Below, one piece after another: positions 1 through 64,000 of a DNA stretch of 64,000 nucleotides. The notes beneath the pieces are model-generated. The model searched no databases. It had not been told where the DNA came from and saw nothing but the letters and a program-made list of their open reading frames with translations. Position 1 is the stretch's first letter, and every line of letters starts with the position of its first letter. Location: assembly GCA_951406725.2 (NCBI GenBank), contig OX597817.1, positions 108,810,001 to 108,874,000 on the forward strand, in the 5' to 3' direction. Made by a program: the position numbers and the translations under genes. The DNA is from Octopus vulgaris (taxonomy: Eukaryota).

Positions 1-120
1 CTGGAAGTGATAGAAAAAGGCAGCTAGTTGTGAGAGCAGACAAAATCACTTCCTCACCAGCTTTCGAATGATGTCACCTCGTTGCCTAGGTGGGCTGGCT
101 AACATCTCCCTGGGTGCAGT

Positions 121-256
121 GTTTAGTCTATGTCAGGGTTACCCTGAACAACGTGAAAGGAAATGCTTTGCTCAAGAATACAACGCACCACCGAATCGAA
201 ACCACTATCTTGCGATAATGAGTGCAACATCCTAACCACCAGGCCATGCATCTTCA
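121..256 (-). mobile_element. Degenerate tRNA-derived SINE (family E) fragment
   Basis: Minus strand reads ...GCATGGCCTGGTGGTTAGGATG...GGTTTCGATTCGG (A/B-box-like). Similar to 16395-16579. Confidence 0.6.
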
Positions 257-820
257 AATAATGAAACACACACACATACACGCGCGCGCGCATGAACACA
301 CACACACACACACACACACACGAGTGCATGTATTTGTGTGTATTAATCCTTTTATATTAAAGTAAGTTAAAGAATTTAATCGCTCATGTAGGAATTGATT
401 GCAAATACTGAAAGGCTTGTGTACCTTTTGTTCTCCATCGCAACTATCAACGATTTCAGCCAACTAAGAACCCTTTCACTCAGCGATTCTCAACACCTTA
501 TTTGTTGTTTCCTTCCACGATTTCAAGTATTCTGTCATTTACCTCTTTACCCCTATGCAAAAACACTGGCTAAATTAACACTGTATTTAGATGTTCATTC
601 TACTTCCAAAAAGCATCAAGCTATTTTCTCAGACTTTGTCCCAATTTACGTATTTCCAGCGCATAAAAAAATAAATCTGATAAATTGAGACTAGAAAAAA
701 TATTACAAAGACTCTTCTATCACCGTTTTATATTTTGTGTTCCGTAGTAATATGGTCTCATATTAAATCAAACATCATAATGATGTTACTCGATCGATTA
801 CTAATTTTATCATTACACCC

Positions 821-831
821 ATATATGTATG

Positions 832-874
<43 letters not shown>

Positions 875-962
875 ATGTGCGTGTATGTGTGTGTCTATGT
901 GTATTCATGTACACACACACAAACATACATATATATATGTATATATGTATGTATACACACAT

Positions 963-1029
<67 letters not shown>

Positions 1030-1033
1030 CACA
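821..1033. repeat. Compound (TA)n/(TG)n/(CATA)n microsatellite
   Basis: Direct reading. Confidence 0.95.
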
Positions 1034-1280
1034 CCACTTTATCTGACACTGCTATGTCTATATATGCCACAGACAACAGACAAATTGCTTGGTTGTGTTT
1101 GCTTAAATGCATTTACAGAACTGCAAACTTTCGTCACTATCTCTTCTATGACATTAGTAATCAGCAATTATACGATCAACCAGCCAGTTAGCGAAGCTGT
1201 GATTTCAGTGATAGTGCATCAGAAAAAGGATAAAGATAAAATGATCAATTACAATTATCAATATTTGTATTGTATTGAAT

Positions 1281-1400
1281 GGGGCGAGCTGGTAGAATCG
1301 TTAGCGCGCCGGGCACAATACTTAGCCGCATTTCGTCTGTCTATGTTCTGAGTTGAATTTTTTCCGAGGTCGACTTTGCCTGTCATCCTTTCGGGGTGGA
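1281..1400 (+). mobile_element. SINE family A, 5' part
   Basis: GGCGAGCTGGTAGAATCGTTAGC...GAGGTCGACTTTGCCTGTCATCCTTTCGGGG matches the copies at 10268 and 43933. Confidence 0.85.
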
Positions 1401-1559
1401 CTCAAAATCTCTCCTCGATCACCACCAGCAGCAAAACTACCACCAACGTACCACCTCCAAACCACCACCACTAGCATGCAACTACTAGTGATTTCAGATT
1501 ACTTTTAATTTCAGGTTACCTCCCAGTAACTGGAGTTATATTATCAAGAGATAGAACAA

Positions 1560-2080
1560 ATTTGAAATGATGCTTGTAGAGTGGTAATGCTTTATGTGAA
1601 TGGTTTACTGCTCCAGAAGAAGAGGGAGCAGGTAAAGGATCCACAGTTAGTGTGGCAAAGGATGAAAAAACTATGATCCGGAAGATCAAGCAGAATGTAG
1701 TTGCATCTGGAAGAAGATAGCGATAAGATTACTCATGGAAGAAGTGGGATGTAACAGAATTAGATTGGAAGAAACGGAAATGGTGAAGGATGGTGCATTA
1801 GAGACGTAAGGTGACAATCGTGGTTGTGGAGAAAAGTCACTTGGTGGTATATTCGTTTCAAGGCATTGGAATGAGACACTGTCAACAACGCAGGCATGAT
1901 GGCATAAAAAAAAAATCGACGTTGGGTTGAAAATAAGCAACTTTTGTGAAGCAGCGAACCGTCTGGTGCGGCTGGGCAATGAAAGAAATAGTTGCGAAGA
2001 AATCGCGTAGGGGAGAGAAGAACTGGTGTAAGCGAAGTAATACGATGTGGAAGACAGCCAGTTTGTAAAAGACAATGGTG
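1560..2080 (-). mobile_element. Possible highly decayed Penelope-like element remnant (region leading into the GIY-YIG endonuclease)
   Basis: Minus ORF contains FSPQPRLSPYVSNAPSF...TSSMSNLIAI, loosely like the PLE FxPCxxPRCxxC...TCxSxNLIY pattern, but the cysteines are lost. Confidence 0.3.
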
Positions 2081-2132
2081 GAAATGTTTGGATGATTAAT
2101 AGAATTAATGCTTTGGTATAACTTAATCTTAG

Positions 2133-2803
2133 GTTTTCCGATGCTGAATGTACACGTTCTGGTAAGTTAGATCAAAGATTGAAAATTGAAAATTATAATT
2201 ATGCATGACTCAATACTTTAATCCCCAAAACTGAACGAAATAGTAGTGGAATTCAAGAAGTGATATCTGGAATAGAGAAATGCGAAAAAAGAACGGTAAT
2301 TTCTGTCTCATCTGTTATTAATAAGTTACAAAACAACTGACGTTAACTGGAACGTATCCATTTTTGTTCTCGAAGAAAAATATTATTTCAGAAGAAAAAG
2401 AAGGCGATATTTTTACATTAAAAGAAACAAAGTATGCCTTTTATGTTACTTTAAATAGTATTACCTATCTGAAAGAATTACCTAGCTACAAGAATAATAT
2501 TTCTAACCTAGTCACAATGTCAGATGACTTGCCTTCTTACACCATGTTTCACTACAGTTTACTGAAAAATCACTCGATTCAAAATATAAATTATAAAATG
2601 GCAGAACAACAAAGTGATGAATCGATAGCACTTTAGATTATCAGCTGATGAATCAATGTTTCATACCTTTTCACTGACGCTGATCTTCAACGATAGTGAA
2701 CTTTTTGTTAGTTGTCAAGTGCAATTTGCAGTAAACAGATGTTATCGAAAAGTAAACCTAGAAAACGCTGGGCAGATCTCTGGTCAAAGAATAATACAAA
2801 CAG
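2133..2803 (+). pseudogene. Decayed exon-like segment of an unidentified host gene
   Basis: Starts after CTTAG and ends before GTAAAT. Mostly open reading with stops and frameshifts (FSDAECTRSGKLDQRLKIEN...EEKEGDIFTLKETKYAFY...LTLIFNDSELFVSCQVQF). Confidence 0.35.
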
Positions 2804-3180
2804 TAAATAATAATTTTATAAATAGGTTATCCTAGACAAATTTTATTCCGTATGTCCTTCCTTTTATTAAAGAATCGTAGAGTGAAACTTTCATAGTGAT
2901 TTGGTTGGTATTTCTAGAAATTAGAAGAACCATGCAGAAGCTAATGTGATGTTAGAATTTATGACTAATGTAGGGATTAACCACTGTATAAATTGTTAGA
3001 TTTCTGATTGCTTAGAGCCCTGGGTTCAAGCTAATTAAGAAGTTCACATTGCACTTTAATTATTCCTCATCGGTAATGCTGTGCGGCACCGAAGACAAGA
3101 GTCTTATTCCTTATCCTCAGGTTGAACAATAAGTGATATGTCGTGTTTGTATATATGTATTATATATGTATATATGTATG

Positions 3181-3227
<47 letters not shown>

Positions 3228-3276
3228 GCACACACACACACACACACGCACACACACACACAAACACACACACATA

Positions 3277-4513
3277 TTAGGTCGTCAAGTATGAAATTTG
3301 TAGTAAGGTATATGGTGAAATGTGACAGCTACTCGTTTTGCATAATTTTTTTTATTTTGACAATCTTTATTTATTATTAGAAATCTGACACATCTATGTC
3401 TTTATTCTATCTCATTTTGAGCTTTATAAAGTATTTATAAATCGTGTTTGCTATTTTTCTTTAGAAATAGATAAGTCAGAAATTCGTACAGTTTTGAAAT
3501 ATGAGTTCTTTCTTGGAAATGCTGCATTTCATTCTAATGTTATTACACAGCAGGCAGTATCAAATTGGTTTGCAATATTTCGTTCTAGTAACTTTGACCT
3601 CACAAATGAGCAATGCGGTCGACCAGAAACAAAGGTGGATAATAACGAACTGAAAATCACCGTCGAGTCAGATTCATCTCAAAGTGCCCGTGAATTTGCG
3701 TTGTTGTTTGCCGTCAGCAAGTAAACAATATTGACTCACCTAGTTGAAATCGGTAAAGTAAAAAAGTTGGATAAATGGGTTCTATTTAAACTCAATGAAA
3801 ATCAAAAATAGCAACATTTGGAAGTCTACATTATGCTAATTTCACGTCACAAAAATGAAAACTTTTAAAATCGAGTTGTATCATGTAATGAGAAATGGAA
3901 CCAATACAACAACCGTAAACGTTCAGCACAATGGTTGGACAAAGACGAGCCACCAAAACACCGTCCAAAAGGCAAAATTCATCAAAAGAAGCTGATGGTG
4001 TGTGTTTGGTAGTGTGGCGCAGGTGTGATCGATTACGGTTCCATTAAAATTGGCTCATTAATCACGGCCGAACTATTCTGCAACCAACTGGACCAAATGA
4101 TGCGGAAAAAACAAAACAAAAAAAACAGCCTAGATTAGTTAACAGATCCACTCCTATTTTATTGCAAGTCAACGCCAGACCACACATCGCAAAAATGACA
4201 TTGGTGAAACGACAGGAGTTGGAGTTGGAAGTTCTCCATCATCCACCATACTCATCTGATCTTGTCCCCATTGACTAGCACTTCCTCCAGAATTTGGATA
4301 ACTTTTTGATAGGAATTGCTGTAAAACAGTCCTTCCAAGATTTTATTGACTCTAAATTGCCAGAATTTTACAGTTCTGGGTTGAACAAGATACTGCTGAA
4401 ATGGCAAAATTGTATTGACAATATGGGTGCATTGTTTGATGAATAAAACTATTCCATGTATCTATTAAACATGAGCAAACTTTTTCTTTTCTGCAAATTT
4501 CATACCTGACGAC

Positions 4514-4517
<4 letters not shown>
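3277..4517 (+). mobile_element. Mariner (Tc1/mariner, DD34D) transposon, decayed but with both TIRs
   Basis: TIRs TTAGGTCGTCAAGTATGAAATTTG / CAAATTTCATACCTGACGACCTAA with TA on both sides. Disrupted transposase ~3467-4445 with KWVLFKL, SCNEKW, VNARPH and HPPYSSDLVP motif remnants. Confidence 0.95.
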
Positions 4518-4552
<35 letters not shown>

Positions 4553-4894
4553 ATTGATTGGTTGATTGATTGTCAATGTACCATATATTCGAATAATTAG
4601 AACACTTTAAAGTATAGAGCAGAAAAGTACTAAAGTTAAAATCTGGACCATTCAAGCGCTAGCTGCTACAGATTCGGGATCTCTCGTTCGCTGATTATGC
4701 TCGTATGAGTCCTTACGATCTGTCAGCAGGCCACGATATAGATTCCTATTTCTCAATATTGGCTGGTCTAGGGACGACAACCCGTCCTCACCAACACCGG
4801 AACATTCATTCCATGATGGACTTCTGACCAATTGACAGTAACAATTTTCCACCTCCGGGAGGCGAAAAGTTAAATTTGTTAAATTCGTCTTTGT

Positions 4895-4960
4895 ATAGAG
4901 TCTGATGAGCTGTCCACAAAGCTCCGACTTTCGTGAATGCGAAACCATTGGTCACTCCAT
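4895..4960 (+). ncRNA. Type I hammerhead ribozyme
   Basis: ATAGAGT-CTGATGA(4902-4908)-GC...GC-GAAA(4941-4944)-CCATTGG-TC-ACTCCAT. Full core, GUC cleavage site after 4953, stem I GAGT/ACTC. Confidence 0.75.
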
Positions 4961-4984
4961 GACCAAACTTAAAATTTGGTGCGT

Positions 4985-5077
<93 letters not shown>

Positions 5078-5613
5078 GTGTACGTGTGTATTCTTGTGCG
5101 TACTCGTGTGCGTATCTGCATAATATATTTGAATACACACATGTGTATGTGTATCTCTCGCTGATGTAGATTTATAAAGGATTTAAATATGGATGAGCAA
5201 AAGAAGTAACCTTCGCTTTAAAATGACGCTTCTTGATATATTAGACACTGAGTTTGACATTACGTAGTCCCTGTTGCTGCCAGAAATACTGTGACGTAGT
5301 GATTGGCTTTCTTGAAACATTAAGCAAAATACGTTATTGTTCACAATTTAGGGTGTAAAACAGCGTGAATAAATTAATATGTTACATATAGTAAAGTTTT
5401 CTGGATTATGTTACCCAAGATATTTGAGCAGATGTAGTTAACTCTCCCTTAAATCTCATGCTCTCTTTATAAATATACAATGAATTACTAGAGAATGTCC
5501 TAGGCACACTAAATAAAGGTTAGGCTTGTGTTGACAGAAAAGCTTTTGATCTCTTGGTCAACCACTAGTATGTCATCGAAGTTTACAAAAGCTATCACTA
5601 CATTGTCTTTTAG

Positions 5614-7728
5614 GACTTTCATTTAATTCTGAGTTCCACTTGATAACCGAAAATGGTGAACATTGCAATGCAGTGTCATGTAGAATATTTTATGCTTGTA
5701 CAATCAATGATATTTAATACATTACTGTATATTCGAAAACCTTTCGGTCTGAAAATAATCCCTGGAGTAATTTCCCCTCTTATACAGCATACGTGAAAAC
5801 ACACTGAATGGGGTCATTGGATTCTGGAGTAATATTAATGGAAAAGAAATCTGCGGCAATACATACATTGGCAGTTAATCGAGCTTTAACCTAGTGGGCT
5901 AAGGGTCGATTGTTGAGATAATACTTGCTTTAGATAAACAAGACCAAGGTGGAGTTTTGATATGACACAGTGTTCACTTAGGGGATTTCCACCTATACCA
6001 CAATAAATCTTCTATTACTTCATAATGGCAAAAATGAAAGCACATATTCCGGTGAACTATAAAACAGTTAATTGTACTTTCAGCTATAGCTTTTTAATTA
6101 TATCTTGATATGATATTTTCATATCTACTCGTGATCAATTAAGTAGGTATTGGGCATAAATAACAGTAATAAAACATATAACACGGCCAATGTATACAAA
6201 TAGTGCTGCTACTGAAATAACATATAGTAGAATAGAAATGTTGTTTTTAAAAACTGTGTTGAGTGCTATGAGTCTATGGCAATGTTTTTCAAAGAGATAT
6301 CGATAATCCTCAAGAGATTTAAGGTTTCGAAGCAAAACACTCAAACAATTCAGGAAGTTGAATGATAATTTCAATAGCAGCATATTGATAGAATCTAGAG
6401 ATATGGCTTCTTGTTTCTCAGCTACTTCTCTCTAGAAACTATGTCTTTGTTCTATAAAATGTAAATAGAATCATTCGAACAACGGAGAATGACTGTAATG
6501 TAAACTAACTGAATAGAAATCAATGACAACATGATCATTTGGCTCTCAGAATTCGGTCGAGGTTTAACTATGTCTGAAACCTTTTCGAAATAATGCAATT
6601 TTCAACTTTCTGAGATACATTTTTTTCATAATTTCTATGTTATCTCTGCCATCATCTATCTTGGAGGATTTATATGAACTAAAAACGTTCCGAAAAATGT
6701 AATAAATATGTTTACATAATAGAATTATAGAGAGGTTACTAATAAAGTTCTTGCAATCGCGATAACTGATTTTAAAATTATATAAAATTATTAGATGTTA
6801 TATGATAAAGTTTTACGTTTTGTGTAAACAGAAATAATTCGACATTAACCTCATGCACCGGGAAAATCTTATGAAGATGTATTTCTGCTTCAGCACATAA
6901 TTTTATTCGAGATATTACTGGGAGACACTAAAAGAATTTATTGAAAACTGATAGACAAATGCTGTTTAGCAGCTGATTTCTTTTGCCGATCTTACAACAT
7001 CGTTGATTGTCAGACCATTCTCATCGATTATTTTCTTCACAAAGACGGAAAGAGAATGTCTTCAGAAAAAGAAAGCTACTTTTTAAAATGTAACATATAA
7101 AACAATGACTATATTCATTCTTTGAAAACGATAGAAGCATTTGCTCTTTAATAAAATAAACATAACACCCCTACCAAACCGAAGTTTGAGAGAAAGAAAA
7201 TTCATGGAAACTTATTTGAACTAATTCTTATTTTTTTCTTAACGAGGGTTACAAAAAATATGCATAAATTTACACAACAACAACATACGTAAGTAATTAG
7301 AAAGGAGAAAGTTTTATGACTGTTGTTCATGCTGATGAAAGAATTGGCTCTCGTGTTTATCGTCTCTTCTGAGAAAAGCATTCAATAATATGCAAAGGAT
7401 ATTGATTTTCATAAAGTAATAATGAGGATAAGGAGGATAGTAGAGCAAAGAGTACAATTCAGATTATAACCAATCAGGGTATTGCTGAACTGATGTTTCG
7501 CAACAATCTCATGCAAATTGGAGATATGACATTCTTCATACACTAGCCTAAATAAAATTCTAAATTTTAAGATCTCATTCAAAGCAGAGAAGACTCACAA
7601 GTTAGATAATATATGTGAATATCATCGTTTCTACTGATACTCAGTGTCTACGATTGGAAATGTTTACCTTTGATGCTGGAAAACCCAGAGGACGAGCTGG
7701 CCGTTGGCGAACACCATCTGATCATTGC
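5614..7728 (+). pseudogene. Long decayed coding-like segment (possible AlbA_2/P-loop gene remnant)
   Basis: Begins after TTTTAG and ends at CCG|GTAGGC. Interrupted frames include YSKTF...VIGFWSNINGKEICGNTYIGS*SSFNLVG, IIWLSEFGRGLT and FDAGKPRGRAGRWRTPSDHCIQVVPNPQKP. Confidence 0.35.
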
Positions 7729-9219
7729 ATTCAAGTTGTTCCCAACCCACAAAAACCGGTAGGCGTTTTATTTTAATTCAACTTTTAAATACATTGTTAA
7801 TATTCAGTTTTGAAAATATACAATTGCTTATATACACTTTATTAATAATATTGATTTGTTACCAATGCACACATCACTGAGTTTATAGCCGTAGCTTCCC
7901 AGTGGAACTAACGATGCAAAAGAAGTTAAGCTAGTAGATCAACAACTTATCTCAGTTCTTTAGTGTTCAAATCTAGTCTATAATAATTTTTGACAGGCAC
8001 AAAACATGCGGAAAAATAAGAAAAAGAAGTTGTGATGTTTTGTTTCCCATAGGGTCATTAACAGAGGAAATGAAAAGACTGAACTTCCACTAGAACTTGA
8101 AACTTCACCAAGTGGATTTAATTCGCTAGTGGCTTCAGCTTCTTATTACAAGTTTCATCTTATGACGATTGAATTGATTGGGCTAGAAACAAGCTGTATA
8201 CTGACCTGAGACGATGTATTGTTACTGAGGAGTGCAGAGAGGTAAAACTAAATAATGCAATTCATTTAACAAAACGTTCCTTTGTTTCTACCAGAATTCC
8301 ATCTTCGAAATAAATGCATATAACTATATGGATTAATATAGAAATCCTCATTATGTTTATTTTTCCACCACCAGAATTTGAATGTGCATGTTTCATGTAG
8401 GCCTTAGAACTCCAATCATATATTTCAATGGATTTTGTAGATAACGTAACATGCTCTATTCACTAGTTTAGAAAGTGTAAAATCAAAAGTATTTGTAGGA
8501 TATTGACTGCTTATTAAACCATACTAGGAACAGTATGGTAGAATCGACGACAACCAAAGTATTATCTGTGTATTTTAAGAAAACGGAAAATCTTGGACGG
8601 AAATTGATTTTAATCAATTCAATGTTTCTGTTTTAAAGGTATTTATAACCTAATCTAATGAAATAATTTTCAAGTTTTATCCCCACCACTGTAAAAGAGA
8701 AATTTTATTCATTCCTTTGATTCTCAATTGACAGGATTGATTACTCTATATAACTTTACATCGTTTCTATTCCGTAAATAACAATATAGATAGTGGATAT
8801 TCTAATAAAATCTAGTATAAATGGAAAATATTTTAAGTTCAAACTAAATGTTACAGGGTTAATCTAGGATTGTTCGAAGAATGTACATTTTTATTTCAAA
8901 GTATAGATACTTATGCAAATGTCAAATGAGAGATGCAACGATGTAATCACACGACTTGCTAGAAAAGTAGTCAAATGTCTTTCAAATTACACTGTTGAAG
9001 CAAAGTAATCCTATTTAATATCTGAAGATATGTTCTAAAATTCGACAGGATGGTCTAAATTAGAACGCTTTTGATTTTAGGTACATTTCATAAGAACTGG
9101 CCTACGTCAAAGCAATAATAGTTACAATATATATAGCAAAGTGAGTTCTTTGTTATAATCGAATATATGTCTCCTTGTTTTAGTATTGGCGCATTAACCC
9201 CTATAACTATAACTAATCT

Positions 9220-9409
9220 TTTCTACTCTAGGCACAGGGCCCCAAATTTTAGGGGAAGGGCCAGTCGATCCCACTACGCAACTGGTACTTAATTTACCTA
9301 CCCCGAAAGAATGAAAGGCAAAATTGACCTCAGCGGAATTTGAACTCAGAACGTTAAGACGCTAAGCATTTCGCCCGACGTGCTAACGTTTCTGTCAGCT
9401 CGCCGCCTT
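9220..9409 (-). mobile_element. SINE family A
   Basis: Reverse complement of the GGCGGCGAGCTG...TTCTGAGTTCAAATTCCGC head and body. Confidence 0.85.
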
Positions 9410-9732
9410 CCTATAGCTATGAATATTAAAATAAATTACAATTACAATATAATAGCTTGAATTTGAATAATTCAACTTGTCTTCAGGTATTGTTTTGCGT
9501 CCAAGTTGCTGGTCAAGAGTCATACGATTGTCAGCATTCCAATCTGTTTTCTTACACTCACTTTTTATCCAACGTCTAAGGAGCACATTCATTATTAAAA
9601 TTAAGGACTCCCAGTCAACTCGGGCTTGTGCTAACAGATCTCACCATTTATTCGCTGTCCATTAACCTTCGTATGTCCCGCATATGTATATTCATACGCA
9701 TATGGTCATCGAATATATATTCAAAACTATAG

Positions 9733-10023
9733 ATTCCTTAATAGTTTTGATGATAATGATGATAGAAAACATATAACTCTGGAGGTTACATTTTATTCAG
9801 ATTTAGCATTCAGCTGTATAAGTTTAAGTAAAGTTAGAATTTGCTTTTGACTTTCGTAGGTGGTGATAAACAAATATCAATATAAAAACTTAGTTTACTG
9901 CTAATAAAATTAGTCACTGACGTTTCCTCAAAGAAACCATCTGCAACAGAAAACAATAGTCAAATTAGTACTAACACACTCAATTTAATAAACATAGACG
10001 TTCTAGATAGAAATATATATGCG
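9733..10023 (+). pseudogene. Decayed exon-like segment
   Basis: CTATAG acceptor and GCG|GTAAGT donor. Reads FLNSFDDNDDRKHITLEVTFYSDLAFSC... with stops and one frameshift. Confidence 0.3.
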
Positions 10024-10154
10024 GTAAGTTAGACGACATTAGCTCAAAGACAAATAATATCTCATTATTTTGATAATTTCGTCTCTAAATATGTTTCAGT
10101 TTTTCCATCAAACCATTTACTTCAACATAGTTATTGCAGTAGCGATGAAAGAGA

Positions 10155-10198
<44 letters not shown>

Positions 10199-10267
10199 CA
10201 GAGAGAGAGACAGAGAGAGAGAGAGAGATGGGGGAGTAAATAGATTTACAATATTTTACCCTTGTAA

Positions 10268-10834
10268 GGCGGCAAGCTGGCAGAATCGTTAGCACGCCGG
10301 GCGAAATGCTTGGCGGTATTTCGTCTGCTGCTACGTTCTGAGTTCAAATTCCGCCGAGGTCGACTTTGCCTTTCATCCTTTCGGGGTCGATTAAATAAGT
10401 ACCAGTTACGCACTGGGGTCGAATATAATCGACCTAATCCGTTTGTCTGTCCTTGTTTGTCCTCTCTGTGTTTAGCCCCTTGTTGGTAGTAAAGAAATAG
10501 GTATTTCGTCTGCCGTTACGTTCTGAGTTCAAATTCCGCCGAGGTCGGCTTTGCCTTTTATCCTTACGGGGTCGATAAATTAAGTACTAGTTACGCACTG
10601 GGGCGATATAATCGACTTAATCCGTTTGTCTGTCCTTGTTTGTCCTCTCTGTGTTTAGCCCCTTGTTGGTAGTAAAGAAATAGGTATTTCGTCTGCCGTT
10701 ACGTTCTGAGTTCAAATTCCGCCGAGGTCGGCTTTGCCTTTTATCCTTACGGGGTCGATAAATTAAGTACTAGTTACGCACTGGGGCGATATAATCGACT
10801 TAATCCGTTTGTCTGTCCTTGTTTGTCCTCTCTG
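10268..10834 (+). mobile_element. SINE family A with its body amplified to about 3 tandem units
   Basis: One head, then units starting GGTATTTCGTCTGC at 10315, 10500 and 10683. Confidence 0.9.
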
Positions 10835-11309
10835 ATTACGTTTGTAGTCCTCTCTGCATTAATTATGTTAAATTGTTTATTGCTAACATACTAAATTTAC
10901 TAGAAAGAGAAAGAGCGAAGAAGGAGTTCGATCCAAACAAATCTAGTTTGTAACTGGATTCTAATCAACGAGAAATAATCTTTCAGTAATTAGAATCCAC
11001 AACTTTGTTTTCGATTCCCGGCTGAAAGTATTTTGCTTTACTTTTCTGTTAATACCACTGGGAAAACATCAATGTTACAACCCCTTATTTTCTACTGCAC
11101 TAGAAAGCAGGATAAGCCTAGATAAAAAAATAAATAAATTAACATTTTATCAAGCATAAAATGTCTAGAGACGACACCGACTTAACTATTATATTTAGTT
11201 CGGTACTTCCTTCATTGCTCTTTGGTCAAATCTTGCTAACGTTAAGTCTTTATATGTTTGTGTTACTAGTTTGATCTATAGAGAGAGCTTATACCTATTA
11301 CCTTCGCAG

Positions 11310-11660
11310 TCCCTCGGAAACTATGGAGGTCATGCAGTTAATGTTCCTTTTTAATAGGAGCCATTTGAAGAATGCGACAAAAATATGAACAAGGAGGCAA
11401 TTCCAGAGGAATGACACACTGGTGAGAAAAGACAGAAAGATATGACTAATATGGGATTTTAAAGGGAATGGGGGATATATCATATGAGTAACTAAGGCGA
11501 AGAGTCTTGAGGGGTGGGCGAACAAGTTTGAAGGTTGTACGAAACCAGTCATCTCCGAGGAGCCGATGTCTCAGTTGTAGTAGCGATAGAAAAGTAAAGA
11601 CATGGCAAATTTGTTGGCCAGTGTTTGCGAAATATAAGGAGTCGAATGAATTGGCTATGA
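11310..11660 (-). mobile_element. CR1/jockey-type LINE 3' remnant
   Basis: Minus-strand SLLFYRYYN and SFLTSVSFLWNCL...KRNIN resemble the conserved C-terminus of CR1/L2/jockey ORF2. Confidence 0.55.
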
Positions 11661-12365
11661 ACGCCTACTATAAATAATAATGTTATGCCAAGGGAATCAA
11701 TATTTCAGCAAACTTAAACCTTATTTTATCTGTAAGTACTTTTAAATGAAGATAAAGCATCTTCCAGACTGCTATTCACAAAACAGAAACACTTGAAAGA
11801 TTCATGATGTTTTCAGTAATTTATTGTTATAAAGGCTAAAGAATTGTTCTCTTTTGTAAACCTTAAATTAATGAAAATACTCCACACTTGGTTCACATTT
11901 TACAACAACAAGCAAAGATTAAGAAAGAAGAAATGCAAGGTAAGTGTATATTTTAAAATGTATTGTTAATATTTTCTGAATTATTTATATAGAAAAGTAA
12001 CTATGAAAGAAAATGTTGCTTTTTATTAAATACAAACGTAAATTCTACTCGATTTCAATACATTAATTTAAAACATAAATCATATATCGCCCCTTGAGGC
12101 TCTGACCATTTAATTTCTAATTGCAATTAATACCCCATGGATTAGAGATTTAATTTATTAGTTATGTGATTGACCTCAATTGAGATGAAAATCGATGCAA
12201 AAACAGACTGTGCTTTCACATGTGGTTTCAACATATTGCTGCTTTTTTTCATGATACACAGGATAATTTAGTCCTGGCAGAGGTATACGTGAATACAAGA
12301 TATGAGGACAGCAACTTATTCAACATAGCATATAGCATCTAGGTAACATTAGTTACCGAGAATTT

Positions 12366-12440
12366 TGAAAGACGTTCAGACAAAATATGAAATTTAGAAT
12401 CTAACGTTCCAAATTTCATATTTTGACTGAACGTCTTTCA
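12366..12440. repeat. Palindrome with 34-bp arms, 2 mismatches and a 7-nt spacer
   Basis: TGAAAGACGTTCAGACAAAATATGAAATTTAGAA / TTCCAAATTTCATATTTTGACTGAACGTCTTTCA. Confidence 0.9.
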
Positions 12441-13426
12441 TGACGTTTATACTCGTTATCATTTAGGAATTGTGAAACATTGAAACGGACTTCTCCAATG
12501 TTCCAGGCCTTATTTATTATTGGTGTGTAATTATGTTCAAATTTCAGAAAATAGAACCAATGTACATTAGCGCTTGGTCTAATGATTCGGCCCGGTCTAT
12601 TGTTGCAAATAAATTGTGGTTTCGCTTAGTTGAGGACCAAGCAACATATGCAGTAGTTTGTTTTATGGGGTGTAGTATAGCAGAGGTATTTTGACAGTTT
12701 GATGCTTTGTTTTCTCTGTTACCTGATTTAATCTTGTATGCAAGCAGAATATGGCCATATCAAAGTAAAGCAATATAAAGATGATCACAACACGATAACT
12801 GCTCCACACATTTTTCTATACCTTATGCTTGTCAGCGCAGAGTTATTTTTTGTTGAAGTTACTTTTATATTTGCATTATTTTTGGGCTTGTTTTTGTATT
12901 TGTCTAGACCGACCGAGTGGGAAGGATAATTTTCTTAGATTGCTTTTAGATTAGGCGTCTGTGATTTTTCTGATTTTGGACGTGTCTTCTGGGTATTTGC
13001 AGATGATATAGCAAATAGTGACAGATGTGTAAGGTGGGGCTGGCTTTGGAACAAGCTGTTTCTTACACATGGAGAATGAGCGATATAATGTGCGTTAATG
13101 CAAAACGATAGCAAACTTCTCTTTGAGTTATCAAATTTAGATCAATTGTATTGAGACAATAGGAAAGAAACACTTTACGTGAACAATTATAAATCAATCA
13201 GCTTATGTCTTTAACCGAAACAATTAGTAATCTCAATCACTTGGTATAGTTATATAACAAAGAATCACAAAACATTTTTAACCAATATCTCATTATCTGC
13301 TTTTCAACGGTTAGCCTGACTGTACTTTTTCATATTTATTTTACACTATTTCGTGTAAAAACACTCGATATCATATACATAAACTCACATAAATACAGCC
13401 CCCCCCATATATATATATACATATAG

Positions 13427-13955
13427 ATGGTGGCTGCCCTGTCGTTATCAAGTATGGCCATTGCACGAAGCTTAATCAATGTTGTTATCGTGCAATGCCT
13501 GTGCAAGAAGATTTTTTTTAAAGTGAGGAAAGGCTGTGCACTGAGTCAATCCCACTCACTAAGCAACAGCAGCCATAATCCGAAAAGAAGAACAATTCAA
13601 CATCATCGGTAACCTCTGAGCCGCAGGTTTTATGTCGGAGTTATCCCAGTTACCTGCGTTACCTTCTCCTAGAAGGATGCCTTAACAAAGGCTAGGAGTC
13701 ATTCACTCCCAATGGTTTGACTGCGCGATTGGGTATTCAGTCCGATTATTTCTGTCCCCGCGCATGATACAGCCTTAAGACATTTATTGGATGGTCATTG
13801 ACTTTCAAGAGTTCCTCCTCCCTTTCATCCCGCAGGGTGTCCAATAAACACCCTCCTCACCAAGCAAGCTTGGTGGGGTTGCCGGTTTAGTCGCCGAGAC
13901 CCGATCGTGCAACAGGTTGTACTGAGTTACATGTTACCAGTAGCACTCGAAAGTG
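13427..13955 (-). mobile_element. Non-autonomous element D (RTE 5'-UTR-like), copy 1
   Basis: Reverse complement of 33090-33763, lacking a ~100 bp segment. Carries GGCATCCTTCTAGGAGAAGGTAAC. Confidence 0.8.
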
Positions 13956-13967
13956 ACCTGACAAAAT

Positions 13968-14076
13968 ACACATACATACATGTATACATACATACATACG
14001 TACATACATACATACATACATACATACATACATACATACATACACACATACATACATACATACATACATACATACA

Positions 14077-14107
<31 letters not shown>

Positions 14108-14112
14108 CTGCA

Positions 14113-14148
<36 letters not shown>
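13968..14148. repeat. (CATA)n/(TA)n microsatellite
   Basis: Direct reading. Confidence 0.95.
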
Positions 14149-14369
14149 CATATACGAATTTATGAGTATGTGCATGTTCTCTTAGAAGGATAAAGTCATA
14201 TTCCTGAAATGTTTCGTAGCACTGTGTGGGTACTATATTTGTAATGTATATAAATGAGTATATCTATGTATTTACATAAATATGTATGTATGACCGCGCG
14301 CAAGTGCGTGCGTATATGCGTGGTGATAGTTTTCACGTAAATAGAATTATGTCAATATTCTTAAAATAG

Positions 14370-15760
14370 AAATATATATAACAAACTAGATGTACGCTTT
14401 CAAAGCCTTGTAATTCGTTACATGTCAAAAACTGTATCTAAATTCTTCGAACCTAACGTTTCTGATGTAGCAGACAAGAATAAAAATGCAGTATGCACAA
14501 AAATACGGAATAAAAGAAAACTTTTTGAACTTTAACTACGACAAGGGGTTCTCATAATAGCATTAATAGTAAAAAGATAATATACAATAAATTTAGCTAA
14601 AATCTAAAATATGTAGTTATTGCAAGAAACCGAATATTTTGCCCCAGTCATTACTAATTGAATCATTCCTTTTCTTGGACTTTACTAAAAAATAGACTTG
14701 TATTTGAAGCAGTTTATTTGATAACAATTCATTATCGTACTAAGGACTGTTTTACTGAAACGTACTGTTTCATGGAAACAGCGTAGTATTTGAGTGCAGT
14801 TCTAAGATTTTGCCTCGAGTCGAATGTGATTTAAACTGTATACTTTAAGCTAAAGACATCTCGTTATTAATTGAACATTTTCGCCACTTTAGCATTTACA
14901 CTACATATGGTGTACATTAGTCGATCCCTTTATGAACATCGCAAAATCCGGTAGTAAAATACTAGCCAACAATATCGTATTCTTAACCTGACACTCATAC
15001 GATTCGACCGATTGTAACTGCAAAATTGGAAAAACATTGTTAAATACTCAATAGTGCTGTTAAATAGTTATGGCTTAGTTTGAAATTGCTTACTTCAGCT
15101 TATTACATATGATCTATTTCTAAACAGAAAAGTTTGCAAAGAATGCGAATGCTTTTGAATCGACAAGATGAGAACTTGTTTTCTTGAAGTTAATCGTGAT
15201 TTAATCACTATTTTCAAGTCTAAGAGACAATGGTAATTATATAACTGTAGAGAAATCAATGAATTAATGGGCATTATTCCGCAACGAACGGCTTTTGTCA
15301 GACATTTGTTCGCAATTTATTTCTGCGAAATGTCTTCCAAAAACAATTATAACTGTTGTTATAAATTGCAGGAAGTGTGTAAATGTGGCTTTAATATGAG
15401 CTGACTTTTTTTTATCTGACCCCTATCAACATAATATAGGATTGAACCATCGTTACTTAGAAACACGGAGAGTATAATAAAAGGAAATTTAAAAAAATAT
15501 ATTGCGACTTTTCCATTAATGGCTATCTCTTTGAAATCATTGTTCGAGGGGAAGAGTAAAATAGATTGCATGGAAACTAATATACTACTGGTATTTTTCT
15601 CAGCTATTCCGGAATAAATATAAGTTGATGTAGACCTATATGTATATAATATACATACACGTTGAAGTCTAAGACTGTTTATATACACTGTTTATATGCG
15701 GTTTCAAAAGCAAAAATGCAATCTTTTTCAATACATTATGACGATATAGACAAAATAGTA
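14370..15760 (+). pseudogene. Decayed coding-like segment with a Schlafen AlbA_2-like motif
   Basis: 15438-15578 reads ESIIKGNLKKYIAT/FSINGYLFEIIVRGEE*NRLHG across one frameshift. The segment ends near a GTATGT donor. Confidence 0.3.
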
Positions 15761-16394
15761 TGTAAAAAAGATAAGAATATAAACGAAATCATAAATATTT
15801 TATTTACTTAGTATAATTTCTTTTTTGTGAGTTTGTCTGTCTTTAGGATATTGTTGAAATTGGTTTCCAAATTGATCAATATCTGCACTCTTTTGTTTTA
15901 CTCGTGTAATCTCCAGCTTTCTAACTGGCGCAAAACAATACATATTTATGAAGGGGCTTAACAGTTTCAGTTAACATCATTATATGACTGGTGTTTGTTT
16001 TCTCGAGACAAGATGAATGTAAAGCAAAGTAGGCTTTGATGTGATTTGAACACAGGGCATAAAGAAATGTTCTTAAATAAGGAAGACATTTAATCTGTCA
16101 CTTTAATGTAAGTACTGATTATTAAACTGTCATCCGTTTTTAGACGAAAAAGTTTTCACTTGCAGTGCCTTACAAAAGTGAATAACATTCTATTGCAAGG
16201 AAAAAAAAAACAACTTTCAAAAACAAAAACAAAAAATCTCTTTAAGATTGTTTAAGGATTGGATGCTGTTTGAATGATCAGCTCCACGCGAACGAAAATT
16301 AATCTATTAGGATACGCACACAAAATCTACGGCTCACTTTTCTAAAATCTTAATGCACGCAAATAAAAATAAATAAATAAATGCACCCTTTTAA

Positions 16395-16579
16395 AGCCAA
16401 GCCAGGCTCATGGGACGCCAGTCCATCGCAGCGTTACTCATTTTTGCCAGCTGAGTGGACTGGAGCAACGTGAAATGAAATATTTTGCTCAAGAACGCAA
16501 CGCGTCGTCCGGTCCAGGAATCGAAACACAATCTTATGATCATGATGCTGACACCCTATCCACTTAGCCACGCACCTCC
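16395..16579 (-). mobile_element. tRNA-derived SINE family E
   Basis: Minus strand GGAGGTGCGTGGCTAAGTGG...GTTTCGATTCCTGGACC (A and B boxes). Confidence 0.75.
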
Positions 16580-17409
16580 ACAATACACGCAAATTCCCAA
16601 ACAACAATAATTTTGTCATAAAGTGTTTTCCACTTAAATAGATAAAATATATTTCGTTGTTGGATGACCTAAATTAGCAATTGCAACGAGGCATCGATGA
16701 TATTAGCGAGAATAATCTATGTTGTTGCAGTCGCTCAATAGATCGTCAATTTCGAGTTGAAGTAGGAGAATCGCTTCAAATCGTATTGATTTGAGAATTG
16801 AAAAATCTGGGGAGAAAATGGCCGTTAGGACTGTGCTTCGGGCAAATTTGATATTTGTATTCCATTCAGGATATGCTTCCACATCAGTAATGCTGCTACA
16901 TTAGAACTCAGAGTAATCTATCGACAGTCAGGACTGCACCAAATTAGATTATTAGTTTTCAGTGTTATCTTACAAAACATATACTTTGTTTTTCTTTCCT
17001 TGACCAAATTATGTTTAAAACGGTTGCATCAATGTTTGCAGTGTGGAAAATAGTAACAGAGACGAGAATTCTAATATGACAGATGTCAAGGAGAAAGTTA
17101 AATATAATTCAAAGCTTATAACAGCACGTTATGTCAATGGTAAAAAAATAACAGTGTCGTCACCAATAACAACATTAATTATATTGCATATAATAATGTT
17201 GAAGATAATAGAAATAACATCAAAAATTAAAAGAAAGGCTTTCTTTTTAACAGATATTCATTAACATGAATAACTGTGTATCAAAAAATGGTTAAAATAA
17301 AGTACCATCATAAACAACGTATTCAGAATTAATAACAGCATCCCGGTTAAAATACATTGGTGATATTTCCATTGGAAGTGGCACACACACACACATACAT
17401 ACTCTTGTC

Positions 17410-17800
17410 CTTTTACTTATTTCAATCATTTGACCGCGGCCATGCTAAAGTACCGCCTTGAAGAGTTTTCGTCAAAGAAATCGACCCCAGGATATATAGT
17501 TTAATCTTAGTATTTATTCTATCGAATTTTTTTGCCAAACTGCTAAGTTACGGGGAGGTGAACACACCAACACTGGTTGTTAAGCGGTGATAGAGGAACA
17601 AACACAGACAAAAAGACACACACACACACACACACACATATGTATACATATATATACAACAGGCTTCTTTCAGTTTCCGTCAATCACTTCCCCTCATAAG
17701 ACTTTCGACGGCCTGTGGCCACAGTAGAAGACACTCGGCCAAGGTATCACGTAGTGAGACTTAACCCGGAACCATTTGGTTGGGAAGCAAGTTTCTTACC
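17410..17800 (-). mobile_element. SINE family B with internal microsatellite
   Basis: Diverged match to 35866-36280 and 46788-47172. Confidence 0.85.
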
Positions 17801-17961
17801 GAACAGTGAGAATGAGTGCTCAACAATGCATTGGTGGAAAAATATTCTTTATTTGTGGTGTAACAAGGCAATAAATGGTTTCATGTGAGAATCTTCACAC
17901 TTCTTCAAGCGTATCATTTAGAACTGTTAGTACTCTCCATTTTGAATAAGAATATACAAGG

Positions 17962-18009
<48 letters not shown>

Positions 18010-18072
18010 ACACATACACACACACATATATACTTATACATATTATAATTGTGTGTATGTGTGTGTAATATG

Positions 18073-18142
18073 AGTGTAGAAGGAGAAAATTATCCAGGTG
18101 GGTACCACGGTACCCACCTGGATAATTTACTCCTTCTACACT
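18073..18142. repeat. Palindrome with 34-bp arms, 1 mismatch and a 2-nt spacer
   Basis: AGTGTAGAAGGAGAAAATTATCCAGGTGGGTACC-AC-GGTACCCACCTGGATAATTTACTCCTTCTACACT. Confidence 0.92.
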
Positions 18143-18789
18143 TACAGATCACTACTCTCATAGATCTCTAGTATATTCAAGGTCACGGCTCACTGCATCC
18201 AGTAATACTAAGCGTCAGTTATCGCTAAGTATTAAGTTCCCACTGTAACTCTCCTGATGGGTAACCCCGGATTTGCTTCCCTCGATTATGAATATCTGGG
18301 GTGTAGATCTGAAGCAATTATAAAGAATACGGGGTCAGGTACATCGTCTGAATCTTTTCTTTTGATTTTATTGTTGTTCATATAGCATAATTATTTGGTT
18401 AGAATGACCGTCACGTGTTTCTGTTGCACAAAGTATGCCCAGTTGCATATGCAACCCAACATAACCTTCTGTGAACCTTCACTGAAGGTCCTTCAGTAAG
18501 CGTCGTTCAAAGCGAACTGAGTTTATTTACATGTGGCTTGCTTAAGTTACCGAATGAAGAGGGGATATACTGAAATCCGATATGGCTATGAAGCGTATAT
18601 CTAGAGTGGCCTAAACTTAACACCAGTGTAGAGAGGAAAGTAGGGGTTTAATCTATGTTGAACTATGTTAAATCGTATTTAGGTATTCTAACATGGTTTT
18701 CCCCAGGGTTAACGGAGATTGAAAAGACTTGGAGTTAAACATCAATATATATTTCATAGTTGTGCACCTTTTTAGTTGAGTTTTAGTGA

Positions 18790-19045
18790 ATTTGGCAGAC
18801 GAAACTGAAAGAAGTCGGTTGTACATTCATATAAGTGTGTGTGTGTATGTCCTTGTGATTGTTCCTCTTTACTACTAGATAACAGGTGGTAGTTTGTTCA
18901 TATCCTCATAATTTAGCAGTTTGATGAAAAGATATCGATAGAATAAGTACCACGCTTTAAAAAATAAGCATTGGGTGCAATTTTTTTGACTAAGTTTTTC
19001 AAGGCGGTTCTCCACCATTATCGCAGTCTAATTATAGAAGTAAAA
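18790..19045 (+). mobile_element. Degenerate SINE family B, 3' part
   Basis: GACGAAACTGAAAGAAG...CGATAGAATAAGTACC landmarks. Confidence 0.7.
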
Positions 19046-20699
19046 AATAACAAACGCACACACATAAATACTCACACATACATACATACATACATACATA
19101 CATACATACACACACGCGCTCACACAACCGCACACCTATATATGATGGCAAAGTTTTGCATAGAAGTATTTGATTTTATAGTACATAACAATAGCCCGAT
19201 CATACTGAAACTGAAGTGTATAATTAATATTAGCTAATTGGAGTTTAATTGTTTCAACTATTAAATTTGAAATGATAAAGAGAATGGGTTATAAATCATA
19301 TATGTATTACAGAAAACATCTTTTTAACGATAAACGATATTTTAACTAGTGCGCGTAACCAGGAGCTAGACTGCTATTTCGTCTTTTCATAAATCCGGCA
19401 CATCTAATATGCTTAGATTAGATAGATTAGATATAGAACCTCATAAATATATTACTGCGTTTAGATGCGGTAATGGTGTGGCGGAGATTATTTGTATCCT
19501 TTGTATCTATTAACACAAGATAATATTTGTTTATGGGCAAATTAGTGTTGTATAAATCGAGACCCACTGGACTCGATCAGCAGTATATCTTTGAGGGTAT
19601 ACTTGGAACCTAATAGCGCTTTATGTCTTTTATTTTTTTATGTAAATGTTGTTTATATGATAAATTAAACGCTATAAAAATGCAGGCTACTCTATTAATT
19701 ACTAATATTAACGAGTTCATTTATTTCTGGATCGGTATCTTTTTGCTGATGATAAAAGGAGCAATTTATATTTCTTGATAGTTTGCAAATTGCAAAATGG
19801 ATATTGTGAAATAATCATGTTTAGTTTCCGGAAAAGAAAACTTTATGACCGAGATATAATATTTGGAAGACTTACACTGAACATGTATCATTGTATTTTG
19901 TGCTCTATAAAATGTCATGCATGCTATTTTTACATTGCATAACACTATATTTTACATAAATGAAAGAAAAATGTCGATGTACTTGTTTCTTGTTATGGTT
20001 TGATCTAGCAATCTCAGCAAAATAATGTGCTGCTCAATAAGAAGTTTGTGGAGGGTGAACAAGTATTAACTGAACAAAAGGAAATATTTATGCGCTGTGC
20101 TAATATCGACAAACTCTTTGGTTATTCTAAAAGTACGAAAATCTATTCATCGACTAGGCAATTAGCATTTTGTTCAAACTAGCCTTTTCTAAATTATGAA
20201 TGAAATATTTTGATGCCAGATAATCTGCATCGATCTCGTATTACTTTGATGTTGAAGGAATTTTGAACTAAATGCACAGTATGACCTCATGTAAAACAAC
20301 CACTTTGATTATCACTTATTGCGATGTTGAAATTTTGATTTGAAATCTGTGCTTCTAGTGCAGTTGTATTTGTAGCGAGAACATATTAAACTAAACTGTA
20401 GAAATTAATGTATAAACTAGCTACTAGATATTAATCCTATACTAAAAGTTTTACTGCATTAAGGCCTTCGATGAATGTTATAGTAGGAAACATAAAGGGA
20501 CGGGAATATCGGAAATAAACTCATACCTCGGAATACTACCTACGTTAAGTATAAATATTCAATAAAATCGAAAGAAATATCTCTGAGAACTGTTTGGATT
20601 ATAACGACATATAATTAAAGAGGAGCATTTTCATATGAAAAAGTAAATGATATATAAAAGCATTAACCCAAAACTAATATCACTATAATACCGAGTTAA

Positions 20700-20885
20700 T
20701 AGATGCGAGCCGGAAGAGGTCTTGTAGCAGGCCCCGCACCAGATGGCTGGACGTGATTGGAGATCTCCAGAAGCATGACGTCACCTTCGAGGATTTAGAA
20801 GGGCTGGCACTGGACTGCCAGCGTTGGAGAGCACTACTGGACTTAGTCGGCCCAACGCATGATGACGCCTCTAGGACCACTAACT
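20700..20885 (+). mobile_element. RTE-type LINE 3' fragment
   Basis: RKRSCSRPRTRWLDVI...LALDCQRWRAL matches the RTE C-terminal GRPxxRW...AxDRxxWR pattern. Confidence 0.65.
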
Positions 20886-21731
20886 TAGAATGACCCAGGC
20901 CTCATCAAACAAGGGCATGAAGTCAGCCAGACAGGTTAGGTTGCTGAATATATTGCCTTACCGAACACAAATTAAAAACAGTTCTAGTTTTGGAAACATT
21001 ATCGATCACCGAATTTACTGCGAAATAGCATTTAAAGAGACTTACTAATAGCAATGGGTTTCTGACTTTCATGTGTTGTAACAGCCAGCGTTATTAGGGA
21101 TTCTCCCGAAATACTATCCCGCGGAAAATTCGCCGAATAAATTAAACACATACATTCTGTATGTGAGATCAGTAATGTTTACATTATTATTGTTGATTTT
21201 AATTTGTAATTTAACTTACTTCTACATGAACATCGCCGTGGCACATCAACTACAATTTATATTATTTCTTTTCGTCAGAAATCGGAGGAGTCAGCTCGTC
21301 CACGGTTCGATCTAAGTGCGTGGTGGTGTTGATAAGTCACAATAATGGCGAAATATCAGTATCCACCGTTCTTGGAACTGATCGAAGGCGAGTTGTGTAG
21401 CTTGGTCTCTGACTTTCTGATCTTTTAACACCCAAAGATATTAAGGAGTCTCCCGAAACGCTATTCCGCAACAAATACGACGAGTAACAAATTCAATACA
21501 TTGTGTATGTACCATCGATAATGTCTTTATTGCATTATGATTATAAATCCTATGGCAAATGAAGTTAACCCGACGTTTTATTGATTGATCCATTGATGAA
21601 TAGAATACCTCTCAAAAATGGTGTTTAATTTCAAGGGGAAACTATCTGAAATCAGAATTACTATCTGTAAAGAGTCAAGGAAATAGGTACCTTCAGAAAG
21701 ACTTTGAATTTCTCTTTCTTTTCACAATAAC

Positions 21732-22604
21732 TTCGAAGTGATATAAAAATCCCTCGGACTGTAGGGCGCCAACAAATAGCAGTTCAGAGTTATGTGTGCA
21801 GTAAGAGATAGCAGTAACCTTCGTGGGGCAGCGTGTCGAGCCACATTGCTGTGTTTACTTCGCAAGTTGTGAAATTTGTGTTCTTGTGATCGGGTGTATG
21901 CTGTAGTCTGCAATTTTGTCATGAACAGGAAGTTGGAACATAGACTCAACGTGGAATTTTGCGTTAAACTTGGTAAGTTTGCTACAGAGACATTGAGTAC
22001 GATCCTGAGACGAAGCAGCATTCGTCACAATGGAAGTACCTTTCACCTCCACGGCCGCAGCTCAATCAAGAGCATGTTCATAATTTCTTTTGACATCCAC
22101 GGTATTGTGCATCAAGAATTCGTCCCCCAGGGTCAAACCGTCAATCGAGAGTTCTACTGTGACATTTTAAAGTGTTTGAGGGAGAACATTCGGCGAAAGC
22201 GACAGGATCTGTGGAGCTCGAAGTATTGGATAATTCCCGATGACAATGCACCCCGACACTGAGCTCTCCTCACTCGTGAGTTTCTTGCTTAAAACAACAT
22301 AGTATCGCTTCCGCGCACGCCCTATTCGCCAGGTTTAGCACCTGTTGACTTTAATCTCTTCCCCAAGATGAAAACGCAGCTCAAAGGCTGCCGTTTTAAC
22401 TCAGTTGTCGAGATCCAAAACGAATCGCAGAAGGTCCTCGACTCATGGAAAATGACTTCTAGGCCGGATTCCAAAACTAGTAGGAATGCCGGGATCGGTG
22501 TATTGCTGGGCAAAGGTGGCTATTTCGAAGGCGATGATGTTAAAACTTAAAATTATATTTTATTTAGCATAAGTACTCCTGGAACTTTTTGATACCACCT
22601 CGTA
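21732..22604 (+). mobile_element. Mariner transposon, internally deleted; different lineage from the other two
   Basis: HRLNVEFCVKLGKFATETL, FDIHGIVHQEFVPQGQTVNREFY, DDNAPRH and PYSPGLAPVDF motifs. Right TIR GAACTTTTTGATACCACCTCGTA; degenerate left TIR at ~21732. Confidence 0.9.
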
Positions 22605-22943
22605 ATTTGAAACCATAATTATTATTTCCCAGCATTAATAAAAAAATTGTGACAGCAACAAAAATATTGTTACACTGGCTTTTATTATGGCTTAATAGTA
22701 GTAAATAATAATGCATAATGATTTTAGGAAAATAGACAATAAGAGTATTATATTTTCACAAAATCAGTTCCTAAAGTAAAAAGAAACAGAAAGGAACATT
22801 CAGTTAACATTTCTCCTATTCGTGAAAGTCTATCACGAAAATAGTCTGAGCAGGAAATATCGATTAGGTAAAAATATTTTCGGCAGAATCCGATCAAAAT
22901 TGCAGCCGTTAACATCAAAGAAATCACCTATAAAACACACTTC

Positions 22944-23065
22944 TATGTATGTATGTATGTATGTATGTATGTATGTATGTATGTATGTATGTATGTATGT
23001 ATGTATGTATGTATGTATGTATGCAAGCATGTATGCATGCTTGTATGTATGCAAATAGGTATGTA
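22944..23065. repeat. (TATG)n microsatellite
   Basis: Direct reading. Confidence 0.95.
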
Positions 23066-23578
23066 GACATAAAGGCATACGTATCTGCATGTATTCATGT
23101 ATTCATGCGTACGTGAATACGCCTTTACAAGTGTGTATGCCTAAGTAGGCCATTGCTTGTGGAACTGTATGTTTCGGTTTGTGCATATGAACATATAATA
23201 TTTGTATGATTATATACAAACCGCAAGCTGAATTTCTTGAATGTTTTATGTATTTACGCAGTTCAATGGATGTCTTTTAACTGTAATTGCTTATCAGGGA
23301 TACCCTTCCTGATTCTGCGATACCCAGTATTGCAGGAGCCGTGTATTATATAACAATTGTCCCAAGAATGCAACAGTAAAATTAAAATTATTTCTGAAAT
23401 TTTGTCATTGGTGATTTTCGTCATCAATTAGCTTTCAAAATTTTAAGGCCTCTGGAGAAATGATTTCTACCAATGTGCAGAAATCCTTAATCTCTCCCAG
23501 ATCATTATATCTAGTGTGCTGTACGTATATTTTACAGAGATTTTGACTACACTTCTAACAGTATCCTTTCGTATTATA

Positions 23579-24853
23579 TCAGGTCATCCCATAAGCTCTG
23601 ACCGAATGTTGAATAGAGAAAACAAATGATCAAATATTATATTTAATTGAAAGTTAATCATCAATGTACTTTCCCTCATTATCTATGGCTTCCTTCCATC
23701 TCTTTACAAGCTTTTTAATCCTATCAATGTAAAACTCTTTTGGTTTCAAAGCGAAGAACTCTGAAATGTCAGTTTTGACATGCTCCTGGTTTGCGAAAGT
23801 TATGTCCCCCAAATGATTCTGTAAACTACGAAACAAATGGTAGTCTGAAGGAGCAAGGTCGGGAGAATAGAGTGGATGAGGAATTTTTTCCCAACCAAGC
23901 TCTTCGATCTTCTGTGATGTGATCTTTGCAGTGTGGGGTCGCGCTTTGTCCTGATAAAACATCACTCCTTTTCGATTCACTAAAGCGGATCCTTTTTTCT
24001 CCAAAGCTTGGTTCAAACGCTCTAATTGCTGACAGTTGAGTTGAGCATTGATTGTTGCATTAGGTGGTAACATTTCAAAGTGAATTACTTCTTTGCAATC
24101 CCACCAGATAGAGAGAAGAACCTTTTCCCATGAAGTTCCCTTCATGGCTGGGGTTGAGCTGTTTCCATTTTACCAAGCCACTGTTTACGACGTATAATAT
24201 TTCGATAGAATATCCGTTTTTCATCACCAGTCACAAGTCTATCCAAAATGGGTGAAATAAGTTTGCAAGAATGGAGAGAAGAGCAGATGTCAACTTGGGA
24301 TTCGCAGTTGTTTTCGGACAATTCTTGAGGCACCCATTTTCCAAGTTTAGGAACCTTTCTAAGCTGTTGAAGATGACGATGAACAGTTGTATGGTGTGAA
24401 CTAAACTTTATTGTCAATTCTTCAACTGAAAATGCATGATTTTCTTCAAGTAATGCCTCAAGAAGCTTATCATCAAACTCAACTGGACGTCCCGTTCAAT
24501 CTTCATCTTCAAGGCTGAAATCTCTACTTCTGAATTTTGCAAAGCATCTTCTACAAGTTCTCTCATTCAAGCATCATTTCCCATATACTGAGTGTATGTT
24601 TCGAGTGGCTTCGGCTGCAGAGTTTCCTTTTTTGTACTCATAAAGCATTATGTGCCTCAAATGCTCTTTTGATACTTCCATGTTAGAAAGGGTTTTAATC
24701 AAAGAAAGACATTTTTATTCTATTATTGTGTAAAATAATATTTAATCAGTTTAAATGTACACAAATGCATAAACATAATTTTTAATTCCATTAGACATTC
24801 TAAAGTACTAAAAAAAAAAGGTAAAATCGGACAGAACTTATCGGATGACCTGA
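23579..24853 (-). mobile_element. Mariner (DD34D) transposon, full length, frameshifted transposase
   Basis: TIRs TCAGGTCATCC(C/G)ATAAG with TA flanks. Transposase 24681 to 23654: MEVSKEHLRHIMLYEY, WVPQEL, VTGDEK, QDKARPH, YSPDLAPSDYHLF. Confidence 0.97.
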
Positions 24854-26523
24854 TATTTTGAGCGACCGAGTATCATTTGTACCTTTCCCTTTGTATATCC
24901 CGTAGACAACTACATCACGCTCATGCGTTACTGTCCCATTGTTCCCGTATTTTGTCAATTCTCTCAATGAAAGACAAAAGCTTATAATCCAAAATGATTG
25001 CAAAATACTTTATTTTCTTTCGTATTTGGTGAAAATTAAACTTAAGATTACTCGAACGTGTTCTGTCATTAAGGACATGCATAAGAATTTGTACACAAAT
25101 TCTGTTTGTGACACGTCTTTTGTATGACCACCAGTGGAATTCGTCTTGTGAAACGCATTGTAAATAGTGTTAGCCACAAATTTTTGTTTCGCGGAATAAT
25201 ACGACTTCAAAGATTATTGAGCTACTGATGAAGATTTAGAGAATGTCTTCAACACTTATACGATGCAATCGACATCTTCTATTACACTGACGAGATGTGC
25301 GGCATCATCAGCTCTCATACTGATAATGAGTCTAGTAGCTGCCATTTGTCCTGGAATAGTACTGACACATACATGCATATATACATACATGGCTACCAGA
25401 ACACACGTACATACATGATGAAAATCAACTCGTTACCGAGTAAGGCCACTTCATAAACTCAGTATGTCCTGAAGACTTTCCGAGAGTCCAAGAAACTCCT
25501 GTGCATTAATTCATTTTGGGTGCCTAAAGTGTTGCATAACAGAGAACCACTACTCAGCGCGGTCAACTATAAAAACTGTGAAACAAAATAGCTTGAGCCG
25601 ACCAGAGACCGACTGCACGTCAGGCTTTTATATGAGTTTAAATTCTCATAAAAGGACGTTCTAACAAGAACTAAAGGTTTTTTCCAATGGTTTACATGAT
25701 AGTTAACCCATAGCTACCCCAAAGGGTACTTGTAGACCTGGCAACATTAGTGGCAAATAGGTGATTCCACATTCCTCAAAATCTTGAAATTCCAGTGACA
25801 GAGCTCCATTATCAAATGCCGTTTAAAATCACACCCAGAATATACATACATGCACACCTACATACATGCATACATGCATATATATATATACATAAATACA
25901 TGCAAACATGTATAGATACATGCATCTGTACGTGCAAAGTAGCCTTACCTTGGCTTGTGATAGATACGCTACGTACTAAATCAAGGTTACGCCTTTGCTA
26001 TTCAGAAAGCGGACATAACTACTAAAAAGCTGATAATTAAAAAAAGATAATTACATCTCTCTCTCGCGCGCGCTCTCCTCACCTCTCTCTTCTCTTTCTC
26101 CGCTCTCTCCCCCTCCCTCAGTCTCATATATATATATATGTATAGAAATTAAATATAAAATATAAATTACAAAGTGGGACAAGAACACAAAAACACACAA
26201 AGTGGGACAAGAACGCAAAAACACACAAAGAGACGACACAAAAAAACAGACGGGTCACTCGAAGCCTCTAATCTTCAGTCGGGAACCGGATCATCTTAGT
26301 AATTTCGGCTGTTTAATCTCGATATTACTCCGACCCGGCCAGCCCCAAGGAAAAACCAAGCCACAGGCATTGGATTTCTTGGAAAGAGGATCGAATGTAT
26401 ACGAAACAAAGACAGGATGCCACACGAATATAGATACAAGAAACAAAAATAGAAATAAAAAACAGAAATAAAAAATACGAATGGTGGACAGTACAAGGAC
26501 AGGGGCGTCTTACGACTTTAGAC

Positions 26524-26572
<49 letters not shown>

Positions 26573-26898
26573 AATATATATATATATATATGTATATGTA
26601 TATATATAAATGAAAAATGCATTAAATACTACAAAACGCACACGTAGGACAAACACAGAAAGACCCTAATTCTTCATCAGTTATCGACCAAAAATAGTAA
26701 TACTCAGTTTCGTGCCTTTAACTACAATACTGAAAACCCCGTATATCGGCGGCAGCCGCAAATTTTGCGTAGAATTATGGCTCAAGCAAACAAGACAATG
26801 CAGGGTAGATGTACGAAAGTAAACAAATGTAATTTGAAACGATAGACGAAAGCAGAATAAATATAGCCTTCTGGTCAAACACGAGAATGATGTAACGC

Positions 26899-27017
<119 letters not shown>

Positions 27018-27831
27018 TTTAAAGTGTATATATAATAATCGTAAGCTGAGAATTAATATATTAAGAATCTATTTATGCTGAATCTTCTCTTCATAAGTAA
27101 TTAAAGTAATAGTTTCTGTTAAGAGAAAATAAATTCACTTTCATGAATCCACACATGATTTATTTTTACTTAAACTTAATGATGAATATAGGGACAAAAT
27201 TAAGACTGTAAAACAATTAACTTCGTTTATAATATCAAACTCTATCAACTTGAGACTCGGGGAAAATTGAAACAATTAAGTGCCTGCTGCTTCTAACTAC
27301 AGAAAAGACATTAAATTACTACCTCAAATAAATATAGCTGATTTAAATGAACGTCACAAAATCCTGTTTAATGATAACCGTTCGCATTCACTTTTACTGT
27401 ATGCAAAGGGTTTTTACCAGAAAGCGTTAATGATGATCGTATTGAAATGATGGGAAAGTATATTAAGAAACCGAATAGCAATAATTATAGTCCTAGTGTT
27501 TATGGTATTAGTAATTAACTCAAGAGTTGCTTATTTCGAAGAAGGAAGAACATTAAAAATTATTATGAATACTTAATTAAACATAAAGAGCTATAAATAA
27601 TATTACAGAAGGTAGCGGTATTAGTATGATGATCATACGTCTTCCATATTAATGTAACTTGTAATTATCATCGTGTCGGTATTTAATTAGTAACCTTTTA
27701 TAATTTATAAGCTACACACACACACACGCACACATACATATATACATGTATGTAACGTGTGAGTATATATATGTATGTGTGTGTGTGTGCGTGCGTACAT
27801 ACATGTAATTATATATATTGTATATATATGT

Positions 27832-27897
<66 letters not shown>

Positions 27898-28484
27898 TAT
27901 GTATAAATTAAACAAAAATGTGCAAAAAACACTACGTTGACCTGCGGCGTGTATTTTAAGAACATAGACAAATGCAGGTATATCAAAGACTATATGACAT
28001 AAGTTCTTTGTTTATTAAAATTATCTCCGACTCTACGGGATATGACATAATTACCATATCACAATTAAAACAAGTTCAGTATACGAAGGTGCGACAATCT
28101 TAAAAATCAAGAAATCTCTTAAGTTAACTTCAAACAATAAGCCTGACCTTCTGCGAAAAAGCATGTCAACATCAGGGAATTCAAGTTTCCTGAGATTATC
28201 TCCCTTTCTCATATAGAGCTGGATTTAATTTTCTTTTGGTACCTATGAAACATTCGCTATAAACAAAGATAATTATGGTAAATATAAAAAATTATCTGGT
28301 ACGTTAATTGGTTTATTCGTATTTGTCTGTTATATATATATATATTCCTATATGTGTGTATAGATACATGTACATACATACATGTTTATATGTATGCAAA
28401 TATATGTATATAGTTCGTAAAAGAACTATATAGTAGTAGAAGAAAATATATATGTGAAGATGTATTGATATTTATATATTATAC

Positions 28485-28532
<48 letters not shown>

Positions 28533-29180
28533 TGATGTTTGTACATATCAATATCTACATATACAACTCGTACTCATATGTATATGTAGACATGCACGAC
28601 CTGTCCAACCACCTAATCTATATTCCTAAATTCTCTATTTCATACTACTACTCCTCTCTCTGCCTCATCACTACATAAAAGGAATGACCAATTTTAAATA
28701 CTATTGGATTTTACTCACAATGTATTGGAATCTTATATGTATACCACTCTGCCTAAATAATGGATCTTCAAATGCATATCTCACATCTATTTTCATTCCT
28801 CCACTTCACTCTCTATTTCGTATCTTATCTAAATTAACTATTGCGTAACCATTTTCTAACACCGTCTCCGATGAAGGGATATAATAAACGGGATGACGGG
28901 ATATAATCAGCATGATGACGGGATGTAATAAATATCCTGGAAACAGGACCTATTTATAAATGTTCTAAAATCTTCACAGCCTTGTTTTTTTTTCTTATCT
29001 CAGTCTGAAAAAGTTTTTTCATATATACACTTGCTGATATATGACTTATGGTGGACTCTTTATACGCATAATCATAGAACCTGGAGCTTAATTATAGTCT
29101 ATCCATAGCACTTACTCAGCATTACCTGACACCTACCATTGCCTCTCATAACCTCACTCTCTCTCTCTCTCTCTCTTTCT

Positions 29181-29262
<82 letters not shown>

Positions 29263-29273
29263 GTTATATTAAG

Positions 29274-29653
29274 TCTCTGAGCGAGATATAATCAGTAGCA
29301 ATACTGATTCATATCAAATAATTGCCAACCAAGTGTAGCGTCCTATACGGGACAGTGCTACTGACATTTTTAACCCCAGGAAGAGATATCTTCCAGCTGC
29401 CTAACGGCACACTTTCTGTGTCAAATTAGTATTTGCGAGAGGAGGTCATCGCTCCCATCCTTAGCCTTACGTGATACACATGGACTCGAGTTTCTGAGTG
29501 GTTACCCATCCTCAGCGTATATTCATCCCGAGCTAGTGATGAAAACTCACCCCACTTGCAAAATATTATATGCTTTTTCCAGTGACTAACCGTCGCTGAT
29601 CTAGAAAATGGAGAAATACGCTATAGTGAATCTCTAGGCGAGATGTAATTCAG
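29274..29653 (-). mobile_element. ~357-bp hammerhead-containing unit with a short terminal direct repeat (retrozyme-like)
   Basis: TCTCTGAGCGAGATATAATCAG (29274) and TCTCTAGGCGAGATGTAATTCAG (29631) bracket a hammerhead. Confidence 0.6.
29473..29524 (-). ncRNA. Type I hammerhead ribozyme, stem I partly eroded
   Basis: Minus strand: GAATATACG-CTGAGGA-TGGGT-AACC-ACTCA-GAAA-CTCGAG-TC-CATGTGTATC. Confidence 0.75.
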
Positions 29654-29783
29654 GACTTATTCTTTGTAAGCCTAGTACTTATTCTATCAGTCACTTTTGC
29701 CGAACCGCTAAGTTATGGGGACGTAAACACATAAGCATCGGTTGTCAAGCGATGTTGGGGGACAAACACAGACACACAACCAT

Positions 29784-29822
<39 letters not shown>

Positions 29823-29988
29823 AACGATAGGCTTCTTTCAGCTTCCGTCTACCAAATCCAGTCACAAGGTTTTGGTCGGCCCGACGCTATAGTAGAAGAC
29901 ACCTACTCAAGGTGCCACGCAGTGGGACTGAACCCAGAACCATGTGGTTGGTGAACAAGCTACGTACCACACACCTACTCCTGCGCCT
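29654..29988 (-). mobile_element. SINE family B, 3'-truncated
   Basis: Head AGGCGCAGGAGTAGGTGTGTGG on the minus strand, plus internal (TA)n(TG)n. Confidence 0.9.
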
Positions 29989-30537
29989 ATATATAAGTTA
30001 AAAGATTTTAAACAAGAAAAGAGAGAAAATGCTGGTGAATTCAAATAAGTTTCCTGCAGAAAATTTCGTTTTCAAATAAAACCAATACTAAATATGACTC
30101 TGTAACAATATGTCACTTTAATGAACAACAGAAATACTACAAGACTCATTAAGATATGTTCAATAATATATGAAGTATTACTATGACTTTACCGAATATC
30201 GTAATTCGTGTCAGAGTCGTTAGCATTCTAGACGAATGCTTTGCGGCGTTTCTTTCGGCTATACGTTCAGAGTTCGAAATCCCACGAGGTCGACATTACC
30301 CTTCATATAATCGACTGACACTCGTCCCACAAATTTCAGGCCTTGTATCTACAATAGAAGGGATATTTAAGGCCGCATTTCATCCGACTTTACGTTCTAA
30401 TTTCAAATGCTGCCGTGGTCCAAATTGCATTCATCCTTTTTGGGGGTCGATGGAATAAATATTAATTGAGCAGTTGGGTCGATGTAATCGATTAACTCTC
30501 TTAAAACGTTCAAGCCTTGTACCTATAGTAGAATGGA

Positions 30538-30867
30538 TTCTTCTTCTTCTTCTTCTTCTTCTTCTTCTTCTTCTTCTTCTTCTTCTTCTTCTTCTTCTTC
30601 TTCTTCTTCTTCTTCTTCTTCTTCTTCTTCTTCTTCTTCTTCTTCTTCTTCTTCTTCTTCTTCTTCTTCTTCTTCTCCTTCTTCTTCACCTTCTCCTTCT
30701 CCTTCTTCTTCACCTTCTCCGTCTCCTTCTTCTTCTCCTTCTTCTTCTTCTTCTTCTTCTTCTTCTTCTTCTTCTTCTTCTTCTTCTTCATGTTATTACC
30801 ATGATGATGATGAGGAGGAGGAGGATCATCATCATCATCATCACCATTATTATCATCATAATTATTA
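30538..30867. repeat. (TTC)n tract followed by ATG/GAG/CAT triplet repeats
   Basis: Direct reading. Confidence 0.95.
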
Positions 30868-30973
30868 CTTTTGTTGTCTTCTACTATAGCCTCGGCTTAC
30901 AGTTGTATTATTATAACACCGAATACTGCATCTACTGTAACGTATATTTGGCTGATATGCGACACCTGGTTGA

Positions 30974-31020
30974 CAGCCACTGAGGAGATCGCACAACGTT
31001 GAAATAACGTGATCTGGCAG
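30974..31020 (+). ncRNA. Degenerate type I hammerhead (unit 1 of an old ~329-bp dimer)
   Basis: CAGCCA-CTGAGGA-GATCG...CGTT-GAAA-TAACGTGA-TC-TGGCAG. Confidence 0.55.
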
Positions 31021-31302
31021 CTCTGACGCCCGTGTTAGACCGTCCACGTCTGCAACAATATATGTTTATGATCTTGGTACCGTAGGTCTATAAAAAAGAA
31101 ACTCTTAAAGTGAATACGGCAGTATTCAGCGTTCCAACAGTGCATCCATTTTAAATTAGATATAAATATTTTCATTCTGCAATATTCAAATCTTACTGCT
31201 TCTGACGGTAATATCTGCTTTTAATAAGCAATGTGAAACATCCCTGTTATTCTATATATCGTTGACAGTAAGATTTGGCTGTATGCAGCTAACGGAGGGC
31301 GC

Positions 31303-31348
31303 CTATGACTGAGGAAGCAAAGTACACTGAAATTGTATGATCTGGCAG
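31303..31348 (+). ncRNA. More degenerate hammerhead (unit 2 of the dimer)
   Basis: CTGAGGA(31309)-AG...CT-GAAA-TTGTATGA-TC-TGGCAG. The 5' arm of stem I is lost. Confidence 0.4.
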
Positions 31349-31790
31349 TTCCGACGCCTATGCCAAACGATTCTCGTCTGCTCTGATATATGCTCTTAGT
31401 GCCGTTCGTCTATATAAAGATTGCCATCAAAAGAAACCTTCGAGAATATCGGAGATATATGTATAGTAGTAATACTGACAGTTGCGATGTTAATCGTCGC
31501 TGTGTAAACGTAATGAAACGTAACTATATTTTGTTATTTTCTTCGTACACAGAAAAATATAGGGAACATATTAATATGCAGCATAGTGTACAGACTATTC
31601 ATTACAAGCTAAACTATGAAATATATAGTGTAGATTACTAAAATAATAAATATAAGAGAGTGGTCACTATATGGCTCACTCTAGCACTAGTTAATCCAAA
31701 AGGTTTCAACCACAAAAATATATGTTTCCCATGAAAGTCAGTACGATTGTTAGCTCACACGAACAGGGCAAATAAAAAATAACAAAAATA

Positions 31791-31886
31791 CAGATTATTT
31801 TGGGACAATTGTTTCGCTATTAATGAATTAAATGTAATTTTACTTACAAAAAAATCCACTTGTAGCTCCTCAGCCAAAACTATCTG
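31791..31886 (-). ncRNA. Type I hammerhead ribozyme, copy 1
   Basis: Minus strand: CAGATAGTTTTGG-CTGAGGA-GCTA-(43 nt)-TAGC-GAAA-CAATTG-TC-CCAAAATAATCTG. Stem I pairs at 12 of 13 positions; cleavage predicted between 31804 and 31803. Confidence 0.9.
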
Positions 31887-32326
31887 GATGAAATCCACTC
31901 AATCACACGCCAGATTTTACCATAACGATAAATACACGTGTGGTTCAATTGATTACATCCGACGTTATAATTCAAATGCCCCTACTAACAGCGCGCCAAA
32001 CTTTCACGGAGACAAATACCACATTTAGAAATAAATGTAGCATAATTATAATTAATTAATAAGGGTGAGAGAATTAGATACTAATTTAATAGCATATCTA
32101 TTCAACACCAAGTGGCCCAGTGCTCCGAGAAACCTGGATTATTATAATATTTTGTAATATATTATAATATTTTATACAAAAATAAATATAAGAGAGTGGT
32201 CACTATATGGCTCACTCTAGCACTAGTTAATCCAAAAGGTTTCAACCACAAAAATATATGTTTCCCATGAAAGTCAGTACGATTGTTAGCTCACACGAAC
32301 AGGGCAAATAAAAAATAACAAAAATA

Positions 32327-32422
32327 CAGATTATTTTGGGACAATTGTTTCGCTATTAATGAATTAAATGTAATTTTACTTACAAAAAAATCCACTTGTA
32401 GCTCCTCAGCCAAAACTATCTG
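32327..32422 (-). ncRNA. Type I hammerhead ribozyme, copy 2
   Basis: Same sequence as 31791-31886, offset by 536 bp. Confidence 0.9.
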
Positions 32423-33089
32423 GATGAAATCCACTCAATCACACGCCAGATTTTACCATAACGATAAATACACGTGTGGTTCAATTGATTACATCCGACG
32501 TTATAATTCAAATGCCCCTACTAACAGCGCGCCAAACTTTCACGGAGACAAATACCACATTTAGAAATAAATGTAGCATAATTATAATTAATTAATAAGG
32601 GTGAGAGAATTAGATACTAATTTAATAGCATATCTATTCAACACCAAGTGGCCCAGTGCTCCGAGAAACCTGGATTATTATAATATTTTGTAATATATTA
32701 TAATATTTTATACAAAAATAAATATGTAGATTACTATATATTTCTGTCTACAAGGAGAATAACGAATTGAGTCTCTTGACATCTCAGAATTTAATCACCT
32801 ATAAGAAAGAAAGTAAAATGAAGGGGAACATAATGAGATAAGCTGGAGCTATGAATGAAAAGGCTGCGAAAAAGTGCAGCAGCATTAAGCATTTAAAGAT
32901 GTTCAGGATGGGTGACAGAAGAAACGTGAGATGATTAAAAGCAGTGGAAGAAGTGCAAGATGGTGAGTTGTTATGTGAGGGAGATTCATTGGAGTGTTTA
33001 CCTGAGGTGCACGTGAAAGCCAGTGACACCAGCACGAGAAAGGTGAGGAAGAAACATTGTTGCGCAAACAGAATATGTATGTATGTATG

Positions 33090-33763
33090 CACTTTCGAGT
33101 GCTACTGGTAACATGTTACCAAGTACAACCTGTTGCATGGTCGGGCCGTTGGCGACTAAACCGGCAACCCACCAAGCTTGCTTGGTGAGGAGAGTGTTTA
33201 TTGGACACCCTGCGGGATGAAAAACAAACCCGTCAAGGGGCGGAGGAGCTATTGAGAGTCAACGGCCGTCTAATAAATGTGGTTTTTTTTTCTTTTTTTT
33301 CTTCTCTTAAGGCTTAAGGCTGTATCATGCGCGGGGACATAGAAATAATCGGACTGAATACCCGATCGCGCGGTTAAACCATTTGGAGTGAAGGACTCCT
33401 AGCCATTGTTAGGGCATCCTTCTAGGAGAAGGTAACTCGGGTAACTGGGATAACTCCGACATAAAACCTGCGGCTCAGTGGTTACCGATGATGTTGACTT
33501 GTTCTTCTTTTCGGATTATGGCTGCTGTTGCTTAGTGAGTGGGATTGACTCAGTGCACAGCCTTTCCTCACTTTAAAAAAAATCTTCTTGCACAGGCATT
33601 GCACGATAACAACATTGTTCATGATTGTTGATAGTGCTGTGAGTCTCAACTGAATGACTGGCTGTAGCTTTAAAAATCAAATAAAAGTCACATTCGATCA
33701 CAGCACTAATAACAGTTAAGCTTCGTGCAATGGCCATACTCGATAACGAGGGGGCAGCCATCA
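33090..33763 (+). mobile_element. Non-autonomous element D (RTE 5'-UTR-like), copy 2, inside (TATG)n
   Basis: Matches 13427-13955 inverted. Has the GGGCATCCTTCTAGGAGAAGGTAACTC motif and TATG repeats on both flanks. Confidence 0.8.
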
Positions 33764-35135
33764 TGTATGTATGTATGTATGTATTATGTATTGCATGGCC
33801 TGTCTCAGACTCGAAATCCATTTACAATTTCATTAAGAAAATGGTATGTATTTATTTGAGCTGTAAGTAATTAAGAATAAACATGCAAACAATCACATCT
33901 ATGTGTACCAATCACGCAGCAGAATTTAAATTCTTAGTTAGACCATGGGTATTTTTTCGGTAGTTTTCAATAAAAACTAAGCTAACAATTATTATGGTCT
34001 TCACGGCTAATTAAGTTTGTTTTCTAGTCTATCGAACACTACTTTTCTGTCACAACTTATAACAGTACAAAACTAACGGCCTGGCATTAAAGAGTCGAGT
34101 ACCAATATAGTGTGTATGATAAATAGATATATTTACAGTGTCTTGAGAAATTAGACCTAATGGTTAAACATATTAGTTCTGGTCACTTTATTGCTTATAT
34201 ATTTCAAGACAGATAGTGCAACTCCACCGAAGCATATCTATGTTATACTGTACAAGTTTTGAGTAGTAACAGTCTTCTTGTCGATAAAATTAAAAATTGC
34301 GTATAAGTTGAGAATGATCTTGATCACGAGATATTATATATTAAGAGAGGATAGTATGGAGAGTGCCAATATTTATTTCACTTTATTGTTACGTTATATT
34401 TACCATGCACGACACATGATTTTATTTCGTAATAATATTAGTTGTTGGGTTTATGTTTCTAGCCATCTGTAATTTAAGTCATATTAAACCCAAAATTTAT
34501 TACATTAATTTCCTATGGAGAGTAACAATTGAAACACATCATAACGAAATATCGAATAAAGTGAGAGAAAAATAAAACTATAAAAGCTATCTGTATTTTT
34601 AAAATAGCTGTTGTCTATGCCCATAGCGATAAAGAAAACAGATATAGGATTATTAGAGAAAGGGGAAAGGAAAAGTGAGGTTAATGAGAAGCAAGTATGA
34701 GCGACAGGGAATATAAAATAGAAGAATTAAAGATATCATGTATTGATAATACGAGCAGCTGTTAATGTAGTATCGGTTAGACAGCTTCTTACCATGTAAA
34801 AGGCTTTTATTTCGCAGCGGTTTTTCAATTGAAAATAACTACACAGGGAGGCCAGCCGAATAGCTACCATGTTCATTGTGTATAAAATTCAATTTGTTAC
34901 AGATATTATGAAATAATTTTTTGTGAAAATGTTCACAGAAACAGTCACGACATGATATGATAAATATTTGTGTGAGAGTATACACACACACACAACTCTC
35001 GCGCGCGCACAAGCACAGACACACAATTTATCCATACATGCATACACGCATACAGACACATATATATTATGCGTGCGTACAATATATATGTGTACGTGTG
35101 TGTGCATGTATCCACCCTTATACATATATATATAT

Positions 35136-35725
35136 ATATTTAAATAATGAGGGAGATAAATTAATATTAATTTTAATATCAATTTAAAACCAGTAGTCCA
35201 GCATACAAAAAATCTGAGAAGTCAGAGAAAATTCTAATATATGTGTATATTGGCAGGGCTTACTGCTAGGAAGTCGGCCGTATGCTAGAAACAGATCATC
35301 AACGATCAAACTACAAGGAAATTCTCTAGAGGAAAAATTCAGCGAACACCAGAACCAAATTTGGCGGGCAGGACAGATGAAAATTTATATAAAAAACAGA
35401 ATTAAATACATACCTCGGTTTCGGCCTTTAACAAAAGAATTACTTACGTAATTCAAATGTCCGTGCTTCTTCAGTGCATTCGTTCATTGTAAATGTAAAC
35501 TGAAAAAACTAACCCCAGCTTTCTGTGCCAGGATAGACACGTGCTTAGTTTTACCGATTACACTAGGGATAACATTTCAAATGTCTTGGTTCTGGCGCGC
35601 TAAGAAATTCCTAAGGCGAAGGGCTGCAGTAAATAATTCACTGCGGTTGGTGCTTACTACTAGAGAACGTATTTATTTCAATATTTAAATAATGAGGGAG
35701 ATAAATTAATATTAATTTTAATATC
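35136..35725 (-). mobile_element. 545-bp hammerhead-containing unit with a 45-bp terminal direct repeat (retrozyme-like)
   Basis: ATATTTAAATAATGAGGGAGATAAATTAATATTAATTTTAATATC at 35136-35180 and 35681-35725. Confidence 0.78.
35399..35485 (-). ncRNA. Type I hammerhead ribozyme
   Basis: Minus strand: GAACGAATGCA-CTGAAGA-AGC...GCC-GAAA-CCGAGG-TA-TGTATTTAATTC. GUA site; A.C mismatch at the base of stem II. Confidence 0.7.
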
Positions 35726-35841
35726 TGCTCGCTTAGCCAGTGGGGTGGCGTCATTTGAAGGCTAAAACAATGCGAAGCGTATTGTGACCAGCGATGTGTA
35801 ACAACATCTGATAGCCTGGTCGGTCACGGTGATCACGGTGA
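35726..35841 (+). mobile_element. 3' end of SINE family C
   Basis: Reverse complement of 48530-48642. Confidence 0.85.
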
Positions 35842-35865
35842 TATATATATATATATATATACAGT

Positions 35866-36025
35866 AGGCGCAGGAGTGGCTGTGTGGTAACTAGCTTGCT
35901 TACCAACCACATGGTTCCGGGTTTAGTCCCACCGCGTGGCACCTTGGGCAAGTGTCTTCTACTATAGGTTCGGGCCGACCAAAGCCTTGTGAGTGGATTT
36001 TGTAGACGGAAACTGAAAGAAGCCC

Positions 36026-36093
<68 letters not shown>

Positions 36094-36280
36094 ATATGTA
36101 TGAGTATATGTTTGTGTTCTGTGTTTGTTCTCCAGCATCGCTTGACAATCGATGTTGGTGTGTTTATCGGTTCGGCAAAAGAGACCGATAGAATAAGTAC
36201 TAGGTTTACAAAGAATAAGTCTTGGGGTCGATTTCTTTGATTGAAGACAGTGCTCTAGCATGGCCGTAGTCAAATGACTG
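35866..36280 (+). mobile_element. SINE family B (tRNA head, CORE-like ACCTTGGGCAAGT, internal microsatellite)
   Basis: A-box-like GTGGCTGTGTGG and B-box-like GGTTTAGTCCC. Multiple copies in the window. Confidence 0.9.
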
Positions 36281-36928
36281 CGAAGGTAATTTACAGCTCT
36301 ATCTAAACTTTAGTTCTGTAGAAATTCGACATCTGAACTAGAATAACTAACCATCACGAAAGTTTAATCTCGTTTTGACAATATCAAATAAATCCTTTTG
36401 CTTAAAGTACCACAAAGGTCCTGCCGCAAAATATAACCTTCTTTTAATAATTTTACGTAAATTTATTGACAGCAGATTTGAATAGAATTAAACACAGGCA
36501 TAAAACATTCATTTGTAGACATTAGCAATGGCTTTCTCTTACTTGAAAGTTCAACACATTAAATGAATATTCAAAGACATTCATCACCTAGTCGACGTTA
36601 TCCGTCTAGGGTCAATACTCCCTCATATAAACTGCCAATTTTATTCCTCAACTTGCTGTCGGGAGTAGGTCAGCCTAAAACGCAACTCTGAGTTGACTAT
36701 CGATAATTCAATGTAATAAATATATTTTATCCGTTATAGCAGCGTTTTCAGTTTTATGTCAGTTGATGTTTGAACTACGTAAAACAGTCAGACACACACA
36801 TATGTATATGTATGTGTGTGTATGTGCATTCGTGTGCGCCTGTTACACACATCTACGCGCGCACGTGTTTACAAGCGTGCGCGTATAAACATTCATATAT
36901 GTACATATATACTTGTCAACTAACGTAC

Positions 36929-36959
<31 letters not shown>

Positions 36960-37417
36960 AACATACAGATATACACACACATAGATATAAAGAGAGAGAG
37001 AGAAAGTGAGAGAGAGGGAGGAAGTATATCAGAAGGAAACCATTTTTGCCTGAAAAATAAAGGATCGAGGAGGTTATTGTTTTATGTACAGTGTTTATAT
37101 TACTTGTATGACTTGTAACAAAGATACTGAGCTTCTATTTACTCTCGTAAATTTTACTAGTACATATGAGCATTTCAAGGCATTAACGTCAAAAGTACTT
37201 ATACTTACGCTTATACGTCAGTGTATTTGTAGGAACAATTGTATACACAACAACTATGGTACTATATCTTGGTACATAATCTTTTTTAATCAGTCATAAC
37301 ATCTCAGTATCACAACAATCCAACAGCTCCTGTGTGTGAGGTTTTTATCTCTTACAAATGCTGCAACCTTAGCAACATACCAGTAAAGTTAACCCGTTCC
37401 TTTTCATAAGTGCATTA

Positions 37418-37418
37418 T

Positions 37419-37453
<35 letters not shown>

Positions 37454-37830
37454 TGTGTACAGTGCTCAGGTGCACTACAACTCATCTAAAGTGTATATAT
37501 AATCAGGTGTAGTTTCGGCGGATTTCGGAAAGCATGAGGGCCTTAAAGGATGCAGTGTCATGGCAGTCAACAACTGACGCAGGCAGTTTATTCCATGCTT
37601 CAGCAACTCTGAGCGTGAAAAAATGTTTCCGAAAGTCATGGGAGCTGTGTTGTTTTCTGACTTTGTAGGCATGTCCACGTGTGTTAGACACATGGAGATC
37701 AAAAAGGTGTTCAGTGTTGTTGTTGGTGAGGTGGTTGATAACTTTGTGGGTGTTTACCAAGTCCGTCGCCAGACGCCGGAGCTTCAGTGAATCCATGCCC
37801 AGGGAAACAAGGCGCTCAGAATATGGTAGA
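37418..37830 (-). mobile_element. CR1-type LINE 3' end with (TTA)n tail
   Basis: ORF LRRLATDL...NTRGHAYK...RKHFFTLRVAEAWNKLP, a short 3' UTR, then a TTA repeat. Confidence 0.9.
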
Positions 37831-38557
37831 ATTTAGTGGGTGCAAACCGAGGCTGAACTCAGGATGTTCAAAGCGTTTTTAATTCCTCCCATCATTTTAG
37901 AGGATGCACCCCTGCAGCCTCAGTTCTCGAACTTATTTTCATCTTTCGCCTTTATCTTGCTACATATAACGATTACCTGTTACATGATTACAATCGAATA
38001 TGTAAAGGAAGGACTGAAGTGAAAGAACGTTAAGAGGTTACTATTTAAGTAGCCTGATAAGAATTAACTGGGTGGGCTCATTAAGGGCAGGTTTCCAAGA
38101 ACAAAAGAGGGTGCTTTCTGTTACAGAATGTTAGTTGCAAACTTTTGCCTTTCCTTGATTTGGTCAGATAAAATTCAATCAATAGCTATATAGTAATGTA
38201 ATCATCGGCTCTATACTTTACATGTTGCTTGTTAATAACGGTAACATTTCATTTCCATAATAAAAGAATCTGATAATCTTTTATTTATTGGTTATCATTT
38301 TTTCTTATTGTTTTTATTTTAATTTTTATATTGATGTGGGTGTGGGTCGTGGTCGGGTCGATTCGATCGACTAAACGCCCCCTTCATATTTTGTGAATTT
38401 TGCTTATGTTGAAATTACAGTTATTTCTACTTAGTCAATTATTTGATTAATGGTAACGTAACCTCTCATTATCCTGTCCCAAATAAAAAATCGTTTTCGT
38501 TTCATCACCTAATTCACTAAGAAGCATTCCTACCTCTCTTTTAAGTCCTGAATATAC

Positions 38558-38640
<83 letters not shown>

Positions 38641-39096
38641 TCTGTCTCTCTCTCTTGTTAAAAATGTGAGATGTTTTGTAAAGTATTGATTTTTTTTTCT
38701 GGAGTGCTAGCGTCAAGTTTCTTTTCTTTATATTATCTAGTTTATATTTTGACTTGAAGGTTTATTACCTCCCTTAAGTTATACCGCTTTGGGGGTAAGT
38801 TATGAACATCTTTGAATCCAATTTTTCTTCATCTGTAATACATAACTACCTATGGAATAAATGAAAATTATCTACTTAAATAAAAAACATAACTAACATT
38901 TTAATGTTAATTTTATATATTTTTAATGCATTCTATTCAGAACACTCTCGATTCTTATAATTTTACTATTTGCAACTAAGTCTCATTTCCATAATTCGTT
39001 ATCATGTGTAGCAAACGTCGATATACTATCAAATATATAGTTATTAAGCTTGGAAAATTGAGAATATAGTTATGTTTAAGATCTTGCTTAAAACAC

Positions 39097-39132
<36 letters not shown>

Positions 39133-39177
39133 GTTATATAATTAGGGCTCAGTAAAATAATTTACTTTACCACACAC

Positions 39178-39298
39178 TGAAACTTTTAGAAAAAGCAGCC
39201 AAAAAGTGTTTTAACCATTTCTTCTACTATAAGAGACTGCTCTTATAGTAGAAGAAATGGCTAAAAAAACTTTTTGGCTGCTATTTCTAAAAGTTTCA
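39178..39298. repeat. Palindrome with ~58-bp arms and a 4-nt spacer, inside a (TA)n-flanked insert
   Basis: TGAAACTTTTAGAAAAAGCAGCC...CTATAAGAG-ACTG-CTCTTATAG...GGCTGCTATTTCTAAAAGTTTCA. Confidence 0.92.
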
Positions 39299-39370
39299 AT
39301 GGTCCTTTTACATACTGAACACTACTTGGTGAAATTAATTAATAATTAATTGATTTTACCCTTTTATTAT

Positions 39371-39438
<68 letters not shown>

Positions 39439-40351
39439 ATGTATATATATGTGTGTGTATTTTCAAACTGAAATTACATATACTTATAGGTAAGCTTATG
39501 CCTAGCTTAATATATTTATAGAGTATACAATATTATATTTTATCTTTACAAGTAATTATTTATTTCTATTTTATATCGACCCTTTTCAACTCTTTGAACG
39601 AGATTATTTCAGTGTTCTGTCACCCAAAATATCGATAAAACATAATTTGTGAATAAGTTTAAATTTTATACTCAGCGATCAATGTCTAAGTTGAAGTGAG
39701 GCTATGATATAAAGTGTGGCAAATGTGTTTTCGAGTAAGTTTACAGTGTACCAGATAAGTTGGAAGATTTCAGTAGTGACGATAGTAATTAAAGAAGAGA
39801 AATAATATTCTCCAGGGACATATTTCTAAAAACATAATATGGTATTGATAGTTAACTTTTCTGATATGAATTTTATGCACTTAGATAGACAACCATTTAT
39901 CAATGTGGGAATGCGAATTGATCGAGAATGGAAATTGTAGAGTTATTGATAACATACTGCATAAAAACATCAGTACATTTTAAAGAAACATATACTTTCT
40001 GGGAGAACAAACTACTGGACGAAGATCAATAATTTAGATACTATGAGCATTATATGTCAAATCTGGGATGTATAAATGATCTGTACAAAAGCATAGACTA
40101 ATTGAAATTGGTGCAGAGAGCAATGTTGAAATATATTGTTTTGTCTGGCTTGTGTGACTTGTCTCACAGTTATTATCAAAATGGGAAATAAATTGAAGCA
40201 CGGAGGAAAATCCATTACAAATATCATGTTATAATTCTGCTTGTTACACAGTTAGTAAGTTAGCACGAGCGTTATACTCTGCCCCGGTTGCCACTGCTTT
40301 TGTTTGGATCACGTTACCGCATGAGCTAGTGGTACAAGCCTATCGATTCAG

Positions 40352-40352
<1 letters not shown>

Positions 40353-40435
<83 letters not shown>

Positions 40436-40605
40436 CACACACACACATAAGACAGGCTGCTTTCAGTTTCCGTCAACCAAATACAGTCACAAGGCTTTGG
40501 TCGGCTCGAGGCTATAGTAGATGACACTTGCCCAAGGTACCATGCAGTGAGACTGAACCCGGAACCTTGTGGTTAGTAAGCAAGTTACTTACCACCACAC
40601 CCACT

Positions 40606-40608
<3 letters not shown>
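40353..40608 (-). mobile_element. SINE family B 5' half with expanded (CA)n
   Basis: TTTCAGTTTCCGTC...CACTTGCCCAAGGT landmarks. Confidence 0.85.
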
Positions 40609-40643
<35 letters not shown>

Positions 40644-40646
40644 TAT

Positions 40647-40701
<55 letters not shown>

Positions 40702-41038
40702 AAACAACTTAAATGAACATTAAATGAACTTGGGAAAATTATATTTTGTAAATTATTGCATTTGTAAATAATTTAGTTTGCTCAAGTTTTTCTAGCTACC
40801 TTTTATATTTGTAAATTCATTTGGGTGAGTATCGCCAGGCACTGCGATATGTCACAGTGTCTGATTTCAGTATATCTGTAAAATATATTTGTGCATTATA
40901 TTTGTATTAAATATTCCTATTTACTTTATAATTATATCATTTAGAATTATATCTGAAGTGTGTTTAAGTGAAAATATATTTGTTTATAAAAGAAAATTTT
41001 ATATATTTAATTGTTACTTTTCATTTGATTCACTCAGG

Positions 41039-41357
41039 GGTGATGTGTGAACAGAATTTGATCTAGCAAATGTGAAACTACATCGTGAACAATTTTCCAC
41101 CAAAAAATTACTACAAGAATTTATCTTACATCAATGAACACCCCGGAAAGTATTGTCGCATTTAACGTGTTGCTTCCTGTTGAAATAATACTTTCAGTGT
41201 GTTGAGTTTGGTTGCAGCGGAAATTAATTTTTTAAAGATGAAATATAAAAGTTTGTAGAGGTTGCCTATTCCATCGAATATCCTCAGCTCCAGCTTGTAA
41301 ACCATCATCAGATGAATAACAAAACCAGATTTAAAATTGATGTATCGGTTTATAAAA
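41039..41357 (+). pseudogene. Decayed exon-like segment
   Basis: Pyrimidine-rich ...CACTCAG acceptor and AAA|GTATGT donor. One frame reads GDV*TEFDLANVKLHREQF...RFKIDVSVYK with several stops. Confidence 0.3.
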
Positions 41358-42954
41358 GTATGTGGATGGTTTCACCACACATGTTGGACGACCACATACC
41401 ATATCGATATGATATCGGTGGATGAGGAGGACAGACCGGGACTGAGCTCAACGGGTCACCTGGGAGGACACGGATATACAGAAAAATAGTGGATGCAGCA
41501 ACGCGCTATATCGGCGCATGCGACCTAAGTTGATTTAAAGGAATCGAAGTCAATATATATATATATATTTGCTGAATTAGGTAAAATCCAGTTTCCGTGG
41601 AAACCAGTGGTGGTGTGCGTTAGCAAAAGTCGATTCATCAAAGGTTGTAAAAAAAAAATTACAATGTGTTGTTACGCTGTGAAAGATGAAACATCTAACG
41701 TTTCTGACAGTTTTGCAACATTGCTATCAGTCTTGACACTGATTTTCTCTGACGAGTGACTAATATATGAAACACTAGATTTTTTCCATTCTTTGTGACA
41801 ACAAGCACGTTTTAATTTACTGTTTCGTACAAACATATGAAGAAATGGAGAGCAAAACAGCGGGGAATCGAAATGTTAAATATAAAGAAAGAGATAAAGA
41901 GAGAAGAGTTGTTTCAGCAGTCGAGCACAAAAGGTAAAAGTTAATGGAAAACTATAATGATTTTTTTTTACAAGCAAGTATTTATTATTTCAAAAATGTA
42001 TATTTTTAGTGTTTCCAATAAAGATCTCCATGATTAATAACTAGTTTTCATAGTGATTTTTGCAACTGAGGATATAAATAGATTCTGTCGAACTAAACTG
42101 AATGAATGTCAATGATGCATCTCTTGGTATGATGCTTCTAATCTAATGAAGTCAGTCAGAAAATATTTTCTACCAGACAAAGTACGCCATCACGAAAAAG
42201 ACAAAAATTCAAAAATCTCATGAGAAAGCTATAATCGATGAAGACAATCTATATAGGAGAGTGCATTTTTAATTTTTTTGTGTGTTTTTATCACAGACTG
42301 AACTAAGGAGCAGATCCTACATATATTTACAATAGATAATGATTTGTTCGAATGAAAGTATGGAAACATCACGCTGGTAGTGTTACATTCACATTCTAGC
42401 AGGAGAAAGCTGCTTTCTATCTCATGGCAACTGTTGTAGATATGACAAGTATTGAAATGAATTACCGAATGGTATTATCTGGAAATTTGAACTAGTAAAG
42501 TCCATGACTTGAGTTTTAAGACAGTGAGATGTGTGCAATTCACAAAGGAACATAGAAATCGATAATTACATACATTGCATACACCAACGCATAAGAAGTG
42601 CTATATTCCAATTTGAAGCATGTAGTAGTTGAAACCATGCATACGTTCTCAATAAAACTAGTAAACAATCTATTTGGAACAACCACTGCCAAATTCGCAC
42701 CGACACAGCCTGCCAAAGAAAGCAGAAATGTGTTCAAACACAATATGCAACACATATACACACGCACACACTCACACACACAAACACACACAACACAAAA
42801 AAACACACACACAAACACACACACGCACAAATACACACGCATATATATATGTGTATGTGTATGTATATATATGTATATTTATATACATATATACTTACAT
42901 ATACATACACATATACACACACACACAAATACACACATACGTATATACATCTGT

Positions 42955-43196
42955 GCGTGTGTGTGAGTATGTGTATGTATATGTGTGTATATTTTTGTGT
43001 CTGTGTTTGTTCCCCCCATCTCCGCTTGATAGCCAGTATTACTGTGTGTCTGCGCATATTGGTGGTTCGGTGGGGAGACCAATAGAGTAAGTACTAAGAT
43101 TAAAGAAAATAAGTTCTGGGTCGATTTGTTCGACTAAATGCTTCAAGTCGGTACTCCGGCATAGCCTCAGTCGAATGACTGAAAGAAGTAAAAGAA
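42955..43196 (+). mobile_element. SINE family B 3' half
   Basis: GTGTCTGTGTTTGTTCCCCC...GAATGACTGAAAGAAGTAAAAG. Confidence 0.8.
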
Positions 43197-43259
43197 AAAA
43201 ACGAAAAAAACAAACACATACACACATATGTTCTTTCATTCATTTATTCATTTCTTGCT

Positions 43260-43299
<40 letters not shown>

Positions 43300-43932
43300 C
43301 GTGTGTGTAAAAAGGTTGAATTAGATTCGTCTTTTAATTTGGAGGTTTCCAAAACAAAGATTTCTACTATAGATTCTTCATATTTTGCTGGTAGCATTAC
43401 TGGCGTAAAATTGCGATTATGAAAATAATACTTGTATACGGTGTGTTGTGAATTTATGGAAAGGAATCCCATAAAGCTCAACAATTTCGATAAAAATGGA
43501 GAAGAGAAGGTGTTAAAATATTTAAGGGAATTTTCATTCATGCGGACGACCGTTTCGTATAGCGATATGAAAATCATGCAAATTCATGGTAGATTAAATC
43601 AAATTAAATTAATTATATATCACTGTACTCTTCAGTACAAGAAGTATAAGCAACATTTTTACAGAGGATTTGAGAAAGGAAAAAGCAGAAGAGAATCTAG
43701 GAGATACATATTTATCCTTATGAGGAAGAAAGATTTGTGTGAGTCCAGTTAGGTATTAACTAAAACTAAAGGCTATAACGGTTATTTGAAACTATAAGTG
43801 AGAGAGGTTTTAGAGATGTTCCCTCTATAGACGAGTAAGGAGATTAGAAATTCTAACACCAAATATGTCGTGTAGGGAAAAGATCGTATAGAAATGTCCA
43901 ATGGAAAAGCATGGTTATATTCGAATTAAGAT

Positions 43933-44162
43933 ATGACGAGCTGGCAGAAACGTTAGCACGCCGGGCGAAATGCGTAGCCGTATTTCTTCTGCCGTTACGT
44001 TGTGAGTTCAAATTCCGCCGAGGTCGACTTTGCCTTTCATCCTTTCGGGGTCGATAAATTAAGAACCAGTTACGTAATGGAGTCGATGTAATCGACTTAA
44101 TCCGTTCGTCTGTCCTTGTTTGTCCCCTCTATGTTTAGCCCCTTGTGGGCAATAAAGAAATA
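43933..44162 (+). mobile_element. SINE family A monomer with a 17-bp TSD
   Basis: TATATT(C/T)GAATTAAGAT at 43916-43932 and 44163-44179. Confidence 0.93.
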
Positions 44163-44949
44163 TATATTTGAATTAAGATTTGAGCTGACAGAAGCAATAC
44201 TTAGTGTGGTGTAGATTAAAAAAATTTAATACGTGAGATTGAAGTTAAACTAGAGGAGATAGTGTATAAAGAGTTCCTGTATTGTTAATGTAAACAAGTG
44301 TTATAGAGGCAAAATGGATTAAGGAGAGAATAAGATTCATGAAATGGATTAGTGTTTGCACAAGAACTAATATTCGTTAGTATGGATTAAATATAAGGTA
44401 TTAAAATAAGTAAAGACCGGAAAAATAGTCGTTAACATTACTATTAGATAGTAAATACTTGCTGTGGCTATAAATATGAAGAAAAAGCGCTCAGGGATTT
44501 ATTATCGTATGTAGAAATACGGATAAATAACAATGTAGAGAAGACAAATGGCCTGGGAATGAAAAAAAGAGAAAAGAGGGTTTAATTTATATGTAACTAT
44601 GTTTTAGTATAAATAAAAAATATGTGGTAAAGAACTAGCTTGTACTAGGGATATATAGTGGTATCCGGTTTGCATTAATATTGAAGTAATAGAGCAGTTT
44701 TGAGTATTATGAATATAAGAGGAATTACGAGTTTAGGGGTGCACATAAGTATACAAAAACATTTATACACAATGTCCTATAAAATCTTATAGGGAAAATA
44801 TTGTTAGTATATTTAATTATGCGTGAGTAGAGGAATATCTGCACATTAGAAAACACATATTGGAATTCCAGTTGTTTTTTGATTAGGGAATACATAAAGG
44901 AACGAACACTGTATAAGAGTATATATACTCATACCGGTGCAGCCACCCA

Positions 44950-45440
44950 AATACACTCACAAGTCTTTAGTCGACCAGGGTCTATAATTGAATACACTCT
45001 TCCAAGGTGCTACACAATGCGACTGAACCAGGAACCCTAAGTTTGAGAAGCAATCTTCTTGCTACACAACGTGGCTGTGTACTAAGGGCTTTGCTCCCCA
45101 ACGAACTTATTTCTGGTTCAGTCTCCTTATGTGACACTTTGGACAGGTGTCTTTTACCAGAGACTCCGTTTGACCGAAGCCTTTTGAGTGGAATTCGTTG
45201 ACGGAAACTAATGTATTTTTACTTACATAAATGACTGCGTTTTTTTGTGTTCGTGTTTGTCCTGAGCCATTGCTTGACAACAGGTATTGGTTTGTTTACA
45301 TCGACGCAACTTTGCTGTTCGGTAAAAAGAGATGTTAGATTAATACTAAGCCAAAAGAAAAAGTAATTACTGCGGTGGATTTATTCGACTAAACTTTGAG
45401 AACGATGCCCCAGCATGGCCGCAATCTCATGACCGACACA
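44950..45440. mobile_element. Two degenerate family B SINEs head to head
   Basis: Minus copy ~44950-45068 and plus copy ~45071-45440. Confidence 0.65.
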
Positions 45441-46012
45441 AAGAAATGTATAAGAAAAGTATATGTATATTCTTTCACTTATGTGCGTGTTTACATATAG
45501 TGAGACATGCGTGGATTTGGAGAGTTTTAACTCTTCTTTCTAGCAATCATGTGCATATTGTACTCTGACTTTTGATAGATATTTTGCCTATCTGGTTACG
45601 TTTGCTGGCCACTTTATCATTATTTTTGAAAAAGATAATGATAACTTATTTGCATTTTGAACTTATACTTGCTCGCTAATGTTCGTTTGGAAGTCGCGGG
45701 ACCTTCAGGTGAACAGACGCGTACGGAATGGTAAATATAATTTTAAAAACAGTTTGCGTTTTAAGTGTCTTTCAGAACAGAAAGCGAAATCAATTGATAC
45801 TGGGATATCTACTCTCCTCTTTGTAGTTTTACAAACGGGAACCACTGTTTTACTGTAGCATATTTGCTACATTCTCTGTGCACGTTTAGACATAGTGAGA
45901 GATGCGTGGCTTTGGGGAGTTTTAACTCTTCTTTCTAGCAAACAGGCGCATGTTGAACCTTCAATTTTAATATATATATAAATTTGATTCGGATTCCGTG
46001 GTGCTACAAGTT

Positions 46013-46047
<35 letters not shown>

Positions 46048-46186
46048 CACACACATATATATGTATATATGTATCTCTGCCTCTGTCTTTCTTCTTCTTC
46101 TTCTTCTTCTTCTTCTTCTTCTTCTTCTTCTTCTTCTTCTTCTTCTTCTTCTTCTACTTCTTCTTCCCTCTCTCTCTCTCTCTCTC

Positions 46187-46218
<32 letters not shown>

Positions 46219-46787
46219 CTTTGATACTTTGATAGGTTTCGGCCATTATTGGCCCAGGCCATGTCCAACTTAATGGCACCACCTAATCTTTTCTTGTTTC
46301 AAGGGCTTAGTTGAACAAATTAATCCTAATACTTATTCATTATGTCTGGTACTTATTCTGTCGGACCCTTTGCATGACCGTTAGGTTACGAGGAAGTCAA
46401 GAATGCTATATCAGGAGAAAGTACCCCCCCCCACACACACACATATATATATATACCACAGGTTTCAACAAAGTTTCGTTTTAACAATTTACTTTTCGAA
46501 CTGTTGTGCAAATTTTACAAATCAGATTCTCTGTGTATTAGTTTGGGTACTCTAAAAATTGCTACAATTATTATTAACTTTGTTGATACAACAAGGCTAT
46601 TCTCTCACAGATGTTGGTCTAAGCAAACTACAAACCTATCAGGTTAATCTCACTTTTTCTGTCTCCGAAAAAGTTACAGTTTATTGTGTAAGGAATGTGT
46701 ACTGTACTCTCTCCACAGCCATGTCGAAATTGCATGTGTGTATGTGTGTGTGTTTGAGTGAACAAACAGGATAAAAAGTACTTTTTT

Positions 46788-47172
46788 TCTTTTACTTGTT
46801 TCAGTCATTTGACTGCGGCCATGCTGGAGCACCGCCTTTAGTCGATCAAGACTTATTCTTTGTAAGCCTAGTACTTATTCTAACGGTCTGTTTTGCCGAA
46901 CCGCTAAGCTACGGGGACATAAACACACCAGCATCGGTTATCAAGCGATGTTGGGGGCACAAACACAGACACACAAACATACACACACACACACATATAT
47001 ATATATATACATATATACGACGGGCTACTTTCAGTTTCCGTCTACCAAATCCACTCACAAGGCTTTGGTCGGCCCGAAGCTATAGTAGAAGACACTTGCC
47101 CAAGGTGCCACGCAGTGTGACTGAACCCGGAACCATGTGGTTGGTAAGCAAGCTACGTACCACACAGCCACA
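46788..47172 (-). mobile_element. SINE family B, near full length
   Basis: Close match to 35866-36280, inverted. Confidence 0.92.
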
Positions 47173-48529
47173 TGGGTGAGATTATTTTTTATAGTCTTGA
47201 GTTTACACTCTGTTCCTACATGGGGTCTCGCTACATCTCACAGATCATGCAAAACTTATCGTAGCAATAGACTGCACGCTCAGTACTATTACAAATATAA
47301 TAATTATATAATGAATTTTAAACACACTCACACACACATATACACACAGAGGTACGTACGATGCGCATGCCCACGCAAGTATATATGCACACTTGGTATT
47401 TAAATGCAAATGCAGTTATTGATATTTTTACATAGTATGACTGCATCAGGTTTCTTGTTACGGGGATGGTGTTAATAGTTGCCCCCCGAAGGAATTAATA
47501 TCCAAAGTGAAGTGAAATTGAGTCAAGTAAGAATCGAAACGCGTTACTGAAGCATATCACCCTGAGCGTATTCATGATGATCACATGTTTGTTATCAGAA
47601 GGTAGCCTGTACTATAAGCATTGTCATGACCTGGTTTCTCGTGATATGTGGTATATCAGGATTGAAGCAGAGTCATTGGAATCATGTAGCTTAATTAGAG
47701 TTTAATTTTGTGCTTGTAGCTACTGTTTGCAATATAAGAGTTATCTGAAAGTCATTGTAATAATATGTATTTCATTGTAAGTAATATGTGAATCATTCGA
47801 ATATAGACAAAACGGAAATATTAAGTAAAAGTAAAAAAAAAATTGAAAAATTAAGCAACCTCAAATATTATATCATTGTCCCATTAAAGCAAATTACTTC
47901 CTTATGATGATTCCCATTAATTGCAAAATGATCTTCTAGATCAAAGAAATTAGAATATTGTAATATTATAGAAAATTGTTGGAAGATAAAAATTTATTCT
48001 TGCATAGTTTCATTTATTCGTAAATATGATTACTATAAACGTCTATTAGAAAGCAGTTACACGTAATGGAATCGTTTTTAAAATAGAATATATTACTGAT
48101 TGACAAGTAATAACAAAAGATTCTATCTCTACAATAAGCGTGGCCAAAGTCCGGTGAATGCAAAACAGGCTTCTCTAAAATGTTAGCGTTTCAGTCCTGC
48201 TGTGTGACAGATTAGGCAAATCCCTTTCACTGTACCATAGAGTTAATACATACTCTCTAAATAGAATCTGGTAGACGCGAACTGAGCGAAAGAAAGCTAA
48301 TCTCTCTGTCAGTCTGTCTATTGTCTGTCTCACTTTCACCCCACCACACACATACACACTCACACTCACACTCACAAACACACACAGGCGCGCGCACACA
48401 CGCACACATGCACGCTCGCATACATTTTAACTTGTGCGCGCGCGCGTATGTGGATGTGCATATACATATGCATTAAAATTTGTAAATACATCTGTCTGTA
48501 TGTCTCTCTCTGTATATATATATATATAT

Positions 48530-48832
48530 CACGTGATCACGTGACCGACCAGACCATCAGATGTTGTTACACATCGCTGGTCACAATGCGTTCGCATTGT
48601 TTTAGCCTTCGAATGACGCCATCCCGCTGGCTAAGCGAGCAGGCCAACAGAAGAAAGAATGGAAGAAAGAGTGGTGAAAGAGTACAGCAGGGATCACCAC
48701 CATCCCCTGCCGGAGAATCGTGGAGCTTTTAGGTGTTTTCGCTCAATAAACACTCACAACGCCTAGTCTGGGAATCGAAGCCGCGATCCTACGACCGCGA
48801 GTCCGCTGCCCTAACCACTGGGCCATTGCGCC
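48530..48832 (-). mobile_element. tRNA-derived SINE family C, full length
   Basis: Head GGCGCAATGGCCCAGTGGTTAGGGCAGCGG...GGCTTCGATTCCC; 3' end TCACGTGATCACGTG followed by (TA)n. Confidence 0.88.
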
Positions 48833-48846
48833 ACACACACACACGC

Positions 48847-48883
<37 letters not shown>

Positions 48884-49724
48884 TATATTTATAATTATAT
48901 TAATTTATATATGTATGTGTGTGTGTAAGTTATAATAATGAAATAAAACAAAGGGTGATTATGTTGAAATCATTTAATACTCAAGTTTCACGTTTGCCTA
49001 GTATATAATATATATTACACAATATATGTGCGTTATATATTATATAATACACAAGCAGAAATAGGACGGACTGTTACACACGTACACACATACACACATA
49101 CACACAAACATACAGTGGATGAAATTATGGTAATACGTGTATCTCTTTTAATTATCTAGTCTTGTGACAGTAAAATGTTCTGTATATGTTTTCTTTCTCA
49201 CCATCCGCTGCCTTTTCTCTGAGTCTATAAAGCCATTCACCTGTACTCCTTCACAATTTTTAAACTGTCACGATAAATGAAATTTTATTTCTGCTTTGAT
49301 TGATGTTGCATACTTATCTACCATTCTTACATTAGCTTAACATTGCTATCCCGTTTTATGGTAATTTCTCCCGCACACTTTCCTTCCTTGGTTTGTATCC
49401 CTATTTCACAAATTCGCTTATTTCGTTATCTCTCAGGAAAATGTTCAATATTTCAAATTTCATTGAATTCACTATTTCCTCACTCCCACAGTAAGAATCA
49501 GAGCATATCCAAGACCATATTAACCTATGTCCTGATGTCTATTTTTTCCTTTTGAAATGGACAGTAGTGGCGTAAAATGAGAAAGATTTGGCTACTATCT
49601 CATGTAGAACGGGCACGAAAAAGCTCAGAGGATCTGAAAGAAAGTGTTGTGAATTTGGTCACAATTTAACAAATCATGTAAGAAAGAATAACCCTTTATT
49701 ATTTTGAAACAAGTCCATCTATTT

Positions 49725-49905
49725 TGAAGGGTGCGTAAGTTAGTTACATCGACCCCAGTTTTCAACTGGTACTTATTTTATCGACCATGAAAGAATGAAA
49801 GGCAAAGTCGACCTCGGCGGAATTTGAACTCAGAACGTAAAGAGGGACGAGATGCCACTGAGCATTTTGTATGGCGTGCTAACGATTCTGCCAGCTCACC
49901 TCCTT
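49725..49905 (-). mobile_element. SINE family A
   Basis: GGCAAAGTCGACCTCGGCGGAATTTGAACTCAGAACG. Confidence 0.85.
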
Positions 49906-52900
49906 CATGAAGAAGGGAATAATGAAGGGATTTGATATTGGGTTAGGATATTGGAAGAATGGGAGAGAGCGTAAAAGGCGAGTGGCAAGAGGGTCAGATT
50001 TCTATGGGTCTTTTGGAGCTGTGATTTTTCATTATTGTGTATACATTCTTTCGAAGTTTCTATAAACTATATTTCATTGTATTAATTAAATGGCGTTGTA
50101 GAGTTTACAAATCGTATTTAACTATTGATTAAAATCGTATTTAATTATTTATTAAAATATTTTATGCTAATTATGCAACCAATTTTATTTTGATCCAAGG
50201 TTTCCGTGATAAATAGGAAGGAAATTGAAGGTACCCTTAAACAGGAGACATGGCCCGAATGTCTGAAGAGAGTGGACTTCGCTAAAGTCATCTGACAACC
50301 AGGCATTGTCGTTAAGTAAGTCTATCACCATATAAGTTACGATTGGAATTGGTTTCAGAACAGAAAGAGCTAGAATCTTACTGAATCATGCAGTCCAACG
50401 CTCTAACGATTCTGCCAGAATATTTCACTAGATTAGTATTTTATCAACCTTTTAATGATGAAAGGTAAAATTGGGAAGTGAACGCAAGAACCGAATATAT
50501 ACCATAAGAAGTCAGAATATATATCACAAGGCATTTCACTCGACACTCTAACGTTCCTGTAGTTCACTGGAATGCACTTGGGAAATGCATAAACCTGAAA
50601 AACTATCATTTTTATTCAGAAATCAACGGGGAGTTGCCTTTCATTCTCATCCTAGCATCATAAAATTAGATGGACATATTGAACAATATAGCCCTAATTG
50701 CACTTTGACTGGAATGAAACGAGTTGGTTACATCTAAAATATCTTCTTATGTCTGCGCGGGCAAGAATGACCTGACGTTACAAACAACAAGAACAACGGC
50801 ATTACTAATAATAAAGAGTGCTATGCATTGTCAATATAAACTAGTGTTATTTAGCAATGCTGTCTGCTCTGACGAATAAGACCTATAATCAAAGGCAGCG
50901 AGCATCCATTTACTCTCAGGCAAAATGTATTTGGAATGATATTATTCAATGTCCTCTTGATGTTTCTTTAGTGTTGGTTGATATTTTTACATGTCGTGAG
51001 ACAAACTCGTTGGATAGAGATTCACTTTGATAACTTCTAAAGATGCAAATATTCTTGGAGTAACAAAACATAAAACACACGCATTTTACGTAATTAAAAT
51101 AATTATTTAGTGTATAATTTTAAAAAATATTGAATAGGGTGAAGTATATAAATATTTGTTAATAAAATATTGTTTACCGTTTATGACAGTACCTCATTTT
51201 GCTAACAAAGGACTATAAATGAGAAATTTATGAGCAATGTCGGTTTTTATAAATAGTAGTTTGAAATTATATTACATATACATTTTTGTATTAATCTCGT
51301 AAAAATGACAGTTATTTGAATTTCAGCCTTTTGATGATATTTTCATATGTTTATAAAATTAGTTTTTGAATAATGATTTCCCATTATGAGTAGACCATTT
51401 AAACACTCACATCCTTTTCCGCCACTCTTCAGCGATATTTAAGTTATTGTGAAAATATCAAACTAAACAGTTTTGTTCATTTTTATATTTTAATTTCTTG
51501 TTAAAAGAAAACAAGCAAATGTTAGTTATCATAAGAAATAAACCCGGCATGCGATAGATATATAGCTCGGAACTCATCAGATGTGTACTTCTTTTAGTTC
51601 TGTGTCATATTTGAACTTATAATATCTAATATCAATTCATACAGTAAATTCATTCGCAAGGTGATTCATGAGGTTGTTTCTCGATATATAGCACAGAATC
51701 GAAATAGCACGGATCACACTTGTGCAACTGAAAATGACAGTAAAATACATATATATATCTTACTCTGAAGTGGAGACAACCTAGCAGGTGCGATGTAATG
51801 TATATGTTGTCGATAAACTCGCACATAAACTCATAATTATGACTATTTGTCTCATACTGCGACTTATTGTGTCAAATATCACAATAATTTGAAAATCTCA
51901 GCAGTTATTTAGTATTTATTACATTATTTAAAAGTTAAAGATCATTAAGACATTAGATTTATAGGGTCATTCCCCTTTCAACTCGTATATTGGGGAATAT
52001 CAAATTCCCCAAAATATCAATTTACGTTAACCCTAAGAACATATCAATTTAATCCGAAATCTTTGCCAATGCACAAACTTAATATTTCTTTTACATTGAT
52101 TTTTTGAAAATAGATTTATGAGTAAAGTATAACCAGCCGTCACTCGCAAGCATGTGAGGCTTCCTAACATGTTTTGAGCAGACCTAAATTCATTTTATCC
52201 CATCTCTTGCACCTCACACTTGACACAGCAGATCACCCAAGATATGAATGTGGGAAGGCTGCACCATCACCTGCTGGTATTCATAGCTGTTGGGCGGACT
52301 GAAACAATATGAAAAGAATTGACTTTTTCAGAGACTTGGGAATTAAGCCCGAGCCGGACACACCATTAAATCACGTGACCTCTATATGAATAATATAAAG
52401 AAATAATGTTTCCTAGCGATACCATTTGCTTTTATTTACTTCTAAAAAGTGGATATCATAATATTTACTTACTCTAAAGGCGAATCAGCCTCTATCATCT
52501 CATTCATTCTGGTTGAAATAGCAGCCAAATCTCTTCAATTCATACCCTATTATCTCGAAAAACAAAGGATATTTTGGTTAATGTAATCCTTGATTTTCCA
52601 TCTAAACAATACAATAACGTGATTGGAATTCTGCTGTTTATATGTCTACTAGACCGGCTCTAGTCTGGGCTTAAACAACAACAATATATCCTGGTTCACG
52701 ATAATAAAAAAAAGCAACATAACCGTTTATAGTGATTATAAATACTTTAACATAAGCACCACCTGTATGTAGCAAGCCAAGCTCCGTGAGTCTCATTAAT
52801 TCTTTAGAGGTTAATGTTCATCAACAGCATTGCATCTGAACACTCTATGAACTACCGATTAATAAGTATAAACAATGTAAAAATGTAAGACAATATACGA

Positions 52901-54185
52901 ATATCTGAAAATATATCATATGTTAAAATATATTAAGCACAGTGCATCGACATGGCTTGGCCGTGACAACTGAAACAGGCTAATGAACAAATGAACTAAA
53001 AACAAAAATCGTGTTAGTAATGATTAGCCAAAAGCAGTTAAGTTTGGTGGGAATTGGTGTTGATCATTATGTTAGTATCAGACGGCTGTAATTACACTCG
53101 TTTCTTTTTTCCAAATAAATGAACATTTTACTGTCATGTTTCAATCCAATAAATGTATTTTATGAAACTCAAGCTACAGCTATTTTTACTGCAGCAGCTG
53201 TCATGAAATATGATGTAGTTTCTAAATGTCCGTGTGAGATTACAAACACAGTAATATTATCTCAAAAGGTTTGTGTGATTCCTAATCTCATGACTGTTAG
53301 ACCATTAATGTACACCTGTCAATTTATTCTGACAAAGTTAGATTTTCTTTTTAATCTTTGCGGCTTTTGATTATTACAGCACATCTAATATAACCTTTTA
53401 ACAAGGGTTTCAAGCTTTTATAGCATCGGCTGTCTGGTTATTAATTTACATTCGAAAAGAATTCATGACAAAGACAAAGTTTATAATAATATTATGGTAT
53501 TACAGTACACTGAAATATTTTTTAAATTGGTAAATTATATTGCAGTGTACAATGCATGTCTCTCAACATCATAACCTATCAGTAGAGACTCATTACAAAT
53601 ATATTTGTGTGGAGAGTTCCCGATTTCTAGAGTGAAGAGCGGAGTGTTCGCATACTTTCACCTCTCTACCGTGTACTCCGAAGGCGCATGGTTCAGTGGT
53701 TAGGGCGACGGGCTCACAATCAGGAGATAGTGAGTTTGATTCTCGCACGCGAAATTTTTTTTCCCCACGAGAGTTCCAGACCCCAGTAAAGTACTCATTT
53801 TGCATCTAGCTCACCTTCACCTTGTCAACTTAAATGTTGGCATTCAAAAAGAAAATGGCGACCTCCGATTGCCATTCGAATCTTGTGTTCTGATCTCATT
53901 CAGATGCAAATATCATCGATACTGAACGCATACGCTTGTTAGCAGCAGGTTTGAATTGCTATAGCAATCAAAGATGTTTTGGACGAATATGAAACTGCTT
54001 GAAGGTTGTTGATATTCTGAAAATAGCAGCCCACCGAGCTCAATTTTGCTTTTTATGCTTTCGGGGTCGATAAATTTAAGTACCAGTTGCGTACTGGGGT
54101 CGATCTAATCGACTGGTCCCCTCCTCCAAAATTTCGGGCCTTGTGCCTTAAGAAGAAAAGAATATTTCTAAACAACGTATTATGT

Positions 54186-54820
54186 CTTCCTCCTTCATTT
54201 CTTCATACTTCTCCTCCTCCACCTTCTCCTCTTCTTCCTTCTCTTCTTCCTTCTCTTCCTCCTTCTCCACTTCCATCTCTTCTTCCTCCTCCTGCTCCTC
54301 CTCCTTCTTCTTCTTCTTCCCCTTCTCATCCTTAATTTTCTGCTTCTTCATTTTCACCTCCATTTCCTCCTCCTTCTTCTTCTCTTCTTAATCTTCTTCT
54401 TAATCTTCTTCTTCTTCTTAATCTTCTTCTTCTTCTTCTTCTTCTTCTTCTTCTTCTTCTTCTTCTTCTTCTTCTTCTTCTTCTTCTTCTTCTTCTTCTT
54501 CTTCTTCTTCTTCTTCTTCTTCTTCTTCTTCTTCTTCTTCTTCTTCTTCTTCTTCTTCTTCTTCTTCTTCTTCTTCTTCTTCTTCTTCTTCTCCTTCTCT
54601 TCTTCTTCTCCTTCTTCTTCCTCCTTCTCTCCTCATTCTAGTCTTCCACCTCCTCATCTTCCTTCCCAGTTCTTCTTCTTCTTCTTCTTCTTCTTGTTCT
54701 TCTTGTTCTTGTTGTTGTTGTTCTTCTTCTTCTTCTTCTTTTTCTTCTTCTTCTCCTCCTCCTTCTTCTCCTACTCCTTCTTCTTCCACTTCTTTCTTTC
54801 CCCCTTATCCTTCTTCATCA
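54186..54820. repeat. Polypyrimidine (TTC)n/(TCC)n tract following a SINE A 3' fragment (54035-54160)
   Basis: Direct reading. Confidence 0.95.
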
Positions 54821-55582
54821 TACGTTCAAGTACTATTTGAAACAACAATATAGTAGCAACATAATGAACAACGCAGAAATTGTTCCCGCCGGAGGAAAGA
54901 ATAATGGCGTATATGAAGTGTTCACAGCTATTTGCAACGCAGTGTAATCATGAGGATGAAGATTTACTGATTTTTCGATAAGTCGTGAATAGGACATCAT
55001 TGAAGCATCAATAAATTGTCGTTGCTCTTCAATGAAACTCAATAATACAGCCAGCAATAAAACGCTTGTGTACAAGTATCTATCCTATTTATAAAAACCT
55101 ATGAATATTTTTAGTCACAGTCAATTCTCCCGTCTCTCTCTCTCCCTCTCTCTCTCTTGTAATATATTCTCTTAAGACATGTTCATAGTACTGATGAAGA
55201 TAAAAATCACGAATAAAGTAGTGATGATGATAATGAAAATACTATTGATGACGAAAGTATTCATATTTAAATGTAGTAATATTTATGATGTTTGAATGGC
55301 TCGTGTAAAAGCAGTGTCTCATTTCAATGTCTGCACTTCCAAACTGGATACAACAGTACATCTCTGATTTTAACCATCATGTAAGAATGAGGTTTACTCC
55401 AGGTATATATATTTATTTATTTATTTATTTTCTCTCCTTGTTTCTTTCTGTGTTCCTTTCTGTGGAAGAGCGTAGGTTGGAAACGTTAAAGACATTTTCA
55501 CTTCCCGAGTGTTATACTAATACATCTGTTTGTTGTCTACACCACATGTCTTCGTCATTTGTTTTTTTTTTTGTGAATTTTC

Positions 55583-55617
<35 letters not shown>

Positions 55618-56039
55618 TATGAATATATGTATGAATATATTCATGTATGAATATATGCATATATGTAAGTGTGTGTATGTATATATGCATGTATATATGT
55701 AGTAATTTTCAAGTTGGGTATACACATTGTAATGTACCGTTTAAAGTCCTTCACTGTATTTGGCTACCTGACGTCATCAACAGTATGAATGCAATGCCAC
55801 AGGATTTACTTCGGGAATTCCTTCCAAGAAAATGGAATTCACGAGGAACTTTAGTATTCCCTACAATCGCTTCGACACATCCGGCACTGGTGCCTTACGA
55901 GTGAGAAGCAGCTGAGTCAGATGTGATGCATTATAGGTGCAGATTTGTCTCCTCTGGTGACTTGTCAAAATGCACTTCATTGTCTGAATCTCCGTTTCGA
56001 AATGACTCTCTGAAACTCGTCTCTCTGGTGAAGGTCAAG

Positions 56040-57845
56040 TAAGTGAACCTACTTATAGATATATTATCTCTTGGAGAAGCCTACCTAAGGGTCATCGTAG
56101 AGAATCTGGTGTTGAGTTTGCTCTCAAGAATATATTAGTATTCTCCATTGCAGAGATTCCAAATGGTATATCTGAGTGGGTCATGTCATGCCGTATTAAA
56201 CTGACAAAAGGGAGGTTTCTTACTGTTGTCAATATTTATGCACCAACAATGACCCATTCTGATGAAACTAGGACAGTCGTATGATGATCCAGGACAATTA
56301 TTGAACAAAGTACCAATTTCTGACAAGCTGGTCATATTAGGAGATTTCAATGCAAGAGTTTGGAAAGGACTATGTTTCATGACCTGTTTTTGGTCACACG
56401 TGATTGGAAAATGCCATAAAAATGGAATAGCGCTTTTTACGTTTTGTACTGAGAATAATATGGTTGTCACCAACACTCTGTTTAAGCAAGATCTAAGCAC
56501 TGGCATCTCATAGATTATATTCTGATCAGAAAACGTGATATGAAAGACGTTTCTAGCGTTCGGGCCATGAGAGCTGGACTGTCCATCAGTGTGGAAAAAT
56601 AGATGTTTCGATAATACCTAAAAATCGACAGTCTTGTCCTAAAGTACCCAAACAGTTAAATATTGCAAACTTTAAATTATCAAGCAACTTGCAAAGATTC
56701 CACGATGCTATAGAAAGTACGAATCTTGACCCAAACAATCCATGGGAAAATTTCAACACAAAAGTATTTCAGGCTGCAAGTTCGTCAGTGGGATTTAAAT
56801 CACATAAGTCCAGTGACTGGTTCTCAGATACATCAGCAGAAGTTCATGATCAACTTTTAGAGAAACAAAACTTAGTTAAAACACTTCATTCTCAGCTCTT
56901 GAAGCCCAACTCAAACGAAGCTTACAGAAAGCTGAAAAGGAAAGTGCAGACCGCTCTAATGAAGATCAAACAGGAATGGTGGAATGATAGAGCAAAAGGG
57001 ACACAAGAAACAGCTAATAGATTTGATGTTCGTACTCTTATGTTAAGGAGGTATATGGCCGAAAATCTTCTTCAATAGCTCCAGTGAAAACAAAAAATGG
57101 ACGTTTTTTTTCTGACTGACACCGCTTCTACTTTTCATAAGCATTGGTAGAACATTTTTCCGCACTTTTGAATAGACCATCATCCGTTGATATGAGGACG
57201 ACAGAAGAAATTGAACACCTTCCAGTTATAGAAGAGATGGTATTTGAACCAACTCTAAATGACATTTATTTAGCTGTGAATAAGTTGAATAACAATAAGT
57301 TTCCAGGGTCTGATGGAATCTGCAGAAGTCAGGAAATATAGGAGTGAAAAAATGTTTGAACTCTTAAATATATTAATTTGTTACTGTTGGAGAACTGAGA
57401 AAGTGCCTCGAAACTGGATTGATGCCATTTTAGTTTCCTTGTATAAATCGGGGCCAAACGATCTGTGTGGTAATTTTCGTGGGATTTCGCTTTTGTCTGT
57501 GGTTGGAAAGGTACTTGCCCGCATTTTGTTAGAACTTTTAAATAACTTTATATTTCCAAATATAGTGTCTGGGTCTCAGTGTAGTTTTCGTTCCTCCAGG
57601 GACACAGCTGATTGTATCTTTACTGTCAGACAATTGCAAGAAAAGTGCATTGAACAGAATCTTGCTCTACAACAGTGCTTTGCTTATTTGAGCATTCGAT
57701 TCTGTTAAATGAAATGCTCTGTGGCTAATTGTAAGGAAGATAGGTTGCCCAGAAAAATTTGTAAACATGATCAGGGCTTTGTATCAAGGTATGAAAGCTA
57801 GAGTTAATTTTGGTGGTGGGCTTTTTGAATCTTTTGGTGTGGAAA
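56040..57845 (+). mobile_element. RTE-clade LINE remnant (APE endonuclease plus RT N-half), disrupted
   Basis: SIYAPT, ILGDFNARV, HLIDYIL, PGSDGI, ILVSLYK, NFRGISLLSVVGKVLARI, SQCSFR, DCIFTVRQLQEKCIEQN and AFDSV motifs. Confidence 0.95.
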
Positions 57846-57965
57846 AAACAACTCAATACATATATATATATATAATTCTTTTATTTGTACTTGTAACGAA
57901 AATTATATAAATAGCTATTATATATATGTACACATACACACACACACATACACACATATATATAT

Positions 57966-58444
57966 TGTTACGATCAAGAAAATTCTTGTGTATAAAAGGG
58001 GTGAACTGAACGAACGCAACAACAGAAATTGTACAATCAGTGAATTAATAGTCAAAGATGAAATTATGTAACCAAAGGTATAATACCCGACGAATTTTAT
58101 GTCCAGTCCTCAATTGTTCAAAGGTAGGTGGTAGTTGAATCCGTATGCAGTTCTCTCTCGTATTTTGTACTATCCAAGTAATGCCGTTGCTGTATTCTGA
58201 ACTCACCCCGGTTCGATTTTCCTTTTCTCTTTTTAACAGGAAGTAAACGAGATTACCTATCTCCTCCTTTGCTCACTTCCTGTATGTATGTATATACATA
58301 CATACGTGATTTCAACTCAGCCGAAAAAGTCGTTATATATCTCTCATCACAAACGCTTATCTCTCCTCATTCAGAAAACATCGTAAGTTCTCTTCCGTCA
58401 TTATATTTTCTCGTTATTTGCACTGATTATAGATATACATAACA
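57966..58444. mobile_element. Probable solo LTR (479 bp)
   Basis: Ends TGTTACG...CATAACA with ATAT on both flanks; no ORF. Confidence 0.5.
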
Positions 58445-59272
58445 ATATATATATACATACATATAAATTGTGAAGGCGTGTGGTTTTGTGGAAAGGTTAT
58501 TCAGCTCACGATCGTATGGTCGCCAGTTCCAAGACGGTTGTTAGAATCACTGCTGTACTAAAATCAAGAAGTCTCAGAGGGACTGCTGAAATAGTGTACG
58601 CTCGGCGACTATTTAATAAGATTACTGGCACTCAGAAATTCTGAGTTGTTTTTCGGCGTGCTGGAAAGCCACTGACGTTGAGAGATGCCTCAGCTTTTGT
58701 TGATGTGGCCTTCTGAGAATAAATGTCACTCTGATATGCAGGGAACGGTACTGGGTATTTTGAAGATCCTTGGCTTGGGTTTGTGATCATGGTGCTCCCA
58801 CATTCCTGGACCCACATTTGCACTAGATTCCTTACCTCTGTTTCTGGATCATGTCAATAGGGTAGGTTTTGACATGTTGCACAAGTCTTTGTGGAACTAA
58901 AAATTTTGCACATGCATTGCACTGTCAGTGATGGACATACTCGTATAGAACATGACAACCATCACATACATATGCATATAGGTAACTACACGTGGCCCGT
59001 TGGCGATTTCTTCTTCTTCCCTTTCTTTGGATATTTCCCCCTCTCCTTTCCGACGAAGAGGTGTGCTCGAAACTTTAAACTCTCTCTTTCGCCGAGCTTC
59101 AAGCTAGTACACCTCATGAGCACGTCCACACGTCCGTCGTTTTTCTTCATTTTTTTCATTTTTTATCAGTTTATTTGAACTGACGATACATACATACATA
59201 TATTTATATATATATATATATATATGCGTGTGTGTGTGTGCGCGTGTGTGTGTGCGCGTGTGTGTGTGCGTG

Positions 59273-59325
<53 letters not shown>

Positions 59326-59524
59326 AAATATTAGAAAAAAAACACCTTTTATCAATTCAAAATGAATAATTAAATTACACCATCTAGAAAATTACATATA
59401 ATAGAAAAGTTAAAATTAAAATAACAATAAAAAGTAAAGATTAATTAAATTACAAAAATAATATAATAACTAACGTTTCTGAGATATTTGCCCTCATTAT
59501 ATACATTATATTATTTTTGCAATC

Positions 59525-60190
59525 CCTGAATCAAAATCAGTGCGTTGTTATGGGATACGACATGAATAAGGAAACATCTTTCCAGGTGCACGTTTTCAAG
59601 TTAGCAATAAAATGCTGACGACTGGCCGGATGGATCCTCCAAACTTTCAAAACAGGAAAAGAGGAAACTATGATGATCGTCTGGAAGGTTTTCATTCACA
59701 GCCGTCTGAATTACTGCTCCCAACTGTGGTCACCAAACAGTGTAAAATTAACGACGACACTCTAGGCGATCCAGAGAAGCTACACGAAGATCGACACAAT
59801 GTGACATATCAACTACTGGGAGAGACTGAAAGAGTTAAGACTCTGCTCCCTGGAGCGAAGGCGGGAAAGATATGCAGAAATATGGATCTGGAAAATCCTA
59901 GAAAAAGTTGTGCCAAACTTTGGCTTTGTCCGTTACATAAGCAGCAGAACGGGGCGCAATTGCACCCACCAACATTGCCATCAGGATACAGAATCAGATA
60001 CTGCCGCAACTTGGGCTTCAAAGGCCTAAAAAGCCTGACAAACCTGCATGTCCTGGATGTAGGCTTTTACAAACCAAAACTGTATGTCCTGTTGAGAGTT
60101 CCGGGTTAACCTACCTCAAGGCAAGAAACACAGATGAAGGCAGCAACGTCAAGCTCCCTCAACCACCAAATGTCATACACCAGAGTTTAG
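59525..60190 (+). mobile_element. CR1-type LINE ORF2 C-terminal remnant
   Basis: A frame other than the listed ORF reads GWILQTFK...SRLNYCSQLWSP...AIQRSYTK...NYWERLKELRLCSLERRRERY. Confidence 0.88.
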
Positions 60191-60539
60191 TGAAAGTGTA
60201 ACAAAGTAAACGGTGGTGCCCCATCATGCCTGTAATCCTTGGACAGAAAGTAAGGAAAAAACATTGTAAAATTGTAAAAATTGCAAATAATAAAACGTGA
60301 AAATCAGACTAAGTTGAAATTTCATTGCTTAATATATATATACATGTGTGTGCGCGCGCGCGCGTGTGTGTGTGTGTATGCGTGTGTGTGTGTGCGCGCG
60401 TGCGTGCGTATATATTTCTATGCACAATCATACGTTTATATATTTATATATATATATACATCTAATATAGAAAGCCATTGGGATGGTTGAACTAGTATAT
60501 CTTTGAGAATTTTCGAAGTTAGAGTTTGTATTATATAGC

Positions 60540-62280
60540 TTAACTTGTCGGAGCTAATCTGATTAACTGACACCAGAAAATATGAACAAAATCATTTGGA
60601 GAATTAATCATTTTTCTATATTTATGTATATTTCTTCCTTATTTTAAGTACTGTACCAGTCGATGTCAAAATACTTAATGACAAAATCCATTAAGACTTT
60701 ATTGTTTAACAGAAATGTTTGCTTAATATCATAACCTTTTAGATTTAAATATTTAAAAACAATAATGTTTTGATAAATAATTAACAGGAAATTTAATGAT
60801 ATAGTGTGTCATCTTTCTGGTAATACACTGAAGTAGTAGATGCCATCATCTGGAATATGGAAATGCAGTCGACTACTATCGTCACCATTGCTTATATGTT
60901 TGTGGATATATGGTATACAAAGGTTAAATATGTTTATACAATTTCGGTTTTAAAGTAAATGTTTTAAATGCACAAATCACATTTTTAGACATGCCAAAAA
61001 CAAATCTGAATTTCAAATCGTAATTACTCCAAATTTGACAGTTATATCGATAATTTGACTATAGTAAATATCTTGTTTATAAAGTAGGTTAAATACCAAT
61101 TGAATACCAATAAACATTAAGCCTTGACAAAGTGAACGTGTTTTGAATGTATTTTATAAGGAACCTTATTTCTGATAAAATGCCAAGAAATTCATTTGCA
61201 TTTCTAGGACAGGCTCAAGACATGCAGCATCAAAATCAGTGCATCTATAAAATGAGAACCTCACGTCGCAACTGTCATAATCCAGCTGTTCATGATTTTA
61301 ATATTGCAAAACATATTAATGTACATGAAGCCATAGTGAATAGTAGAAATTGATGTGTTTATTTTACGAGTTGCTGCAAGCAAGAACAGATGTGTTTCAT
61401 TTTCCCAGAAATGCAATATTAAACACCAAGCCGGAGATAATAGACTTAATTTTATGTGAACATCTTCAGAATAATCTCAATAGCTACGCCTTTGTGGCTC
61501 ACACGTTCCGTTTACGATGTTTTTATTTATAGAAAAATTATTTAGAAATTCAGAAATGTGTCAACCAAAGTTCATGGTCTTTTTACACAATCAACATCAC
61601 TCATAAACATTTTTATATCAAGAAGAGGTCCATCTGGAAAATCTCCTAGTAAATATCAAATTCTGCGTGTAAAGAGTCCTCATTAAAAATTATTTACACA
61701 TACGCTTGTTCCTTTAAAATTTATTAATCCTAGCAATTGACCGCTCGGGTACAAGTGCCTCATTTAAATAACTTTTACTGTAATCTTAGACAATCCTTTA
61801 ATTTCTGAGGCAACTACATTAAAACCACATTATTTGACAGGTTAGCACTAAAATACTTTTGCTTATCCATATGTTTGTGAAACAAAAGTACCAATAGAGG
61901 TATTAACAATATAATTATATGTATACACAGTTTATAATATATTTTATAGAAATTGATATTGAATATTTGTCCATAACATAAAGTTATTCTCAAGATCCAT
62001 AAATGCTAAAATATTACAATCAGTCTCAAAACTAATCGAATCCTCATGTAATTACCGAAGCACGGAGGTTTGCCGAAAAAGAAGCTACGGCCAGGCAAAA
62101 ATCATTGCATACCTGGTGAAAGTCTCCATTAGAGATACTTCAACGAGCTGGATATGTCTGTAGGGTACACAGAATACTACTTCAAGACGCATTGAAAGCA
62201 TAAATATATCGAAAATATCACAGCACATTAAAGTAAATTGAAACTGGAAGGACGAAATAGTGAATCCCAACTTCATATAG
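60540..62280 (+). pseudogene. Decayed coding-like segments
   Basis: Adjacent open stretches (61147-61532), TLVPLKFINPSN*PLGYKCLI*ITFTVILDNPLI ending at CAG|GTTAGC, then ITEARRFAEKEATARQKSLHTW ending at TAG|GTAATG. Confidence 0.3.
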
Positions 62281-62596
62281 GTAATGTTAGAGGAGGAACA
62301 GACTTTATGAATGGTTCAAAATACAGTGACTTCTGTCTCCAAGAACAGCATACCACTACCAGCATAGAAGGAATTCAGTTTGACTAGGCGACACAACCAA
62401 ACTTTTGTCGCTTTACATATTTCAGTATTCTCTAGCTTTATACTTACCTACACACACACTCACACATATGCACACACACATACATACATACACACACACA
62501 CGCACACACATACTAACACACGCAGGTACACAAACACACACGCATACAAATATGCACGTGTTTGTACGATATGTATGGTTGTATATATGGTTGTAA

Positions 62597-62631
<35 letters not shown>

Positions 62632-62647
62632 CATAATACATACATAT

Positions 62648-62725
<78 letters not shown>

Positions 62726-62817
62726 TTAGAAAGCTCCTTCTATAAAATAAATTAATTTACTCTGCTATGTATTGAGTACCTTATTTACTGTGGTTAACCC
62801 CGACTCAACCCGGGACC

Positions 62818-62869
<52 letters not shown>

Positions 62870-64000
62870 AGGAATCAGAGAGAACCAGGTATTTGAAAAT
62901 ATATGCACCAGGTAGGGTGGGATAAGTCTGTGGTTCTGTGGTTCCGGCCTATGGCTGGTAAGTATCAAACGATATTCCGGTTGTCTACACACAATAAACT
63001 AACCCTATGAGTATTTAGCACCTATGGCTGGTACAAAGCACGCGTTACGTAGAGTTGTATGTTGTCGGTATAATCTAGGTTGTCTGAGAAGTCGTAAATC
63101 CCCTTACTGTATTATAATCAAATGAATAATAACAGCTCCATGCAGCAAAGCCTGCACCCGTATCTACTGTTTGAGTACGTTTTAACCACTCTAATGATGT
63201 CCTAACTCAAATCAAATTTAACATTTAACACTGTTTAAAATTTCAAGGATATCACTTTACACTGTCTGAAATTTTAAAGAGATCAAGTAGTGAAAATCTA
63301 ATAAATAAGAAACAAGACCTCCGTCTTTCCTGTATACATAAGGGTACTCGCACCTTTAAACATTTTATGGACATTAAACAACCTCTCTAATAGCTCTTTA
63401 CCTAGGGCCAATCTAATTTACTCCCTCTATTGATGACCCAAAATCGATTGTTCTCCTTATTTGTCTGAGTTCTTCTCGTCTCGTTCTTCCGTTCCATTAC
63501 TTCCAAACCACTCTTACTATGCTTGCATGGTATGCTATATTGAAGGAACTAACCATTCTCTTTGTGGTGTACCCAGTATTAAGCATTAGCGATAGCGAAG
63601 ATAGCTAACCTAGTAGTAGCAGCTTGCAACCCCTAGTCAGTTCTTTTCCAATTCCACTAATTAGGTAATCCTTATACCAAGATACAGTTATCTGTGCCGC
63701 GTATGTTAAACAATAGATGGAACACACTATCCAAACCTCTTACCTGCAACTATTGTGCTGAGTTTCATTACCTGATTCACACAATGGTAATTATACTATC
63801 TAATTAAATAATATCAACGCCATCTGTATAACATTTCAAATTGTTAAACATTAGACTACTTTCCACTGCTGGCTTTCTTTAATATCCGATCTGGTATTTC
63901 CTCTCACTCTGTACTAGGTGTAGTATATTACATAACCTCCTTTTTCTTTGAACTCTTTAATGATGAGCAGGAATCTATTATTACTACTAGATTTTTTCTC

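Follow-up and report, generated by a model that had tools for sequence, protein, structure and literature searches.

Hammerhead-bearing retrozyme copies in the genome of Octopus vulgaris carry a Penelope-like insertion footprint

The 64,000-nt stretch of Octopus vulgaris DNA analysed here (the window; G000:C4:108810001-108874000 of a 2.8-Gb assembly) carries two head-to-tail units of 536 nt which, as judged from their sequence, belong to a young, abundant and protein-free family. The copies of this family carry a Penelope-like footprint, consisting of (TA)n targets, scattered 5' ends, arms arranged head to head and two fixed 3' ends. That we are dealing with a retrozyme mobilised by the machinery of Penelope-like elements (PLEs) is well supported; the element is of a known kind. 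Our best explanation, which we consider somewhat better than an even bet, is that this non-LTR retrozyme with its Penelope-type footprint is copied by a PLE reverse transcriptase (RT) rolling on circular monomer RNA. Despite the known kind of the element, its hundreds of very young insertions constitute a record of the mechanism.

The extent of the insertion in the window (Table 1) was determined by repeat comparison. Positions 31645-32189 equal 32181-32725 with 0 mismatches (545 bases at a period of 536), which bears out the two identical head-to-tail units described in the earlier note. In the RNA sense, the 5' end corresponds to monomer 151 and the 3' end to monomer 159, followed by four extra bases at the left junction (31641-31644); both ends therefore lie near monomer 151-159, away from the cut site. 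The flanking 12-mer occurs within the 64-kb window at 31629 and 32725 only. A contig from sequencing run X17, filed under another organism label (organism D), links 31628 to 32725 with 1096 bases absent and retains one copy of the 12-mer; 12 letters of it are compatible with both sides, and its shorter side comprises 183 letters. Because this contig shows an empty site with a single 12-mer, the 12-bp target-site duplication (TSD) is genuine and the block represents one insertion, as had been claimed for both. Contigs of runs X16 and X15 continue past the flanks for 28-29 bases of element sequence, short of the 31-base threshold, and a filled site is only suggested for these runs. The empty target, with its TA-rich arms, forms a hairpin of 12 bp closed by a loop of 7 nt. 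The predicted monomer (32339-31804) has a length of 536 nt and a GC content of 32%, and folds better than all of 100 shuffled versions (100/100; z -5.8). No stop-to-stop ORF of at least 150 aa overlaps the insertion, so the unit is non-coding and contains no ORF for an RT with a GIY-YIG domain. Another locus with 1.2 units (L004) is identical to the window copy wherever the two correspond, and could be a daughter or sibling of it. Elsewhere, the window contains a mariner-type transposase fragment at 23654-24169 on the minus strand (PF01359, E 9e-15) and a tandem repeat at 10315-10834 (period 183, 2.8 copies, 96% matches).

Table 1. Features of the retrozyme insertion and its target in the window (positions of the 64,000-nt stretch).
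Feature	Position	Strand	Evidence
Whole insertion, 2.02 head-to-tail units of the 536-nt non-coding retrozyme	31641..32724	-	repeat comparison
Upstream type I hammerhead, predicted cut between 32340 and 32339	32327..32422	-	descriptor scan, fold
Downstream type I hammerhead, predicted cut between 31804 and 31803	31791..31886	-	descriptor scan, fold
Predicted cut-to-cut 536-nt monomer (candidate circle)	31804..32339	-	
Start site A: hairpin, CUUAU, AU-rich run; monomer 122-159; likely priming end of window copy	31645..31682	-	
Start site A, internal copy	32179..32218	-	
Start site B: hairpin, CUUAU, AU-rich run; monomer 231-293	32047..32109	-	
Start site B, second copy	32583..32645	-	
Target-site duplication, left copy, 12 bp	31629..31640	.	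empty site in run X17
Target-site duplication, right copy (first base also fits element)	32725..32736	.	empty site in run X17
Inverted repeat of target, left arm, 12 bp	31618..31629	.	fold of empty target
Inverted repeat of target, right arm, 12 bp	32733..32744	.	

A descriptor scan of both strands identified two minus-strand hammerheads with cores at 32409 and 31873 and cuts after 32340 and 31804, together with two weak plus-strand fits at chance level. Scan and fold agreed with the type I motif previously proposed for each unit, with stem I paired at 12 of 13 positions and a stem II of 4 bp, the core words CUGAGGA and GAAA, and a GUC site. The 43-nt loop of stem II folds into a stem of its own, and stem III consists of 2 bp with a palindromic tetraloop, which suggests that a double-hammerhead form may be adopted. 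The search with Infernal-type models and the covariation analysis that had been recommended had a divided outcome. None of the Rfam hammerhead models matched the motif at the gathering score or at E<=10, probably due to the long loop II. Conversely, the alignment of six hammerheads (the window and five diverged copies), a set of few, related sequences that were partly chosen by their stem III motif, showed 91% of the cells paired and two-sided change in 8 of 18 pairs, which was reached in 0 of 500 shuffles, and slid registers came nowhere near the true one. The compensatory changes backing the fold come from a sister subfamily of about 72% identity. N7, a free core position, was the only core base to vary strongly across 56 locus consensuses (G24/C20/A8). 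Judged by its variation, the motif is under selection.

Arms were longer where stem I contains a mismatch, with a median of 1924 bp in 13 such loci compared to 676 bp in 16 others (p 0.0015), a comparison that is confounded with subfamily; array length may be limited by the cleavage rate, or this may be a lineage effect. The longest arrays, with up to 12.7 units, belong to a subfamily whose stem I contains a C-A mismatch (L046, L048, L060 and related loci). Further hammerhead repeats with a long loop II, some of them in inverted pairs, were noticed at L073:45-117, L074:131-532, L099:2954-3033 and L234:7337-7715 and are likely to represent additional retrozyme families. In the window itself, two segments 328 bp apart (30975-31064 and 31303-31392) are 71% identical, are multi-copy in DNA contigs, and each contain plus-strand words resembling the CUGAGGA and GAAA cores, without the canonical stem arrangement.

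A search for other genomic copies, as called for by the retrozyme proposal, yielded 2134 exact genome-wide matches of a 22-base hammerhead motif that spans the cut, compared to 0 for the control. The first 100 matches fell into 33 loci on contig C1, and extrapolation from the approximately three motifs per locus on C1 suggests about 700 loci in the genome. Searching with the unit gave 1324 first-look candidates, of which 39 were scored. The family is dispersed over most contigs, its loci contain 0.1-12.7 near-identical units, and it is present in sequencing runs under four organism labels. None of the runs recorded as RNA contains the unit; contigs from runs guessed to be RNA cover it, with strand, ends and circles unreadable and high-copy DNA as a potential source. 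The variants between loci showed no clear excess indicative of A-to-I editing (A>G 22, T>C 22).

To describe the insertions, arms were mapped in 56 loci, 23 of which were chosen by similarity and 33 as the first loci on C1 with the motif, after nine duplicates among L001-L030 had been removed; 20 further loci, all long arrays of one subfamily, brought the total to 76, so that 23 of the first 56 and all 20 later loci were chosen by similarity or length. In the hammerhead sense, the 3' ends lie at monomer ~160 (A) or ~293 (B), 133 nt apart. With the A and B windows defined after data inspection, each of the 34 one-armed loci ended at A (22) or B (12), while 39 of the 42 two-armed head-to-head loci combined one A with one B end; AA and BB pairs did not occur (0 each), and the other three loci had one off-site end. 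An A+B combination in 23 of 23 cases alone has a chance of about 1e-7 under independent choice. Three loci of the sister subfamily showed the same end pattern by eye. The arms met head to head with a few bases of overlap or filler, and several A junctions repeated a few bases of the template, comparable to the four additional bases in the window copy. Two-armed copies made up 16 of the 33 C1 loci. By contrast to the fixed 3' ends, the 5' ends were distributed uniformly over the monomer (KS p 0.43 and 0.80). In all 76 loci, the unit was adjoined by itself or by flanking DNA only and never by a coding region.

In the first locus set, (TA)4 adjoined 77 of 80 A or B ends. The clean 12-bp TSD of the window is real at this locus but atypical of a family that inserts into (TA)n. 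The window copy thereby documents a duplication and an empty site of a kind that (TA)n insertions normally hide. Each of the two start sites lies directly behind a succession of hairpin, CUUAU and AU-rich run. Pairing of both hairpins is kept in the sister subfamily, and monomer 261-293 showed 0 differences in 1806 bases among locus consensuses, compared to 2.06% overall. Taken together, copy number, empty site, hammerhead covariation and insertion footprint support the identification as a retrozyme, and the A/B ends, inverted arms and (TA)n targets support the participation of a PLE-type enzyme, both of which the earlier note had put forward.

These observations also bear on the interpretation as a satellite or rolling-circle repeat propagated at the DNA level, carrying a chance or relic hammerhead, or as a mis-assembled dimer. 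Identical units in tandem would be expected of either. Polarised ends, the A+B rule, the TSD with its empty site, the covariation of stem I and the dispersal over most contigs all speak against such an origin, and other loci contain 2.0-12.7 near-identical units. We regard such an origin as highly improbable, the least credible of the explanations considered.

In a search for a helper, GIY-YIG domains gave 6136 candidates, of which 150 were scored. Three young PLE families were found with intact frames for an RT with C-terminal GIY-YIG and an upstream CxxxxCxxC motif; they appear Neptune-like by the description in the Craig preprint. PLE-1 codes for 765 aa, inserts into (TA)n targets and has two 3' ends separated by 38 nt; two-armed copies numbered 2 of 16, both of the A+B type (one seen directly, one from alignment ends). 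PLE-2, with a 775-aa RT and GIY-YIG ORF and a period of 4270, is present in at least 76 copies that are 100% identical over the query. A distance of about 40 nt separates its two ends. Among 16 unselected copies, 8 were two-armed, and A+B was found in 5/5 two-armed copies with both ends in view; insertions of more than one consecutive unit likewise occur. PLE-3 had 0 two-armed copies among 16 and one 3' end, resembling the CUUAU sites, in 15/15 cases seen, and by its footprint it is a poorer helper candidate. A variant hammerhead-like motif was recognised by eye upstream of the end in all three families. The two-armed rate of the retrozyme is closest to that of PLE-2. The footprint shared with PLE-1 and PLE-2 suggests that the retrozyme is copied by a PLE reverse transcriptase acting in trans. 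These three very young autonomous families, with their intact frames, are represented by L104 (G000:C6), L114 (G000:C3; PLE-2) and L233 (G000:C6). Extra frames precede the RT in PLE-1 (479 aa) and PLE-2 (223 and 266 aa), and a Pfam scan of one upstream PLE frame gave no clear match.

BLASTN and an nhmmer profile revealed no retrozyme homology beyond a TA-rich bias in 83 PLE-bearing loci, nor was any found in the termini of 16 PLE-3 loci; the retrozyme showed no similarity to the termini of PLE-1, PLE-2, PLE-3 or older fragments, and no chimera with PLE-1 or PLE-2 was present in 56 loci. Because none of the three families shares sequence with the retrozyme, we refer to its helper as a candidate PLE. 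PLE fragments lie next to L048, L061 and L063, and one lies 1.1 kb from an old diverged copy (L148); these were discarded as partner links, since microsatellites lie in between and the proximity looks coincidental. The anatomy of the unit, a hammerhead followed by two start sites, matches the termini of PLE-1 and PLE-2, and in Xenopus 21 retrozyme matches to PLE termini are reported in the accessible text of 10.64898/2026.07.22.740005. The unit might accordingly be the terminal repeat (pLTR) of an autonomous PLE that escaped our search, with the arrays as 5'-truncated by-products; the homology search covered PLE-1, PLE-2, PLE-3 and older fragments. Yet none of the 76 loci shows a coding region behind the unit, and together with the missing homology in PLE-bearing loci and PLE-3 termini this makes a present-day pLTR improbable. 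An ancient origin of the retrozyme from a pLTR is likely.

We then considered the template. Divergence was 0.27% within an arm and 0.24% between the arms of a locus, compared to 3.25% between loci. In 23 loci of one subfamily, 19 variants were fixed, being present in all units covered at their locus and frequently in both arms (three variants in 7/7 units of L219; 7/7 in L217), 47 were singletons, and 7 were common to part of an array. Within-locus variants were thus mostly singletons, both there (47/54) and in the 56-locus set (68/73), where five were partly shared. Partly shared variants included two linked ones three units apart in L215 and others in 3/6 units of both arms of L218 and in 3/5 units of L226; L046 and L064 contained them as well. 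For a new variant to become fixed across seven units and both arms, an array must pass through a one-unit bottleneck and be amplified afterwards. Repeated reading of a circular monomer would be the simplest route to such array-wide fixation and would fit the lack of stops at the cut site, where none of 122 5' ends was located (the nearest being at monomer 5) despite 281 arm passages through it. The same distribution rules out cleaved linear monomers as templates, and template jumping between different monomers is ruled out by the seamless junctions and the homogeneity of the arrays. Because a pure monomer circle would give no partly shared variants, multimer templates (linear or circular) or later gene conversion are likely to contribute.

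Reading through the cut site is in itself no proof of a circle, because the purified green anole PLE PAc mainly inserts uncleaved RNA: according to the accessible text of PMC11167929, this is the dominant substrate, and hammerhead mutants still insert. With this biochemical precedent, PLE machinery with two start sites could also be imagined to use an uncleaved linear multimer, with the arrays homogenised and lengthened afterwards at the DNA level by unequal crossover and gene conversion; the hammerhead would then serve another step or need the protein. Variants common to part of an array, the longer arms with weakened stem I (confounded with subfamily), the insertion of more than one unit in a row by autonomous PLE-2, and the cleavage of only 1/9 tested dimers in the Xenopus study (10.64898/2026.07.22.740005, accessible text) all fit such a template. 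However, linear copying only shortens arrays and would pass unit-specific variants to daughters, while three fixed variants, but no unit-specific ones, are common to the sibling arrays L214 and L215. Moreover, no internal substitution occurs in the 12.4 units that make up the two arms of L060 or in the 11.6 units of L213, the arms of a locus are as alike as the units within an arm, and the within-locus variants are mostly singletons. We therefore consider a linear multimer rather unlikely.

Our preferred reading, copying from a circular monomer, would proceed as follows. Transcription of tandem copies on the hammerhead strand, followed by cleavage, would supply 536-nt monomers, which a host ligase would convert to circles. 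The GIY-YIG nuclease would open TA-rich DNA, mostly (TA)n and in the window a TA-rich hairpin, with a stagger of 12 bases, a step that is visible as footprint. Equally reflected in the footprint, cDNA would begin inside the RNA at A (~160) or B (~293). Both cut ends would serve as primers on the same template, one at A and the other at B, as expected of a protein dimer, and the two cDNAs would meet head to head. Finally, the enzyme would repeatedly pass the hammerhead cut site and drop off at random, leaving 0.1-13 near-identical units. Within this explanation, the window copy would be a one-armed event from start site A of just over two turns. The more specific version, in which a dimeric Penelope-type protein occupies two hairpin-CUUAU sites on one ribozyme circle, primes in pairs and lets two RTs roll, we hold tentatively, at slightly less than an even chance.

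The short RNA and the intact enzymes encoded in the same genome make two questions testable. One concerns the enzyme by which animal retrozymes are spread and whether it uses the circle as its template, the other the origin of the one-sided tail and the head-to-head inversions of PLEs. If two RTs indeed roll on one circle, this would represent the first direct evidence of animal retrozyme circles as transposition templates, and a single mechanism would account for the unexplained tails, inversions and tandems of PLEs.

The family combines the structure of metazoan non-LTR retrozymes (one hammerhead per unit, dispersed tandem units of low GC content without coding capacity, a TSD of more than 4 bp) with that of non-autonomous PLEs (fixed 3' ends, an optional tail, random 5' truncation, partial tandems and an inverted arm). 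It differs from the plant LTR retrozymes, which have type III hammerheads in LTRs and a 4-bp TSD, by its type I motif, tandem units and 12-bp TSD. The following comparisons refer to the accessible text of the papers cited. Among PLEs, PAc, a Poseidon element of the green anole (Frangieh et al. 2024, PMC11167929), likewise has two internal RT starts downstream of its hammerhead and AT-rich targets; both strands are cut and extended, a dimer is predicted, and the "tail" is the distance between the two start sites. Unlike the retrozyme, PAc is autonomous, its sites are adjacent, and no strand difference in start site was seen in vitro, whereas 133 nt separate the two sites of the retrozyme, and in 39/42 two-armed insertions each arm uses a different one. 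PLEs and non-autonomous Chlamys elements such as MRC1 (Craig et al. 2021, PMC8557442; Arkhipova et al. 2013, PMC3846280) share with the retrozyme 5' truncation, partial tandems, a head-to-head inverted copy, a (TA)n bias, TSDs (there of 8-10 bp), a tail that is often present at one end only and non-autonomous copies arranged head to tail. Their tails measure 30-40 bp, in contrast to the 133-nt tail and the wholly non-coding unit with a canonical hammerhead described here; these papers attribute tail and inversion to nuclease resolution or to self-priming rather than to priming in pairs from two sites. The one-sided tail is already known for PLEs, and we did not find the rule of one A arm and one B arm stated for retrozymes in the literature on insertion ends covered by our search. 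A search of equal scope on retrozymes, hammerheads and Penelope elements in octopus and other cephalopods found no description of this family.

The closest relatives in structure are the non-LTR retrozymes of coral, mussel and axolotl (Cervera and de la Pena 2020, PMC7229834), which are likewise low-GC non-coding tandems with a type I hammerhead, thousands of motifs, a 2-bp stem III with tetraloop and a TSD of more than 4 bp. They differ in their unit length of 170-400 nt, compared to 536 nt with a 43-nt loop II in our case. Although the earlier note had held the unit to be longer than other animal retrozymes, its length is not unusual, since retrozyme units of 51-972 bp have been reported (10.64898/2026.07.22.740005). 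The latter vertebrate survey (Li, Clavereau, Pollet), which sampled no mollusc, likewise describes non-autonomous PLE derivatives in the form of monomers, dimers and multimers, and explains the arrays by local expansion. In coral, mussel and axolotl, monomers were shown to be cut and circularised, while the present element, known from DNA, yields a candidate circle. Circles were proposed as templates in that study, with PLEs as a strong candidate helper on the basis of co-occurrence, and the vertebrate survey linked retrozymes to PLEs by pLTR homology together with co-occurrence; in the octopus family, the link is read without pLTR homology from the ends, targets and inversions of the insertions themselves.
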